From: Desulfatiglandales bacterium
GTDB taxonomy: Bacteria; Desulfobacterota; DSM-4660; Desulfatiglandales; Desulfatiglandaceae
Direction: 5' to 3'
NCBI GenBank assembly: GCA_963662465.1
Contig: OY759599.1
Location: 7,392,001-7,456,000, forward strand
DNA: 64,000 nt
Shown here: in pieces, positions 1-64,000 of the stretch
Position numbering within the stretch: the first letter of the stretch is position 1
Layout: every line of letters begins with the position of its first letter
Made by a program: the position numbers and the translations under genes
Notes under the pieces: generated by a model
What the model saw: only the letters and a program-made list of their open reading frames with translations
What the model was told of the DNA's origin: nothing
The model's database searches: none

Positions 1-2
1 AA

Positions 3-1124
3 AACAGTACTGAAACGATCAGAAGCGGGGAATCCGCTTCAGGGGATCTGGTTATTCTTAGTTTTGGCGACAGTATTACACAAGGATATCCCGATATCAC
101 AACGGTTGGCGGCGGAAGACGCGTTGGAGGATATGAACCGACACTGGAAACCCTTCTGGTTGATGATTCCCGGCCTTCCCAGGTTTTAAACTGGGGAGTT
201 GGGGGTGAAAGGACGTTTACCGGTGTTGGGAGGATTGACTCCGTGCTTTCGGATCCTACAGCGGATTATATCCTTATACTTGAAGGAACCAATGATTATG
301 ATGAGATTTCCTGGGAGGATACCATTATCAATTTGGGCCTCATGGTAGATAAGAGTGTGGCGCAAAATATAGTCCCGATCCTTTCCACGTTGACCCCTGA
401 TACTGTTATTGATCAATTTGATAAGGATATTATCATCAAAACATCCTATAACCCGGGTATAAAAGATTTGGCTGTCCAAAAAGCCGTAATACTGGCGGAT
501 CAATATGATGGGCTTATTGCCAATTGGAAATCTCAGCCTTTGACTGGTGACGGCCTTCATCCCAATACTGAAGGATATGAGGCCATGGCGCATATATGGT
601 TCGGTGTTATTCCCGGACCTCCGTTGGCAACAACCACGGCAGCAGGCCCCATTGGCTTCACAACGGCTGTTTTGAATGGAACGGTCAATCCCAACGGAAG
701 TGGCACCCAATATTACTTTGAGTATGGTCAAACCACGACCTACGGGAATTCCACGGTAAGCACCAGTGCCGGATCAGGTGAAGGTGTTGCGATGGTAAAT
801 GCTTCGGTAATCGGATTAACCGGCGAAATTCTATACCATTTTAGGATTGTGGCAACGAATAATGCTGGAATTGCATACGGTGAGGACCTTACATTCATGA
901 CCCATATTCCACCATGTGATGGTTGCGAGGAAGACATTGTAATTCTCAAAAATGTCATTTTCCCATCGGGAACCTTTTGCGAGTGCGTTGCCGGAATATC
1001 CATTGCGGTGGAAAATGTCACTATTGAGAGCGGCGCTAATGTTAGCTTTAAAGCGCCTGAGATAAATATTTCAAAACAATTTAATGCTGAAAGCGGCAGT
1101 TCAGTGAGCATTAAACAAAACTAG
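3..1124 (+). CDS. SGNH/GDSL hydrolase with FN3-like domain and Cys-containing C-terminal beta domain (5'-truncated by window)
   Basis: The frame of ORF 243..1124 is open back to base 3, giving LSFGDSITQGY (GDSL block I), NWGVGGE (block II), LEGTND (block III) and DGLHPN (block V). Then FN3-like TAVLNGTVNPNG...YHFRIVATN. Confidence 0.85.
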   Translation, partial: NSTETIRSGESASGDLVILSFGDSITQGYPDITTVGGGRRVGGYEPTLETLLVDDSRPSQVLNWGVGGERTFTGVGRIDSVLSDPTADYILILEGTNDYDEISWEDTIINLGLMVDKSVAQNIVPILSTLTPDTVIDQFDKDIIIKTSYNPGIKDLAVQKAVILADQYDGLIANWKSQPLTGDGLHPNTEGYEAMAHIWFGVIPGPPLATTTAAGPIGFTTAVLNGTVNPNGSGTQYYFEYGQTTTYGNSTVSTSAGSGEGVAMVNASVIGLTGEILYHFRIVATNNAGIAYGEDLTFMTHIPPCDGCEEDIVILKNVIFPSGTFCECVAGISIAVENVTIESGANVSFKAPEINISKQFNAESGSSVSIKQN

Positions 1125-1171
1125 CCTTTTGGATCAGGCTTGGGATATTCAATACCATCAGAAAAGTCTTT

Positions 1172-2386
1172 TTATATGATATACAACCATTTGAGTGCCA
1201 GCATAAACATGACCCCATGGAGACAGAGGGGTAGAAGGTAGGCCTTGTCCCCCGATTTTACAAAAGTGAGTACAAGAAATACCGCGCTGGGAAGAAATAC
1301 CCTGCTATATGCCCATGGTTCCACCCACATGATTTCCGTCATTAAAAACGGCATGAGGGAGAAAAGCAAAAAACAGATGGTCGTTTCATTTAGGGATAAA
1401 AATATTTCCTGAATTGCCAGGACCAGGGAAATGATGCATACCATGACGAAAATCAACAAGTATGATACCTTATAGCTGATCCAGTGGGGAGTGCCAATGG
1501 CTTTTTCAAGGTTGGTGATAATTCCCATGAAAGGGATGCCGAGTCTTCCCGGTTGCCATGTCAGGGTCTGTATTTTGTAATATACGTAAAACTGCCATAG
1601 CAGAAATGGAACCAGGGGTATCAGGGAAAACAACCCTGCTTTTAAGTTGCGTTTAAGGAAAATTTCGTCAAAGGCCAGTATTGGGACTACGGCCAGAAAA
1701 ATTTCTCTTGTCAAAACTGAAGCTGAAATGAATAAAGCGCTGATGATAAAATTTTGACGGTAATAGAAGAATAGACCTCCCACCACAAATCCAGCTGCGA
1801 GCGGTCCGGAGAGATCCCTGAGTATGGTGAATAGAAAACCGCTCAAAAAGGTATAGAAAAGGGCATACCAGGGGTTCATTTTTCGGTCTTTCAACATCAA
1901 GGCCACGAAATAAGTGCCCATGATAATGGCGGCTAAATTTACCAGGATAAGCATGAAAGGGATTAAATCGGGGATTCCGCAGGAAAGCCCATAGACCAGC
2001 AGAGGATACAACATTCGCTGATATCGGTAGGCGGGTGCATCCAGATACTGGTACATTTTTGTCAGAATCAGGGGATCATGGGCCATGATATAGTAGAACT
2101 GACCATCATAACCTATTGAAGATTTAAAAACGATTGTTTTTTTCGGGATTATTTTAGCGGGGAAAAGCTTATCTCCGATTGTAATGAGTCCTGTCATGTT
2201 CCAGTCAAATCGTTCTCCATATTGATAGAGGATTGCCAAATAGAAAAAAATCGATAGCAGGAGAACATACAAGATCGTTCTGTGGTGAAAAATAGCGGTT
2301 TGGGATGGTAATGCCGTGGATTTTTCCTTACGAGGGAGTTCTTTTAAAGAAGTTTTTTCAGCTTGAACAGGCCTATTCATGTGCAA
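1172..2386 (-). CDS. Multi-pass membrane protein, GT-C-like glycosyltransferase (AZOBR_p60025-like cell-surface glycopolymer formation family)
   Basis: Many hydrophobic segments. Loop motifs GYDGQFYYIMAHDP and AYRYQRMLYPLL are typical of this family. Lies near wecB. Confidence 0.65.
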   Translation of the reverse strand: MHMNRPVQAEKTSLKELPRKEKSTALPSQTAIFHHRTILYVLLLSIFFYLAILYQYGERFDWNMTGLITIGDKLFPAKIIPKKTIVFKSSIGYDGQFYYIMAHDPLILTKMYQYLDAPAYRYQRMLYPLLVYGLSCGIPDLIPFMLILVNLAAIIMGTYFVALMLKDRKMNPWYALFYTFLSGFLFTILRDLSGPLAAGFVVGGLFFYYRQNFIISALFISASVLTREIFLAVVPILAFDEIFLKRNLKAGLFSLIPLVPFLLWQFYVYYKIQTLTWQPGRLGIPFMGIITNLEKAIGTPHWISYKVSYLLIFVMVCIISLVLAIQEIFLSLNETTICFLLFSLMPFLMTEIMWVEPWAYSRVFLPSAVFLVLTFVKSGDKAYLLPLCLHGVMFMLALKWLYII

Positions 2387-2540
2387 AAGATTCTATTTCT
2401 CGAGTTTCTGATCTTCCGTAAAGAGGGGTCAATGATATTCAGGGGATGATATGTATATGGGAATGCAAACACAAGGAGTTTTTTACATAAATGGAAATAA
2501 AGTTACACCTTTGGTAGCTGGTGCTTGAAAAGCCGTTCTT

Positions 2541-4259
2541 TCAAGGAAGGATGCGCACATTGAGAAGGTTCATACAACCGTTGTTGACTTTTGGGGCCTT
2601 GATGATGCTTTCAGAAGATACCTGTTTTGTAAAGGATGTATCCCAGCCACCCTCCAGGGTAATTGTTCTGGCGTCATTTAATAAGAACGGTTCAGCATAA
2701 GTGCCTTGGGCGATTTTTATGGCGTTTGCTGAGTAAGGCGCATCTATGGCCGTTTGAATGGAAGTGTAGCAGGGACAACCGCCACAGGTTTCAAGGCTTG
2801 AATTCACATAGACTGACCCTTTAAACGCCGCTGTCGTAAATTGCACGTTGTCTCCATAATTTGTACCGGCGCTGTTGGTTGCATAGGCTCTTGCAAAATA
2901 GGACTTTCCCAAATCCAGGCCGGTGATAATGCTCTGAAAATCGCCGGTTCCCTCTCCGTCGTTTGTGTGGCTGTCCCCGGTGGAGGGATTTTGAGTCGGG
3001 CTCCAGCAGACTCCCCTTGCCGTCACGGCGGATCCCCCGTTGGATGTCACGTTTCCTCCCCCCGACGCTCGGTCGCAGGTTAAATCGATTGCAGAGGTGA
3101 TGACCGTTGGAACTGTAATGGTCTGGGTATAGGTATGGAGCGGCAATTGGTCTACGTTTCCGCCGGGGAGGTTGTAGGCGGTATCACAGATGCCATCTTC
3201 GTTGCTGTCTCCTGTCACCTGAGAAAACCCTGTTCCATCCGGTTTCGCCCAGAAATTGCCGCCAAGGAAAGGGCCCCCCACGATATTTACGCCGGCGGTT
3301 TGTGATGTGTTAAACTGGTTCCCCGTGTTGCTTCCGTCAAATCCCACGCTTATTTCGATATCATAGATGTTAACGTTACTGAAATAGTTGTTATAGATGG
3401 TGTTATAGTTGCTTGAATGGAACCAGATCCCCTTGTCCTGGTTTCCCGTGATGGTATTTCCTTTTATCGTATTGTTGCCGGCTTTTTCTCCGAGATAAAG
3501 GCCCACCCGATTGTTTTTAACACTGTTTTCACTTACCATATTATGTTCAGGGGCTTTCATTTCAGGATAGTTGTCGTTTCCTTTAAGGACGATGCCCCGA
3601 TCTCCGTTTTCGTTCGCTGTATTTCCGGTCAGGGTGTTGTAAATGCTTTCGAGATTCAATTCGATGCCAGCCATACCGTTATTGTTTGCGGTATTGTTGA
3701 CTAGTGTGTTGTCGCGATTGATGCAGTCAATCACAGGATATTCCGAATCATCACCGTCCAGAACGATGCCGTAAAGTGTATTGTTGTTAGCTGTATTGCC
3801 TGTGACTGTGGTGGATTTTGCGTTCCAAAGGTAAATGCCGTATGCATTTCCACTTGCATTGCAGTTTTCAACCCTGCCATTTCGGATCCATTCAAATAGG
3901 ATTCCGTAATGTTTTTTCTCTATTCTCACATTTTTGATTGTAATGTTCTGCATCTCGGGCCCGCCATTGACAAGGATGCCTAACCTCTCTTCGCCCGAAC
4001 CGCTGATGGTTTTGCCCCGTCCATCCAGCACAACGTTGTTGGCCCGAATGCGGATGGCGCAGTCGTCCGCAGTGGTAAAAACCTCTCCTTCAAAATTTAG
4101 ATAGTAGTTTCCTGATTCAGAAATAATCCACGAATCTCCATCAAATTCCGGACTGTTTCTATCCAGCGGTATGTCTGCGTATGCCGGTGCGAGGTTCAGC
4201 CCGATAAAAATTATCAAGAAGATTTGAAAGATGGTTCGGCTAATGAAATCTTTTCTCAT
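2541..4259 (-). CDS. Secreted NosD/CASH right-handed beta-helix protein with FN3-like and C-terminal domain
   Basis: Signal peptide. Repeated GIxL...NxxxGNTANNN beta-helix turns, the GGNFWAKPDGTGFSQ motif, and FN3-like ARGVCWS...YFARAYATNSAGTNYG. Confidence 0.8.
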   Translation of the reverse strand: MRKDFISRTIFQIFLIIFIGLNLAPAYADIPLDRNSPEFDGDSWIISESGNYYLNFEGEVFTTADDCAIRIRANNVVLDGRGKTISGSGEERLGILVNGGPEMQNITIKNVRIEKKHYGILFEWIRNGRVENCNASGNAYGIYLWNAKSTTVTGNTANNNTLYGIVLDGDDSEYPVIDCINRDNTLVNNTANNNGMAGIELNLESIYNTLTGNTANENGDRGIVLKGNDNYPEMKAPEHNMVSENSVKNNRVGLYLGEKAGNNTIKGNTITGNQDKGIWFHSSNYNTIYNNYFSNVNIYDIEISVGFDGSNTGNQFNTSQTAGVNIVGGPFLGGNFWAKPDGTGFSQVTGDSNEDGICDTAYNLPGGNVDQLPLHTYTQTITVPTVITSAIDLTCDRASGGGNVTSNGGSAVTARGVCWSPTQNPSTGDSHTNDGEGTGDFQSIITGLDLGKSYFARAYATNSAGTNYGDNVQFTTAAFKGSVYVNSSLETCGGCPCYTSIQTAIDAPYSANAIKIAQGTYAEPFLLNDARTITLEGGWDTSFTKQVSSESIIKAPKVNNGCMNLLNVRILP

Positions 4260-4332
4260 TTTGTTTACTCCTTGATTCAGAAATGATATGTTTACGAAAG
4301 TTACGGTAAATAGCTGATTCTCTTACTTAGAA

Positions 4333-4665
4333 TTATGCACAGTCGATTTTAGGGTTGTATTGGCCATGGCGATTGAGTTTGGTCAGGTGGAAAGAGAGCT
4401 TGAGACGGCCAACCAGCGTAATACCAGTTTGATTGAGCAGTCTGCAGAACTTGTCTGCGGCCACGCGATGCTTTTGATTGTCAATTCTATCCAATATCAT
4501 TACGAGGGTTTCCTCAATCAGTTGGAGATATCCGGATTTGCGGGTAATCATGCCTAAAATTTGCTTGATGTCCCGGAGGTTATCATAGCATCGTCTGAAA
4601 ATTTCCACTAAACGCTCGCGGGAGTGGAAAGTCAAACACGACACTAAATCATAGGGAATTCCCAA
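4333..4665 (-). pseudogene. Probable C-terminal fragment of a transposase
   Basis: ITRKSGYLQL...LDRIDNQKHRVAADKFCRLLNQ resembles the C-terminus of putative transposases in Desulfobacterota. No N-terminal part; adjacent to another transposase remnant. Confidence 0.45.
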
Positions 4666-4758
4666 GAAATAATCTACTCATTTTTTCAAGCATAATGTTA
4701 CCCCGAAAAGATAAATGCAATTAGAATCTTTCATGCCCATCCGGATGTTGCATACCTC

Positions 4759-5222
4759 TTCCAGAAGATGCTCGGGATCAAGCGGTACGAAACGTCTTTC
4801 AATATGCTTTACAAGCTTCATACCGCAATGGTGCGGCCAGGACGAGATGCAATCGGTGGAGAGAGTGGCCAGTTGAAGTAGATGAAACGTATGTAGGCGG
4901 TGCGACACAAGGAGAAGGAAGTGGGAGGCGCCATAAAACTCTTGTTGGCGGCATTGTTGAAGTATGTCCGAGGAAAAAGGCACCCGGCCCTGATCCTAAT
5001 TTGCCAACTGGCCAGCGTCCACAGCATCGTGGAGGACATGGACGAGGTGTTATTGCAGGCAGGTTGCGGCTCCAGATTCTCCCAAATCGCAAGCAGGAGA
5101 CCCTGGAACCTTTTGTTCGGAAAAATGTAAAGCTGGGAACTGAAGTACGAACTGACGGATTTTCTTTGTGTAGGCGAAAGATATGCGAAGCGATTACAGT
5201 TCATTGGTCTGTTGTAGAGTAG
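4759..5222 (+). pseudogene. IS1595-family (ISXO2-like DDE) transposase remnant, frameshifted and truncated
   Basis: Reads FQKMLGIKRYETSFNMLYKLHTAMVRPGRDAIGGE, shifts frame in the GGAGAGAG run near 4858-4866, then continues WPVEVDETYVGG...GRLRLQILPN...LEPFVRKNVKLGTEVRTDG. DET and TDG are IS1595 catalytic motifs. Confidence 0.85.
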
Positions 5223-5267
5223 AACTTGACCCTAACCTATTAACCCATGAAAGGTTGTGATTTTGTT

Positions 5268-6392
5268 ATGTCCCATAATGCGATTGATCTGGTGGCGGGC
5301 GCCCGCCCCAATTTTATGAAACTGGCGCCGGTGGTAAGGGCACTCAAACAGCATGGTGCGGCGTTGGCCGCTCGGAATCTCTCCTGGCGGATTATCCATA
5401 CGGGCCAGCACTATGATCAGGGGATGAACGATGTTTTCTTCAGCGAGCTTGGCATTCCCATTCCTAATGTGAACCTGAATGTGGGGTCCGGGTCCCATGG
5501 CGCCCAGACGGCAAGGATTCTGGAACGATATGAGGCTCACCTGTTGAAAGACCCATCCGCGGCCACCGTGGTGTTTGGGGACGTCAATTCCACTGTGGCA
5601 TGCGCGCTTGCGGCGGTGAAATTGGGCATTCCCGTGGTCCACGTTGAGGCGGGACTTCGAAGCTTTGATCGCACCATGCCCGAAGAGATCAACCGGATTG
5701 TGACCGATGCACTGTCTCAGGTGCTGTTGGTGTCCGAGCCCAGCGGCGTGGAGAACCTGAAACGTGAAGGGGTGGCTGGAAAGAAGATTCATCTGGTGGG
5801 CAATGTTATGATCGATACCCTGGCCCATGAGCTTCCCAAGGCCATGGAAAGCGATATCCTGAGTCGCATTGGGTTGACCCGACCCTATGGGTTGATTACC
5901 CTGCATCGGCCTGCCAATGTGGATAACCCTGCCGTGCTGAAGCCTCTCCTTGAATGCCTGGCCGACTTTTCAAAAATGCTGCCCATGGTTTTTCCGGTTC
6001 ACCCCCGAACTCAAAAGGCCATCAATGAGAACGGGCTCCAATGCCTGTTTGATGCAAATCCTGCGTTTAAGCGTGTCTCTCCCTTGCCATACCGGGAAAA
6101 TCTGTGTCTCATGAGTCGGGCTAAAGTGGTGCTGACCGACTCCGGCGGCATGCAGGAAGAAACCACGTTTCTGAAGGTGCCCTGTCTCACGTTGCGGGAT
6201 AATACGGAACGGCCCATTACCATTGAAAAAGGGACCAGTCGTCTGGTGGGAAACGATCCTCATAAAGTCCGTCTGGGGTTGGAGGATGTTTTGCGGGACA
6301 GGTGGCCGGAAGGGGAAGATATTCCCCTGTGGGACGGCAGGACGGGGGATCGAATTGCGGAGATTCTGCTTTCGGGAGATATGGGCTTTTAG
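5268..6392 (+). CDS. wecB: UDP-N-acetylglucosamine 2-epimerase (non-hydrolysing)
   Basis: GARPNFMK, HTGQHYD, GDVNST, HVEAGLRS, MPEEINR and TDSGGMQEE motifs. Start at 5268 or 5247. Confidence 0.95.
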   Translation: MSHNAIDLVAGARPNFMKLAPVVRALKQHGAALAARNLSWRIIHTGQHYDQGMNDVFFSELGIPIPNVNLNVGSGSHGAQTARILERYEAHLLKDPSAATVVFGDVNSTVACALAAVKLGIPVVHVEAGLRSFDRTMPEEINRIVTDALSQVLLVSEPSGVENLKREGVAGKKIHLVGNVMIDTLAHELPKAMESDILSRIGLTRPYGLITLHRPANVDNPAVLKPLLECLADFSKMLPMVFPVHPRTQKAINENGLQCLFDANPAFKRVSPLPYRENLCLMSRAKVVLTDSGGMQEETTFLKVPCLTLRDNTERPITIEKGTSRLVGNDPHKVRLGLEDVLRDRWPEGEDIPLWDGRTGDRIAEILLSGDMGF

Positions 6393-6444
6393 GCTTAAGG
6401 ACTGACTACCGGTTTACAGTTGAAAAAAAGGGGAGGTGTAGCTT

Positions 6445-7743
6445 TCAACCCTCCAACAGGAACTTCCAGGCAGGGAGGACCTCTATTTTTTTATTTCCCT
6501 CCTGTAAAATCTCATTTTCATCATGGGTAACGATTACGGCTGATTCCGCCTGCTGTTCTTCCATTGCAATCAAAAGAGATGATATTTCCCGCTGCCTTGT
6601 TTTCTCATCTTTCATTGACCAGCATACCTGAGCAAAATGCTTTTTTCTCTGCCTGTCCAGCCAGATAAAATCAACTTCTCGGCCATTGTTTGTTCGGTAG
6701 TAATACACTTCGCACCCCTGCCGCCTGAGGTGGAGAAAAACAATGTTTTCAAGAAGACGTCCTCGATCTTCTGTAATCATAGGGGTTACAGCTTGTACCA
6801 TTCCGTGATCAATGCAATACACCTTTCTTGGATTGGTATTCTGTTTGTTAATAGAAGCGCTGTAGCGTTTAATTGAAAAAAGAAAATATGCATCCTCAAA
6901 CCAATCAAGGCACTGCCCTACAAAACTTTTACTGACTTTGTGTCCGAGAGATTTTAAATAATCAGTTATTTTATTTATGGAGTAGAGGGAAGAAATTGAT
7001 GAAATGAGACGGTAACCGGCATCAATTACAGCTTTTGGGTGCAGCGTATCAAAGCGCTCTATGATATCCCGATGCAAAATTGCTTTATAATATTCCTGCA
7101 GCAGCATAATTTGGATCTGATTCGTAGCGGAAACTGTCTCTGGGAACCCCCCCCTCCTGAAGAAGTCGCCATAGGCATTCTGAATGATCAACTTGTTTTT
7201 GGTTGTGATTTTATGATACTCGACCTGTTTGGCATCTAAAAATTCTTTAAAAGAAAAAGGAAACAGCTCCCAAGTCAGGGAACGGCCTCTCATTTGGGTC
7301 GATATTTCTTTTGACAGCATTTTGGATGAAGAACCGGAGAGATACACCTCGCAGTTTTCAGTACGAAGCAGTCGATCAATAAAGGGCTCCCAGTTTTGCG
7401 CTTCCTGTATTTCATCAAAAAAACAGTAGATTTTTTCCGCGCCCTTTTTTTGGGGGTAAAGCGCATAGTAAGCATCAATAACAGCGCCGATATTACCTTT
7501 TTTTAATGCCCACAGACGATCATCAAAAAAATTAAGATACAGAATGTTTTCAATATTTTTGTGTTTTTGGAGTAAATTGGCAATGATCTGGTAAAGCAGT
7601 GTCGATTTTCCACAACGTCTGACGCCTATACAGATAAATGCCTTGTTCGGAAAAACTTCATATTGCATGTGTCTTGCGATACCAGGTTCAAGCCTTTGAT
7701 CCTGAAAATCCAGAATAATTTGCTGTAGAATCTCTTTATCCAT
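6445..7743 (-). CDS. AAA_14 ATP-binding protein with DUF4143 and C-terminal nuclease-like motif
   Basis: Walker A GVRRCGKST, Walker B FFDEIQ, LSGSSS, GGFPE, and YYYRTNNGREVDFI...QVC. Confidence 0.88.
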   Translation of the reverse strand: MDKEILQQIILDFQDQRLEPGIARHMQYEVFPNKAFICIGVRRCGKSTLLYQIIANLLQKHKNIENILYLNFFDDRLWALKKGNIGAVIDAYYALYPQKKGAEKIYCFFDEIQEAQNWEPFIDRLLRTENCEVYLSGSSSKMLSKEISTQMRGRSLTWELFPFSFKEFLDAKQVEYHKITTKNKLIIQNAYGDFFRRGGFPETVSATNQIQIMLLQEYYKAILHRDIIERFDTLHPKAVIDAGYRLISSISSLYSINKITDYLKSLGHKVSKSFVGQCLDWFEDAYFLFSIKRYSASINKQNTNPRKVYCIDHGMVQAVTPMITEDRGRLLENIVFLHLRRQGCEVYYYRTNNGREVDFIWLDRQRKKHFAQVCWSMKDEKTRQREISSLLIAMEEQQAESAVIVTHDENEILQEGNKKIEVLPAWKFLLEG

Positions 7744-7801
7744 TGCATCCTTCTCAAGCTGGAAGAATAAATGACCGATTTGTTGTTCTATTGGAAACTA
7801 A

Positions 7802-7819
7802 TCTTACCAGTTGGTAAGA
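7802..7819. promoter_or_regulatory. Palindrome upstream of the AAA_14/DUF4143 gene (possible operator)
   Basis: TCTTACCA-GT-TGGTAAGA, perfect 8-bp arms, about 60 bp upstream of the 7743 start. Confidence 0.35.
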
Positions 7820-7849
7820 ATAAAAGCCAAATCCATTTGGGTATCCTTA

Positions 7850-7995
7850 GGCCTTGATCATCGTTTCGGCCACCCGGCAATAAATTGCCGGGCTATTGTC
7901 TGTCGCCCCGATGGGGCTTTTACCGTCCTGTAGGGTTGATAATAGCCAGGGGTTTCAACCCCTGGTGGCAAATGGCCGAAACGATGATCAAGGCC
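7850..7995. mobile_element. 146-bp MITE with 23-bp perfect terminal inverted repeats and 8-bp target-site duplication
   Basis: TIR GGCCTTGATCATCGTTTCGGCCA at 7850-7872, exact reverse complement at 7973-7995. TATCCTTA direct repeats at 7842-7849 and 7996-8003. Confidence 0.9.
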
Positions 7996-8000
7996 TATCC

Positions 8001-9632
8001 TTATTCCAGCCGTAGTTTCTTCCGGTCCACCTGATAGCCATACCCCACCCGTCGCAGCTCCCGGTTGAAATCCATTCCCTGGTCGGAAAACTTATCGACG
8101 CCCTCAATCACGTAAAACTGCAGATACTCGGGTTCACAGGGCGCCTCATGGAGTTTGATGTTGGTATATTTCTTTCCCTCAAGCGCCTTTCGATTGTTGA
8201 ATTTGTAATCGTAGACCTCCTTGAAAGAGGCTTCCCCCGGGGGTGCGAAATTCAGGTTGTCGCCATAGAGCCAGGCATAAAAATCCTTGCGGTTGTTCTG
8301 GGCCCAAATCTCCTCGGCCACCCGGCTCTTGGTGTGGCGAAAGGCAATATAATACTGAATCCCCATCACCTCATCATTGCCGTCGCCTTTCAGATCAAAC
8401 ACATCATAACAGTGGGACAGACTTCGATAATGCTTGATTCCTTCCATGCCTTCGGAAGTCGACGGCAGCATCTCCCGAAACTCCGTCAGATGCCCGGCAT
8501 TGAGGCGGGTACAGCCATGGGAGACGGGTCCCCGACTGGTGATGGATACCCGGTTGAAGGGTTTGCCGTTTCGACTGCCCGTCGTCACTTTCCGCCAGCT
8601 TTCCGGAAGCAGGTGATGGCCTGCGATCCAGCAGCTGATGCCGGGGTTGTGAATGGCGTTATAGGCAATGCCGCCGCCATACTCGTAAGGCAGCATGGGC
8701 ATCATGCCGTAATAACCGGCTGATGAGATGTAGTCCACCATCCCCAGAATGCCTTTTCCGTGCTTTCGAGGAATCAGTTGCCAGATCCCGTTAGTGGTGT
8801 ACATGGGCATGACCTGGCCGTCATGGGTGGTTGTTTTGTCATAGGTGCCGGCAGGATAAATGCTGGTAAACTCGTAATAATCCAGCATGCCGTTCTTGAC
8901 GGTATAAATGCCGTCAGTGACGGCATCGAAAAAATCTTCTGCTTTAAGCCGAAAGGCCTTCATATCACCCGATTTGGCCAGGGTCACCAACTCACCGAAT
9001 GCGGCATCCTGGGATGCGGTCAATTCGTGAAGGAAAATGCGATGGGGAAAAAAGTCGTTGATCAGGTCCAGTTTGGCTTGAAGGTCGGCAAGTTTTGGAG
9101 AATCCTTGAGCAGTTTTGCAAAAGCATCCGCCATTTTGTTGAAATCCTTTTGGATATGGAACAACCTCCCCGGAGCGAGCTTGTCCAGATAGGTCAGGTT
9201 GAGTTCCCGCCAGGCTTTTTCATCCAGTTCCCCCTTCTTTTTGACCAGCTCATGGAGCTTTTCATCTGTCACCTTTTGATGATAGGCTTCCCACGCCAGA
9301 TTGGATGTGAGTTTAATAATCTTTTTATCAATGACCTCTTTGTAAAGATCATGGCGGGCCACCTGGTCCGTCAGGTAATTGTCGATGGTCTTGTCGGAAA
9401 GGACCATTCGCACCCGAACCTGGTTGCCGCGCCCCAAATGAATTTTAATTCGCTTCCGTTCTTGCACCCGAGGCGCAAATCCCGTATAGAAATTGGGATC
9501 GTAATTATTGAAGAACACGCCGTAGGGTTTCTCGTTGGTCCACCGGTCTCTGCTGAGCCCAAAAGCCGCACCGGAAAACATCCATACCGCTGAGAGAAAA
9601 AAACAAGCCGCCCACACCCATCGTTTAGACAT
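8001..9632 (-). CDS. Exported protein with L,D-transpeptidase-like (YkuD) catalytic motif
   Basis: Signal peptide; YNAIHNPG...SRGPVSHGCTRL matches the His...SHGCxRL signature. Start overlaps the end of the upstream regulator. Confidence 0.6.
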   Translation of the reverse strand: MSKRWVWAACFFLSAVWMFSGAAFGLSRDRWTNEKPYGVFFNNYDPNFYTGFAPRVQERKRIKIHLGRGNQVRVRMVLSDKTIDNYLTDQVARHDLYKEVIDKKIIKLTSNLAWEAYHQKVTDEKLHELVKKKGELDEKAWRELNLTYLDKLAPGRLFHIQKDFNKMADAFAKLLKDSPKLADLQAKLDLINDFFPHRIFLHELTASQDAAFGELVTLAKSGDMKAFRLKAEDFFDAVTDGIYTVKNGMLDYYEFTSIYPAGTYDKTTTHDGQVMPMYTTNGIWQLIPRKHGKGILGMVDYISSAGYYGMMPMLPYEYGGGIAYNAIHNPGISCWIAGHHLLPESWRKVTTGSRNGKPFNRVSITSRGPVSHGCTRLNAGHLTEFREMLPSTSEGMEGIKHYRSLSHCYDVFDLKGDGNDEVMGIQYYIAFRHTKSRVAEEIWAQNNRKDFYAWLYGDNLNFAPPGEASFKEVYDYKFNNRKALEGKKYTNIKLHEAPCEPEYLQFYVIEGVDKFSDQGMDFNRELRRVGYGYQVDRKKLRLE

Positions 9633-11067
9633 CTGTTGCCTCCTTCACTGAGGTTTTAAATTTCAAATGGTATTTGTCGATTTTGGAGTGCAGGGTGGGT
9701 CTTGAAAGCCCCAGTAGTTTGGCTGCCTGAGAACGATTGCCCCCTGTTATATTGAGTGCTTCGCTGATCATCAGGCCGGCAAATCGATCCATGCAGGCAT
9801 CGAAAATGTGGTTTTCATCCCTGACGCTCAAGGCCTCGCGCACCCATTTCCGGATAGCCTCATCATCGGCCATGCCGTCAGTGGGACTCCCCCCATGCCC
9901 CTTTTCACTGATGGCCTGCACAATGTCTTTGGCAGCCACGGGCGCGCCCCTGTTGAAAATAAGGGTCTTCTGGATGGCATTCTGCATTTCCCTCACATTG
10001 CCGGGCCATGGATAGTGTTTGAGCGCAACCATGGCCTCATCCAATATCCCGGGGTTGGCCATGGCCGCATTCGCAGCGCATCTGGCAAGGAAATACCGGG
10101 CCAGCAACGGAACGTCGTCGCACCTGTCTCGAAGCGGCGGCAACCAGATGGTTACCACTTTCAGCCGGTAATACAGATCTTCCCGAAATCGTCCCAGGGA
10201 GAGGGCTTTCTCCAAATCCCGGTTGGTGGCGGCAATGATTCGCACGTCCACTGAAATGGTCTCCCTGCCGCCTAATCGCTCAATGCTTCGCTCCTGAAGA
10301 AGCCGAAGTATCTTGGCCTGAATGCCCTCCGGCATATCACCGATTTCATCCAGGAACACGGTCCCGCCGCCGGCTTGTTCGATCTTCCCCACACGGCGAT
10401 GGGACGCTCCCGTAAAGGCGCCTTTTTCATATCCGAAAAGCTCGCTCTCCAAAAGATTCTCCGGAATAGCCACACAGTTAATCACCAAAAAAGGTTTATC
10501 CGCTCGATGGCTGTGTTGATAGATGGCCCTGGCCACCAATTCCTTGCCGGTTCCGGACTCGCCCCGTATCAGCGCTGTGGCATCGGTGGGCGAGACCCTT
10601 CCGATGGCCTTATAAACATCCTGCATGGGTTTGCTTCTGCCGATAATGGCCTCCCCCGATACATTTTCGGGGGCGCCGTCCATATTTACGGGGGACCGCA
10701 TAAATCGGCCGGCCTCAAGGGCCTGTTTGATCACCCCCAGCATATCCGGGATATCAAAGGGTTTGAGGATATAATCAAAGGCGCCCATCTTGGTGGCTTC
10801 TATGGCGGTTTCCGTTGTGCCGAAAGCCGTCATCATGATCACCGGAAGCTTCGGCTCAATCCCATGGATTTCGGTGAATGTCTCAAGCCCGTTTATCCCG
10901 GGCAACCGCATATCCAGAATCACCAGATCCGGCAATCCACCCTTGATATGCTTGATGCCGGCTTCTCCGGAAGGGGCAACTGCCACAATATATCCCTCTT
11001 CCTTCAGCAGCTTTTCAAAACTGATGCGCAACTGGTCGTCGTCATCGACAATCAGGATCTTGCTCAA
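9625..11067 (-). CDS. Sigma54-dependent response regulator (NtrC family)
   Basis: Receiver domain (IVDDD, LDMRLP, KPF), AAA+ [25 protein letters not shown], and C-terminal Fis HTH. Confidence 0.95.
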
Positions 11068-12553
11068 TATTCAACTCCTCAACATTCGGATTTACGGGAA
11101 TCAGGATTTCAAAGGTTGTGCCTTCTCCCGGGTTTGACATGCACCTGAGTTCTCCGCGATGCTCTTCCACAATACGGCTTGCAATGCTCAATCCCAATCC
11201 CGTGCCTTCTTCTTTGGTGGTGAAAAAGGGCTGAAATATCTTTTCTCGGATGGACGGCTCCATTCCGGGCCCATTATCCTCAAGTTTTATCCGAACTGCA
11301 AGTCCGTAGGGGGCGAGATGCGTTTTTTCTTCCGTAATCACGATGGCCCCTCCCTTTCCATTCATGGCCTGGCATGCATTTTCCACCAGGTTCACAAGGA
11401 CTTCTTTCAATTGCTCCGGGTCTCCTTCGATGGTCGGCAAGGATTCTCTTTCCCCGTGAACTTCAATGGAAACATTATAGGATTCAAGCCGATGCCGAAG
11501 CAATTGCAACACCATCTCCACCACATCCGAAGGGTTGATGCGCTGCATGATGAGTTTGGGAGGCCGAGAAAACTCCAGAAAATTCTGAACAATCGTATCG
11601 ATATGACGAATCTCCTCTGAAATTACCTGGAAATCGTCTTTCTGAGCGCTTGACATTTGAAGGGATCTGCCCAGGGAAAACATCCGCATCTTCACCGAGG
11701 TGAGGGGGTTTCGAATACTGTGCGCCATCCCCGCGGCCAATTTTCCCACCGATGCCATTTTTTCAGCCTGGAGCAGGGTCTCCCGACTTTTGAGGAGTTC
11801 ACTTTGGGTATCGTTCACATCGGCAAGAAGGTCATGGACGCTTAGACTCAGAGAGTTCATTTCGTTGCCGCCGTGGTCCGCGCCGCCCTTTCGGTCCGCT
11901 TCTTGCGTTATTTTGCGCAGCGGGGTCAGGATATAATGCATCAGCAAAAACGTCAGCAGCAAACCGATCACCAGGGACAGCAAGATGGCGGTAACGGTAA
12001 TAATCCTTAATTTTTCAGCCTGTTCGCAACTTATGCCCCTCAACTCTTCGATCCTCTCCCGGTGAAGTTTTTTGTATGCTTCACAAAAATCGAGGATCTT
12101 GAAAAACCGGTTGCGCACCCGTTTGTGGATTTCCGCGCCCTTTTTACGATTCCCTTCGATATAACAGGAAATCACCTGGTCTTTTACCGTAATGTAGTGG
12201 AGGTATTCCGATCCGATTTGATCGAGTGCCCGCTTTTGATACGCCGTTTCAATCAGTTTATAGGCTTTGCCGAGCTTTTCCTTGAAAACCTGGCGATGTT
12301 CCCCCAGCTGCCTCAGCCAATCGGGATCACCATCCAGAATATAGTAAGACAGGAAGCCTTTCTGGTTGACCAGCGCGATTTCCAGAGATTCAGCGGTTTG
12401 AAATGCTTCAAGATTTCGATCAATGATATCGGTCAAAAGCGCCTGCATGCGGTAGGTGTACCATACCATGACAAGCCCTCCAACCAGGGTTACCGATAAC
12501 AGGGACACTAAAAGGATGTAAAAACGGACCCTCAGGCTCGCTTTTTGCCACAT
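11042..12553 (-). CDS. Membrane sensor histidine kinase (four-helix-bundle periplasmic sensor)
   Basis: Two TM segments; H-box AHSIRNPL, N-box NLVENACQA, DNGPG, FFTTK, GTGLGL. Confidence 0.93.
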   Translation of the reverse strand: MWQKASLRVRFYILLVSLLSVTLVGGLVMVWYTYRMQALLTDIIDRNLEAFQTAESLEIALVNQKGFLSYYILDGDPDWLRQLGEHRQVFKEKLGKAYKLIETAYQKRALDQIGSEYLHYITVKDQVISCYIEGNRKKGAEIHKRVRNRFFKILDFCEAYKKLHRERIEELRGISCEQAEKLRIITVTAILLSLVIGLLLTFLLMHYILTPLRKITQEADRKGGADHGGNEMNSLSLSVHDLLADVNDTQSELLKSRETLLQAEKMASVGKLAAGMAHSIRNPLTSVKMRMFSLGRSLQMSSAQKDDFQVISEEIRHIDTIVQNFLEFSRPPKLIMQRINPSDVVEMVLQLLRHRLESYNVSIEVHGERESLPTIEGDPEQLKEVLVNLVENACQAMNGKGGAIVITEEKTHLAPYGLAVRIKLEDNGPGMEPSIREKIFQPFFTTKEEGTGLGLSIASRIVEEHRGELRCMSNPGEGTTFEILIPVNPNVEELNIEQDPDCR

Positions 12554-12752
12554 TTTTTAATCCTCTCATCAATTATGGAAACAGACCGGCATACCCAACA
12601 AACGGGTTTTGCTCTTGCCTAGCCTAATATCATGTATTATATTCATCAATTGTTTTTTTGGCTATGGTTAAAGTGTTCAGGTTCTTCGGCATATTCTCCC
12701 TGGCGCAAAAAAAGCGTCCGCCCCCCCAATTTTTACAAAAGAGAAAACCATC

Positions 12753-13250
12753 ATGAAAGATCAGCTCTTGTGCCCACACTGCGGAAAACCGGTTTTCCGA
12801 TATCGCAATCCTTTTCCAACTGTGGACATCATTATTGAAACCGAATGTTACGCCCCAAACGGCATCGTTGAAACAGGGGAACAGGAGTCCCGCGAAAGCG
12901 GCATTGTTTTGATAAAGCGGAAGAATCCGCCCCACGGCTGGGCCCTGCCCGGCGGTTTTGTGGACTACGGAGAAACCCTTGAGTCGGCTGCCGTTAGGGA
13001 AGCACGCGAAGAAACATGCCTGAATGTGGTTCTTTCATATCAACTGGGTGCTTATTCCGATCCATCAAGGGATCCCAGGCATCATTCCATTTCCGTGGTT
13101 TTTGTTGCAAAGGCCGCGGGAAAGCCGACAGCAGCCGACGATGCGGCGGAAGTCGGTATTTTCAAGGCGGACGCCCTTCCGGAACCGCTGGTTTTCGATC
13201 ATGAAAAAATCCTGAGAGACTATTTCAAAAAATGCGGCAAAAAAGGCTGA
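12753..13250 (+). CDS. NUDIX hydrolase (ADP-ribose pyrophosphatase-like)
   Basis: Nudix box [25 protein letters not shown] motif, N-terminal CPHCG. Confidence 0.92.
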
Positions 13251-16200
13251 AAACCATTCTTTTGCCGGTTCTTCTCTTTTTGTCGTTATTCGTTTTTCTG
13301 GCACTCTTCGATTTTCTCATCCACACCGATCCGGTGCAACGCTATCTTTTGGGGCAACTGTCGCGGGCCATAGGCTATGAACTCCATGCTGAAACGGTAA
13401 CCTTCAGCTTTTCCCACGGAATCGGCATCAGAGCCCGTAATTTCAGTGTGTCCACGCCTGGGGGAAATGAGAAAGCGGGGGCTTCCAGGATCAGGATGGA
13501 TTTTGATTTGGGGGAACTTTTGAAGGGACGGGTCGTCCCTACGGAACTGGTAATCCTTGACCCCAAAATCCACTTGGCGGCTCAAAAGAACCGGGGATTT
13601 TCCTTTCAGGGAAAAAAACCGGTTTTAGAAAAATCCCATATGGAAATATTGGCGGCATTCCCACTGGTTTCCCTGGAAAATGCCCATGTTGTTCTGGAAA
13701 AAGCAGGCTTGACATTAAAAAAACTGAACATTCGCCTGACCCGGAAATCAAAGCATCCAATTCTTCTGGATGTTTCCATGGCGGGAACAGCCTTTTACAA
13801 TGGGGCAATGGCGCCCTTTTCCGGAAAAGGGGTGATTTCAGAAGATGCTGAAACCGGCCTTTTTGTTGACGGGCGGTTCCATATGAAAGAAATTCCCCTG
13901 GCGCGCCTTCCCCTGCCGGACGATTTGCAGGTGAAAAGGGGGTCTGCGGAAATAAACGTCGCGGTGAAAGGCTTTTCGGATGGAACGCTGACACTTGATG
14001 GAAAACTGGTCTTCAGAGAACCGGCGTTTCTTCTGGTTGATGGCGGGGATAAAAAGGCTTTTGATTTTGATTGCCTCACGATTCCTTTTAATGCCGCCTA
14101 TGTGGATTCTGTGTTGAAAATACCCTTTTTTCAGATTCAAAACACCGCTTTTACGTTGAAGGGCGCCTCAACCTTCGATTTTACCACCCCTGGGGAGTCT
14201 CACCTGGATCTGATGGTAGAAAGCCCTTTTATGACACTGGCCGCATTCAAACGGATCTTCCCTTCATCACTCCTGCCAAGCTGGCTGGAAACCCGCATTT
14301 TCCCTATTTTTTCCGGCGGCAATGTCCGTGTGGACCTTTTTTCTCTCAATGGTCCGTGGCGCAGGCTCGAAAATCTTGATCTTCAGGAAAATGCTGATTT
14401 ATTGCGGTTGCAACTTACCTGCAATGGGTTCACGGCTTTTAACGATGAGCCGGGTTTGCAAGTGGATCGCGTTTCGGGCAACCTGGAAATCAGAAAGGGG
14501 GAAATTCATGTTTCCCAGGTCAATGGCCGTTTCGGACAATCGCGAATAGACTCCGGAAGCCTTTTTCTCAAGGATCTCTATGTGGATGACCCTTATGTCC
14601 GCGTGATGGTCGGGGGATCATTTCGGGTGGAAGACCTTCTGGCCCGAGCCCGCCTGAAACTGATTCCACCTGAGGTCCGCGCAAAAATCCTGGAAATTGA
14701 AGGCGCCGCCGGAAAACTGGACGGCAAGGTAAACATTGTGTACGAGCCGGAATGGCATTTTCCAAAAATGGAAACGGGCGTCATCATGTTTTCGGATGGC
14801 GCCCTCAATGACCCGAACATTCCTTTTCCGGTTCTGATCAAGGAAGGGACGCTCAAAATTACCCCTGAAGGGGGGACATTTGTTGCGGAAGGACAGTGGG
14901 GCAAATCAAGGTTGAGCGCTTCCGGAAACCTGGGGGCCGACTGGCAAACCGGGGAAGCGCATTTGGTCGCCATGGCGGATATGGAGGAACTGCTGGGTCA
15001 TTTTTATCCGGATCTACAGACATCCATGGCCTTCAAAAACCGGATCCCCTGCCAGGTGAGCCTCTCCAAAAAGAAAAACTGGACCTTCCATGGGGCACTT
15101 GACCTGAAACAGGCCCTCCTTGAAACGGAATCCATGACCATTGATCCCTTCGGCAATGAGGGCGGCATTCTTTTCAGCGGCATCGTTGTACCGGAGAAAC
15201 AGTTCACCCTGAGGAATCTGCAATGCAACCTGGGGCAATCATCCTTTGCACTGAGCGGCGCCTATGACCTGGCGAACAGAGATGCCTTTAACTTTAATGT
15301 ATCCAGCAAGAAACTTCGGCTTGAAGATCTGGGAATTCGATTTAAAAAAGGGAACTTCAGCGCTAAAGGGGACCTCAAATGTAAGATTTCGGCCACCGCC
15401 TCTCGCCAAAACCCATCAAACACCCGGTTGACCGGACGAATGGAGGGACAAGCGCTCTCTTTTGCCACAAGGGCTTTTCCCCACCCCATAACGGACTGCA
15501 ATTTTCAGTTGAACTTTGCGGGAAAGGACGTTTTTATTGAGTCTCTCGCACTCAAACTGGGAAAGAGTCCCATTCATTTGAAAGGGGAGTTTCAGGGATG
15601 GGATGGCATGACGGGGGAAATGATTGTTCGCTCCGAGTTCCTGGACCTTAACGATCTGATTCCGGAGGAAATGGCGGAAAAATTCGAGAAAGGGAATTTT
15701 GAACGGGTACTCAAAAATATAGGCAAGGGCGTCAATGTCGGAAGCGTCAAAATGGAACCCGGTTGGAAAAAAGGCGCCCATCATTTTGTGGAAACATCGG
15801 ATGTTCATTTCAATATAACGGCTCCCAGGGTTCGCTGGGAAGAGGCCGAATTCGGTCCTCTCAAAATTGAATGCGCCCTACGTTCCAAGGACCTTTATAT
15901 AAACCGGTCTAGTCTGCGGTTTGAACGGGGAAAACTCCTGTTGCGGGGACATGTGAAGCGGGGAGAAAAGCCCGAAACGCTTTTCACCAGCTACCTGGAA
16001 ATGGTCCAACAACCCCTGGAAGACTTACCATCGCCCCTTGCATTCGTTAAAAGCCGTCTGGAGGGCAAACTAACCATGGAATCTTTGCTTTTTGCGCGGG
16101 GAAACACAACGGAAGACCTGCTTTCGAGTTTCACGGGGAGTGCGAATGTTCTTCTGGAACAAGGGGTCGTGAGGAAAAGCAACGTCTTCATCAAAATCCT

Positions 16201-16714
16201 GGATGACATGAGTTTGACCCGGGTTTTTGAAACGAGACCTGAAAACCTGTCAAAGGACGGCCTCTATTTCCATCGCATCGAAGGTCGCATGGACATCGAA
16301 AAAGGGATCGTCAAAGCCGACAATCTGGCCATGGAAAGCCCTGTATTTAACGCTTTGGCAGAGGGGTGGGCCGACCTCCGCACCGGGATGATCAACGCCG
16401 AAATCGGCGTTCATCCGCTGGTCACGGCAGATCTCCTGGTGAGTAAAATTCCCATACTGGGGTACCTGTTGAGAGGAGACGACAATACCGTGGCGGCTGA
16501 ATATTTCCAGGTGGATGGAAAGATGTCGGATCCGGATGTCCGATACATGACCTTTAAGAGCATGAGCAATGGAACCTACAGCTTTTTTAAGCGATTGTTT
16601 CTTTCCCCTCAAAGACTTTTCCAAAATATCAGCGAAGCCGCCGGCGATTTTGAACAAAAGGGATTGTTGTTGCCGGATGAAAGTCTTCAACCGGAATACG
16701 ACATGGCAAAATGA
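13232..16714 (+). CDS. AsmA-like / YhdP-family intermembrane lipid bridge protein
   Basis: 1160 aa with an N-terminal TM anchor, long beta-rich body and AsmA_2-type C-terminus ([10 protein letters not shown]...[13 protein letters not shown]). Confidence 0.8.
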
Positions 16715-16730
16715 CCCCAAAGAAAGCGCC

Positions 16731-16777
16731 TTGACATGTAACCCTATGGTGGATACAATCGATAATATCAATAATAT
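16731..16777 (+). promoter_or_regulatory. Sigma70 promoter of the TA operon with downstream direct repeat
   Basis: TTGACA (16731-16736), 17 bp, TACAAT (16754-16759). ATAATAT repeated at 16762 and 16771 is a candidate RHH operator. Confidence 0.7.
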
Positions 16778-16796
16778 GACATTGGAGGTCCTGTTC

Positions 16797-17057
16797 ATGG
16801 CCACACAAAGAATAGCCATTACGATCCCCCCACCTTTCCTTAAAAGGCTGGATGAATGGGCTAATAAAATGGGTCAATCAAGGAGTCGTTTCATTGTAGA
16901 GGAACTGGACAACAGGTTGAAAGTGCTTGAAGACGAGGAAATTACGAAAATGTATAATGAAGTTTGCACTGACCTGGACGCCTCAGCATACGACCATGAG
17001 ATTGCGGAGGAAATGCTTGGCGCAAGTTCAATTCAGGAAGAGGCGGAAAAATGGTAG
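16797..17057 (+). CDS. Ribbon-helix-helix (CopG/MazE-like) antitoxin
   Basis: GGAGG RBS, then MATQRIAITIP...LDEWANKMGQSRSRFI (RHH) and an acidic tail. Overlaps the toxin start. Confidence 0.85.
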   Translation: MATQRIAITIPPPFLKRLDEWANKMGQSRSRFIVEELDNRLKVLEDEEITKMYNEVCTDLDASAYDHEIAEEMLGASSIQEEAEKW

Positions 17058-17404
17058 TCTGTCAGGGTGATGTTTTTTGGGCCAGTCTCTCTCCAAAAAC
17101 CGGATCTGAGCCGGCTTACAAAAGACCCGTAGTGGTCGTCCAAAGGGATTCCATCAATCGCAGTAAATTTCGCACTGTCGTGATTATACCGCTTACAAAG
17201 CAAATCAAGCACGTTGCCCTGCCGGGAAATGTTCTTATTTCAAAAGGTGAAGCGAATCTCCCAAGACCAAGCTTGGCGAGGGGAACTCATATGATGGTAC
17301 TTGATAAAAGCCGGTTGATTGAAAAAATTGGAACACTCTCCCAAAAAAGAATCAACGAAATCATCGACAGTATCATCTGGATCCTTGGCGTAACCTGTCA
17401 TTAA
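17051..17404 (+). CDS. mazF: PemK/MazF-family endoribonuclease toxin
   Basis: QGDVFWASL.PKTGSEPAYKRPVVVVQ...IIPLT...LPGNV...EANLPRPS, the canonical MazF pattern. Confidence 0.92.
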   Translation: MVVCQGDVFWASLSPKTGSEPAYKRPVVVVQRDSINRSKFRTVVIIPLTKQIKHVALPGNVLISKGEANLPRPSLARGTHMMVLDKSRLIEKIGTLSQKRINEIIDSIIWILGVTCH

Positions 17405-17492
17405 ACGATTCTTAAATTCTACATCCTACTTGAATTTTGTGAAACATGATTAAAGACAACCGTTCAAATAGAAACACTCAGAGGATTGCCTC

Positions 17493-19337
17493 ATGGCCAA
17501 ATTAGGACTTGTTGACATTTTTAAAAAGAGGACCCGACATCCTTTCAGACCCAGATCATCGGATGTGATCAACCGGTTATTCTCCGACTTCATGCCTTTT
17601 GGTTCGTATCGAAGCGATTCTCTGATTGCGGGTTCCTGCCAGTATGCCGACAAACTGCTCTATGTGGTGGCCCAACAGAAGCCCAAACCCGAAAATCTCA
17701 GAAGTGATGAGGACCTCAAAAAACTGAATTACGGCATGCTCACTTCCGATGATCACTCCGTTATTCTTTCCGTGCTGAGGGACGCCTGCAACCAGGATCT
17801 GAACAACACGTTTCTTTTTTCGATTATTGATACCTATGGCGCCGATATCTCCATGTATTCGGCCCAGCGATTCCAGGCTTTTTTTATTGCCCACCTGATT
17901 CGGGAATTTTTGACCATTCCCATCAGGACCATCTCTCTGATTCTTGGGGAAGGGGGCAGCGGCGGCGCCCTGGCAATCCAGGTAACCGACATTCGGGGTC
18001 AGATGGAGGATGCCTTGTATGCCACGGCCCCCCCCGAAAGTATGGCGTCTATTGTATTTAGAGACCCGGAACGAATTGAAGATGCCCTGGCCATATTGAA
18101 ACCGGGCGCTAAAGACCTCAAAAACCTGGGCGTCATCGATCGCATCGTACCCATATCCGAGGATGTCGCAGATGCCGCCGCCATGTCCGCCAATATCGAT
18201 CAATTTCTGACCAAGGCCATCAAGGATCTGTCGCGAAGTAAAGTTGAAAAGCTGATCAAAAGGCGGGAAATCAGGGCCAAGCAGTATGGCGTGTCCAAAG
18301 GAAGCGGAACGCTTTACGACATTAAACGTTATATTGAAACCCCCATCAAAAAAGCCTTTCGAAAACCTCCGCCAAACATTGAAATTGTCAATTATACCAG
18401 CCTTACGGAAGTGGGCGATGATTACGGCAATATTCAGCATGTGGCAACCAACAAAGCGTTGATCGAATGCGGCGCGGGCATGCAGGGGGATAAACGGCGA
18501 AAAGGCTGCGGCAAGCTGATTCCCCTTAAGGCGCTCCTGGACAACTTCAATGTGTGTCCGGAATGCGGTTTTTCCTACACCCTGGGGGCAAGCGGCTGGA
18601 TAGATTGCCTGGCCGATACGGGCAGCTTTCATGAACTCTACCGCAATTTAACCGTGGACCAACTCCTGGAAGATGCCGCTATCACGGATTATTACCGAGA
18701 CTTCCTGGCTAAACAGGAAGGGCATTCTCACTTCAACGAATCCCTGGTGGTGGGCAGCGCGCGGGTCAACCAGATGCGGACCGTCATGGCATTGAGTACC
18801 TTCTACTACTGCGGCGGTTCCATGGGGGTGGTATTCGGCGAGAAATTCAGAAGGGGTGTGGATTACGCCATCCAGAAAAGTCTTCCGTTTATCAGCCTGT
18901 GCTGCTCGGGCGGCGCAAGGCTTTATGAAGGGATATCGGCACTGATGCAGATGGTCAAAACCATTGAATCCATTAACCGCCTCAGGAAAAGCGGCCTGCC
19001 CTATATATCGATTCTTGCAGACCCTGCCACGGGGGGGGCCATTGCCAGCTATGCGGCCCTGGGAGACATCGTGATTGCCGAACCCGGCGCGTTGGTGATT
19101 TTTGCGGGACCCAGAGTGATGAAATCAAGCGGATTCGAGGTGGACGAAAGGCTGGTGAGAAGCCAGTCCCTGCATGAGATCTCGGGTGAAATTTATAAAA
19201 ACCTTGATTACTACCACAATATCAGGGGTATCCAGGAGATTTGCGAAAGGAAAAAGATGAAATTGTGCGTTTCCAAATACCTGGAATACTACTATCGAAG
19301 CGAATTCAGGGGAAAAAAGAAAGGGCGCAAGAATTAG
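17493..19337 (+). CDS. Fused acyl-CoA carboxylase carboxyltransferase (alpha-like N-half, beta-like C-half)
   Basis: AccA-like IDTYGA and GEGGSGGALAI, followed by an AccD-like zinc finger (C...CG...VCPECG), GGSMGVVFGEK, SGGARLYEG and FAGPRV. Confidence 0.85.
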   Translation: MAKLGLVDIFKKRTRHPFRPRSSDVINRLFSDFMPFGSYRSDSLIAGSCQYADKLLYVVAQQKPKPENLRSDEDLKKLNYGMLTSDDHSVILSVLRDACNQDLNNTFLFSIIDTYGADISMYSAQRFQAFFIAHLIREFLTIPIRTISLILGEGGSGGALAIQVTDIRGQMEDALYATAPPESMASIVFRDPERIEDALAILKPGAKDLKNLGVIDRIVPISEDVADAAAMSANIDQFLTKAIKDLSRSKVEKLIKRREIRAKQYGVSKGSGTLYDIKRYIETPIKKAFRKPPPNIEIVNYTSLTEVGDDYGNIQHVATNKALIECGAGMQGDKRRKGCGKLIPLKALLDNFNVCPECGFSYTLGASGWIDCLADTGSFHELYRNLTVDQLLEDAAITDYYRDFLAKQEGHSHFNESLVVGSARVNQMRTVMALSTFYYCGGSMGVVFGEKFRRGVDYAIQKSLPFISLCCSGGARLYEGISALMQMVKTIESINRLRKSGLPYISILADPATGGAIASYAALGDIVIAEPGALVIFAGPRVMKSSGFEVDERLVRSQSLHEISGEIYKNLDYYHNIRGIQEICERKKMKLCVSKYLEYYYRSEFRGKKKGRKN

Positions 19338-19370
19338 AGAATCTCCCGCACCCTTTGAACCCTGGTTTTG

Positions 19371-20306
19371 TTAACCGAGCCGCTTCATATCTTCAACCAG
19401 ACTCCGCACGGCATCGGCGGACCGATTAAGGGCTGCTGCTTCATCATCGGTCAGCTCGATTTCAATAATTTCTTCAGCGCCATTTGCCCCCAGCTTCACG
19501 GGAACGCCGATAAACAGATCCTTAATGCCGTACTCTCCGGTTAAATAGGCCGCACAGGGCAGAATTTTTTTCTTATCCTTGAGAATCGCCTCGGCCATTT
19601 CCACGACGGCGGAAGCCGGTGCATAGTAGGCGCTGCCGGTTTTGAGCAATCCCACGATTTCAGCGCCGCCGTTCCGTGTTCTCTCCACCAGCGCATCAAT
19701 CCTTTCGGCCGACATCAACTGGGTGATGGGGATGCCGGCAACGCTTGAAAAACGGGGTAAGGGAACCATGCTATCGCCATGTCCCCCCATCACGAAAGCA
19801 TGGGTATTCTCAACGGAAACGTTTAACTCCATGGCGATGAACGCCCGAAAACGGGCGGAATCCAGAACCCCCGCCATGCCCAGAACCCTGTTCTTGGGAA
19901 ATCCGCTGGCATTGTAGGCCGCGTGGCACATGGCATCCAGGGGATTGCTCACGATGATCAACACCGCATTGGGGGCAACGGCCGCAATACCTCGGGTAAC
20001 CGTGTTCATGATGCCCATATTCGTGGCTAGGAGGTCATCCCGGCTCATGCCCGGCTTTCTCGGAATCCCTGCTGTAATAATGACGATATCGGAATCTTTT
20101 GCCTGTGTATAGTCGTTTGTTGCACCGATGATGTTTGCGTCATGCTTTTCAATGGGCGCGGCCTCCATCAAGTCCAGGGCCTTTCCAGCCGACATCCCAT
20201 CGAGGACGTCGATTAGCACCACATTTGCCAATTCCTTTTCAGCAAGACGCATTGCTACTGTAGCGCCGACATGTCCCGCCCCGATGACCGTTGCTTTCTT
20301 CGTCAT
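19371..20306 (-). CDS. mdh: Malate dehydrogenase (LDH-like)
   Basis: [51 protein letters not shown] before ATG 20306. Confidence 0.96.
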
Positions 20307-20375
20307 TTTGTTGCTCCTTTCCTTAATGGATTCATGAGCTTTCCCATTGTGCTGCCTGAGCGCTCTACATGACGA

Positions 20376-20404
20376 ATTATAGGGAAGATGAAATGGGGGG
20401 TCAA
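20376..20404 (-). promoter_or_regulatory. Sigma70 promoter of mdh
   Basis: Minus strand TTGACC, 17 bp, TATAAT. Confidence 0.7.
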
Positions 20405-20524
20405 GGAAGAAAGCATTGACATGACGTCCGCCTTTATGTACCGACAAATACACATTAACTGAACATAGGGTGAGTGGTCCGGAATCACTTTGTGATCTCG
20501 GACCACGGCGCTCGGGTAAAAGCC

Positions 20525-21994
20525 TTATTTGGTCAGTGTAACGGCGATGAAACCTTTGTTGCTTCTCAGGATATAAAGGGAAATGGTTTCTCCTTCCTTG
20601 AATTTATCCAACCTTTTCAAATACTGGTCCACGTTTTCCACTTCATGGTGATTGATTTCTTTAATGAGGTCGCCCGGCAGAACGCCTGCTTCCTCTCCTT
20701 TGCTGTCCGGTTCCACGCCCACCACCATGACGCCTTTTTCATCCTGGAGCCTGAACTGGGAAATGATTTCCGGGGTCAGGTTGGATACGCCAATGCCCAG
20801 CGGGTTCGTTTTTTGAATTTCGGAACTTTGGGCGGTCGTCATGTTGTCCGGCCTTTTTCCCAGCCCGATGGTGAACTTCTTTTTAGCGCCGTTTCGCAGC
20901 ACCAGAAGTTGTGTTTCCTGGCCCACCGGGGATTCTGCGATGGTGCGGCTCAGTTCCCGACTGCTGTCAACTTCCTTGCCGTTGACTTCCAATATGATGT
21001 CTTTGGCGTGAATGCCGGCTTTTTCCGCCGGATCGCCTGGGAAAACCTTGGTCACCAGGACGCCCTCATCCCCCTTGACGCCATAATAGGTCTTCAGCTC
21101 CTCCGTGAGGTCCTGAATGCCGATGCCCAGCCAGCCCCGGGTGACTTCACCTTTGCTCTGCAATTGCTCGATGATCCCCTTGGCCATGTTGACGGGAATG
21201 GCAAAGCCGATGCCCTGGCCCCCGGCGATAATGGCGGTATTAATGCCCACAACCTTTCCCGACATGTCAATGAGGGGACCGCCGCTGTTGCCCGGGTTGA
21301 TGGAGGCATCGGTTTGGATGAAGTCATCATAGGGCCCCGAACCGATCACCCGGCCTTTGGCGCTGATGATGCCCACGGTGACCGTATGTTCCAGGCCAAA
21401 GGGGTTCCCGATGGCCATGACCCATTCCCCCACCTTGACATGGTCCGAATCACCGAACTGGATGGTGGGCAATTTGCCGTCGGATTTGATTTTGATGAGG
21501 GCCAAATCCGTGTTGGGATCCCGCCCCTTGACTTCCGCATCGAACTCCCGATTGTCTTTTAGGATCACCTTGATTTTGTCCGCATCCTCCACCACGTGGT
21601 TGTTGGTGACGATGAAGCCGGACTGGTCAATAATAAAACCTGAGCCGAGGCTTCGCTGTTTGAATCCCTGGTTGGGGCGTCCTCCAAAAAATTTCTCAAA
21701 AAAATCGCGAAAGGGATCATCTTTGTCAAATGGCCCGCCCTTGAAATGGGGCGCCATTTCCGTGTGCCGTTTGCCGTTTTTTTCCGAACGAATATTGACT
21801 ACGGCCGGGCTGTATTTTTCGGCCAGTTCCGTAAAGCTTTGAGGCGCCCACTGTACATGCCCCTCCTTCTGGGACGAGGCATGGGCGGCTGGAATTGATC
21901 CGACCGACAAGATGACAAAGGCGGCCATCAGAAAGATCGGAGCCAATGCCGCTGTTTCGAATGAAAGCGTTTTTTTTCCTGTACAAATTTTCAT
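20525..21994 (-). CDS. degQ: DegP/DegQ (HtrA) periplasmic serine protease with two PDZ domains
   Basis: [36 protein letters not shown], then two PDZ domains. Confidence 0.93.
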
Positions 21995-22007
21995 GGTTTT
22001 CTCCTGT

Positions 22008-22889
22008 TTAGGTTTTGTTCATTTTAGATTCTCCGCCATCCTCATGAACCTTTCGAATGGTGGCTTGCGTTAAAGATGTTTGGTTTTGATGATTGCCGTT
22101 GAAGGGCAGGATCGCTTTTACCTCGCTTTCAGCGATCCATCCGGATTTTCCGTTCGCTTCTTTGACAAAGACATATCCTGCGTAGGTGTTGGCCAGTTGA
22201 ACCACTTTTCCGTTTTTGATGAGGCCTGAATCATTGGCCGAATCAAATGGGGAGACCCGGAGTCGCGCATTTTTACCGGTAATGACCCCCCTGTCCAGGG
22301 TCTGGTATTGTACCGCAATGCCGGCGCCGGCCGTTAGAAAAGAGAGGAAACAGATGGAAACCATCATTTTTGATGCAGCCCCTCGAAAAATGCCCGGGCG
22401 CATTCCATGAAGGAGGCACATCAGTGAAAAAGCGCAGAGGGCGATAAAGGCCATCCATGCCCATCCATTCAGGGTCATGCGATTGAAAAAAACTTTCCAG
22501 GACGTTTGGGAGGGCATTATCAGACCGGCGTTTTTTTCGGCCAGTGCCAGATTGGCGCTGATATCGGCATTTCCCGGGTCCAGATAAAGCGCTCGTTCGT
22601 AGTTTAAAATAGATTGGCCAAACTCTTTTTTCATATAATAGGCGTTGCCCAGGTTGTACAAGAGGGACGGCGCGTATCCGTCCCGATCCATGATGGCGTT
22701 ATAGTGTAAAATGGCCTGATCGTAGTCTCCCTTTGCATAGGCCTGATTGCCAAGAATAAAAAGATCCCGGCCCGTATCCGTCTCATCTCCGGCAGGAGCA
22801 TTCCGTGCTTGTGCAAACAACACCATCATGCCCAAAGCCAGGGAAAAAATCAAGATGCTACATCGTTTCCTGTTATGAAATGTTCTCAT
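22008..22889 (-). CDS. BatE-like TPR + SH3 membrane protein
   Basis: TPRs (LYNLGNAYY...ILNYERALYLDP), two TMs, SH3-like VKEANGKSGWI. Last gene of the Bat cluster. Confidence 0.8.
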   Translation of the reverse strand: MRTFHNRKRCSILIFSLALGMMVLFAQARNAPAGDETDTGRDLFILGNQAYAKGDYDQAILHYNAIMDRDGYAPSLLYNLGNAYYMKKEFGQSILNYERALYLDPGNADISANLALAEKNAGLIMPSQTSWKVFFNRMTLNGWAWMAFIALCAFSLMCLLHGMRPGIFRGAASKMMVSICFLSFLTAGAGIAVQYQTLDRGVITGKNARLRVSPFDSANDSGLIKNGKVVQLANTYAGYVFVKEANGKSGWIAESEVKAILPFNGNHQNQTSLTQATIRKVHEDGGESKMNKT

Positions 22890-22892
22890 TTT

Positions 22893-24917
22893 TTATCTCC
22901 CTGAACATGGATTGCCTAAACCCTGGTTGCGAGATGATGGTCTGCTGTTATCCAGATCCTTCAGGGCGCGTATGACCAGGTCTCGAAATTTTTGAAGTTC
23001 TTCCGGTCTGAAGGACTGGCCTGAGTAAGCTGCGGCGTCGGCCTTTTCAAAAACGCTTGCCATGTCTTCCCCGTTTCCGCCCAGTCGCTCTTTGATCTCC
23101 GCCAGGGTAATGCTTTCGGGGGTCTGTCCCCAAATATCCCCCAGCCGCTCCTGAGAGGCCGCTCGGCAGGCATTGAAAAATTCGGGTACGTCGTGGGCTG
23201 TGATGGCCCGGTCCATTTTTTTGATGGATTGACTGACTTTCTGTTTGACCTGTTTTTTGCGTATAAGACCCGGGTCGTTTAATCGTTTTTTCTGTCGTCG
23301 GCTGAAAAAGAACCCCAGGAACATGGCCCCCAGGGGAAACCCCTGAGCCCCTAAAAACCAGGGGTTTTCAATCAGCGGTCGCAGACTTTTCACCGTAGGG
23401 CCCATGGCCACATGAATGGGCGCTAGATGGCTGCCGGCGGGATTGTTCCCTCCGGTCACGACGGATTTTCCGGACTCGGGCGGTTTTGTTTCAGTTTTGG
23501 CCGAAGTTGGCGTTTCATCCGCTCTTTGCCCCGGGATCAGGGTCAGGGGAATCGGTTCGGTTTGCAGGGTAACGTATTTTTCCTGATCCGTATCAAAATA
23601 GGAGAAAGTGGCGCCTGGAATGGATTTAATGGCTTCATTCATGGGGATGATGGCCTGTTCAAAAGACTTCTCCCCACTGTAGCCTGCGCTGTTTTGGGGT
23701 TTGAAGGATGTCGCGGGCCTGTAGGTTTTCCATTTGCTGGAAACATTCAGCACAGGCGTTGAGACACGGTCGAAATTTCCGGAACCCTTGATGGTCATTT
23801 TGACGGTAATGGGGTCTCCCACCATGGCCCTGTCAGGGGTTGCCGAGGCGGAGAGTTTAAATTGGCCCACGGCGCCGGCAAAGTCTTTCGGTCGATCCAT
23901 TTTCGGCAGGGGCAGAACGCGGATTTTGAGCCTCGGATTGTTCAGTTTAACCGCTTCTTCCCGAATATTTTTAAAAAACCCATTAAAGAAATCATCATCG
24001 AACAGTCCTCGGCCAAAGGGAAACCCGCGGCGGGATTGTTCAGGGATGCCCAATACGGCATCCAGTGTGGCCGAAACTTCGTGTTCGCCCTCTTTGACGG
24101 CGCTCATGGCCGTATACCAGGTCAGCACATTGTAAGGAATGCCGTTTAAGATTTCTTCCGTTTGTTGGGGTTTTTCCTTCAATTCCCGGCAGGCGAAAGC
24201 ACCCCCCGCAAAGGTCGGAAGTGACCGGAGTGTGGCCTGGATGCCCTGGTGAAAATAGGCTTTGATTTCCATTGGGAGCAGTTCTCCTACATATGCCTTG
24301 CTATCCCTGGGAAGAACCCTCAAAAACGCGGGTTTCCCTTCCTCCCATGACATGAGTTGTCCGGTTTGGGTTTTGGCTTGATTTAAAACCCGTGGTTGTG
24401 AGTTTGGCGGGGATGAGGGCAGGGCGCCGCCTCTTGAATGACGGGTTACCCTCAGGGTGACCGCTTCGGATTTCAGGATGCGGCCATCAATGTCCGCTTG
24501 GATCGGAGGGATTACAAACTCTCCCGTGTGTTCCGCCTGGACCTGAAACAGGTAGCTCGTGGTGGCGGAAACACGACCGTTAATGGATTGGTATTGACTG
24601 CTGCGGCCCATGGAATAGAATCTGAGCCCGTCCACGGCGCTAAGAGCTGGAGGGGCGGCCTGCTCCCCTGAAACCTGAACCACCAGGACGGCGGCCTCGC
24701 CCAATTGAATGTCTCCGGGTTGAATGGCGGCTGAGACCGAGCCGCGATCAACGTCCCCGGCGTTGTTGTTTGTGCCGCGGCTGCCCCAACCCGCCTGGCT
24801 GCCGGTGGAAAAGAAAACCAGTGCCCCGACCGCCAGGAGGAGAATGGCCCCGGCCATGGCCATTCTCCGCGGGGTGATGGCGCGTGTTCCGACGGTTCCC
24901 TTGAGGTGTTTCATCAC
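22893..24917 (-). CDS. batD: BatD family protein
   Basis: Repeated Ig-like BatD units, FAGAVGQF, FSYFDT...YVTL, C-terminal TM. Confidence 0.82.
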   Translation of the reverse strand: MMKHLKGTVGTRAITPRRMAMAGAILLLAVGALVFFSTGSQAGWGSRGTNNNAGDVDRGSVSAAIQPGDIQLGEAAVLVVQVSGEQAAPPALSAVDGLRFYSMGRSSQYQSINGRVSATTSYLFQVQAEHTGEFVIPPIQADIDGRILKSEAVTLRVTRHSRGGALPSSPPNSQPRVLNQAKTQTGQLMSWEEGKPAFLRVLPRDSKAYVGELLPMEIKAYFHQGIQATLRSLPTFAGGAFACRELKEKPQQTEEILNGIPYNVLTWYTAMSAVKEGEHEVSATLDAVLGIPEQSRRGFPFGRGLFDDDFFNGFFKNIREEAVKLNNPRLKIRVLPLPKMDRPKDFAGAVGQFKLSASATPDRAMVGDPITVKMTIKGSGNFDRVSTPVLNVSSKWKTYRPATSFKPQNSAGYSGEKSFEQAIIPMNEAIKSIPGATFSYFDTDQEKYVTLQTEPIPLTLIPGQRADETPTSAKTETKPPESGKSVVTGGNNPAGSHLAPIHVAMGPTVKSLRPLIENPWFLGAQGFPLGAMFLGFFFSRRQKKRLNDPGLIRKKQVKQKVSQSIKKMDRAITAHDVPEFFNACRAASQERLGDIWGQTPESITLAEIKERLGGNGEDMASVFEKADAAAYSGQSFRPEELQKFRDLVIRALKDLDNSRPSSRNQGLGNPCSGR

Positions 24918-26929
24918 CAGTCCCTCCTTTTCCGATCCTGGGGCTTGCCGCCTATTCCCATGTTCTGAGCCGTCATGGGCATGGCTTTTTCATCGCCCTT
25001 GAGAGAATCCAGCAGGTTTTGAGCCTGTTCTTCGGTCATCCGGCCCGGCCTTCGACGTTCAGGGGCCCGGGCGGTCCGGGTTTGACCCGGATCTTGTGAA
25101 GGCTTCACCTCATCCTTTTTGGCCGAGCTATTTCCTGCCTTTTCACGATCCGCTGTATCTTTTTCACTCTTTTCGGGGTCCGTCTTTGCCTGAGCGTTCT
25201 GACTGTCTTTGGCTTGCTCATCTTTCTTTTTATCCCCTCTTGGTTCGGCTTCTTTCTGATTCCGGGCTGATTTTTGGTCTTGATCACCGTTGTTCGTATC
25301 CTGGTTTTTGGCCTGTGGGTTGCCGTTATTGTTCTTGTCCTGATTATCCTTTTTTGGATCCTTTTTATCTTTATTGTTGCATTTGTTGCAGTCCTTCTGT
25401 TGTTGGTCTTTTTTCAGGGCTTCCAGGCGTTTCTTCACAAATTCCCGGTTAAATGCTGCGTCCGGGTCATCGGGCTTCAGTTTCAGGGCGTTGTCGTAGG
25501 CTTGAATGGAAGCTTGCCAATTTTTTATGGTTTCCTGGGGATTCTGTTTTTCGCATCCCTCTCCCTGCCGGTAGAGGGTGTTTCCCATGTTGTAGTAGGA
25601 TTGGTTCTGCATCGCGATATCCTGAATGCTCAGGGCCTTCTCAAATGCAGCCAACGCTTCCGGATATTGCTTGCCCTTGTAGGCGGCGGCGCCCAGGTTA
25701 AATTGCAGTTGGGGATCTTTCGGGGCTTTTTGGGCTTCGGATCGATATCCTTCAACCGCCAGATCGTAATTTCCCGTCTTATAGGCCGCTTCGGCATTTC
25801 CCGGTGAGGCATGGGCGCTCCGGTATCCCAGAAGGACGATGCTCAGCAGGACCAGCACGGTAGAGACAAGGCATGCCTTGTCTCTACGAATGCGCCGGTA
25901 GGCGGTTTTGATCATCGGAATTTTTTTGCGGCTGCTTTTGCGGTCTGAAATAGCAAACTCCAATAGCAACATGATCAGCGCAAACATGATGGGCCACTGG
26001 AATCTTTCAATGGGGACCCGCTGCATTCTTTCGGCCAGTTCCTGTTTGGGCACCAGACTAAGTTTTTCCCGGTAGATGGCTTCCAGTCCTTCGGCCTGTT
26101 GTCCCAGGGGTTCGTACCTGCCTCCGGTGGCCTCGGCGATTTTTTGAAGCATGGTTTCATCCAGGCGGGATTTCACGACCTGGCCCTTTTCATCCTTTAC
26201 AAAGGCGCCGCCATTTTTACCGGATGCAAGCGGAATCAACTCGCCTGAGGGGGTTCCCACGCCCACGGTGTAAATGGTCAATCCCCTTTCAGCCGCTTTT
26301 GCGGCAGCCGCAAGGGCTTGCCCTTCCAGATCCTCACCGTCGGTAACCAGGACCAGGATCTTATGGTTGGCGTTGTTGGAAAACGCAAATTCCGCTTCCC
26401 GAATGGCACCGGCCAGATCCGTTCCCCCCTGGGGAATAATTTCCGTATCCAGGGCGTCCAGGGAGTTTCGGAAAGCGTCATAGTCGAGGGTCAACGGGCA
26501 CATGAGAAAAGCGGCGCCGGCAAATGGCAGGAGCCCCACCCGGTCTCCTTCCAGTTTGGAAACAAAATCCATGATCCCGAATTTACTCCGTTCCAGGCGA
26601 TTGGGTTTTACGTCCTGTGCCAGCATGCTTTTGGAGGTGTCCACTGCCATCAGGATATCGATCCCCTTTCGCTTGACCTCTTTCCACTGAAAGCCCATTT
26701 GCGGGCGGGCCAGGGCCACAAAAACAGCGGCCACAGCCAACACCAGGATCACCCGTTTGAGCATCCGTTTCCGGGGGGAAATCCCCTGAGTGAGTTTTTC
26801 CAAAAGGCGACCGGAAGCGAATTCCTGTAACGCCGCGCGGCTTTTTTTCTGAAAATGGTAAAAACTCAAAGTCAGGATTCCGCAGGCCGCTACTCCTGCC
26901 AACAACCAGATGGAATGTGCAAATTGCAT
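24914..26929 (-). CDS. BatB-BatC fusion (vWA + TPR + low-complexity tail)
   Basis: ALARPQ, MIDAS DTSKSM, TDGED, TPRs (YYNMGNTLYR), K/D/N/Q-rich linker, ending in RDW. Confidence 0.85.
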   Translation of the reverse strand: MQFAHSIWLLAGVAACGILTLSFYHFQKKSRAALQEFASGRLLEKLTQGISPRKRMLKRVILVLAVAAVFVALARPQMGFQWKEVKRKGIDILMAVDTSKSMLAQDVKPNRLERSKFGIMDFVSKLEGDRVGLLPFAGAAFLMCPLTLDYDAFRNSLDALDTEIIPQGGTDLAGAIREAEFAFSNNANHKILVLVTDGEDLEGQALAAAAKAAERGLTIYTVGVGTPSGELIPLASGKNGGAFVKDEKGQVVKSRLDETMLQKIAEATGGRYEPLGQQAEGLEAIYREKLSLVPKQELAERMQRVPIERFQWPIMFALIMLLLEFAISDRKSSRKKIPMIKTAYRRIRRDKACLVSTVLVLLSIVLLGYRSAHASPGNAEAAYKTGNYDLAVEGYRSEAQKAPKDPQLQFNLGAAAYKGKQYPEALAAFEKALSIQDIAMQNQSYYNMGNTLYRQGEGCEKQNPQETIKNWQASIQAYDNALKLKPDDPDAAFNREFVKKRLEALKKDQQQKDCNKCNNKDKKDPKKDNQDKNNNGNPQAKNQDTNNGDQDQKSARNQKEAEPRGDKKKDEQAKDSQNAQAKTDPEKSEKDTADREKAGNSSAKKDEVKPSQDPGQTRTARAPERRRPGRMTEEQAQNLLDSLKGDEKAMPMTAQNMGIGGKPQDRKRRDW

Positions 26930-26948
26930 GGTGTTATTTCCTTTCTTT

Positions 26949-27000
26949 AGTGAAGAGTGAAGAGACTTTTCACTATTCACTTTTCACTATTCACTTTTCA
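26949..27000. repeat. Intergenic 7-bp tandem repeats in inverted arrangement
   Basis: AGTGAAG x2 followed by TTTTCAC/TATTCAC x4-5. Confidence 0.75.
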
Positions 27001-27009
27001 AGTGAGATC

Positions 27010-28008
27010 TCAGGGTAATCGCCGAAAACGGGTCTGGTTTAGCGTCAACTCGATGCCCATGAGCAAAAGCGCCCCCAGAGCGGCCCATAGAAACATCTCG
27101 TTCGAGTGCTCAAATTTCTTGATTTTGCGGGTGGTGGTTTCCAGTTTGTTGATTTCACTGTATATATTTTCCAGTGAGTCGGTGTCTGTGGCGCGGTAAT
27201 ACTGAGCGCCCGTCATTTGCGCCATCTGTTTGAGGGTGTCCTCATCAATATCCACTTTTGCGCGCACGATTTTTTTATTGCCGAATTGGTCGGTAATGGG
27301 AACAGGCACTTCCCCGCGGGAACCGGCGCCGATGGTGTAGATCTTGATGCCCAGGGTTTCCGCTGCCTCTGCCGCGGTAACGGGGAGTATTTTTCCCGCA
27401 TTGTTCATGCCGTCGGTGAGCAGAATGACAATTCTCGATTTGGCTTTCTGGTCCCTCAGCCGATTGATGCCGGCGCCAAGGGCCGAACCGATGGCTGTGC
27501 CGTCTTCCACCATGCCGGGGTGAATGGTGTTGAGGCGCTTTTGAAGCCATTGGTGATCCAGGGTGAGAGGACTGACCATGTAGGGCCGTCCGGCGAATGC
27601 CACCAGACCGATGCGATCGTTGGGCCGTTCGTCTATGAATCTGGATACCACTTTCTTGACCACCTCCACACGGTTGGCCGGTTCGTTGTTAATGGTAAAA
27701 TCCAGGGCTTCCATTGATCCTGAGACGTCCACGGCCAGGATGATGTCAATGCCGTCGGCATCTACTTCCGACGTGCCATGCACCATCTGTGGGCGGGCCA
27801 GTGCCACCACCAACGCTCCCAGGGCTAAAATGCGCAAGGTAGACAGCCACCTTCCGGCTCGGGATTTCCTGGGGCCTGCGATTTCCCTGGCCGTTTGGGC
27901 CGATGAGTACCGTATGGCCCCCGTTGCTCCCCGTCGGCCCCTTAAAAAGGCCAGGAGTGGCAGCAGGGCCAGTAACCACAAAACTTCCGGATGGTTGAAG
28001 TGAAACAT
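27010..28008 (-). CDS. batA: BatA vWA-domain protein
   Basis: ALARPQ, DVSGSM, DRIGLVAFAG, SPLTLDH, GTAIG, LLTDG.NNAG. Confidence 0.9.
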   Translation of the reverse strand: MFHFNHPEVLWLLALLPLLAFLRGRRGATGAIRYSSAQTAREIAGPRKSRAGRWLSTLRILALGALVVALARPQMVHGTSEVDADGIDIILAVDVSGSMEALDFTINNEPANRVEVVKKVVSRFIDERPNDRIGLVAFAGRPYMVSPLTLDHQWLQKRLNTIHPGMVEDGTAIGSALGAGINRLRDQKAKSRIVILLTDGMNNAGKILPVTAAEAAETLGIKIYTIGAGSRGEVPVPITDQFGNKKIVRAKVDIDEDTLKQMAQMTGAQYYRATDTDSLENIYSEINKLETTTRKIKKFEHSNEMFLWAALGALLLMGIELTLNQTRFRRLP

Positions 28009-28706
28009 TATTTACCTCCCGCGGCAATGGGTTGAGGTTGCGTCTTCTCCACGAACTGCCAGGCGCTGTTGAACATCCGTTTCATTTGTTCATGGTTAAA
28101 CGTCTGTCGGGCAAATTTCGCCAGATCACAGTGATCCAGAAATTCCCGCAGCGGTTGGTTGTGAAGATTCAATTCACCGGCGGGTTCCGCCGCCACCTGG
28201 GTGATGAATTCATGGGTCGTTTTTCGTGTGACCTTCATCCCGAACCGGTTTTCAATATAGGTTCGGATGGTTCTTGACACGACCACTGAAAACTTTTCCG
28301 CCATTTCCGGCTGCATCAGGGCTTTGGCCTTTTCCAGTTCTTCGAAGGCGATTTCAAAGGCCTGTTTTGTGCGCAATGATTGTCGTTTGTGGAACCATTT
28401 CCAGATGGCCCACGCCAGGAGGATCAATAGGATTCCCCCCAGGGCGTAAAAGAACCAGAGATGCGGGTCCGGAATATGGATGGGACCGCGAATGTCCCGG
28501 ATATCTCCTTTAGGCCCCGTTTCAAGGGAAAGGGGACAGGATGACGGCGGCATGGGGGCTGAAACGGCGTTCCCTATTGTCGGTTGGGGGGTTGGCTGAG
28601 GCGTCGGATTCTGGGTTGCGGCCAAGCTTTCGGTCAAGAGAAACAATGCCGCCAGGAGCGGGATCAGCCATAGTAATTTTTGGGTGAGGGTCGTGGGTCT
28701 CATCAA
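28008..28706 (-). CDS. DUF4381-like membrane protein of the Bat operon
   Basis: DIRDIRGP, TM segment, TTHEF...CDLAKFA. Sits between DUF58 and batA. Confidence 0.7.
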   Translation of the reverse strand: MMRPTTLTQKLLWLIPLLAALFLLTESLAATQNPTPQPTPQPTIGNAVSAPMPPSSCPLSLETGPKGDIRDIRGPIHIPDPHLWFFYALGGILLILLAWAIWKWFHKRQSLRTKQAFEIAFEELEKAKALMQPEMAEKFSVVVSRTIRTYIENRFGMKVTRKTTHEFITQVAAEPAGELNLHNQPLREFLDHCDLAKFARQTFNHEQMKRMFNSAWQFVEKTQPQPIAAGGK

Positions 28707-29614
28707 TGACTTCTCCTTTCTCGGGAACTGAAAAACCGGAGCAAATCCGCTATATAGGATCGTTCCGTGGAAAGTTCCAGCATATCCACCCCTACTGAAC
28801 GGATGGCATGTCGCAATTTGTTCTGACGACTTTCAGCCAGATCTTTGAATCGGGTTCTGATTTCAGGCCGGGACGTGTCCAGTTCCACCTGTTCTCCGGT
28901 TTCCGAATCCTCGATGGTCAAAAGGCCGATATTCGGGAGTTCCCGTTCCCGTTGGTCTGTGACTGAAACGGCCACAAGGTCATGGCGGCGTGCGGTAATC
29001 CGGAGTTTGGGGCGAAGATCGTTTAAGGAGCCGTCAAAATCTCTGGGCAGGCAAAAGTCCGAGATGAGGAAGGCCACGGCCCGGCGTTTGATCACCTGGT
29101 TGGTGAAATCCATGGCCGCCGCCAGATTGGTGCCGGTTCCCTCTGGCTGAAAGAACAGAATTTCCCGAATGACCCTCAGAATATGGGAACGGCTTTTGCC
29201 CGGGGGAATATAGAGCTCGGCATTGTCCGTAAAGAGTACCAGCCCTACCTTGTCGTTGTTGCGCATGGCTGAAAAGGCCAGAACGCTCCCGATCTCGGCC
29301 ATCATTTCCCGTTTGCTCTGGGAGGCGGAGCCGAATTCACCGGAAGCGCTCACATCGATCATGAGCATGATGGTCAACTCCCGCTCCTCGGTGAATTTCT
29401 TGATGTAGGTCCGACCGGTACGGGCCGTTACGTTCCAGTCAATGCTCCTCACGTCGTCCCCCGGGACATACTCCCGCACCTCATCGAAGTCCATGCCCCG
29501 CCCCTTGAAAACCGAGTGGTAGTGACCTGCCAGGGTGTCGTCCACCAGACGGTTGGTTTTGATCTCCACCTGCCTGACTTTTTGAAGAATTTCCTTGCTG
29601 ATGTGGGTATCCAT
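28703..29614 (-). CDS. DUF58 vWA-like protein
   Basis: GMDFDEVREYVPGDDVRSIDWNVTAR, EERELT, DVSASG. Confidence 0.92.
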   Translation of the reverse strand: MDTHISKEILQKVRQVEIKTNRLVDDTLAGHYHSVFKGRGMDFDEVREYVPGDDVRSIDWNVTARTGRTYIKKFTEERELTIMLMIDVSASGEFGSASQSKREMMAEIGSVLAFSAMRNNDKVGLVLFTDNAELYIPPGKSRSHILRVIREILFFQPEGTGTNLAAAMDFTNQVIKRRAVAFLISDFCLPRDFDGSLNDLRPKLRITARRHDLVAVSVTDQRERELPNIGLLTIEDSETGEQVELDTSRPEIRTRFKDLAESRQNKLRHAIRSVGVDMLELSTERSYIADLLRFFSSRERRSH

Positions 29615-29626
29615 GGTATTTTCCTT

Positions 29627-29661
29627 TGTCACTCTTCACTCTTCACGCTTCACGCTTCACT
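29627..29661. repeat. Intergenic 7-bp tandem repeat
   Basis: TTGTCAC TCTTCAC TCTTCAC GCTTCAC GCTTCAC. Confidence 0.75.
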
Positions 29662-29664
29662 TTA

Positions 29665-30753
29665 TTAAGGCACCGGAATGGTTTCCAGAATTTTGGTGAC
29701 CATGTCCTCGCTGGTGAGGGATTCCGCCTCCGCCTCGTAGGTGATATTGACCCGGTGTCTCAGCACATCCATGGCAATGGATTTTACGTCTTCCGGGGTC
29801 ACGTATCCGCGTCCTTGAAGGAACGCCAGGGATTTGGCGGCGGTCTTCAGGTTGATGGTGGCGCGGGGAGACGCCCCGTATTGAATGTAGGGTTTCAGGT
29901 CGAGACCGTAGCTTTCGGGTTCCCTTGTGGCGTAGACCAGGCTTACGATATAGTCTTTGACTTTGTCATCCATGTAGATGGTGTTGACCACCTGTCTCGA
30001 TTTTATGATATCTTCCTCCCGAACCACGGGATTGACCTTGAGAGAGGGCTCTGTGGCATCAACCGCGTCTAAAATGATCCGTTCCTCGGAAACCGAGGGG
30101 TAGGAGATCACGACCTTGAGCATGAACCGGTCCACCTGGGCTTCCGGCAGGGGATAGGTGCCTTCCTGTTCGATGGGGTTCTGGGTGGCCATCACCATAA
30201 AGGGATCGGGCAGGCTGTAGGTCTGTTCACCGATGGTGACCTGGCGTTCCTGCATGGCTTGCAGCAAGGCGCTTTGGACCTTTGCCGGGGCCCGGTTGAT
30301 TTCGTCGGCCAGGATCAGGTTGGAAAAAACAGGGCCCTGCTTTACCACGAAAGAGACATCCCTGGGATTATAGATCTCCGTGCCGATGATATCCGCCGGC
30401 AACATGTCCGGGGTAAACTGGATGCGTCTGAAACCTGTTTGGATGGCCGATGCCAGGGTGTTGAGGGTGAGGGTTTTGGCCAGGCCCGGAACCCCTTCCA
30501 GAAGGATGTGGCTGTTTGAAAGAATGCCCACCAGCAGCCGCTCGATCAGAACCTTTTGTCCAACGATCACCCGACTGATTTCATTTTCCAGGGGTCGTAC
30601 CCAGGCGGATGCCCGTTGCACCGACTCGTTAATGGTCTGGATGCTGGTAAACTGGGGTCCCGTGGGCCTGGGGTTGGCATTTGCGGCGTTTGAGGGGAAA
30701 TGAAAATCCTCCGTGGGTCTCTGCCTTCTTTGTTCTCCTGCTTGAATGTTCAT
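29665..30753 (-). CDS. moxR: MoxR-family AAA+ ATPase
   Basis: LLEGVPGLAKT, RIQFTPD, LADEINRAPAKVQSALL, ATQNPIEQEGTYPLPEAQ.DRF, GASPRA. GGAGG RBS before ATG 30753. Confidence 0.95.
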   Translation of the reverse strand: MNIQAGEQRRQRPTEDFHFPSNAANANPRPTGPQFTSIQTINESVQRASAWVRPLENEISRVIVGQKVLIERLLVGILSNSHILLEGVPGLAKTLTLNTLASAIQTGFRRIQFTPDMLPADIIGTEIYNPRDVSFVVKQGPVFSNLILADEINRAPAKVQSALLQAMQERQVTIGEQTYSLPDPFMVMATQNPIEQEGTYPLPEAQVDRFMLKVVISYPSVSEERIILDAVDATEPSLKVNPVVREEDIIKSRQVVNTIYMDDKVKDYIVSLVYATREPESYGLDLKPYIQYGASPRATINLKTAAKSLAFLQGRGYVTPEDVKSIAMDVLRHRVNITYEAEAESLTSEDMVTKILETIPVP

Positions 30754-30906
30754 GATCCCTCCATTTTTTTCATTTACAAATAAATGGTCGGCCATTTAGT
30801 TTTGCCGGCCGAAGTTCGATGTCAAGATAAACCCCCAGCCTTACCGTATTCTTTCCTGAAGATTACAGGTTGGTAATGATTGGGTTTATTTCGTACACAA
30901 ACCTCC

Positions 30907-30936
30907 TTGACACCTTTTCCGGATCAGGGAGATAAT
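30907..30936 (+). promoter_or_regulatory. Possible sigma70 promoter
   Basis: TTGACA, 18 bp, GATAAT upstream of the small Cys-rich gene. Confidence 0.45.
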
Positions 30937-31012
30937 AAGCGAAGGTGGTTCATATCAACTTGCAGTGCCTGGGTTATGCCTTTTGCGGGGGATAATCCGT
31001 AAGGATCAGGTT

Positions 31013-31282
31013 ATGGATGCAATCGTTGTTGTTTTGATCGTGAGTGTGGCGGCCGGCTATCTGGTGTGGCGGTACGTCAAAAAAGCCAGGACCGGTGGCG
31101 GGTGCGCGTGTGAAAACATGGAATGCCCGCTGAACGGAGGTCAGGGGTCGGAGGTCGGAGGAGGTCGGAGGTCCGCGTTTTGTCCTCCCTCCGGAGGTTC
31201 AGGACAGATCGAGAAGTGTGATGGTGTGGTTTGCGAGGGCAAAAAGTGTAACGGCAATCCTTTTCAGGAGGAGCATGGATGA
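31013..31282 (+). CDS. FeoB-associated-type small Cys-rich membrane protein
   Basis: MDAIVVVLIVSVAAGYLVWRYVKK, then GGGCACENMECP. Contains GGAGGTC-type repeats at about 31137-31173. Confidence 0.6.
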   Translation: MDAIVVVLIVSVAAGYLVWRYVKKARTGGGCACENMECPLNGGQGSEVGGGRRSAFCPPSGGSGQIEKCDGVVCEGKKCNGNPFQEEHG

Positions 31283-31543
31283 AGTAATCCATGAATACTC
31301 TGATTCTCTTGTTTGAAATAAAGATCATATAGATATGATTTGTAAGAGCGGCATCAATGTAGTATGAAATGGTCAATGTTCAATTCCAGAGGAGAATCAT
31401 AGAGACCATCAATTATGGGTTGAAAAATTTGCCGGAAACGTGGTATTCGGAACTTTGGTCTGGAAATTTCTTGAACGGTAAACGCCTCAGTCATATATTT
31501 TAGGGGATTTTTTTTCAAAGATGAGATTTTTGAGGCATCAACC

Positions 31544-32217
31544 ATGAAAAAACGGTTAGAGTTTACAGAGCTTTCAATTGTAATCGTTGCGGAAAACCAC
31601 AATCCGACGATTCTGAATCCGGATTTCCTGAAGTTTAATGGCATAGTTCCGAAAGAATGGGTTGTTAGCAAGCCGCCGTTGTGCGCCTATCCCGTTTCCC
31701 AGGTGGAATATCAGAATGGTATGCGAATTACAGCGGAGCTTAACAAACTGATATTTTTTACACCGGAATTCGTCAATAATCATTTTGACATGAATATATC
31801 CGATGTCGCCAAAAGGTATGTCGAACGCTCCACGCTCATGTGAATTACAAAGCCGTTGGCATAAATCCAAGAGGGCATCTCAAATTTGATGACAGGGAAG
31901 CACTAACCCGTTATTTTGTGAGCAATCTGTTAAATAAGGGGGCCTGGGCCGACTTCTGCGGCGGAGTACGTTCAGTATCCATAAAGCTCAGGTACGAATT
32001 GGACTCCGCAATCTATAACATAGGTTTAGATCAGGCTTCTTTGAGATCGGACAAATCGCGAGAGGATGATGTTCTGAGTATTTCAGGGAATTTCCATCAT
32101 GGTATCGCCTCAACCCATGTTGTGAAATCATATCAAAAAGTATCTGAAATCATAGATAATATAGGCTATGACTTGGATCAATGCCTGAGCTTTTGCAAGC
32201 TTTTGCCGGAGGCTTAG
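31544..32217 (+). pseudogene. Split/frameshifted conserved hypothetical (TIGR04255-like), ORFs 31544-31843 and 31840-32217
   Basis: SIVIVAENHNPTILNPDFLK and AVGINPRG are motifs I recognise from single ~200-aa proteins. Adding one A near 31825 gives continuous YVETLHAHVNYKAVGINPRG. Confidence 0.6.
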
Positions 32218-32226
32218 GAGGAAACC

Positions 32227-32919
32227 ATGGCACGATTGTCGGAAAACACGGAAAGTTATGAGGATAGATTCGCCGAATTCGCCCGTCTTCGCACCATAGA
32301 AGACTGGAAACAGAATTTGTGGCCCTTGACCACTCAGGGGGGGAGCTACGCTTACGGCATCGGTTACATTAGCAACCAAACCTCAGAATTTGATACAGCA
32401 TATGATGATATCACCCGGGCGAGCGCTTCGGATGCTTTACTTGACACGGATCGTGCCGACGATGACTGCTTTTTTCCAAACAAGCAAATTTCAGCCAAGA
32501 GCGAATCCAGGCCTTCAATTGTTGAGGAGTTCGCGCCCTATTTCAGAAAAAAAACCGTAGAGAACGAACTGCGAGGATATCTGCACCTGGAAGAAGGTTG
32601 GAACGGTGCAAACAGTGTCGCGCCACCCGAGCTTGCCGTTGAAAACGCCGTTTTATTTCTTTCCCGTTTTCCTTATGACCTAACGCAACCCACCCCAATG
32701 GTTGCGGCGGATGGTGAGGTTGGCCTCTACTGGCGATATCAAGGTGCATATGTTGAATTGGAGTTTACAGGTGATGGCATCATGTTCGGTTATGGTTGCG
32801 ACCTCCAAGGCAACGAAGCATTCATTGATGATGTGTCGGTGGATTCACACGAAGAAATGGAAGAGGCAATCGGCATTGTATCTAAGATAGTGGCTGAATT
32901 TCCCTTGGACGATGACTAA
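32227..32919 (+). CDS. Acidic hypothetical protein, candidate antitoxin
   Basis: GGAGG RBS; disordered-looking N-half. C-terminal LxxLEEGWNG..SVAP....VENA..FL...P....DGEVGLYW......VELEF motif, seen in small accessory cassettes. Confidence 0.7.
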   Translation: MARLSENTESYEDRFAEFARLRTIEDWKQNLWPLTTQGGSYAYGIGYISNQTSEFDTAYDDITRASASDALLDTDRADDDCFFPNKQISAKSESRPSIVEEFAPYFRKKTVENELRGYLHLEEGWNGANSVAPPELAVENAVLFLSRFPYDLTQPTPMVAADGEVGLYWRYQGAYVELEFTGDGIMFGYGCDLQGNEAFIDDVSVDSHEEMEEAIGIVSKIVAEFPLDDD

Positions 32920-33412
32920 GTCTGTTGATGATGAACAGGTATCTCAAAGTGAGTTTTCGTGCGGTTTTGTCGAAGATGGTGAGGACATTATCCGAATCAT
33001 TGTTCATCCCCATCACATCGAGACAGGGGATATTCAACTAAAAACAGCCGCCTTTCAGCGCATTGAATTGACGGAGAGGGGCGCTTCCATTGAACGTAAG
33101 GCCCTTACCGATCCCATAAAACTCACTCATAGTTCCCAAAAACTTCTCACCAAGGAAGACCGATCCATAGCCGGATATGCACTGGTGGAGTGTTCATCCA
33201 TAAGGGCTGTCGTTGATGAAACGGGAGAACGGATTTTTTGTGTGTTGGATACGGCATTGAAATGCAATCCCGCCCATGGTGATATCTTTTTCGCCAAGGA
33301 ACTTCCCAAATCAAAGCAAGTCAAATATAGAAATGATTTAATAAGCGCCTTCAATAGAAGGCTAAATTCCCACGGTTCATTATACGGGGTGCAAGACATA
33401 TTTGCGCCCTAG
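32912..33412 (+). CDS. Hypothetical protein, candidate ART/RES-fold toxin
   Basis: 8-bp overlap with the previous gene. Pattern E.IIR...AF...GASIER...IR...NPAHGDI gives an Arg/Ser/His arrangement. Confidence 0.6.
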   Translation: MTKSVDDEQVSQSEFSCGFVEDGEDIIRIIVHPHHIETGDIQLKTAAFQRIELTERGASIERKALTDPIKLTHSSQKLLTKEDRSIAGYALVECSSIRAVVDETGERIFCVLDTALKCNPAHGDIFFAKELPKSKQVKYRNDLISAFNRRLNSHGSLYGVQDIFAP

Positions 33413-33429
33413 ACCGTTACCCTTAACGA

Positions 33430-33819
33430 ATGGGAAAAGCTCATAACCGACGCATCCGGAAAACCCAAGCATTTCTGGAGCAAACCATAGACCCGGCTAC
33501 CGGGGAACCCTATCTTAAACCGGTCAAGGTAAGGCTATTTGGCGAAGACCCGGAAGATGCCGTTCCTTTGCCGCCGTATCTCAATGACGCCTATGATTTT
33601 GAGGGGGAGGCCATCGGGATCTATGCGGGCGGTGGAAACTCAGGGATTATACGAAATGGAGAATTCAAGCGGACGTCACGGGATGAAATAAAGCAGAAGG
33701 TGGGAAGAAGCGAACTCCGTTTGCTCCTTGGCACGGACGCGGCCAGTGAAGGGTTGAATCTGCAGCGGTTAGGGACTCTCATCAATTTTGACCTTCCTTT
33801 TTTGGTGTCGTGGCATTAA
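33430..33819 (+). pseudogene. Fragment of a SNF2-like helicase (PLD-helicase type)
   Basis: Helicase C-terminal motif LLLGTDAASEGLNLQRLGTLINFDLP, cut before the expected WNP...EQR.GR motif VI. No N-terminal ATPase lobe. Confidence 0.75.
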
Positions 33820-33825
33820 TGAATG

Positions 33826-35373
33826 CTAACGCTTTTTGAGTTGCTCCCGTTTATCCATTGTTGCCTCCATCTGTTTGTAGACAATGTAGTACTTGAAGAT
33901 GTTGCTCACGTACTGCACCGTCTCCCGGCCAATGACCCTGGCGGTGGCCACTTCCACATTGCCGAACCACAGGTTGGGGTTCAGGCCCATCTTTTTTGTT
34001 TGCTCGCGTAACGCCGTTACCCGGGCCGGACCGGCGTTGTAAGCGGCAAAGGTGAAAAGCATTTTGTTTAATGGGTTCATGGGCGCCTTCTTGTAGTAGC
34101 GGTTGTACAAGAAATGGAGGTATTTGATCCCCGCGTGGATATTGCGGTCCAGCTTATGGATGTTGGTGATGTTGATGGGATCTCCGGCGGCTGTTTTGGG
34201 CAGTATCTGCATTACCCCGACGGCGCCGCGGTCGCTGCGTACGCTCTGGTCCAGGCGCGACTCCTGGTAGCCCAGGGCGGTCACCATCGTATAGTCAAAA
34301 CCGTACTTCCCGGCATATTTGCGGAATAGATCAATGGTCTGGTTGAAGCGCTCGATGTCCTCGGGGCTCAGGGCGTTCCGTGCCCATTTGGTGTTTTCGT
34401 AGTAGCGGTTTGCGATGATGTTGCCCAGGAGCGTCCCGATCTTGACTTCCTTTACGAACCGATCCAGGACTTCCTTTAACTGAGGGCTGTTTTTTCGAAC
34501 CGCCCAGGCGATTTGCTGTCCGCTTTTGAGGACCACGTTTTGATGTACGTTGATTTCCTTGAAAATCCCGGACCAAAAATCAGCCAGATAATTATCCGCC
34601 ACCGTTATGGGGATCAGGTTGGCGTTAACCATCTCCAGGATGTCCTCGGTCTCCAGATTTTCGTTGGCCGGGTTGATTTTTACCGGGGCCTTGCCGCTGC
34701 CGGCGAATTTCTGATTGAGTCGGGTCAGGGTCTCGAAATAGCTGGAGGATTTGCGCACGTACACCGTTTTTCCCGATAGGTCCTCCACACTGTTGATGGG
34801 TGGGGCGCTCGGGCCGGTCACCACCAACTCCCGGGCGTTGGTGTAATAAGGCGTTGCAAAGTCCGCTTTTTTGAGGCGCTTTGGGGTAATGGTCAGGTTG
34901 CCGGCGGCAATGTCCCCAAGGCCCTTGTTCAGGTAGGGAAGCAGCTGGTTCCGTGATACCGGCAAGTATACGATGTTGATTCGGAGATGTTTTTGGGTAG
35001 AGCCCTTTTTTATGAGTTTTTTGTACAGGAATTTCTCAAATTTTTGAAAAATCTCATAGGTAAAACCGCGATTATCGGCGCCGTCCAGGAAGAAATCAGT
35101 TTTGTTGTAAGCGACCAGCACGCGGATGAAACGACGCTCTATCATGCCGTTCAGATCCCCTTTCCAGGGTTCAAGGATCTTTTTCATGGCCGCGTTGTCA
35201 GAGATGGACTGTGCCACGGCTTCTTGCGGCATTCCGGAAAGGCTCAACACCAACGACAGCATGAAAAGGGGAAGAAAAAACATCCGGTGGCCGAAGCCAT
35301 ATAGCCGGGTCCATACAGATTCGCTCTTTTCATGATTGTTTTTCAAATGGTTCACTATAATTTTAACTTTCAC
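33826..35373 (-). CDS. mltF: MltF-like lytic transglycosylase (substrate-binding domain + SLT)
   Basis: GDIAAGNLTITPKR, YQESRL, GAVGVMQI, AAYNAGP, GRETVQYV. True start may be ATG 35283. Confidence 0.85.
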   Translation of the reverse strand: MKVKIIVNHLKNNHEKSESVWTRLYGFGHRMFFLPLFMLSLVLSLSGMPQEAVAQSISDNAAMKKILEPWKGDLNGMIERRFIRVLVAYNKTDFFLDGADNRGFTYEIFQKFEKFLYKKLIKKGSTQKHLRINIVYLPVSRNQLLPYLNKGLGDIAAGNLTITPKRLKKADFATPYYTNARELVVTGPSAPPINSVEDLSGKTVYVRKSSSYFETLTRLNQKFAGSGKAPVKINPANENLETEDILEMVNANLIPITVADNYLADFWSGIFKEINVHQNVVLKSGQQIAWAVRKNSPQLKEVLDRFVKEVKIGTLLGNIIANRYYENTKWARNALSPEDIERFNQTIDLFRKYAGKYGFDYTMVTALGYQESRLDQSVRSDRGAVGVMQILPKTAAGDPINITNIHKLDRNIHAGIKYLHFLYNRYYKKAPMNPLNKMLFTFAAYNAGPARVTALREQTKKMGLNPNLWFGNVEVATARVIGRETVQYVSNIFKYYIVYKQMEATMDKREQLKKR

Positions 35374-35473
35374 TTTCCGTTTTCTCAGGCCATTCGAAGC
35401 ATTTATTGATCCGTGTTCAGTATCCTTCTCGGTAATATTTCTTATCTTTCTTCACGGGTTGTTTATGCCCGGT

Positions 35474-36607
35474 TTAATGATTTTCAGGTGTCTTGGGGAA
35501 GAAGTGCTCCTCGGCGCCTTCTTCTTCAAAAAGTTCCGGATAGAGTTTTTTGGCGCAATCAGGGCAGATGCCGTGGCTGAATTTGGCATCAGAGTGCTTT
35601 CCGATGTAGGCCTCAACTTGATTCCAGTACCCGCGGTCGTCACGGATTTTTTTGCAGGATGCACATATGGGGATCAAACCGCTTAAGGTCTTGACTTTGG
35701 ATAAGGCTTCCTGAAGTTCCGCGATCAGCCTTTCCCGCTCCGCTGCCGCCAGGCGTTTGGCGGTGATATCCTGTCCTGAGCTGAGGACGCCGGTAATGTT
35801 TCCGGATGCATCCGTAAGAATGGTATTGTGCCAGGCGATGATTTTTTCTTTGCCGTCATGGGCAACAACCGGGTTTTCATGGTATTCTTCCGGATCGATG
35901 TTTCCGGCGATCAGGTTTTCAAAGGCTTTGATGGTATCAGGGCGAATATTGTCGGGAACGAAGGTTTCAAACCAGTTTCGGCCGATGATTTCATTTTCTT
36001 CGTAACCCATGACTTCGCAGCCCCTTTGATTGATGAGGGTTAACAGACCCTTCCGGTCAAAGGCGATCAACATGACGCTTGCCGTGTCCAGGTATTTTTG
36101 GGCTCTGTCCCTTTCGATTTTGATGCTTTGGTTTGCCCGCTCCAGTTTCTGAAAATTTCGAGCGTTGGCAATCACCAGGGCGAGTACCGGAGCGGTGGAC
36201 AGGGCGAGATTCTGGTAATGGCGTTTGTGGTTCGCGAACAGGAGCCCATCCAATTCCAGTACGCCAAGGGTCCGGCCGGAATGTTGAATGGCCAGTGCAA
36301 ACCCTTTTTCCAAATCGGTCCAACCGGCATTTCCGGGGAAACCGTGCAGTCGTTTTAATCGCTCATTACTGACGGAAAGGGAAGGGGGGCTGGTTTTGAT
36401 TTTTTCAGGCTTTCCGTCCCTTATGGGAAGGTAGATCAGACTCCGGGGTGCAAAAAGCATGGAGAAGAGTTCCATGATTTTTTGGATGGCAGCCTCTTCA
36501 TCCGTGATGCCGGTCAGTTGCCCCAGCATATCGAAGACCATGGCATACTCGGCCAGTCGCTGGTTGTCGTTGGGCAATGGGGTTTGAGGGAAAGATTTAT
36601 CGGCCAT
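35474..36607 (-). CDS. GAF + PAS/PAC sensory protein with C-terminal Cys/His module
   Basis: GAF-like N-terminus (LGVLELDG...LALVIANAR), PAS (GYEENEIIGRNWF...IAWHN...SSGQDIT), tail LIPICASCKKIRDD...FSHGICPDC. Confidence 0.85.
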   Translation of the reverse strand: MADKSFPQTPLPNDNQRLAEYAMVFDMLGQLTGITDEEAAIQKIMELFSMLFAPRSLIYLPIRDGKPEKIKTSPPSLSVSNERLKRLHGFPGNAGWTDLEKGFALAIQHSGRTLGVLELDGLLFANHKRHYQNLALSTAPVLALVIANARNFQKLERANQSIKIERDRAQKYLDTASVMLIAFDRKGLLTLINQRGCEVMGYEENEIIGRNWFETFVPDNIRPDTIKAFENLIAGNIDPEEYHENPVVAHDGKEKIIAWHNTILTDASGNITGVLSSGQDITAKRLAAAERERLIAELQEALSKVKTLSGLIPICASCKKIRDDRGYWNQVEAYIGKHSDAKFSHGICPDCAKKLYPELFEEEGAEEHFFPKTPENH

Positions 36608-36613
36608 AAGGGC

Positions 36614-37663
36614 TTAAACCCAATCGAGCGGATACCGGCCCCATCGGCGAACCGCTTCGGATATGGCCATCAGAACTTCATGGGGAATCTGCCAGGGGAT
36701 TTCCCCATGGTTGTCTGAGAGGATGAAGCCGCCTCCGGGTCCCGCTTTTTTTATGGCCTCTTTCACGACTGTTTCCGCCTGCTCCGGGGTCCACCGGCGC
36801 ATCTCGATGCCGTTCAGGTTTCCCAGCACCGTCAGGTTGTTCTTTTGGCAGGCGGCTTTGATTTCACCCAGATCCTCAAGCACGCTGATACCCACAATGG
36901 CGGTGCCGGTTTGGGCCACATGGTCGATGATGGGCAGACAGCGCTCCGAGGCAAAATGGGTGGCCGTGGGGCCGTTTATTTGTGCGAGGGTTTTTTTGGC
37001 CACCTGAAATCCGGTCTCTAAATACATATTTGGGGGCGTGATACTGGAAGAAGAGACGGGATCGAAATAGCAGATGGCCGTTGCTCCAGCGCTCAATTGC
37101 GCGTTGGCCCAATCAACGCAGAAAGCTTCATTGATTTTCATCAGGTGTTCAAAAAGATCGCGCCTTTCGTACATGAGTTCGATGTAGCGGTCAAACCCCA
37201 TCTGCATTACGGGCAGTGAGAAGGGACTCATGACCACCCCGATAATGGGGATTTGGTCGCCGGATGTCGTCTTCAGCAGTTCAATGGTTTTTAATACTTG
37301 CAGCAAACATGGGGATTCATAGACGGCAGGGGGGGCAAGGTGCATTATTTCTTCCGGATTACGAATGAAAGGCGTTCCTGAATTGGGGGGACCATCTTCA
37401 AAAAAGATGACTTCACCCCCAAAGGCCTCCACTTCAATGGGGGCATAAAAGAAAGGATACAAGCAATCATGACCGTATTTTTTTTGCATGCGAAGCTGAC
37501 CTTCAACGACATTTTCCGCTTTAGAGAAATATCCTTTGATGGAAAGCCCCAGCTCTTTTGCCCCGTGCAGGGTGAGCAGCAGGAAAAAGGGAACCTGATC
37601 CGGTTCTTTGTGGGAAAGGGCGGTGAGGACTCGGTCCATGGAGGAAAGGGGTTGGTGGTTCAT
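36614..37663 (-). CDS. Uroporphyrinogen decarboxylase / MtaA-CmuA family protein
   Basis: EPDQVP, VEAFGG, SPFSL, AQLSAGA....FDP, VLGNL, GGGFILS: TIM-barrel pattern of methylcobamide methyltransferases. Confidence 0.85.
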   Translation of the reverse strand: MNHQPLSSMDRVLTALSHKEPDQVPFFLLLTLHGAKELGLSIKGYFSKAENVVEGQLRMQKKYGHDCLYPFFYAPIEVEAFGGEVIFFEDGPPNSGTPFIRNPEEIMHLAPPAVYESPCLLQVLKTIELLKTTSGDQIPIIGVVMSPFSLPVMQMGFDRYIELMYERRDLFEHLMKINEAFCVDWANAQLSAGATAICYFDPVSSSSITPPNMYLETGFQVAKKTLAQINGPTATHFASERCLPIIDHVAQTGTAIVGISVLEDLGEIKAACQKNNLTVLGNLNGIEMRRWTPEQAETVVKEAIKKAGPGGGFILSDNHGEIPWQIPHEVLMAISEAVRRWGRYPLDWV

Positions 37664-38331
37664 GAGGGAACTCCCAAAATATTTTCAATAAGGGTAACGG
37701 CATCGGATGCGTCCCGGCACATGGCATCGGCGCCCACTTCTTTCCAAAGGGCGTCGTCCATGCGAAAGGGTGCGCCGCCCACCACAATTTTTATCGGTGG
37801 AACCGCCCCCGTCAGTTTTTCCTTTACTGTTTTGACCTGCAAGGCGGAGGGGAGCATCAGGGCCGAAATGAACAGCAATTCGATGTTATCCCGAAGCGTT
37901 TGGTCAACCAGTTCATCCACATCCATTCGGCCATAATCTTTGAGGTCGTATCCGGATGCCCTCAGGGTTGCCAGGACAATCCGTTTGCCCAGCAGGTGAT
38001 AGTCTTGAAGCACGGCGATGGCCATTTTCGGTTGATGTTTTCGCTCGGGTGCTTCCGCGGGAAGGATTTTTTCCACCAGTTCTTCGCATATGCGGCCCGA
38101 CATGTATACCTGCGACAGGGCGATTCGGCCGGCATTCCAACCCTCTCCGATACGTTCCAGGGTGGGGACAACCATGTGTTCTACCAGTTCCATTGGTGAC
38201 CAGATGTGGCTTGCTTCCATAAACAGATCGCCGGCTCCCAGTCGATCAAGGGAAAGCAGGGCCGCTTCGAACCGGGTTGCCATGTCTTCTGTTTGGGGCA
38301 TGGTTTGGATCCTGATGATTGGGGTTGGCAT
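37660..38331 (-). CDS. Cobalamin (corrinoid)-binding protein
   Basis: B12 cap (LERIGEGW...LSQVYM) plus Rossmann domain with DYHLLGK (DxHxxG), SALM and VVGGAPF. Start could be 38301. Confidence 0.9.
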   Translation of the reverse strand: MPTPIIRIQTMPQTEDMATRFEAALLSLDRLGAGDLFMEASHIWSPMELVEHMVVPTLERIGEGWNAGRIALSQVYMSGRICEELVEKILPAEAPERKHQPKMAIAVLQDYHLLGKRIVLATLRASGYDLKDYGRMDVDELVDQTLRDNIELLFISALMLPSALQVKTVKEKLTGAVPPIKIVVGGAPFRMDDALWKEVGADAMCRDASDAVTLIENILGVPS

Positions 38332-38387
38332 AATCTATTATTATACAGGAATGATAATTTACGGCAACGGAAAAAGCCGATTTTCGA

Positions 38388-40301
38388 TTATTGAAGCGGC
38401 GGTTTGGGATCAGCTTTCCCGATGTCTTTCAGATGTAGCAGCAGGATGCGTCGCACTTCCTCGATGGTCAGGGGATGGCCCTGACAGGAGTGACCGCTTT
38501 TCACAATGAATTCGGATGCCACATAGTCCACATGGGCGCTCTGATATGCCACCACCCCGTCATCCCCTTGGGTCGGGTCTCCATTGCCCTGGACCGCGAT
38601 AATGGAATGGCCTTTGACTCCCGGGGCCAGGGGGATGTTCGCCAGGGCCAGCAGGGATGGATTCTTGGGGCTCATGCTGTCAATGCTGGTGCGGTTTTCC
38701 GTAAAACGCCATTCCTCCGGCACTTCGGCGGCGGCCAGGGCTTTGCCCAGAATTACGGTTTGCTTGACGATATCCACGGGCAGGGACACCAGCCTCCGGA
38801 CCAGGTTGCGAACCCAGTCCCCGGCCAGAAAACTCCCCCTGTGGGGCGTGGAAATGAACACCACCCGGCGCACAAAGGGCAAGGGTGCAAAGACCGCTCT
38901 TTCACGGATCAGTCGGCGCTGTTCGGGCGTCAGATCCAGCTCCGCCAATCCTTTTCCGGTAACGCTTCTGACAATCCTGTCCCCTGTGTCAACGGCGGTC
39001 AGCTTGGTTAAGAGCCCTCCCTGGCTGTGCCCGATGATCACCATATCCTGAAGGGCCTTGTTCCGGCCTTCGGGGTCCAGCCTGGTCACCGTTTGCGTCA
39101 GGGTCTCACGAAACTGATGGGCTGAGAGGCCGATGGTTTTGCCGCTGTCGTAAAAATAAAACCAGAACTGGCAGCGCCAGCGGAGGATCGGGTCCGCCAT
39201 CAGGGTATTGGCCATTTCCGCCCACCAGACCGGGCTGCTGGCGGTTCCGTGAACAAATATGACGGGGATTTGAGCGGGGTTGTAGGGTTTGATAAAGTAG
39301 AGGCCGGTGGGAATGGGGCTCTTGCCCATGAAAAATGCCGCGATGTCCAGGTCCCAGAGGACCGGCTGGTTGAGGTTGTAGGCCAGTTGGGCGCTGAGAT
39401 CGCTTTCAAGGGGGACGAATTTTCCGTCAATTTCCACGCGGGTTCGATCAAAGGGGGCATAAAGTTCCAGTTTCCCTTGCAGCGAACCCTTTTTAAGCGA
39501 TTGAATATTACCCTCAATTCTCATGAGCAGGGTTCCGGGCGAGCTGCGTTTGATGGGCAGTTTGGCAGTTTTTTTGCCTACGGCGATAAAGGCCGTCCCC
39601 AGTCCCGCATCCCGGTTTCGGCGGCTGAGACCATAAATATCCAGCCGGTCCGCGGCAACGACTTTTTCGAAACGATCAGGTGCTACCGGAAAATTTCGGG
39701 CATCAAGGGTCAAATCGATACTTCCGAAGGGCAATTGCCGGGCGCCTGCGTCAAATACCAGGTTCCCTTTGCTATCGGTGATTGCCTCGGCAAGGGCGAT
39801 GTTGTAGATATCGCATGCCAGTCGATAACGCCGATCAAAGGGATTTGCCGGTTTGTTCCGGGTTTCATCGAACAGGTAAAAATAGGCATAGATGGCCGCA
39901 CTAAGGTAATATGCCCTGTTTTCAGGAAGCGGGGTGTCGTCCAGATCTCTCAAAGTGTGTTTTGCTGTAAAATAATTCAGTTCCGCCAGGGCGAACAGGA
40001 GATCCCGCCGATTGTCCTCATTGATTTTCCGGTGAAGTTCATTAAGGCACTTCAGGGGATTTTCCCTGAAAAATTCGCCCATGTTGTAGCGTTGAAGCAC
40101 ATTTTTCGATGTGGCGCTGTATTGTGCGTTCAGCAGTGCATTGGTATTGATCTGTTCATAGGCCTTTCGAAAGCCCACATCTTTTGTACCGATGGCCGCA
40201 CCGCAACTCATTAGAACCAGCCATAAAAGAAGTGCCGAACATAATTTCAAACCGCCCGGCCATATTCGGTTGGTTTCATGGGAATTGAATTTTGTGCGCA
40301 T
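38388..40301 (-). CDS. Alpha/beta-fold lipase/esterase, probable lipoprotein
   Basis: LMSC lipobox-like, FVHGTASS, GHSQGG nucleophile elbow, STPHRGS, DGVV, H. Confidence 0.85.
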   Translation of the reverse strand: MRTKFNSHETNRIWPGGLKLCSALLLWLVLMSCGAAIGTKDVGFRKAYEQINTNALLNAQYSATSKNVLQRYNMGEFFRENPLKCLNELHRKINEDNRRDLLFALAELNYFTAKHTLRDLDDTPLPENRAYYLSAAIYAYFYLFDETRNKPANPFDRRYRLACDIYNIALAEAITDSKGNLVFDAGARQLPFGSIDLTLDARNFPVAPDRFEKVVAADRLDIYGLSRRNRDAGLGTAFIAVGKKTAKLPIKRSSPGTLLMRIEGNIQSLKKGSLQGKLELYAPFDRTRVEIDGKFVPLESDLSAQLAYNLNQPVLWDLDIAAFFMGKSPIPTGLYFIKPYNPAQIPVIFVHGTASSPVWWAEMANTLMADPILRWRCQFWFYFYDSGKTIGLSAHQFRETLTQTVTRLDPEGRNKALQDMVIIGHSQGGLLTKLTAVDTGDRIVRSVTGKGLAELDLTPEQRRLIRERAVFAPLPFVRRVVFISTPHRGSFLAGDWVRNLVRRLVSLPVDIVKQTVILGKALAAAEVPEEWRFTENRTSIDSMSPKNPSLLALANIPLAPGVKGHSIIAVQGNGDPTQGDDGVVAYQSAHVDYVASEFIVKSGHSCQGHPLTIEEVRRILLLHLKDIGKADPKPPLQ

Positions 40302-40525
40302 GGGGTTACCTCAATTTGCTGATGTTTGGGGCATATTCCGTAAAAAAAAATCTTTCCATACGATGTCCAAAAATCATTAATAAATAGACACTATCCTAAC
40401 AGATGGTGTATACAGGTGAAATTCAAGTATGTCGGTTTCGAGGGCATTAAAGTTTAACAGAAATACTATCTGAGGTCGCTTAAAATTATCAATCTTTTAT
40501 TTTAGAAAATTTTCTCAGGCCTAAA

Positions 40526-41884
40526 ATGGAAATTGAACCAAAATTAAATAAACATTATGTACCTTCCGGGCAATACCGGATCGACGGTAAAAAACCGGAA
40601 ATTCTGGAAGCAATCCTGGGAACCTGCGTGGCGGTCTCCCTTTGCGATCGCCATGCCCATGTGGGCGGATTGATTCATTTGCTTCTGGCTGAGCCGCCCG
40701 ACATTCATGATACCTGGGAGCCCTTAATATATGCCAGGACGGGTCTCCCACTATTTATCCAGTCCCTGTGCGATGCCGGTGCCCGGATGGAAAGACTTGA
40801 AGCCCATATGGCCGGAGGGGCGCTTATGGGGCCTTTGTCTTCCACGGATCTAGCGCTTGATATCGGCGGCCATACGGTTGAGGTTGTTGAACAGATATTG
40901 AAAAGGGAAGGGATCAGCGTCATTAGAGGGGAAACAGGCGGTTTTTTTTCTTGCCGTTTGAACCTTAACCTGTGGTCGTTGGAAAGTCACATCGAACCCT
41001 TGGATACTCCGGGGAATGGGTTTCTGGAAAAACCCATTGAACGACCGACAAAAAGGGAGATTGAGGCGGCCATTAAACGGGTCCGTCCCATTCCTCAAAT
41101 CGTTCTGAAAATTATTCGGATGATACGAGATGTCAATGTCAGCATGAAGGACATTTCAGAAGAGTTGCGGAAAGACCAGGTTTTAAGCGCTAAGGTCCTC
41201 AGGTTATGCAATTCGGCGTTTCTCGGCAGTGGGCGGGAAATTGACGCCGTGGACAGGGCATTGGTTTTTTTGGGAGAAAAGCAGTTTTTACAGTTGATCA
41301 TCTCTTCTTCCGTGGAAGATTTCTTCCCGACCACCGAGAAGGGGTATTCTCTGTCCAAGGGGGGTATTTATAAACATGCCCTGGGAACCGCACTGGTTTC
41401 CGAGATGTTGGCAGACTTCGTTGGCGGGGTTCCCTCGGATATCGCTTATACGGCGGGTCTACTTCACGACATCGGAAAGGTTGTGCTGGATCAAAACATG
41501 GCATCCGCATACCCGTTTTTTTATCGACGCATCCGGGAGGACGGCGTGAACCTGATCGACGTGGAACGAGAAGAATTCGGCGTTGATCATGCCCGGCTGG
41601 GCGCCCGGTTGGGAAAAGAGTGGTCTCTGCCGGATAATCTGATCGATGTGATCCGATACCACCACAGCCCGGAGGCGGCCACCGTTGACCCCCGTTTATG
41701 TTACGTGGTGTATCTGGCCGATTTGATCATGTCGCAATTTCTGGCCGGGCAGGAATTGGAAAGACTGAACGCCAATGAATTGGGAACGCGGTTGGGGGCA
41801 ATGGGCATCAAGCCTGAACAACTCCCAGAAATTATTGACGGCATTCCCAGTCGGATTTTTCGTGATGCATCGCTGCATTTCTGA
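40526..41884 (+). CDS. CheD-HDOD fusion protein
   Basis: CheD-like LGTCVAV...GGLIHLLL...AGGA...IG, followed by HDOD (DQVLSAKVLRLCNSA, AGLLHDIGK, DHA, IRYHH). Confidence 0.88.
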   Translation: MEIEPKLNKHYVPSGQYRIDGKKPEILEAILGTCVAVSLCDRHAHVGGLIHLLLAEPPDIHDTWEPLIYARTGLPLFIQSLCDAGARMERLEAHMAGGALMGPLSSTDLALDIGGHTVEVVEQILKREGISVIRGETGGFFSCRLNLNLWSLESHIEPLDTPGNGFLEKPIERPTKREIEAAIKRVRPIPQIVLKIIRMIRDVNVSMKDISEELRKDQVLSAKVLRLCNSAFLGSGREIDAVDRALVFLGEKQFLQLIISSSVEDFFPTTEKGYSLSKGGIYKHALGTALVSEMLADFVGGVPSDIAYTAGLLHDIGKVVLDQNMASAYPFFYRRIREDGVNLIDVEREEFGVDHARLGARLGKEWSLPDNLIDVIRYHHSPEAATVDPRLCYVVYLADLIMSQFLAGQELERLNANELGTRLGAMGIKPEQLPEIIDGIPSRIFRDASLHF

Positions 41885-41914
41885 TTCAATCATCTTGCCC
41901 AATTCATCTATGGC

Positions 41915-42907
41915 TCACATGCCGGGCAAGCCCTTTCGAATCTTCTTTGAAAAGTCGGCCGTTGCATCTGCTGCCTTGGCCCGATTATTGATCATGCTTT
42001 TTTGTTTCAGCGCCTCAAATGGGAGGGATTGATTCAGCAAACCATTCTCATAGGCGAGTTCATCCACGCTGCCGTTGAGCAGAATGCGCCGGTCCCATTT
42101 GGTTTTTCCGGTGTAAGGACGAGTGTGACCGCGAATCTGCGTGGTGCAGTTGCCGGTGAGGGCATTGTACCATTCAGGATGGGCTTTCAGTCGATTGATA
42201 TAATGCAAGTAATTGAAGAATATGTCGCGAAAAACCTGGTTTGATCCCTCAATGCGATATAGGTAAACGATTTCCCCTTCTCGATAATGGGTGCGAAGAC
42301 GTACCAGGTCCCGTTCATCCGCCACCACATATATCAATTCATATTGCCGGAAGAACCCTTTGATGGTCGAGTAGCCTTCCCCCTTTTCTTTCCGGGTTTC
42401 GATGGAGATGCACAAATAATCGTCGCCCTGAAAACCAAAGCTGATCATGGTGTGGGAAATATATTTGATCCCCCAGTTCACCAGGTAGAGGTCAATATAC
42501 TTAAGTTTAGAAATGTCGAAAGTCTTGTCGTAATAGCGGACCGTATAATCGGTTTCGGTGCGGTAGTCGCAATTGCGGATGTTATGAACCGTTACCCGAT
42601 TCCCATCAATCTCGGCATATGGGAGGCACGCCACATCCGCCTGCCAGTCCCTGTTGTTGGAGGGTTTCATGGAAAGCCAACCCAGGAGGACGATGGCAAA
42701 GAGTCCGGAAAAGATCGCATATGCCAAACTCCTTGGATGCAGGAAAAGCAGAATTGCCAACTGGCAGAGGGCAAAGAATGCGGATAGGATGGGTCTGACC
42801 GGTTCCGGCAAAGAAGAGAAATAGATGGCCAGTATCCCCCATGCGGTCATTCCCGACAACACCAGCCAAAGTGCCATTTTGCCGATCACTACAAAGGTGA
42901 ATCTCAT
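41915..42907 (-). CDS. DUF4105 (Lnb-like) membrane protein
   Basis: Three N-terminal TMs, PSNNRDW, NIRNCDYRTETDY, HTMISFGF, SIETRKE, YNALTGNCTT. Confidence 0.82.
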   Translation of the reverse strand: MRFTFVVIGKMALWLVLSGMTAWGILAIYFSSLPEPVRPILSAFFALCQLAILLFLHPRSLAYAIFSGLFAIVLLGWLSMKPSNNRDWQADVACLPYAEIDGNRVTVHNIRNCDYRTETDYTVRYYDKTFDISKLKYIDLYLVNWGIKYISHTMISFGFQGDDYLCISIETRKEKGEGYSTIKGFFRQYELIYVVADERDLVRLRTHYREGEIVYLYRIEGSNQVFRDIFFNYLHYINRLKAHPEWYNALTGNCTTQIRGHTRPYTGKTKWDRRILLNGSVDELAYENGLLNQSLPFEALKQKSMINNRAKAADATADFSKKIRKGLPGM

Positions 42908-43239
42908 AATTTTCCTGTGATTTCTATTTTTTTAACCGTTAACCGACAACTGTAAACCGTGAACAGTTACGTTGAGGCATCCATAATGGCAATTGTTGGA
43001 AAAAAAGACAAATGGAAAAGCATTCTGTAACTTTTTCCAATTGTTTGGATCTTTTTTTCCAGGGTCGTGGGTTTCCAGGGTTACGCTTCCAAGGGATTAA
43101 AACGTTGACAAAGAAAAGCAATAACCTTATTTTTTAGAGTATGTATGATCTTTTTGTTGTTTCAAATGTTTATCGCGTGGTTCGGGTGCGCTGGACGGCA
43201 CTTGGCGTTACGATCAACCCGGAGTTTGGAGGTAGTCTC

Positions 43240-45747
43240 ATGAAAAGTAATTTTCAGAAGACGTTGATTCGTCCTTATGTAATCCTTTCCTGGATGGGTT
43301 GTTTGACGCTGATTTTCCTCGCCGGCTTTGTTCTTCCCACATTTGCCGACGGCTTAAGGGTGGGGATGAACCTGAACAGCGTCGAAGACTGGATGCCGGA
43401 CCATGTTTTTGTGGATGTGTTCAAAAAATCCCGGGACTGGGTCACCCGGAATGCTGATGGCTCGGGCCCTTGGGACAGTGAAAAAGAAGTCTATATCCCA
43501 AGGGATGAATTCGGATGGCCTACCCAGATCCCCTTTACCCCGACCGATGGCGGTCCCTCCCAGATTGTTCACACGATTGTGACCGTCTTAAAGGGCGGGA
43601 CCTATGCCCTGTATTTTGAAGGTCGGGGGTCTTTTATGGTTGGCGGCAGCGGCGCGGGGTATCAGGCGGTTGCGGCGAATACGCCGGGGGAAAAAACAGT
43701 ACCCGTGGCGGTGGTGTTGGATGATGACGGGCAGGGGACCATCTGGATCCAAATTCAATCCACGGACGCAAGTGATTACCTTCGGAATTTCAGGATGATT
43801 ACCCCCGGTTTCGATGCCGCGTCCCTTTCCGATCCTTTTTATCCCGACTACAAGACAAAATTATCTGATTTCAGTCTGTTGCGGTTTATGGACTGGGGGA
43901 GGACCAACGCATCCCCGGTTCGATCGTGGAGCGACAGAACCCGGCCGGATCATAATACCCAGTGCCGGGAATCGGGGGTGGCTCTGGAGGTTATGATTCA
44001 GTTGGCCAATGACCTGAATAAAGATCTGTGGATTTGTATCCCTCATATGGCTGATGACGGGTTTGTGGAAGAGACCGCGCGGATGTTGAAAAACACGGTC
44101 TTACAGGGGCTCAAAATTTATGTGGAATATTCCAATGAAACCTGGAATACGGCGTATCCTTTTGGCGGGGACGGCATTGGCCAGACAGACTGGGTTCAGG
44201 ACCAGGGGGTTGCCATGGGGCTCGACAGCGACCGATGGCAGGCGGGGCAGAAATATGTGGCTTACCGTTCCGCACGGATCTGGCGGATTTTTGAAATCAT
44301 TTTTGGGACCGAAAGCGCCGACCGTCTGGTAAAGGTCATGGCAACTCAGTCCCATGGTACGGCCATTACCACCGCCCGGATGGAAGCGCTTCTGGATTTG
44401 TCCATAAACCCCTTTGCCGTGGCGCCTGATATTCTGGCGGTTGCCCCGTATTTTGGCGGTGGCGTGGCTGATGACTTGGTGGCGGAAGGGGTGGTGGACG
44501 TCATTATCGTTCCGGAAATCCTTGCCCGGGCCGCTTCTCATCTTCGGGAAGAGGTTTACGTCGATATCGCGGCTCAGAAGCAGCAGGCGGATGCCCATGA
44601 TTTATGGCTGGTAACTTATGAGGGCGGACAGCACCTGGTGGGCACATTGGGCAACGAAAACCATCAGGCTCTGACGGATAAGCTCATTGCCGCCAACCGC
44701 GATTCCGGCATGGGTGATCTTTATGTGGAATATCTGGACGCCCTCAATGATGCGGGCGTTGCGCTCTTTAGCAACTTTTCGTTTATTTCCGAGCCCTCCA
44801 AATGGGGTTCATGGGGCGTTTTGGAGTCTATCACTCAGGAAACCGGAACGGCCCCCAAATATCAGGCTTTGACGGACTGGATGACGGACAATGCCCCTTC
44901 AAATCTGGCCCCCAAAGCCAGGCCGCCGGAGGATATTGTCGCAATCGATACCGATGGCGACGGCGAGGAACCCGTGAGCCTGGATGGGACGCGATCCCGG
45001 GATCTGGACGGTACCCTCGTCCATTATGCCTGGTATGTCTCAGGATCTGAAATTGCAACCGGTTCGACCGCGATTGTTGTCCTGCCGGTGGGAACTTATG
45101 GTTTTGAACTTGAGGTTGTCGACAATGCCGGGGCAACGGACCGGGAATTATTCCAGGTGGTGATAGAATCATGTAGTGTGGCGTCGAATGATTTCTTGAA
45201 ATCGGATTTTACGGGGGTGGCGCCGGCGAATCATACCCCATGGACCCTGTCAAAAAATGTCGCGCCAGGTATCTCCTATGCAGGATGGACCCTGGGGTCC
45301 GGCGCCATGGCCTCGAATAGAGATGGCGTTTTCGCATATTTCATTAACAATGGGGCTGATCTTTCTACTCTGGCCGAGGCTGTCGCCACGAACCAGTACG
45401 CCTCAGTCCGTCTGGAGCCTGAAGCGGGATACGCTTTAGACCTTTCAGGCGCTCCGGTTCAGCTGACGGTTCGACGTTATGACAACCACGGGGGGCATCG
45501 CTATGCGGTGTTTTCCAGTATCAATGGTTTCGAAGTGGGGCACGAGCTGTTCGTTTCGGAGCATTTTGACAGTTGGCATACGGAAGATGCGGTGCTTGAA
45601 TTCAATCTTCCCGTCGATGGGTTCGCAAACATTCCGGGACCCGTGGAATTCAGGATCTATCCCTTCGAAGCCCAGTATTACGGAAAAGAGACCTCTGTAG
45701 CGGGTTTTGTTCTCCATGGCGCCATTCATGCGTCTGCACCGTTATGA
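43240..45747 (+). CDS. Secreted putative glycoside hydrolase (clan GH-A-like) with PKD domain
   Basis: Signal peptide; LRFMDWGRTN, YVEYSNETWN and YEGGQHL motifs; PKD LDGTRSRDLDG..VHYAW...LEVVDNAG. GGAGG RBS before ATG 43240. Confidence 0.65.
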   Translation: MKSNFQKTLIRPYVILSWMGCLTLIFLAGFVLPTFADGLRVGMNLNSVEDWMPDHVFVDVFKKSRDWVTRNADGSGPWDSEKEVYIPRDEFGWPTQIPFTPTDGGPSQIVHTIVTVLKGGTYALYFEGRGSFMVGGSGAGYQAVAANTPGEKTVPVAVVLDDDGQGTIWIQIQSTDASDYLRNFRMITPGFDAASLSDPFYPDYKTKLSDFSLLRFMDWGRTNASPVRSWSDRTRPDHNTQCRESGVALEVMIQLANDLNKDLWICIPHMADDGFVEETARMLKNTVLQGLKIYVEYSNETWNTAYPFGGDGIGQTDWVQDQGVAMGLDSDRWQAGQKYVAYRSARIWRIFEIIFGTESADRLVKVMATQSHGTAITTARMEALLDLSINPFAVAPDILAVAPYFGGGVADDLVAEGVVDVIIVPEILARAASHLREEVYVDIAAQKQQADAHDLWLVTYEGGQHLVGTLGNENHQALTDKLIAANRDSGMGDLYVEYLDALNDAGVALFSNFSFISEPSKWGSWGVLESITQETGTAPKYQALTDWMTDNAPSNLAPKARPPEDIVAIDTDGDGEEPVSLDGTRSRDLDGTLVHYAWYVSGSEIATGSTAIVVLPVGTYGFELEVVDNAGATDRELFQVVIESCSVASNDFLKSDFTGVAPANHTPWTLSKNVAPGISYAGWTLGSGAMASNRDGVFAYFINNGADLSTLAEAVATNQYASVRLEPEAGYALDLSGAPVQLTVRRYDNHGGHRYAVFSSINGFEVGHELFVSEHFDSWHTEDAVLEFNLPVDGFANIPGPVEFRIYPFEAQYYGKETSVAGFVLHGAIHASAPL

Positions 45748-45775
45748 TATTGCCCTGATTCCAAGGTTTTCCGTC

Positions 45776-47533
45776 ATGAAAAACATGAAAAAAAGAATTC
45801 TTTACGCCGAGGCCAATTATCAGGCTATTGTCCGCGAAAACGGCTATTTTGTGGACAAGACAGCGTACCTTGCCAAACTGGAATCCGTGAAGAACCCGGT
45901 ATTTCTGCGGCCAAGACGGTTCGGGAAGTCACTCTTGTGCACCATGCTGGAGAGCTATTACAGCGTTCTTTTTAAGAACAAATTTGATGAACTCTTCGGA
46001 CATACCTGGATCGGCCGGAACCCGACGCCGCTGCACAATTCCTTTTTCGTGCTTCACCTGGATTTTTCCACTGTAGAAACCGGTGAAATGGCCGTCATGG
46101 AGGAAAGCTTTGACAGCACGGTTAACCTGGAACTGGAAAATCTTGTGCATCTGAACAGAAACCTGTTTAAGGATGCGGTAACCCTCAATCGGGAAAAGAG
46201 CGCGACCGATAATCTCAAGAAGGTTTTAAAATGTATCGCTCGTGAACACCTGCCGGAGCTTTACATTATCATCGATGAATACGACAACTTCGCCAATCAG
46301 CTCATCACCGGCCACAAGGATCAGCTCTACAGGCAGCTCATGGCGGATGAGGGATTTTTGAAGACTTTTTTCAAACTCTTGAAGGAAGGCCGAAAGACCG
46401 GGGCCGTTCACAATGTGTTCATCACGGGCGTGCTGCCCGTCACCATCGATGAACTGGCGTCCGGGTTCAATATTGCCAATTTCATCACCCTGGAGCCGGA
46501 TTTTGAGAACATGTTAGGGTTTACCCAGACCGAGGTGGATTATCTGCTGAATGAAATTTATCAGGATTATCAATTCGATCCGGCCACCCGGCCCGAAACC
46601 GACGCGGTCATCAAAAGCAACTACAACGGGTATCACTTTATCCATCCGGATGGAGAACCCGTGTACAATTCCACCATATTGATCTATTTTCTCAACTACT
46701 TCACGAGATACGGCGAATATCCGGAATATCTGACCGACCTGAATCTCAAAACCGATTTGATGCGGGTGCGGCGCATCACCGGTTCAAATCCGGAAAACAC
46801 CAAAGAATTTGTGGATCAGCTTCTCCTTGAGGGAAGCATTGGATTCGACAAAATCTATTTGATCTCCAAATTCAATATGAGCCGGTTTTTTGAAAAGAGC
46901 TTTTTCCCCATCTCCTTTTTTTACCTGGGCATGTTGACCAGGAAAGACGAATTCAGCCTTACCCTTCCCAATCTGAATATGCGCCGGATATTTGTGGAAT
47001 ATTTTAATGAACTGCACCATATTGATGTATCCACCCGCTACAGAGAGATCATGCAGAACTTTGTCAATGATCTCGATTTGCAGGTCCTGTTTGCGGGATA
47101 CTGGAAAGAATACGTTTCTCAGCTCCCCGAGGCGGTCTTTCAACAGGTCAATGAAAATTTCTATCGTACCACCTTCTATGAACTGTGCAGCCGCTACCTA
47201 TCCAAGTGGTTCGTATGGAATGTGGAGCGCTCCTACCCAAAAGGCCGCACGGATCTGGAATTTGTGGGCAAATACAGTGAGTGTTTTGCCGGGGTTCGCA
47301 TGGTGATTGAATTTAAATATTTCAGTAACACGGAATTCAAAAAATTCAAAACCGCCATCGATGATTTTGAACCGCGGGAGGAAGACACAACGCAGATTGC
47401 CGGCTATGTGGAAGGGTTGAATCAGGAATATCCTGAAGCAAAGGTATCTCGGCATGTGATTTACTGTGTCGGAAATCAGGGGTTCCGGGTGTTTGACCTG
47501 ACCCATAATTCCCCAGAATCTTCTACTTCTTGA
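45776..47533 (+). CDS. AAA-ATPase-like protein with C-terminal PD-(D/E)XK nuclease
   Basis: YFVDKT, RPRRFGKSL, IIDEYDNFAN, FITGV, GRTDL...VIEFKY. Confidence 0.88.
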   Translation: MKNMKKRILYAEANYQAIVRENGYFVDKTAYLAKLESVKNPVFLRPRRFGKSLLCTMLESYYSVLFKNKFDELFGHTWIGRNPTPLHNSFFVLHLDFSTVETGEMAVMEESFDSTVNLELENLVHLNRNLFKDAVTLNREKSATDNLKKVLKCIAREHLPELYIIIDEYDNFANQLITGHKDQLYRQLMADEGFLKTFFKLLKEGRKTGAVHNVFITGVLPVTIDELASGFNIANFITLEPDFENMLGFTQTEVDYLLNEIYQDYQFDPATRPETDAVIKSNYNGYHFIHPDGEPVYNSTILIYFLNYFTRYGEYPEYLTDLNLKTDLMRVRRITGSNPENTKEFVDQLLLEGSIGFDKIYLISKFNMSRFFEKSFFPISFFYLGMLTRKDEFSLTLPNLNMRRIFVEYFNELHHIDVSTRYREIMQNFVNDLDLQVLFAGYWKEYVSQLPEAVFQQVNENFYRTTFYELCSRYLSKWFVWNVERSYPKGRTDLEFVGKYSECFAGVRMVIEFKYFSNTEFKKFKTAIDDFEPREEDTTQIAGYVEGLNQEYPEAKVSRHVIYCVGNQGFRVFDLTHNSPESSTS

Positions 47534-48368
47534 CGATGTTGACGCCGTGCTGCTTCAGCGATTCAGCCAACGCTTCATAATGGGTTGGATCATCAAAAAC
47601 AAAGGTTTCGGCTTCCGTATCCAGGAGATCGAAAATGGAATGCGTCCCCTTCAAAAGATCAACGGCGCCCCCCACAACGCCCCCTAAGACGCTGCCGATG
47701 CTTTTCTTTGGCTCTTTCTGTCCCTGCATTTTTTTCTTCAATTCTTTCATCTCTTCCGTTGACGCTTTAAAACGCTTGACGACTGTCATGACCGAGGAGT
47801 TTTTGGCTTCGCTTTTATTGCCGATCAGTCGCCCGCTCGATTTGCTTAACAGGTTCATGGTTTGTTCATAGGCCTGAACCAGATAAGAAGGCGACAGCAG
47901 TTCCACATGATCGACCATCAGGAGGGGGTATGCCGCCAATTCTTTCGGAGGCCCCCGAAATCCCAGCCGTTTCATGGCAATTGTCCCGATTTGCGATCCG
48001 ATAAACGTCCCTGCGGCGATGGGTATCCATAGGCCGGTACTGATTTCGGCGAGGGCGGCCAGGGCTGCTGCCGCACCTCCGGCGGACCAGCCCACCGCCC
48101 ATCCGGCACGGGCGCCCGCCAGTTCCCCGAGGTATTGCAAAGTTTTCTCCACGCCTCGGGATCTGATCATTTGTACGCCCAAAAGATCCATGATGGTTTT
48201 TGGAAACCACAAAATCCCATGATCCAGTGAAAAGGCCACGACGCCTCCCGATGCGGGGGCGAAGGTGAGGCGGTCTTCTTTCAACCCAAAATGAAGGAGT
48301 GTGGCCAGGATTTCAGGAGAGCCGGGCAAATCCTCAGGTAAAAACAGCCCGTTTTCAATGGCAATCAT
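47523..48368 (-). CDS. Hypothetical protein with glycine-zipper segments
   Basis: Long ORF containing GARAGWAVGWSAGGAAAA, GTFIGSQIG and GSVLGGVVGGAV. Start inferred downstream of the promoter. Confidence 0.6.
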   Translation of the reverse strand: MIAIENGLFLPEDLPGSPEILATLLHFGLKEDRLTFAPASGGVVAFSLDHGILWFPKTIMDLLGVQMIRSRGVEKTLQYLGELAGARAGWAVGWSAGGAAAALAALAEISTGLWIPIAAGTFIGSQIGTIAMKRLGFRGPPKELAAYPLLMVDHVELLSPSYLVQAYEQTMNLLSKSSGRLIGNKSEAKNSSVMTVVKRFKASTEEMKELKKKMQGQKEPKKSIGSVLGGVVGGAVDLLKGTHSIFDLLDTEAETFVFDDPTHYEALAESLKQHGVNIVKK

Positions 48369-48408
48369 TTCTTTCGTCAACTCCGATGGTCTTGATGAGA
48401 ATGGGGAA

Positions 48409-48437
48409 AGGATAAATAGCAGGCTTATTATTGTCAA
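48409..48437 (-). promoter_or_regulatory. Possible sigma70 promoter
   Basis: Minus strand TTGACA, 17 bp, TATCCT. Confidence 0.5.
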
Positions 48438-48488
48438 CCGGAATTTTCCGCCATACTTGGGACTGCGTCAGGTTTGGAAGATGTACTG

Positions 48489-48587
48489 TCATGGGAAAAG
48501 CTTCCACAAGAGCTTGACGGCAACTGCCAGCAACACCACCGCGAACATCTGTTTAATCCATCGGGCCTTCATCTTCTCTTTTTTGGC
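48489..48587 (-). pseudogene. C-terminal fragment of a TauE/SafE (TSUP)-type transporter
   Basis: Minus frame reads AKKEKMKARWIKQMFAVVLLAVAVKLLWKLFP*, like the last helix of TSUP exporters. An in-frame stop lies immediately upstream. Confidence 0.5.
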
Positions 48588-48796
48588 TACTCACCATATT
48601 TGGAACAGGAAATACAAACAACCTTTCCATCAGTCCCCATTCGGAGCTTGTTGACAAATGTGACTTCTCCACAGTTATCACAGCGTTTGGCTTCGAAAAC
48701 CCCCTTGCCCGGTTTAAAATCCACCGTGTGGACTTCGCCAATATCCAGAAACTGGGTTTCGGGCAGGCCTTCAGTCCTTTTTTCAAATGCCTTCAT
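48587..48796 (-). pseudogene. C-terminal zinc-finger fragment of an FmdE-family protein
   Basis: LPETQFLDIGEV...FEAKRCDNCGE...GKVVCISCSKY. The FmdE N-terminal domain is absent. Confidence 0.6.
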
Positions 48797-48822
48797 GGGT
48801 AGAGACTGATTCGCCGAGGCCT

Positions 48823-51720
48823 TTACGGCGTGGGCGGCAGTATTGCTTTGACGGTTACCGACTCCTCCCGAATTCCTAAATCCCCCAGGAAACCGTTCCC
48901 CTTGACTTTGACGGTAAGGGTATAGGTTCGGAGTCTTCTGGGAACAAAGACAACCTCCTGTACCCAGTACTTTTCGAGGTTATTATAGTAAGGGGGGTAA
49001 ACCGTCATATCATTCTGATATTCGGGCGGCGCCACACTCCAGGAAAAATCGCAGTCCGTGCCGTCGCAAATGAGGTTGTTGATGCCGTCCATCAGATAGG
49101 GGGAAAATTTGCATTCGTGGGATACAATGACGTCTTCGTCACCGAAGGCGTATATTTCGGGAAGCGAAAAAATCCGTTCACCTGGAAAAGGCCTTTCGTA
49201 ATGGAAACCGCTGGTTCCGGAATTGTTCGTGAAAGGTTGAAACCATGATTTTGAGCGCATTGAATGGGCATGGTAAACGTCAAAGCGTTCAAATTCCTTA
49301 AGGGACCCCTGCTCCGGTTCCATTTGAACGGAAAACTGTATGATCGAGTTTTTCAGAAGGAACTGTTTTGTGAACATGCCCGCCGTGAATTCGGGGTTCA
49401 GGTAAAAGTCCCATGTGGCGTCATTGATGTTGTCCATGCGGCAGGTGAGCGTATGCATTGGAGAGGTCGAGTCGCCTGAAAATTGCCACCCATTGTTCCT
49501 GGACCAGCTGGTGGTGGAGGACATTTCGGTTTCAAGGTCAATGGGGGCTGTCATGTGGAGTGGTTCTTTGGCTGAAAAGGTAATCCCTCCGTACAATGTG
49601 AATCCGTTGGTTTCATGGATCGGCAACGTCCCCGACAAAAGGTCAAAGGCGCTGTAACGGGTGGTAAGGGGCATCAGGTAGTTGCCCGAGTTTTCAAGGG
49701 GTTGATCCAGGGCAAATTCGAGTTCACCTTTGATATTCAAGGGTCCCGTCAAACGGGTTTTGAGGGCCAGCAAGCCTTCGGCGTCGTATTGCCCACTGAT
49801 CATCAGCCTGGGCTCAAAACGGATGCCGTATCGGAAGTCTATGCCGGGATAGAGGGCGCCGTGAAATGGAAGGTTTTCATCCGACAGGTCATCCAGGACG
49901 GGCCATGAAACCGTTAAATTCAATTCTCCATCGCTGATAACCTGGTCAAGAGAAGCTTCCTCCACTACCAGAATGGTCAGGCTGCCGTCGGTATAGACAA
50001 CGGTAATTTTCCCCAGGCGAAGCTTTGCCGTATCCATGTCCCCATAGATCAGGAAATCATCCGTTTCAAACCGGTCGGAATAGTCGCCGTCAAAGGTCAT
50101 TTTGCTGTAGGAATATTCGATGGGGGTTGAAACAATGTCCGTCAGGATTTTCGGGGTCCGGCGAAGGGTCAACTGTGATTGTTTTGCCGGAAGGGAGGGC
50201 AGGGGCGTGCTTACGGCGCCGTTTTGCGCTTCCGCCTGAACCAGGAAATAGTGGGTGCTGGTTTCTTCGGGTATGGGGATGAGCGCGGATGTGGCGCCCG
50301 TGACGCTCATAAGCAGATTTTCCGGACGGCACAGATCGTTGGTATCTTCGCTGGGCCCCATGTAAATATGGTAGGTCATTTGGTCCGGCGGGGTACCCAT
50401 ACACGATGCTTCCCCCCAGGACAGCCAGGCCGTGGACAGCGTTTCGCCTGATGTCTCGTCCGTGACGGTGCAGGCCGCGACCGTTTGCAACCCTTTGAAG
50501 AACACTTCTTCGGTATTGGGAACAAAATGGGCTGTGACAACGGCATTGCGGGGATTCGTCAGCCAAAAACGCGTGTCAGCCTCAGAAGAGTTGTTTATGC
50601 GGATGTGGGCATCCGTTTCCCAGTGACTGAACCGGAATCCTTCCGCGGGGGCGGCACTGATTCCAAAGGCTTTATTCAATGTGGGGGCAGTGTCGCCCGT
50701 GAGTTCGCTTTGGACGGTTCCACCGTCAAGGGGGTCGGCTTGAAGGGTGATTTCGGGCTGCAATGAAAAGGCGGCCGTCACCGTACCGTCCCCCTCTAAC
50801 GTCACAAACGCGGTTCCATCAGGCGCCTCCATGATGGCGCCGTTCCCCTCAAGCCGCCAACCGTTGAAATACCCATTTTGCTGGTCGTCGTGGACCGGCA
50901 GGGCGGATATTTCAAAGGGTTGTCCCAGCGCGATCAGATATTCGCCCGGTTCGGGAAAACTGCTCCCCAGGTCGGACGGTTCCACCTGTAGCTTCAGCAT
51001 AACATCGCTTTTCAATTTCCGTTTTAATTGAACCGTGGTTTTTCCGGCGCCGCTTTTCAGTTCCATCCATAAATCCACATCAACGGGAAGCGCTTCATCC
51101 GGCATCACTTTCACTTGGCTGTTGCCGGCAAACGGGTCCATGCAACCGGCATCCGGCCTTCCGAGCGCGTCGGGATAGGGCAATGGGCGTACATAGGCGC
51201 ACTGAATGGATCGAGTGATGCCGTCCTGGTCAAAAAAAGCTGAAATCCCGGGATTGACGCCGAAGAAACGCCCTTTCAGGAAATAGATATCCTTATCTTC
51301 CGGTCCGGGACATCGAAGCACGTCCGTTATTTCGGGCGCTTTCACCATAACGTCGTCATAAATGGACATCGGTTTTAAAAACCCCCGTCCACTCAATGGT
51401 ATCAACCATATTTCACAGGCCCCGACCGGCGTTTTGTCCGGGAATTGACACAATATTTCCGGGGTTCCTCCCCCTTGGAACATGGACGCGGGCGTTATAA
51501 CGGTGAGACGGTTATAACCGGAAAACCCTTCCCCTTCTTTATGGAGTATAAAAACCAGGGGTTTGTTTTTAAAGGATTTAAGTCCCGCGTCGGATGCGGT
51601 GATCTTTATGGCGGATCCAGAGGTGATTTCAATGGTATCCCCGGCGAATCCGGAGAGGCTGTATCCACACACTGACAATATCACGAAAGACAAAAAGCAC
51701 AATCTGGTTATAATTTTCAT
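48823..51720 (-). CDS. Large secreted protein with InlB-B/bacterial repeat and FN3-like domains (paralog 2)
   Basis: Signal peptide; repeats ISA.P..G..F..W.......T.......VTA.F; LSWGEA.......TYHIY. Confidence 0.75.
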   Translation of the reverse strand: MKIITRLCFLSFVILSVCGYSLSGFAGDTIEITSGSAIKITASDAGLKSFKNKPLVFILHKEGEGFSGYNRLTVITPASMFQGGGTPEILCQFPDKTPVGACEIWLIPLSGRGFLKPMSIYDDVMVKAPEITDVLRCPGPEDKDIYFLKGRFFGVNPGISAFFDQDGITRSIQCAYVRPLPYPDALGRPDAGCMDPFAGNSQVKVMPDEALPVDVDLWMELKSGAGKTTVQLKRKLKSDVMLKLQVEPSDLGSSFPEPGEYLIALGQPFEISALPVHDDQQNGYFNGWRLEGNGAIMEAPDGTAFVTLEGDGTVTAAFSLQPEITLQADPLDGGTVQSELTGDTAPTLNKAFGISAAPAEGFRFSHWETDAHIRINNSSEADTRFWLTNPRNAVVTAHFVPNTEEVFFKGLQTVAACTVTDETSGETLSTAWLSWGEASCMGTPPDQMTYHIYMGPSEDTNDLCRPENLLMSVTGATSALIPIPEETSTHYFLVQAEAQNGAVSTPLPSLPAKQSQLTLRRTPKILTDIVSTPIEYSYSKMTFDGDYSDRFETDDFLIYGDMDTAKLRLGKITVVYTDGSLTILVVEEASLDQVISDGELNLTVSWPVLDDLSDENLPFHGALYPGIDFRYGIRFEPRLMISGQYDAEGLLALKTRLTGPLNIKGELEFALDQPLENSGNYLMPLTTRYSAFDLLSGTLPIHETNGFTLYGGITFSAKEPLHMTAPIDLETEMSSTTSWSRNNGWQFSGDSTSPMHTLTCRMDNINDATWDFYLNPEFTAGMFTKQFLLKNSIIQFSVQMEPEQGSLKEFERFDVYHAHSMRSKSWFQPFTNNSGTSGFHYERPFPGERIFSLPEIYAFGDEDVIVSHECKFSPYLMDGINNLICDGTDCDFSWSVAPPEYQNDMTVYPPYYNNLEKYWVQEVVFVPRRLRTYTLTVKVKGNGFLGDLGIREESVTVKAILPPTP

Positions 51721-51761
51721 TGGTTTGCTCCTAAGAAAACCCTCTCCTTGATGGTTAAAAT

Positions 51762-54700
51762 CTAATCATTCTCGGTCACGGTCACTTTCCACCACTTCTC
51801 CGGAATAAGAAAATCAGGGGTGTTGAAACAAACGGGGCGTGCTCGAAGATAGTATATGTCCGTGTGGTTCGGTTGTTCCGGGTCATATTTCGGTAGGTTG
51901 ATCCCCCAATATTGAGCAAGAATCCACAGTTCGTATGGATTGGGCTCAACTGCGGGGTACTGCTTGACTTTGCTGAAATGAAGGGAGGGGCCACTGCGGG
52001 CGTCCGTTTCCACCATTTTCCCTCCTGTTTCCTTGTACCATTTCCATTTCGCCGTCCTGATGGGGTTATGTACGCCGTCTTCCCATATCTGGGTTCTTTG
52101 AGGAATGAATTCCCATTTCTCATTCGTTGGTTCGTCAGTAGACCCGGCAGGGGTTGGATTGGCTGCATAGGGAATGTCACTAATGCGCGGCAACGAAAAG
52201 ATTTTATCCCATGTATCGGGAGGAACATATGTGAAGGGTTGAAGAGACGTTTTAAGGGCGTTGGCTGAGGTAAGCACATTGATTTTTTGTCCCACCCATA
52301 GCGTTAAATCAGAAAAAATGAGGTCATTAAGGTAATTTATATGTGCCCTAGTGTTTGCTAAAGCGAAATCTTTCACCCAAGCTCGGCATTTAAGGCCGGC
52401 ATTTAGGCCGAAACGCATCTTCGTTGAAAAATCCATGTTCAGGGTTCCCGAAAAAACGCCTCCAGAATCAACTCGAAGTTGTTGGTCAATTTTTCCCACG
52501 GGCTGGCATTTCCACCCGTTTTTATGGTCCCATGAGCTCTTGAATTTAAAACTGACGTCCGCGTCATAATGTTCGACGATTTTAAGGTTAGACTTGCCCG
52601 TGTATTTGATGTTCATCAATAGATAGAAATCCAGATACTTGGACAAAGCGCGAATGCCGTAGGCTTGATCCGGGTATTTCTTGATGATGGTTTGGTTGTC
52701 TAGATATATCCCGTTTTTTTCGAAGTCGTAATCACCCGTCGAGTTAATGTACAATTCCCCATGAATGCTGAACTGTATGTCACCGTAAAGGGAAAAATAG
52801 CTTAACGTACCGTTCAGAAAGGGGATTGAGTAATCAAATTTACTACGGGAAATGTTTATGGAATACTCGAACCTGACGTCCGGGTTAATGTCAATTACAA
52901 ATCGAGTGTTTTTTTCAAGTGAATTTCCGGACCGGTCGGAAGAACGATCCATCAGGAGAAAACGGTTTTCAGGATGCCTATAAACCCGATGATTCGCCAT
53001 TTGTTCTTCACGAATGCGTGGTCCCCATACAGCATCATCCGAATTTTCTTCCGGCGCTTCCCGGGACAGGCTGTCCTTTAAAGATGAGTTTATGGACAGA
53101 GCGCCGCTGATTTCACCGGATTCGATAACGTCGGATAAGCTGCCGTCTTCCAGCCAAATGACGGTATTATCATCTTCGTCAAGGTATATGAGGAAAACTT
53201 TTTGGAGTTTCGCCGGGGGAATGCCGGGAATTGCAACCTCCACGGTATCTCCATAACCGACCGACTCCCAGTAATTGCCTTTCAGCGTGACGATTTTTTC
53301 GTCCTCCGATAATTGGTAGTTATCCGCACCGACCAAATTCAGCAGATTTACCAGTCTTCCTTTATAAACAGTTGCTTCACCCACTGATATTTTTATGGGT
53401 TGCTCGGGAATGCTGGCGTTGCCTTGATTGTCCACCGCTATAGCCTGTGCGTAGAGGACGACCGGTCCGTTCCGGACCTGAACCTTGGCGCTCAGAACTC
53501 CCATAACGGATGACGCCAGATTTTGTTCCTGAAAGAGCTCTTCAAAGGAACTTGATTCGCCGATGTAAATTTGATACTTGACGTCCCCTTTCGCGGTGTC
53601 CACGCATATGGCCGGCGCCCAGGTTAGCCAAAGGAAAGATTTGCCTTCTCCTTCATCCTCATAAGTGTCGGATTCAGCGGAAACAAGCCCCGCGAATTGA
53701 ACCCCGGAGACGCCGTTCTCAGCGAAGTTCGCCGTGACCTCAGCGTCCTCGGTAAGCGTAACATCGGTTGTTAAAGCCATATTATTGCTTAAAGAAGCGT
53801 TTTCGGAAGCGGTCCATCCCGCAAAATGCCAACCGGAAAAGGAACTGGCTGAAATTTCAACGGGTTCGCCCGGTGTTACCACAGCGGTTTGATCGGGTAG
53901 GGGCGCGGTGGTTCCGCTTCTCGGTTGGGAGACTCTCATGGTCAAGGTGGGATTGGCAATGCAGTTGGCTGTGATGACCGCGTCTCCATAGACGGTCACA
54001 TTGGTCCGGAGCGCCCCCGCATCTTCAAATGTCACCTCTCCCTGAGCCGTCCAGCCGCCGAAGGTATAATGAGGGGAAGGTGTGGCAATGATTTGGATAG
54101 ATTCGCCGGAGGTGGTTTTGAATTCCGTGCCGGATTCAGGTGTTGTAGCGCCCGCCGCCGGATCCGGACCGACATCCATGGTAACATTCACTTCTTCCCT
54201 GGATTGCCCTACCCGCAGGGTGGCGAATGCTTCCAATCCGGCCGGATTGCCCAACCCGATGGTGTATTCTCCGGATTTCAATGGCGTATGGGGAAAGAAA
54301 AATGAAAGCTCACTTAATCCGGTTCGCGGATCCATGCAGCTGGTTCCCGGTTGGGATGCGGCATCGGCGAAGGGGTAGGGCTGTTCGATTTTACAGGGGC
54401 GAAGCCGTCTTCCGGAAAAGGCCGAACTCCTGATAGGGCCGAAATTCTTCGACTTAATCCATATCTTGATCCCCTTGGCGCCGAAAAAGCGACCCACCAG
54501 GGTGGCCTTGGGAATGTCGCCGTCCTCTTTCAGCAGGACCGATTCAATGATCGGTTCTTCCACCATGAATTGGTCCGTAACCGGAATAGGACCGTCGGCC
54601 GGTTGACCCGGTTCGTTCCCGTTGGGCTGAACCCAGAGGCTGTAGGCGCCCGCCGCCAAAGGGGCTTTCACGTGACAAGCGATGCTGTTTACCGAATTAT

Positions 54701-54947
54701 TCTCGAAATACTCTGGGCTGGCCAGGACTTCAAGGGGGTATTCGCCAGCGGAGGAATCGTTTCGGGTTGCAAAAACGTCCGGTTTGGCCGTGAACCCGTC
54801 CTGCAGACCTACGGATTCGGCTGTGATGTAAAACAGAGAACCTTGCGTTGCATGGTACGCCGAAGGGGCGGCATTTCCGAAGGCGGTTGCAACATAGGTG
54901 ATGAATATCGACAGGGAGAGAAAGAAAATACGACTGCTTTTCGGCAT
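51762..54947 (-). CDS. Large secreted protein with InlB-B/bacterial repeat and FN3-like domains (paralog 1)
   Basis: Signal peptide; two ATP..HYTFGGW / GWHFAGW...VTANF repeats; LTWAPA.......KYQIY. Shares motifs with the downstream gene. Confidence 0.75.
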   Translation of the reverse strand: MPKSSRIFFLSLSIFITYVATAFGNAAPSAYHATQGSLFYITAESVGLQDGFTAKPDVFATRNDSSAGEYPLEVLASPEYFENNSVNSIACHVKAPLAAGAYSLWVQPNGNEPGQPADGPIPVTDQFMVEEPIIESVLLKEDGDIPKATLVGRFFGAKGIKIWIKSKNFGPIRSSAFSGRRLRPCKIEQPYPFADAASQPGTSCMDPRTGLSELSFFFPHTPLKSGEYTIGLGNPAGLEAFATLRVGQSREEVNVTMDVGPDPAAGATTPESGTEFKTTSGESIQIIATPSPHYTFGGWTAQGEVTFEDAGALRTNVTVYGDAVITANCIANPTLTMRVSQPRSGTTAPLPDQTAVVTPGEPVEISASSFSGWHFAGWTASENASLSNNMALTTDVTLTEDAEVTANFAENGVSGVQFAGLVSAESDTYEDEGEGKSFLWLTWAPAICVDTAKGDVKYQIYIGESSSFEELFQEQNLASSVMGVLSAKVQVRNGPVVLYAQAIAVDNQGNASIPEQPIKISVGEATVYKGRLVNLLNLVGADNYQLSEDEKIVTLKGNYWESVGYGDTVEVAIPGIPPAKLQKVFLIYLDEDDNTVIWLEDGSLSDVIESGEISGALSINSSLKDSLSREAPEENSDDAVWGPRIREEQMANHRVYRHPENRFLLMDRSSDRSGNSLEKNTRFVIDINPDVRFEYSINISRSKFDYSIPFLNGTLSYFSLYGDIQFSIHGELYINSTGDYDFEKNGIYLDNQTIIKKYPDQAYGIRALSKYLDFYLLMNIKYTGKSNLKIVEHYDADVSFKFKSSWDHKNGWKCQPVGKIDQQLRVDSGGVFSGTLNMDFSTKMRFGLNAGLKCRAWVKDFALANTRAHINYLNDLIFSDLTLWVGQKINVLTSANALKTSLQPFTYVPPDTWDKIFSLPRISDIPYAANPTPAGSTDEPTNEKWEFIPQRTQIWEDGVHNPIRTAKWKWYKETGGKMVETDARSGPSLHFSKVKQYPAVEPNPYELWILAQYWGINLPKYDPEQPNHTDIYYLRARPVCFNTPDFLIPEKWWKVTVTEND

Positions 54948-55173
54948 GCTGATCTCCTTACGGCCGTATTCCGGCGTTTCAGCCGCCTGTGGTTCAAGAT
55001 GTGGGCAAACACTCTTCGAGCCGTGCCGGTTACAAGCAAAAAAAGTGTTCCCTGGTACTCTTTGGCGGATCTTTTGTAAACAGCCATGCGATAAAGTGGA
55101 AATAAATGGGATTGAAGTGTAGCCGGTATCCCGATAATCCTTGACTTCCCACCGCCTGTTTTGTAATGACTAT

Positions 55174-55182
55174 TGCTATAAT
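55174..55182 (+). promoter_or_regulatory. Extended -10 element upstream of the LytS-like kinase
   Basis: TGCTATAAT about 60 bp before ATG 55241. Confidence 0.4.
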
Positions 55183-55240
55183 TTCACTCAGTATCCCTTC
55201 CGGCGCTCCAGTCTGGAAATGATTCCTTATCACTTTGTGC

Positions 55241-56290
55241 ATGGATAATCAAACACTTGATCCTAAAATATTTACTTCTCCCGGCAGATTCTTCAAGGCA
55301 CTGATAATTACCGTTTTGGTCAGTCTGTTTATCGGTTTTTTTCTGCATACGTTTATCTTAAATGGATCATTATTTGCTCATATTATGCTCAGTCTCACAA
55401 TGGGCCTGTCGATCTGTACCTCTATTAATCTGGCACTTTTTATTGTGCGGCCACGCCGTTATGGGTATTTATATATCACGGTTAGCGTCGGTCTTGCCTG
55501 CGGCATCATCATCGGAATTCCATTATTTCACATTTTTTCCGACAACTCTTACGGTCTCACGTCTGTGTGGAGAACACTTTTTCTGGGAGTCAGTTTAACA
55601 ATCCCTGTCAGCACGTTTTTTATTATTAGGCATAAACTCAACGACACCAGGTTCAAGCTTCAGAAAGAACAGATAAAGGCGCTGGGAAATGAAAAAAACG
55701 CATTGCAATCACGCTTAAAACTCCTACAAGCCCAGATTGAACCTCATTTTCTCTTTAACACCCTTGCCAATATCGAGGGGTTGCAGAAAAAAGATGGCGC
55801 AACAGCCAGGGCTATGCTGAATAATCTGACCTGTTATCTGCGCACAAGCTTAAAAAAAAGCCGGAAAACAAGCATAAAGCTGAAAGAGGAACTTACTACA
55901 ATACGAGCCTACCTTGAGATTTTCCAAATCAGAATGGGGAAACGTCTTTGTTACCGGATTGAGGTGGACGACAGCCTGCATGACGTATCCGTACCGCCCA
56001 TGTTGATTCAGCCCCTGGTGGAAAATTCCATCCTGCACGGCCTGGCGCCGAAAGCCGGAGGGGGCGAAATCGTGATCATGGCCAGGCGCATTCGGGACGG
56101 GATACAATTGGAAGTGTCTGACTCCGGCATCGGGCTTGATCTCAATAAAAAACAGGGGGTAGGACTCGCTAATGTCAAGGAACGTCTCGCCCTATATTAT
56201 CGCGGAGCGGCAACAATGGTCATGGAAGCCAATCAACCCACAGGATTGAGGATCATAATTGAAATACCATGGAAATTACCGCCATTATAG
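55241..56290 (+). CDS. LytS/YehU-family sensor histidine kinase
   Basis: N-terminal TMs, LQAQIEPHFLFNTL, IQPLVENSILHG, VSDSGIG, GVGLANVKERL. Confidence 0.92.
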   Translation: MDNQTLDPKIFTSPGRFFKALIITVLVSLFIGFFLHTFILNGSLFAHIMLSLTMGLSICTSINLALFIVRPRRYGYLYITVSVGLACGIIIGIPLFHIFSDNSYGLTSVWRTLFLGVSLTIPVSTFFIIRHKLNDTRFKLQKEQIKALGNEKNALQSRLKLLQAQIEPHFLFNTLANIEGLQKKDGATARAMLNNLTCYLRTSLKKSRKTSIKLKEELTTIRAYLEIFQIRMGKRLCYRIEVDDSLHDVSVPPMLIQPLVENSILHGLAPKAGGGEIVIMARRIRDGIQLEVSDSGIGLDLNKKQGVGLANVKERLALYYRGAATMVMEANQPTGLRIIIEIPWKLPPL

Positions 56291-57027
56291 TTGATGACGA
56301 ACCGGTCTTGTGCGAAAATCTGCAAAATATGCTGGCAGAGCAGTGGCCGGAGTTGTCTATTGTAGCGACCGCCGGAGATGGTAACAAAGCGGTACAGCTG
56401 GCTGAAAAATTGCGGCCGGATATTGTTTTTTTAGATATCCGCATGCCTGAAAAAACAGGCCTGGAGACAGCCGCAAAGATTGGCGACGCTTGCCGGATTA
56501 TCTTTGTTACCGCCCATGATGAATATGCCATTGAAGCCTTTGAAAAACAGGCTGTGGATTATCTGCTCAAACCGATCACGGCTGAAAGGCTGGCGCAGAC
56601 TGTGGCTCGTCTAAAAAAAGACCTTCACAAAAACAATATCCTGTCCACAACCGTTCTGGAAGCCTTACTTCACAACCGTAACGGGGTAATAGCACCTCCG
56701 TCATACCTGCAATGGGTCAAGGCCGGAAGTGGTGATCGAGTGCGATTAATTAACGTTGATGATGTCTGCTATTTTCAGTCTGAGGATAAGTATACCAGAG
56801 TCGTCACATCTTCCGGTGAAGAACTGATCAGAACCAGTATCAAACAATTGGCGGAATCTCTTAATCCGGAACAATTCTGGCGTATTCATCGTGCCACAAT
56901 TGTTAAGGTTACCAACATCAAACACGCTACCCGCTCATATACCGGACGTTATCGTATTGAACTGAACAGTCATGACACAATTCTTACATCCAGCCGCACT
57001 TATGGCTACCGCTTCAAACAGATGTGA
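56269..57027 (+). CDS. LytTR-family response regulator
   Basis: IVDDEP, FLDIRMP, FVTAHDEYA, DYLLKP, FWRIHRATIV. Confidence 0.94.
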   Translation: MEITAIIVDDEPVLCENLQNMLAEQWPELSIVATAGDGNKAVQLAEKLRPDIVFLDIRMPEKTGLETAAKIGDACRIIFVTAHDEYAIEAFEKQAVDYLLKPITAERLAQTVARLKKDLHKNNILSTTVLEALLHNRNGVIAPPSYLQWVKAGSGDRVRLINVDDVCYFQSEDKYTRVVTSSGEELIRTSIKQLAESLNPEQFWRIHRATIVKVTNIKHATRSYTGRYRIELNSHDTILTSSRTYGYRFKQM

Positions 57028-57145
57028 AAAAGAGCCGCTATGCCCGCGAAGAAAAATGATGCTCCGTTCAATATCGTTTCCAATCTTGCGTTTCATCATG
57101 CGAAGTTCATAAGTTAAGGGCGTTCTCTTACTCCAAAACTTCCAG

Positions 57146-59452
57146 TTATGTATTCGGTTCGATGAGATGCAGGTCCATCTGAGGAAAAGCAATTTCCACG
57201 CCGTGTTCCCTGAATTTCTTGAGGATGGCATAGCGGAGGTCCGAGGCAACGCGTTTGGAGCCGTCAAAATTCACCCAGAATTTGAGCCGGAAGTCCAGGC
57301 AACTGTCCTGAAAATTTTCAAACCGCACCCGCGGGGCGGGATGCTTGAGAACTTCCGGGTGTTCCCGGGCCGTTTCCAGCAACAGGCGTTCCACCAGGTC
57401 CGTATCACTGTTGTAATCGGCGCCCACGGCCACGACCAGCCGAACGGCCCGGTTTCCGCGGCTCATATTGACGAAGGGCATGGAAACCAGACTTGAATTG
57501 GGGATCAGCATGGTGGTGTCGTCGCGGGTTCGCACCAACGTACTTCGAACGGTCACCTTTTCTACCTCTCCCAAAACCAGTTCATGTTCGATCACATCCC
57601 CCGGCCGCACCGACCGGCCGAATAGAAGGATGAGACCGCTGACGAAGTTGTTGATGATGTGCTGCAGTCCAAATCCTATCCCAACACTCATACCGCCGGC
57701 AAGTACGACGATAGAGCTCAACCGGACGCCGATGATATGTAACAACAAAAGGCCATAAACCGTCCATACCCCATAGCTGACCATGGTCTCGATGGGCATC
57801 ATGACGGTTTTTTCCACGCCGGACTTTCGACCCAATCGTTGCACGCCGTTTTTGAGTACCTCCACCACCGGTTTGATCATGAAAAACAGGACCGTCGCGA
57901 TGACCATCTGAACAAAACCGAATTCAAGATCCTGCCAGGTGAATCGGATCTTGCTGGTCAGTTCGAGAATTCCCGAGTTCCCGAACTGGTCGGCCAGCCA
58001 CAGGAGGACAACCGCGGCACAGAGAAACCAGATGATGGGAATGGCCAGGCTGACGCTCACGGAATGAAACAGGGAATCGCCCTTCTCCTGCAATCGGGCC
58101 AGTCTTCGTCTGATGAGGTCGGACAAGGCCGAGGAGAACTGATAGAGGATGGCACAGAGAAAAAGCGTCAGGAAGACCTCGACGGATGGAAAGGTAAAGC
58201 CCGCCAGAGAAAGACCGATAATGGGAAAGCCGCTCCAGAAGCAGAAGCGGGCCAGCCTTCGGGGCGCAGGGTCTTTATATTGACCGGTTCTGCGCCACAT
58301 GAAGAGCATCATGATGCCTACCCCAAGCGGCCAGAGGACGCCAAGCAGTCGAAGGGGCATGTTGGCGATCTGTAAAATAATACCGGCGGCGAAAAGATAG
58401 AAGAGCGGGTAAAGGGGGGAGGAAAGGTTCGAATGGAGCTTGATGTTTCGTAACCCCCAGGCCAGAGAAATGGCGGCCAGGGCGCCGAAAATTACGGCGA
58501 GGTTGGAGAAAATGATGTTTTCCGGAAAAACACCGATCACGGCCGCTGCCCAGAAACCGGCACACAGGAAGACGGCGGGACTGGAAGTCCGGCATATCAA
58601 GGCCCATTGGTCCCGGTTTCCATCCGAACGGGCGCCGATCCGACCCATAACCCATCTGAAAAGAAGGAGAAAAATGAACCCGAAGGCCGGAACGGCAACC
58701 GCGGATTGGCCCCATTCCACGGGGGAATCAGGGGATTTTGAATCAAGGGTCGGCACGATGGCGTTGGCCCAGATGGCGCAGGACAAGGGGAGTTCCGCCG
58801 GAACCCCTTTGTTAAACAATACAAACAGCGGTTTCGTGAAGTAAATGGACCAAACAGCAGCCATTTCCGCTTTCAGCTCTTCATCCCATACCGTTAATAG
58901 CTTTTCCGCTTCCTCCGACTGCTTCAAAACCGCGTGAAGGGGTTCCTTGATTTTTAATTGCGCACTTCCAAATCGGTCCAGTTCACTTAAAAGCGCCTGT
59001 GCATCCTCTTTTTCTTTTGCGGAAGCAGCTGTTTGAACTATAAAACGCAGGTCCTCTCGCGCCGATTCAACAATGGAAAGATTGATCTGAATCTCCTGTG
59101 CCATTTCTCGAACGGCCCGTGTTTCTTTTGCAAGCCCATTCCGGAGTTCCGAAGCCTGTTTAAAGTACATGCGGACCTCAAATGGATTGGATTCGCTCAT
59201 GCCGATCAGAAACCTCAACTGGTGAGCCCTTGCCAGGCAATCGGCCACGGTGTCCTGATAGGCGTTGATCCTGGCCAATTTCGCCGGTAGGATTTCATCG
59301 ACGCGCCGGGTTAATTTGACCAGCAGGAGTTCTTTGGTTTTGACGATGTCGCTCAGATGGGTTTGCTGGGTTTTGGCGGCCATTGCCGGCGCATGGCTCC
59401 CCAGAGAAAATATGATTGCTGTTTGAACCAACAGGAGAATATAACGCTTCAA
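57146..59452 (-). CDS. Large MscS-family mechanosensitive channel (MscK-like)
   Basis: Signal peptide, coiled-coil, many TMs, GMSVGIGFGLQHIINNFVSGLILL, IPNS, IAFPQMDLHL. AAGGAG RBS before TTG 59452. Confidence 0.9.
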   Translation of the reverse strand: MKRYILLLVQTAIIFSLGSHAPAMAAKTQQTHLSDIVKTKELLLVKLTRRVDEILPAKLARINAYQDTVADCLARAHQLRFLIGMSESNPFEVRMYFKQASELRNGLAKETRAVREMAQEIQINLSIVESAREDLRFIVQTAASAKEKEDAQALLSELDRFGSAQLKIKEPLHAVLKQSEEAEKLLTVWDEELKAEMAAVWSIYFTKPLFVLFNKGVPAELPLSCAIWANAIVPTLDSKSPDSPVEWGQSAVAVPAFGFIFLLLFRWVMGRIGARSDGNRDQWALICRTSSPAVFLCAGFWAAAVIGVFPENIIFSNLAVIFGALAAISLAWGLRNIKLHSNLSSPLYPLFYLFAAGIILQIANMPLRLLGVLWPLGVGIMMLFMWRRTGQYKDPAPRRLARFCFWSGFPIIGLSLAGFTFPSVEVFLTLFLCAILYQFSSALSDLIRRRLARLQEKGDSLFHSVSVSLAIPIIWFLCAAVVLLWLADQFGNSGILELTSKIRFTWQDLEFGFVQMVIATVLFFMIKPVVEVLKNGVQRLGRKSGVEKTVMMPIETMVSYGVWTVYGLLLLHIIGVRLSSIVVLAGGMSVGIGFGLQHIINNFVSGLILLFGRSVRPGDVIEHELVLGEVEKVTVRSTLVRTRDDTTMLIPNSSLVSMPFVNMSRGNRAVRLVVAVGADYNSDTDLVERLLLETAREHPEVLKHPAPRVRFENFQDSCLDFRLKFWVNFDGSKRVASDLRYAILKKFREHGVEIAFPQMDLHLIEPNT

Positions 59453-59581
59453 AGTAAGGACTCCTTGGAATAGAGAAATGGATTGACCTGCATTTCGTAT
59501 TAATGAATAGTATGAATACGAAGTGGGAATTTCAATGAAAATCAGCTTTTGCGTAGCGATGCCGATGAAAGGAGAACCCAA

Positions 59582-60163
59582 ATGGCGCAAGCAATCAAGA
59601 AAGCGCAACACTATTCCGTTACAGACTACCAGGAATGGCCGGACGAGGAGAGATGGGAGCTTATTGACGGCGTTGCTTACGACATGAGTCCCGCGCCGAA
59701 CATAAAACACCAGAACATTGTCGGTAATTTTCATATCGCTTTTAAAACGAACCCGGACAACCCGTGCTATACGGGCATTGCCCCCACAGATGTGGTGTTG
59801 GACGACGATAGTGTGGTTCAACCGGATGTGTTTTTGGTCTGTGATGAGAAGAAGATTACAGAGAAGAACATCCAGGGGGCACCCGATTTAATTGTCGAAG
59901 TGGTTTCTCCGGGTACGGAAGTCAAAGACAGAAGAGAAAAAAAGCGCCTTTATGAACGGTCCGGTGTGAAGGAATACCTGATTGTGTTTCCTGAAAGGGC
60001 GTATGTGGAACGGTATGTGCTGGAAGAGAGGCAGTACGATTCGCCCGAGATATTCAACTGGGATGAACCCTTGAATCTAAGCATTCTTCCTATTGAAGTG
60101 AAGCTCCATGAAATATTCGAAAAAGAAATTGAAAATGATGTGCGGGAAAAGCCCCTTCCATGA
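59582..60163 (+). CDS. Uma2 (DUF820) family putative endonuclease
   Basis: WELIDG, MSPAP..HQ, VQPDVFLV, GAPDLIVEVVSP, K..LYE..GVKEY. Confidence 0.92.
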   Translation: MAQAIKKAQHYSVTDYQEWPDEERWELIDGVAYDMSPAPNIKHQNIVGNFHIAFKTNPDNPCYTGIAPTDVVLDDDSVVQPDVFLVCDEKKITEKNIQGAPDLIVEVVSPGTEVKDRREKKRLYERSGVKEYLIVFPERAYVERYVLEERQYDSPEIFNWDEPLNLSILPIEVKLHEIFEKEIENDVREKPLP

Positions 60164-60189
60164 TGTGTCCCCCGTATACGCCGGTTGAT

Positions 60190-62448
60190 TCAAGAACCTT
60201 CCATTTCCTGGGCCTGGGCCACCGTAATGGCGATCACATGAACCACGTTTTCCATATCCGCATCCCGGTGCAACACGTTAAATGGCTTGCTGATCCCCAT
60301 CAATAATGGACCCACCGCCTTGGCGCCTCCCAGGCGACTGAGGAGTTTATAGGCTGCATTGGCTGTGGCCAGTTCGGGAAAGATAAGGACATTGGCCGGC
60401 CCATTCAGCCGGCTGAAAGGATAATCCCTGGCCAGGATTTCACCCACCACGGCGGTATCCGCCTGCATTTCCCCGTCAATCATCAATTCAGGCGCCCGCT
60501 CCTGTGCAATAGCCACGGCCGCTTTGACCCTTTGGGCATCGGGATGCACTGTTGTGCCGAAATCCGAAAAGGAAATCATGGCGATTCTGGGGACCACGTC
60601 AAAGAAATGGGCCATTTCAGCGGTCAGAATAGCGATTTCGGCCAGATCTTCCGAGGATGGGGTGAAATTTACTGTCGGGTCGGCGAAAAAGAGCGATTGA
60701 TTTTTGAAAATCATCAGATAGACGCCGGAGACTTTTTTAACGCCCTTGCGTCGGGGAATGACCCGAAGCACCGGGCGGATAGCGTCCGGGTAGGAGCGAC
60801 CGATGCCATGTACCTGACCGTCCACCAGTCCTTCGTGTACCATCATGGCGCCGAAGACATGCCGGTCTTTCAATTGCAGTGCCGTTTCGGCCAGGCTCCA
60901 GCCTTTTCGGCAGCGCAATTGAAAAAGGGTTTTGGTAAATTCTTTCAGGTGGGGACTTTCCATGTGGTTTTCTATCTCGATGCCATCTAAAGGGATTTGC
61001 AGTTTTCGGGCTAGGGAAATGATTTCATCCTCATTTCCGAGAAGCAGGGGCCGGCAGATACCTTCCCTGGCCGCCTGGTGGGCTGCTCGGAGGATGACCG
61101 GGTGGTTTCCTTCGGGAAGGACGATGCGTTTGGGGTTGTGTTGAGCGCGGATGATGATTTTCCCCATGATTTCCCGCTCTGGTCCCAACCTCGCCTCAAG
61201 GCGAGCGGCATAGGCTTGATGGCTGCCCAATTCGACTCGGGCTACACCGCTTTCCACGGCTGCCCGTGCTACGGCGGGGGCCACAGTGAGCAGAACCCGG
61301 GTATCCAGGGGCTTGGGTATGATGTAATTGGGCCCGAACCGGATGGGGTTGCCCCCATAGGCCCGGATGACCGAATCGGGGACATCTTCGCGGGCCAGAT
61401 TGGCCAGGGCTTTGACTGCTGCGATTTTCATGGTTTCGTTGATGGTGGTGGCCCGAACATCCAGAGCGCCCCGAAAGATAAAGGGAAATCCGAGGACGTT
61501 GTTGACCTGGTTGGGATAGTCGGAGCGTCCGGTGGCTACGATGGCATCGGGACGTGCGGCTCTGGCTTCTTCATAACCAATTTCCGGGTCCGGATTGGCC
61601 AGGGGAAAAATGATGGGGTTGTCGGCCAGGAGGCGCAATAGCTCGGGTGAAAAGGCATCCTTTACGGAGAGTCCCACCAGAACGTTTGCACCCCGAACGG
61701 CGTCTTTCAGGGTGCGTCTTCGGGTATTAAGGGCAAAATTTTCTTTGTAGGGGTTCATTCCCTCTGTACGACCTTTATAGATGACGCCCCTGGAATCCAC
61801 CAGAAGAATGTTTTCTTTCAAAACGCCCATGGAACCATACATTCGAGCGCAGGCCATGGCAGCTGCTCCCGCGCCGTTGACCACGATGCGCAATTCCGCC
61901 ATGGTTCGGCCGGTTATTTCGCAGGCATTCAGCAGTGCTGCGCTGGAAATGATGGCTGTGCCGTGTTGATCGTCGTGAAAAACTGGAACGGACATTCGTT
62001 TTATGAGTTGTTCTTCAATATAGAAGCAGTCCGGGGCTTTAATGTCCTCCAGGTTAATGCCGCCGAAGGTGGGCTCCAGACTTGCCACGGTGTTGATAAA
62101 TTCATCGGGATCCAAGGTGTTGATTTCAATGTCAAAGACATCCAGATCCGCAAATCGCTTAAACAGAACGGCCTTTCCCTCCATGACCGGTTTGCTCGCC
62201 AGCGCGCCGATGTTTCCGAGGCCGAGAACGGCGGTGCCGTTTGAAATAACCCCCACCAGATTGCCTCTGGCGGTGTAATCAAAAGAACATTCCGGGTTTT
62301 TCTGAATTTCCAGGCAGGGGATGGCAACGCCGGGGGTGTAGGCCAGGCTCAGATCCCTTTGGGAAAGGCATGGTTTGGTGGGCACAACCTCTATTTTACC
62401 GGGCCGAGGCTCTTTGTGGTACTGGAGTGATTCCTGTTTGAGGGTCAT
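60190..62448 (-). CDS. maeB: NADP-dependent malic enzyme with phosphotransacetylase-like domain
   Basis: [53 protein letters not shown]. Confidence 0.96.
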
Positions 62449-62654
62449 GGTGAAACCTTTCTGGATTTTTACCAAAGGGCATGGACAGACTGGAGTTTTT
62501 ATTTTCTTGAGTAAGCATCATAGGTAGCGTATAGGCTTACGTCAACGAAAAATTGTTCAGGGGGGGGCATGTGCAATGGTTGATGATTCAAAGTAGTTGA
62601 CGCACTTATATTTCAATACTATCCTTTGTCATTCATAACAGATGAGGGAATATC

Positions 62655-64000
62655 ATGAGTGAAAAACCGACCTGCGAAGAGTTGGCGAAACGGGTCAGGG
62701 ATCTTGAAAAGGCCCTGGCGGAAAGTGAGAACAGGTTTCGGATTTTATTGCGAAATTCCAGCGATATTCAGGTTATCCTCGATGAGAATGGCGTTGAGCG
62801 ATTTGTCAGTAATTCCGTCGAAGCCATTACGGGATATCCTCCGGAGCGTTTTATTGGAAAAAGCGGTTTTGAATTTATCCATCCGGAAGATACCGGACTT
62901 CTGCTTGAAAGTTTTGCCAGGGTTAAAAAGTGTAAATCCGGTTTTGTGCGTGTTGAATACCGGCACCGGAAAAAAGACGGCTCATGGCTCAACCTCGAGG
63001 CGGTTGGAACGAATTTTCTGGATGACCCTTCCATAAAGGGAATTGTCTTGAATGTTCGGGATATTACCCAACGCAAGCGTGTTGAAAAAGCGCTACAAAA
63101 CAGCGAAGAACTGTACCGTTCCATCATTGAAAATATCCAGGAAGGATATTATGAAGTGGATCTTGCCGGGAATTTAACCTTTTATAATGAGTCCCTGCGC
63201 AACATTATCGGATATGAGAAAAATGAGATGGTGGGACTGAATTATCGGAAATTTACCAATGGAGACGATGTCGAAAGGCTGTATCGGATTTTTAATAAGG
63301 TATATCGGGAGGGGGTTCCGGCAAGAGGCTTTGATTGGCCGATGATCAGAAAAGACGGCGCCAAAGGAATTCTGGAAACCTCCGTTTCCCTGATCAGGGA
63401 TGCGGAGGCACACCGGATCGGCTTTCGTGGTATTGCACGGGACGTCACCGAAGAAAAACGGATTACGGACCAACTTCAGCGTGCGGAAAAGATGGAAACG
63501 GTGGGGGCTCTGGCAGGGGGTGTGGCCCACGATCTCAACAATATCCTTTCGGGCATTGTCAGTTATCCGGAACTCTTGCTGTTGCAGCTTCCCGAAGACA
63601 GCCCACTTCGAAAACCCATTGCCACCATACAGAAATCCGGGCAAAGGGCCGTGGCGGTGGTCCAGGACATGCTGACCCTGGCCAGAAGAGCGGTGATGGT
63701 GACCGAATCCATGGATCTGAACCGAATTGTGTCTCAATACCTGGGCAGTCCGGAATATGAAAAAATCAGGGAATATCATCCCGACGTTCAGATGGAAGTC
63801 CGGCTGAAGGAAGGCATGGGGCTTAACATCATGGGCTCCCCCACGCATTTGTCGAAAACGGTCATGAATCTGATCTCTAATGCGGCCGAGGCCATGCCCC
63901 AAGGGGGACGGATTGCCGTTTCCACCGAACACAGGTATATTGACCGCCCTGTTGCAGGCTATGATCATATCAAGGAAGGCGATTATGTGACCTTGAGTGT
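62655..64000 (+). CDS. Multi-PAS sensor histidine kinase (3'-truncated by window)
   Basis: Not in the ORF track because there is no stop in the window. Reads MSEKPTCEELAKRV..., two PAS domains, H-box GGVAHDLNNILSG, N-box NLISNAAEAMP. Confidence 0.92.
   Translation, partial: MSEKPTCEELAKRVRDLEKALAESENRFRILLRNSSDIQVILDENGVERFVSNSVEAITGYPPERFIGKSGFEFIHPEDTGLLLESFARVKKCKSGFVRVEYRHRKKDGSWLNLEAVGTNFLDDPSIKGIVLNVRDITQRKRVEKALQNSEELYRSIIENIQEGYYEVDLAGNLTFYNESLRNIIGYEKNEMVGLNYRKFTNGDDVERLYRIFNKVYREGVPARGFDWPMIRKDGAKGILETSVSLIRDAEAHRIGFRGIARDVTEEKRITDQLQRAEKMETVGALAGGVAHDLNNILSGIVSYPELLLLQLPEDSPLRKPIATIQKSGQRAVAVVQDMLTLARRAVMVTESMDLNRIVSQYLGSPEYEKIREYHPDVQMEVRLKEGMGLNIMGSPTHLSKTVMNLISNAAEAMPQGGRIAVSTEHRYIDRPVAGYDHIKEGDYVTLS

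Follow-up and report, generated by a model that had tools for sequence, protein, structure and literature searches.

What are two genes that look as if they belong to methyl-transfer metabolism doing directly in front of a gene for a signal transducer? The question is raised by three genes in the 64,000-nucleotide stretch of Desulfatiglandales DNA analysed here (the window), which specify a corrinoid protein (P0001), a UroD-like protein (P0002) and a sensor (P0003). To our knowledge corrinoid protein/methyltransferase pairs are metabolic, and in signalling B12 serves either to capture light, as it does in CarH and related proteins, or as the ligand of riboswitches. Comparison of sequences between genomes shows the three genes to be one copy of a cassette which is widespread and conserved. 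We think it probable that in this cassette the corrinoid protein and its cysteine-less partner of the UroD/MtaA fold form the sensory input of a GAF transducer. No paper describing this cassette or its sensing mode was found in the literature searched.

The locus and its three products

The stop codon of the corrinoid-protein gene and the start codon of the UroD-like gene share a 4-bp TGA/ATG overlap (ATGA), seen as CCCTCATGAACC, and the UroD-like stop is separated from the sensor start by 6 bp (TAA-GCCCTT-ATG). A previous sequence-only reading of this DNA had described three co-oriented, tightly coupled genes, which the overlap and the short gap bear out, and had picked out DYHLLG in the corrinoid protein and THFAS and SDNHGE in the UroD-like protein, all of which are present (Table 1). 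Since its homologues are approximately 210–213 aa long, the true start of P0001 is probably Met11 at 38301. The promoter-like site upstream is a consensus match only, in a region which holds 5 such sites against 3.9 expected from shuffling.

Table 1. Positions of the features in the window
Feature	Position	Strand	Remarks
Corrinoid protein P0001	37660..38331	-	B12-binding_2 cap and B12-binding Rossmann domain; 223 aa (longest ORF)
DYHLLG motif, P0001 residues 110-115	37987..38004	-	
UroD/MtaA-fold protein P0002, without zinc cysteines	36614..37663	-	349 aa; PF01208
THFAS motif, P0002 residues 235-239	36947..36961	-	
SDNHGE motif, P0002 residues 316-321	36701..36718	-	
Signal transducer P0003	35474..36607	-	377 aa; GAF-type domain, PAS, Cys4-His output domain (likely)
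Cassette-specific GAF-fold domain, P0003 residues 1-168	36104..36607	-	Alignment A1, AlphaFold2, Foldseek
PAS domain, P0003 residues 173-285	35753..36091	-	PF08448, TIGR00229
Cys4-His output domain (likely), P0003 residues 297-360	35528..35719	-	Alignment A4; C315, C318, H345, C348, C351
Promoter-like TTGCCG-16-TATAAT	38340..38367	-	10/12 consensus match, within the 56-bp gap 5' of the corrinoid gene

P0001 was identified through its B12-binding_2 [PF02607, 8.7e-11] and B12-binding [PF02310, 1.1e-14] domains. All 75 members of its family retain D110, H112 and G115 of DxHxxG, S156 and L158, G185 and G186, and also G62, W65, Q74 and Y76; the SxL and GG elements alongside DxHxxG are those of the MtaC, MtbC and MttC proteins. 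P0001 lies below every NCBIfam cut-off, including that of the MtaC/MtbC/MttC-type model (TIGR02370; 78.3 bits vs 215.3). Its GEGW sequence corresponds to the GxxW element of the light-responsive cobalamin-binding signature, which is given as GxxW, EH, GxxH and GxxxP (PMC11796333). P0001 reaches 41.9 bits with the CarH model NF052513, the cut-off of which is 400. A conserved EH following the Trp is absent from the family, its presumed place, going by the expected spacing, being taken by Q74-V-Y76 with the Q and Y in 75/75. On these two counts P0001 is probably not a light sensor of the CarH type.

P0002 matches URO-D [PF01208, 1e-54] over residues 8–341, which places it in the UroD-type TIM-barrel fold. 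We take the zinc ligands of MtaA-type proteins to be His-x-Cys ... Cys, and the residues of these motifs are visible in the alignment with MtaA (4ay7), where THFAS falls on LHICG with the His kept and the Cys replaced by Ala, and SDNHGE falls on APGCGI with the Cys replaced by His. Both zinc cysteines are absent from all 81 family members: 80 have Ala and one has Ser at position 238, and the distal Cys has given way to His319 in every one. The His of the first motif is retained in 76 of the 81, and position 263 is invariably acidic. The earlier description of the protein as lacking its zinc ligands is thus correct for the cysteines and goes too far for the site as a whole, there being two His and an acidic residue at or beside the old ligand positions.

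The scores of P0002 lie under the cut-offs for the MT2 methyltransferases (TIGR01463, 100.2 vs 235.4; NF040654 for MtaA, 84.5 vs 400; NF041608 for MtbA, 62.7 vs 600) and under that for HemE (TIGR01464, 53.6 bits vs 302.95). The profile of the family is about equally close to MtaA [4ay7, 2e-17] and to UroD [4zr8, 3e-16]. HemE was rejected as an identity for P0002: the catalytic Asp of UroD 4zr8, which belongs to its “SD” motif and corresponds to Asp86 of the human enzyme, aligns to Ala74 in the profile alignment, and this position is Ala in 73/81 with Asp never among the residues listed. Between phyla the UroD-like proteins share 52–91% identity, and 36 columns of their alignment are invariant, a degree of conservation which one would expect of a protein having several partners.

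The N-domain of P0003 aligns with 55 other sequences at 27–85% identity (alignment A1, 56 sequences) and gives no match to any Pfam GAF family even at E≤10. Its AlphaFold2 model (pLDDT 88.2) has a GAF fold, the top Foldseek matches being the GAF domains of KdpD (4y2f; TM 0.59/0.68, E 1.8e-4) and NlhI (4g3k); at E≤0.001 the matches (TM 0.51–0.68) consist of GAF domains (KdpD, NlhI, PDE5A, Lcd1) and one Nostoc response regulator. The PAS domain is recognized by PF08448 [2.3e-10] and TIGR00229 [3e-17]. The designation “GAF-PAS sensor” holds for the PAS and, by the model, for the GAF, on which the Pfam models are silent, and overlooks the C-terminal Cys4-His domain. By tblastn the cassette GAF is single-copy in the 8.16-Mb genome. 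None of its Cys or His positions is conserved in alignment A1. The helices are its best conserved part (0.69, residues 125–150) and residues 64–100 its least conserved (0.33), a pattern which favours a docking or transmitting module over a small-molecule pocket.

The Cys4-His domain has neither a Pfam match (E≤10) nor a structural neighbour that we could find; its C, C, H, C and C are invariant in 30/30 sequences (alignment A4). There are 13 copies of it in the genome, every one C-terminal, behind REC, PAS, GAF-PAS, MASE3 or VUPS, and 24,185 cluster representatives match it at E≤0.001. Because it is placed where outputs sit, including behind REC in four proteins, this is likely to be an unnamed and very common output domain resembling a zinc ribbon.

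Recurrence of the three genes in other genomes

The loci of the best 80 of 419 matches to the UroD-like protein were surveyed, and these span about a dozen phyla plus the Methanosarcinaceae. A corrinoid gene is directly upstream of the UroD-like gene in 79 of these 80, and a gene with the N-domain of P0003 is next downstream in 65. Nine of the remaining 15 loci end less than 1 kb past the UroD-like gene; this leaves 71 evaluable loci, and in 69 of them a signalling gene is directly downstream. The other two (L008 and L009) have no sensor after the gene pair, which counts against a signalling role. In three archaeal loci a kinase follows the UroD-like gene, in one case with the cassette GAF (hhalign 98.5%, E 2.7e-15), and in one of the remaining 15 a DUF1638 ORF does so. 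All-against-all clustering of 667 neighbour ORFs gave three families present in more than 7 loci, the corrinoid, UroD-like and sensor families, and those clusters in 4–7 loci that were checked proved to be antisense shadows.

The window displays the same order, ending in a transducer with the cassette-specific GAF. This domain is co-inherited with the corrinoid and UroD-like genes ahead of interchangeable outputs: the 65 sensors carry a kinase (36), the Cys4 domain (15), GGDEF (11, one with EAL), HD-GYP (one) or none of these (two). DUF1638 is found in 38 of the same 65 sensors (from the best 80 of 419 matches). P0003 has no match to it (PF07796), its GAF beginning at residue 1. As the sister locus L074 has the architecture DUF1638-GAF-Cys4, the domain was probably lost here; and among the 15 loci with a Cys4-ending sensor, PAS occurs elsewhere only in L003, the closest relative of the window. 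The window's sensor is probably, then, a derived variant which has lost DUF1638 and gained PAS, and in which the GAF must achieve coupling by itself. It lacks the sole domain having an independent link to corrinoid proteins, an observation which counts against signalling.

Natural fusions occur as well. P0137 (766 aa) is composed of URO-D, the cassette GAF (hhalign 99.7%, E 1.9e-25), HisKA and HATPase_c and matches P0002 at 56% identity over 99% of its length. P0138 (747 aa, 54% identical) possesses URO-D, HisKA and HATPase_c by Pfam, with a GAF discernible by eye only, and the fusion P0139 (937 aa) has a weak DUF1638 match in addition. By their predicted domains these UroD-like/GAF/histidine-kinase fusions tie the enzyme-like protein to the transducer, and they offer a single-polypeptide handle for biochemistry.

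The sequence-only reading had proposed that methyl-transfer parts were repurposed for signalling, a suggestion which the synteny, the varied outputs and the fusions favour. It had asked whether one GAF stands ahead of differing outputs, and kinase, GGDEF, GGDEF-EAL, HD-GYP and Cys4 are what the neighbourhoods contain; had the homologues lain mostly in catabolic methyltransferase operons the idea would have failed, and in the loci of the best 80 of 419 matches they do not, the three cassette families being the ones that recur. Its remark that no substrate methyltransferase or reactivase lies nearby agrees with the window, which is devoid of RamA-type, MttB and pterin-binding matches.

What the cassette may sense

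The cassette likely reads a B12 cofactor bound to protein and converts its chemical state into a signal for the cell. The corrinoid protein would hold a cobamide His-on through DYHLLG, and the UroD-like protein would dock on it and move a methyl group between the cobalt and a non-thiol small molecule or, alternatively, merely read the cofactor. The GAF would sit on this pair, its long conserved C-terminal helix (YLN...NAR) relaying the state; in the window's copy the message would pass via PAS to the zinc-ribbon-like Cys4-His domain, which may also serve REC response regulators of this genome. We would rank the sensed quantity as methyl-donor supply (Co-CH3 vs Co(I)), followed by cobalt redox state, cobamide supply and light.

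In its full form the proposal is a tentative one, which we hold at somewhat less than even: corrinoid methyl-transfer chemistry would itself be the sensory input. A B12 protein would act with a dedicated methyltransferase of the UroD fold that does not depend on thiols, the two loading or unloading the cobalt methyl according to methyl-donor supply or cobalt redox, and the GAF would read this state and drive kinases, c-di-GMP enzymes or Cys4 domains. Signal transduction coupled to an enzyme in this manner would form a new class, which hundreds of bacterial species and methanogenic archaea would possess.

A rather unlikely alternative is that the corrinoid and UroD-like genes form a corrinoid methyltransferase pair of the usual metabolic kind, with a non-thiol substrate, the third gene being a co-transcribed regulator or simply co-regulated. 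The corrinoid protein does have the full methyl-carrier motif set (DxHxxG, SxL, GGA), and the UroD-like protein, with its invariant polar residues D66, Y160, S205, K269, H319 and E321, resembles an active enzyme, so that its role could be metabolic, which counts against the signalling reading. So does the presence elsewhere in the genome of RamA-like (two full copies) and MttB-family proteins, which may belong to a dispersed methyl-transfer pathway; the genome's RamA-type, MttB and pterin-binding matches are all at 2.9–5.9 Mb vs 7.39–7.46 Mb for the window, and MtaB is unmatched anywhere in the genome. There is precedent too, which likewise counts against signalling: one preprint has the Methanosarcina kinases MsmS, RdmS and MA4377 regulating the corrinoid methyltransferase (mts) fusion genes which they adjoin, instead of receiving a signal from them (bioRxiv 10.1101/2021.03.04.434021). 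A corrinoid enzyme and methyltransferase pair of G. sulfurreducens (GSU2386/2387), possibly related to the cassette, was proposed for the acetyl-CoA pathway (PMC7894505). Against this, neither an MT1, a second methyltransferase or a RamA-type activase gene nor a conserved DNA-binding response regulator recurs near the pair in the best 80 of 419 loci. The sensor's input domain is confined to the cassette and occurs once in the genome, some of the outputs are c-di-GMP enzymes, whose action is not that of a regulator of one operon, and the enzyme-GAF-kinase fusions are hard to square with an enzyme plus a transcriptional regulator.

It is unlikely, a shade more so, that the cassette responds to the redox state of cobalt, and so to oxygen, oxidants or the supply of low-potential electrons, instead of to a methyl donor, Co(I) going to Co(II) and shifting the corrinoid protein from its UroD-like partner to the sensor. 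The Asp-His-Ser ligand triad, which work on MetH has given a role in redox-switching corrinoid proteins, is invariant in the family. The genome's only free DUF1638 gene adjoins genes for thioredoxin and a pyridine-nucleotide disulfide oxidoreductase. DUF1638, the usual first domain of the sensors, is required alongside a split methionine synthase, genetics linking it there to the function of the corrinoid protein (PMC5764234), and co-occurs with RamA-type reductive activases (PMC5764234; PMC12478193). However, an enzyme so like a methyltransferase and so highly conserved would be superfluous in a pure redox sensor, DUF1638 is missing from the sensor of the window, and the hosts are strict anaerobes and likely aerobes alike.

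That the corrinoid protein reports on the supply of cobamide, or detects light as CarH or photoglobin-B12 modules do, with the UroD-like protein an accessory cofactor loader, is very unlikely: B12-binding domains are established or predicted sensors of light or ligands and are connected to kinases, GGDEF and GAF (PMC11796333, PMC8717448), the GxxW element is invariant, and two further free corrinoid-protein genes of this genome lie within two-component operons, one beside a probable photoglobin, but the EH element is missing, the CarH score is far too low, many hosts are dark-sediment anaerobes or methanogens, and both ideas leave the invariant enzyme-like active site unexplained.

Were the signalling proposal true, bacteria and archaea would have a new input principle, a methyl-transfer pair placed ahead of kinases and c-di-GMP enzymes. 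DUF1638 would thereby acquire a function, as would a large and highly conserved branch of the UroD superfamily which lacks the cysteines, and the finding would point to a metabolite or redox cue monitored by anaerobes, denitrifiers and methanogens alike. The window's copy would single out the GAF, rather than DUF1638, as the minimal coupling element and links the cassette to the abundant, unnamed domain that is likely its output.

Comparison with known systems

Like MtaC/MtaA, MtbC/MtbA and MtsA/MtsB, the cassette sets a DxHxxG corrinoid protein beside a partner of the UroD fold (PF01208), the best PDB match of which is MtaA. Unlike these systems it lacks both zinc cysteines (81/81), scores far under the MtaA/CmuA cut-offs, is equally close to UroD and has no nearby MT1 or activase; a transducer is next in 69/71 evaluable loci and is sometimes fused.

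MsmS, RdmS and MA4377 are kinases that sense redox through haem. As the preprint describes them, these GAF/PAS sensors of Methanosarcina acetivorans resemble the cassette in lying near UroD-type corrinoid methyltransferases, by the mtsD/F/H fusions, and differ from it in controlling transcription of catabolic enzymes via Msr regulators. In the cassette, by contrast, the GAF conserves neither Cys nor His; it is inherited together with the pair, precedes outputs which are interchangeable and may form one polypeptide with the enzyme-like protein.

CarH and the photocobilin/photoglobin-B12 modules also bring B12-binding_2 and B12-binding together with kinase, GGDEF or GAF partners, whereas the corrinoid protein here is encoded by a separate gene, is paired with an enzyme-like protein of the UroD fold and is without the EH element. 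Most relatives' sensors (38/65) open with DUF1638 and so recall PGA1_c13340 of Phaeobacter inhibens, which belongs to a split methionine synthase; unlike it, the cassette DUF1638 is fused to GAF and outputs instead of standing alone by methionine synthase parts, and the window's sensor is without it.

An accessory-protein sensor with a corrinoid and an enzyme-like partner was not described in the literature searched. H-NOX is a separate cofactor-binding protein encoded beside the kinase or cyclase whose activity it sets, with interchangeable outputs. The cassette shares with it both the separate cofactor protein and the interchangeable outputs; its cofactor, by contrast, would be a corrinoid provided with a dedicated enzyme-like partner.

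The trio and its neighbourhood

An ATGA overlap joins the genes of the corrinoid protein (P0001) and the UroD-like protein (P0002), and the gene of the GAF-PAS-Cys4 sensor (P0003) starts 6 bp past the stop of the second, so that the tight coupling proposed in the sequence-only reading is borne out. The motifs which it had named, DYHLLG in the first product and THFAS and SDNHGE in the second, also lie in the places where it had put them. Because the homologues of P0001 measure about 210–213 aa, Met11 (38301) is its likelier start.

Features of the cassette and copies of the Cys4 domain in the same genome
Feature	Position	Strand	Remarks
Corrinoid-protein gene (P0001)	37660–38331	-	ORF, 223 aa
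UroD-like gene (P0002)	36614–37663	-	ORF, 349 aa; full-length URO-D domain, 1e-54 (Pfam)
Sensor gene (P0003)	35474–36607	-	ORF, 377 aa; PAS at residues 173–285 (Pfam)
Promoter-like TTGCCG-16-TATAAT	56-bp gap 5' of corrinoid gene	-	sequence match
Cys4 domain of P0003	35528–35719	-	64 residues long, following PAS; C, C, H, C, C invariant (alignment)
Other Cys4 copies, same genome	L084:5105–5293; L085:3461–3649; L085:7731–7919; L087–L095		

The alpha/beta-hydrolase gene lying upstream (38388–40301) was considered as a member of the cassette and ruled out, being kept in that position in only 3 of 80 loci; the N-terminus of its product reads like a lipoprotein signal (LMSC). The SBP_3-SLT gene downstream is unrelated, as judged by Pfam. 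Elsewhere in the window CheD, HDOD and HD domains are joined in one 452-aa protein (40526–41884, +), a combination of chemoreceptor deamidase and HD-type signalling domain that looks unusual. A row of small Pfam-less ORFs (31840–33819, +), the last a 129-aa piece whose sole match is to the C-terminal portion of a helicase domain, may be left over from a larger gene or mobile element.

Scanning a single genome for each species gave 419 relatives of P0002, of which the best 80 loci were surveyed. According to the record titles the loci belong to Thermodesulfobacteriota, Chloroflexota, Pseudomonadota (several classes), Bacteroidota, Verrucomicrobiota, Planctomycetota, Spirochaetota, Synergistota, Actinomycetota, Bacillota, Aminicenantes and Methanosarcinaceae. 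Within these best 80 of 419 loci the corrinoid gene lies directly 5' of the UroD-like gene in 79, and a gene with the GAF-type domain of the window's sensor is present in 65. The genes are thus inherited together while the output is interchangeable: 36 of the 65 sensors end in a kinase (several of them hybrid), 15 in Cys4, 11 in GGDEF (one with EAL) and one in HD-GYP, no output domain being detected in the remaining two. A third gene of constant GAF type and varying output had been envisaged from the sequence alone, and the survey agrees.

The GAF gene starts no more than about 80 nt past the end of the UroD-like gene in 61 of the 65 loci. The gap is about 350 nt in L033 and L057, that of L057 being an artefact of how starts were trimmed. 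For L018 and L056, the best GAF match is farther off and the gene directly adjoining is a signalling gene too. L056 (3573–9233, Anaerolineales) carries an extended cassette, in which a DUF1638-kinase comes after the UroD-like gene, and then a second corrinoid protein together with a second GAF-kinase. The 15 loci lacking a GAF call of the window's type include nine which stop less than 1 kb past the UroD-like gene, three with a kinase, one with a DUF1638 ORF after the UroD-like gene (L081) and two with no sensor downstream of it (L008 and L009). In the three with a kinase, all Methanosarcinaceae, a histidine kinase follows the UroD-like gene, and that of L066 bears the cassette GAF at residues 108–262.

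The UroD-like and corrinoid proteins

Compared with solved structures P0002 is closest to MtaA (4ay7, 5e-13), followed by several UroDs. A profile of 81 members of its family scores nearly equally against MtaA (2e-17) and UroD (3e-16), from which we conclude that the family is a superfamily branch of its own and not a close relative of MtaA. P0002 falls below the curated NCBIfam cut-offs for MtaA/CmuA, MtaA, MtbA and HemE.

In the alignment with MtaA (4ay7) THFAS stands opposite LHICG and DNHG opposite PGCG, as the proposed loss of zinc ligands would have it. That proposal stands for the two cysteines, which are gone from all 81 members (the first position being Ala in 80 and Ser in one, the distal position His throughout); it does not stand for the remainder of the site, since the THFAS histidine (H236) is retained in 76 of the 81 and an acidic residue at 263 is universal. 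Glu321, D66, Y160, S205 and K269 are likewise invariant. The UroD Asp which we take to be the catalytic residue aligns with Ala74 of P0002 (profile alignment). Judged by these residues, P0002 is no zinc-thiolate MT2 and no decarboxylase, yet it has the look of a functional enzyme. A putative non-thiolate metal site (His/Glu/His) may replace the zinc-thiolate one, a suggestion weakened by the exchange of H236 for Leu, Gly or Lys in the other five members.

Directly after THFAS, codon 240 (36944–36946) specifies Glu in the window, L003, L004 and L005 and Asp in L074, while 75 of the 81 members have Gly; this acidic position next to the old zinc motif is specific to a clade.

Three long relatives of P0002 (747–937 aa), 52–56% identical to it over 99% of its length, all combine URO-D with HisKA and HATPase_c. 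In P0137 the GAF profile aligns with the segment between the URO-D and kinase domains (hhalign 99.7%, E 1.9e-25), in P0138 the cassette GAF motifs can be seen by eye, and P0139 has a weak DUF1638 match in addition. Such fusions are the strongest in silico sign that the UroD-like protein and the GAF transducer may act as one physical unit.

The DxHxxG, Ser-x-Leu and GG motifs, the set of a methyl-carrier corrinoid protein, are invariant in all 75 members of the P0001 family. The genome has two further free corrinoid genes. One (219 aa) lies inside a signalling operon (G000:C1:8062909–8065326, L084:2909–5323) that lacks a UroD-like gene and has the order PAS-kinase-REC hybrid, corrinoid gene, 384-aa kinase (its N-terminal 150 aa without assignment) and REC-Cys4 response regulator. 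The other (225 aa) is followed by a 171-aa ORF, the two (G000:C1:4583567–4584734, L085:9570–10734, minus strand) being flanked by kinases. The ORF has no Pfam match, and its Atlas neighbours include a cluster with PF00502 (Phycobilisome) in 11% of members. The two are probably the photoglobin-B12 light-sensor pair predicted in PMC8717448.

The sensor, its Cys4 domain and its descent

The N-terminal 168 residues of P0003 match nothing in Pfam or NCBIfam. A word-indexed homologue search with them gave 13 matches only, for which reason the GAF-domain alignment was built from the surveyed loci. The fold predicted from the resulting 56 homologous domains (pLDDT 88) matched the named GAF domains of KdpD, NlhI, PDE5A and Lcd1 in Foldseek at E<=0.001, the sole match not so named being an entry titled response regulator. 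Since the invariant and near-invariant residues lie mainly in helices, residues 64–100 vary most and no Cys or His is conserved among the 56 sequences, the domain would be a docking or transmitting module and not a small-molecule pocket. E37, Y131, N148 and R150 of P0003 are among the conserved residues of the helices.

The Cys4 domain (about 60 residues, PIC-x2-CKKIRDD...W...E-Y...FSH-x-IC-x2-C) occurs 13 times in the genome. As every copy is C-terminal, behind REC (four), PAS (three), GAF-PAS (one, and the window's own), MASE3 (one), VUPS (one) or an unassigned region (two), it occupies the position of an output domain. A library of 1.84 billion contains 24,185 cluster representatives that its profile matches at E<=0.001. 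It has no Pfam or NCBIfam model, only unnamed clusters in the ESM Atlas, and a literature text search found none of the strings CKKIRD, CKKIRDD and KKIRDD. A Foldseek search of the PDB had no match at E<=0.001, and the best Z of a wide VIA-align search was 2.6, results from which neither novelty of the fold nor any function follows. The domain appears to be an output module, very common and unnamed, of one- and two-component systems.

DUF1638, which precedes the GAF in 38 of the 65 sensors (E<=1e-5), is absent from that of the window. The portions available of PMC5764234 and PMC12478193 link it genetically to a separate corrinoid protein of split methionine synthase and describe co-occurrence with RamA-like proteins, which fits a domain handling corrinoid proteins. 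The only DUF1638 gene of this genome (G000:C1:6214977–6215636, L086:3980–4636, minus strand; 219 aa) is stand-alone, with thioredoxin and a pyridine-nucleotide disulfide oxidoreductase on one side and a SLAC1/TehA-type channel on the other; it does not adjoin methionine-synthase parts.

A tree of the 81 UroD-like proteins, made by a quick method, places that of the window as sister to L003 (support 99) within a five-member clade (support 95) completed by L004 and L005 (sensors GAF-Cys4) and L074 (DUF1638-GAF-Cys4). Given these clade mates, DUF1638 was probably lost in the window's lineage and PAS probably inserted in the sensors of the window and L003. Since P0002 was found in one of 121 sampled genomes of the order, the window's own, the cassette is patchily distributed.

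The proposed input and known systems

We consider it reasonably probable that the corrinoid and UroD-like proteins form the input of the transducer. Binding and methyl transfer, like the nature of the signal and the direction in which it travels, are inferred: the UroD-like enzyme, with a non-thiol methyl donor, or else redox, would set the state of the bound cobamide, the GAF domain would read this state, and the signal would pass on through PAS to the Cys4 output.

It is unlikely that the two proteins are instead a metabolic corrinoid pair with a co-transcribed regulator, for which Methanosarcina kinases and mts genes would offer a parallel, as far as the available text on these goes. Clustering of all 667 neighbour ORFs of the best 80 of 419 loci showed no fourth recurrent family, hence neither an MT1 nor a RamA-type activase near the pair. 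Their absence nearby had been remarked from the sequence, and indeed the RamA-like, MttB and pterin-binding genes of the genome are megabases away; MtaB has no match in it. One MttB-family match (G000:C1:2942532–2943239), with a second such gene 4 kb off, has one in-frame TAG, which may be a pyrrolysine codon or mark a broken gene.

Slightly less likely still is a redox sensor, redox being one of the two ways in which the cobamide state might be set. Sensing of light or of the supply of B12 seems improbable: the relevant literature on cobalamin or corrinoid proteins with GAF or diguanylate cyclase does concern light sensors in the parts available (PMC11796333, PMC8717448), but the P0001 family differs from the light-sensing B12 signature with GxxW and EH elements given in the accessible text of PMC11796333 in having GxxW without EH.

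Returning to the corrinoid and UroD-like proteins as input, no description of the cassette was found in the main texts of the literature searched, the listed DUF1638 papers included. In the part of PMC9768040 available, the mec dichloromethane cassette comprises MT1, MT2, a regulator and a kinase with PocR input, an arrangement different from that of the window's trio.
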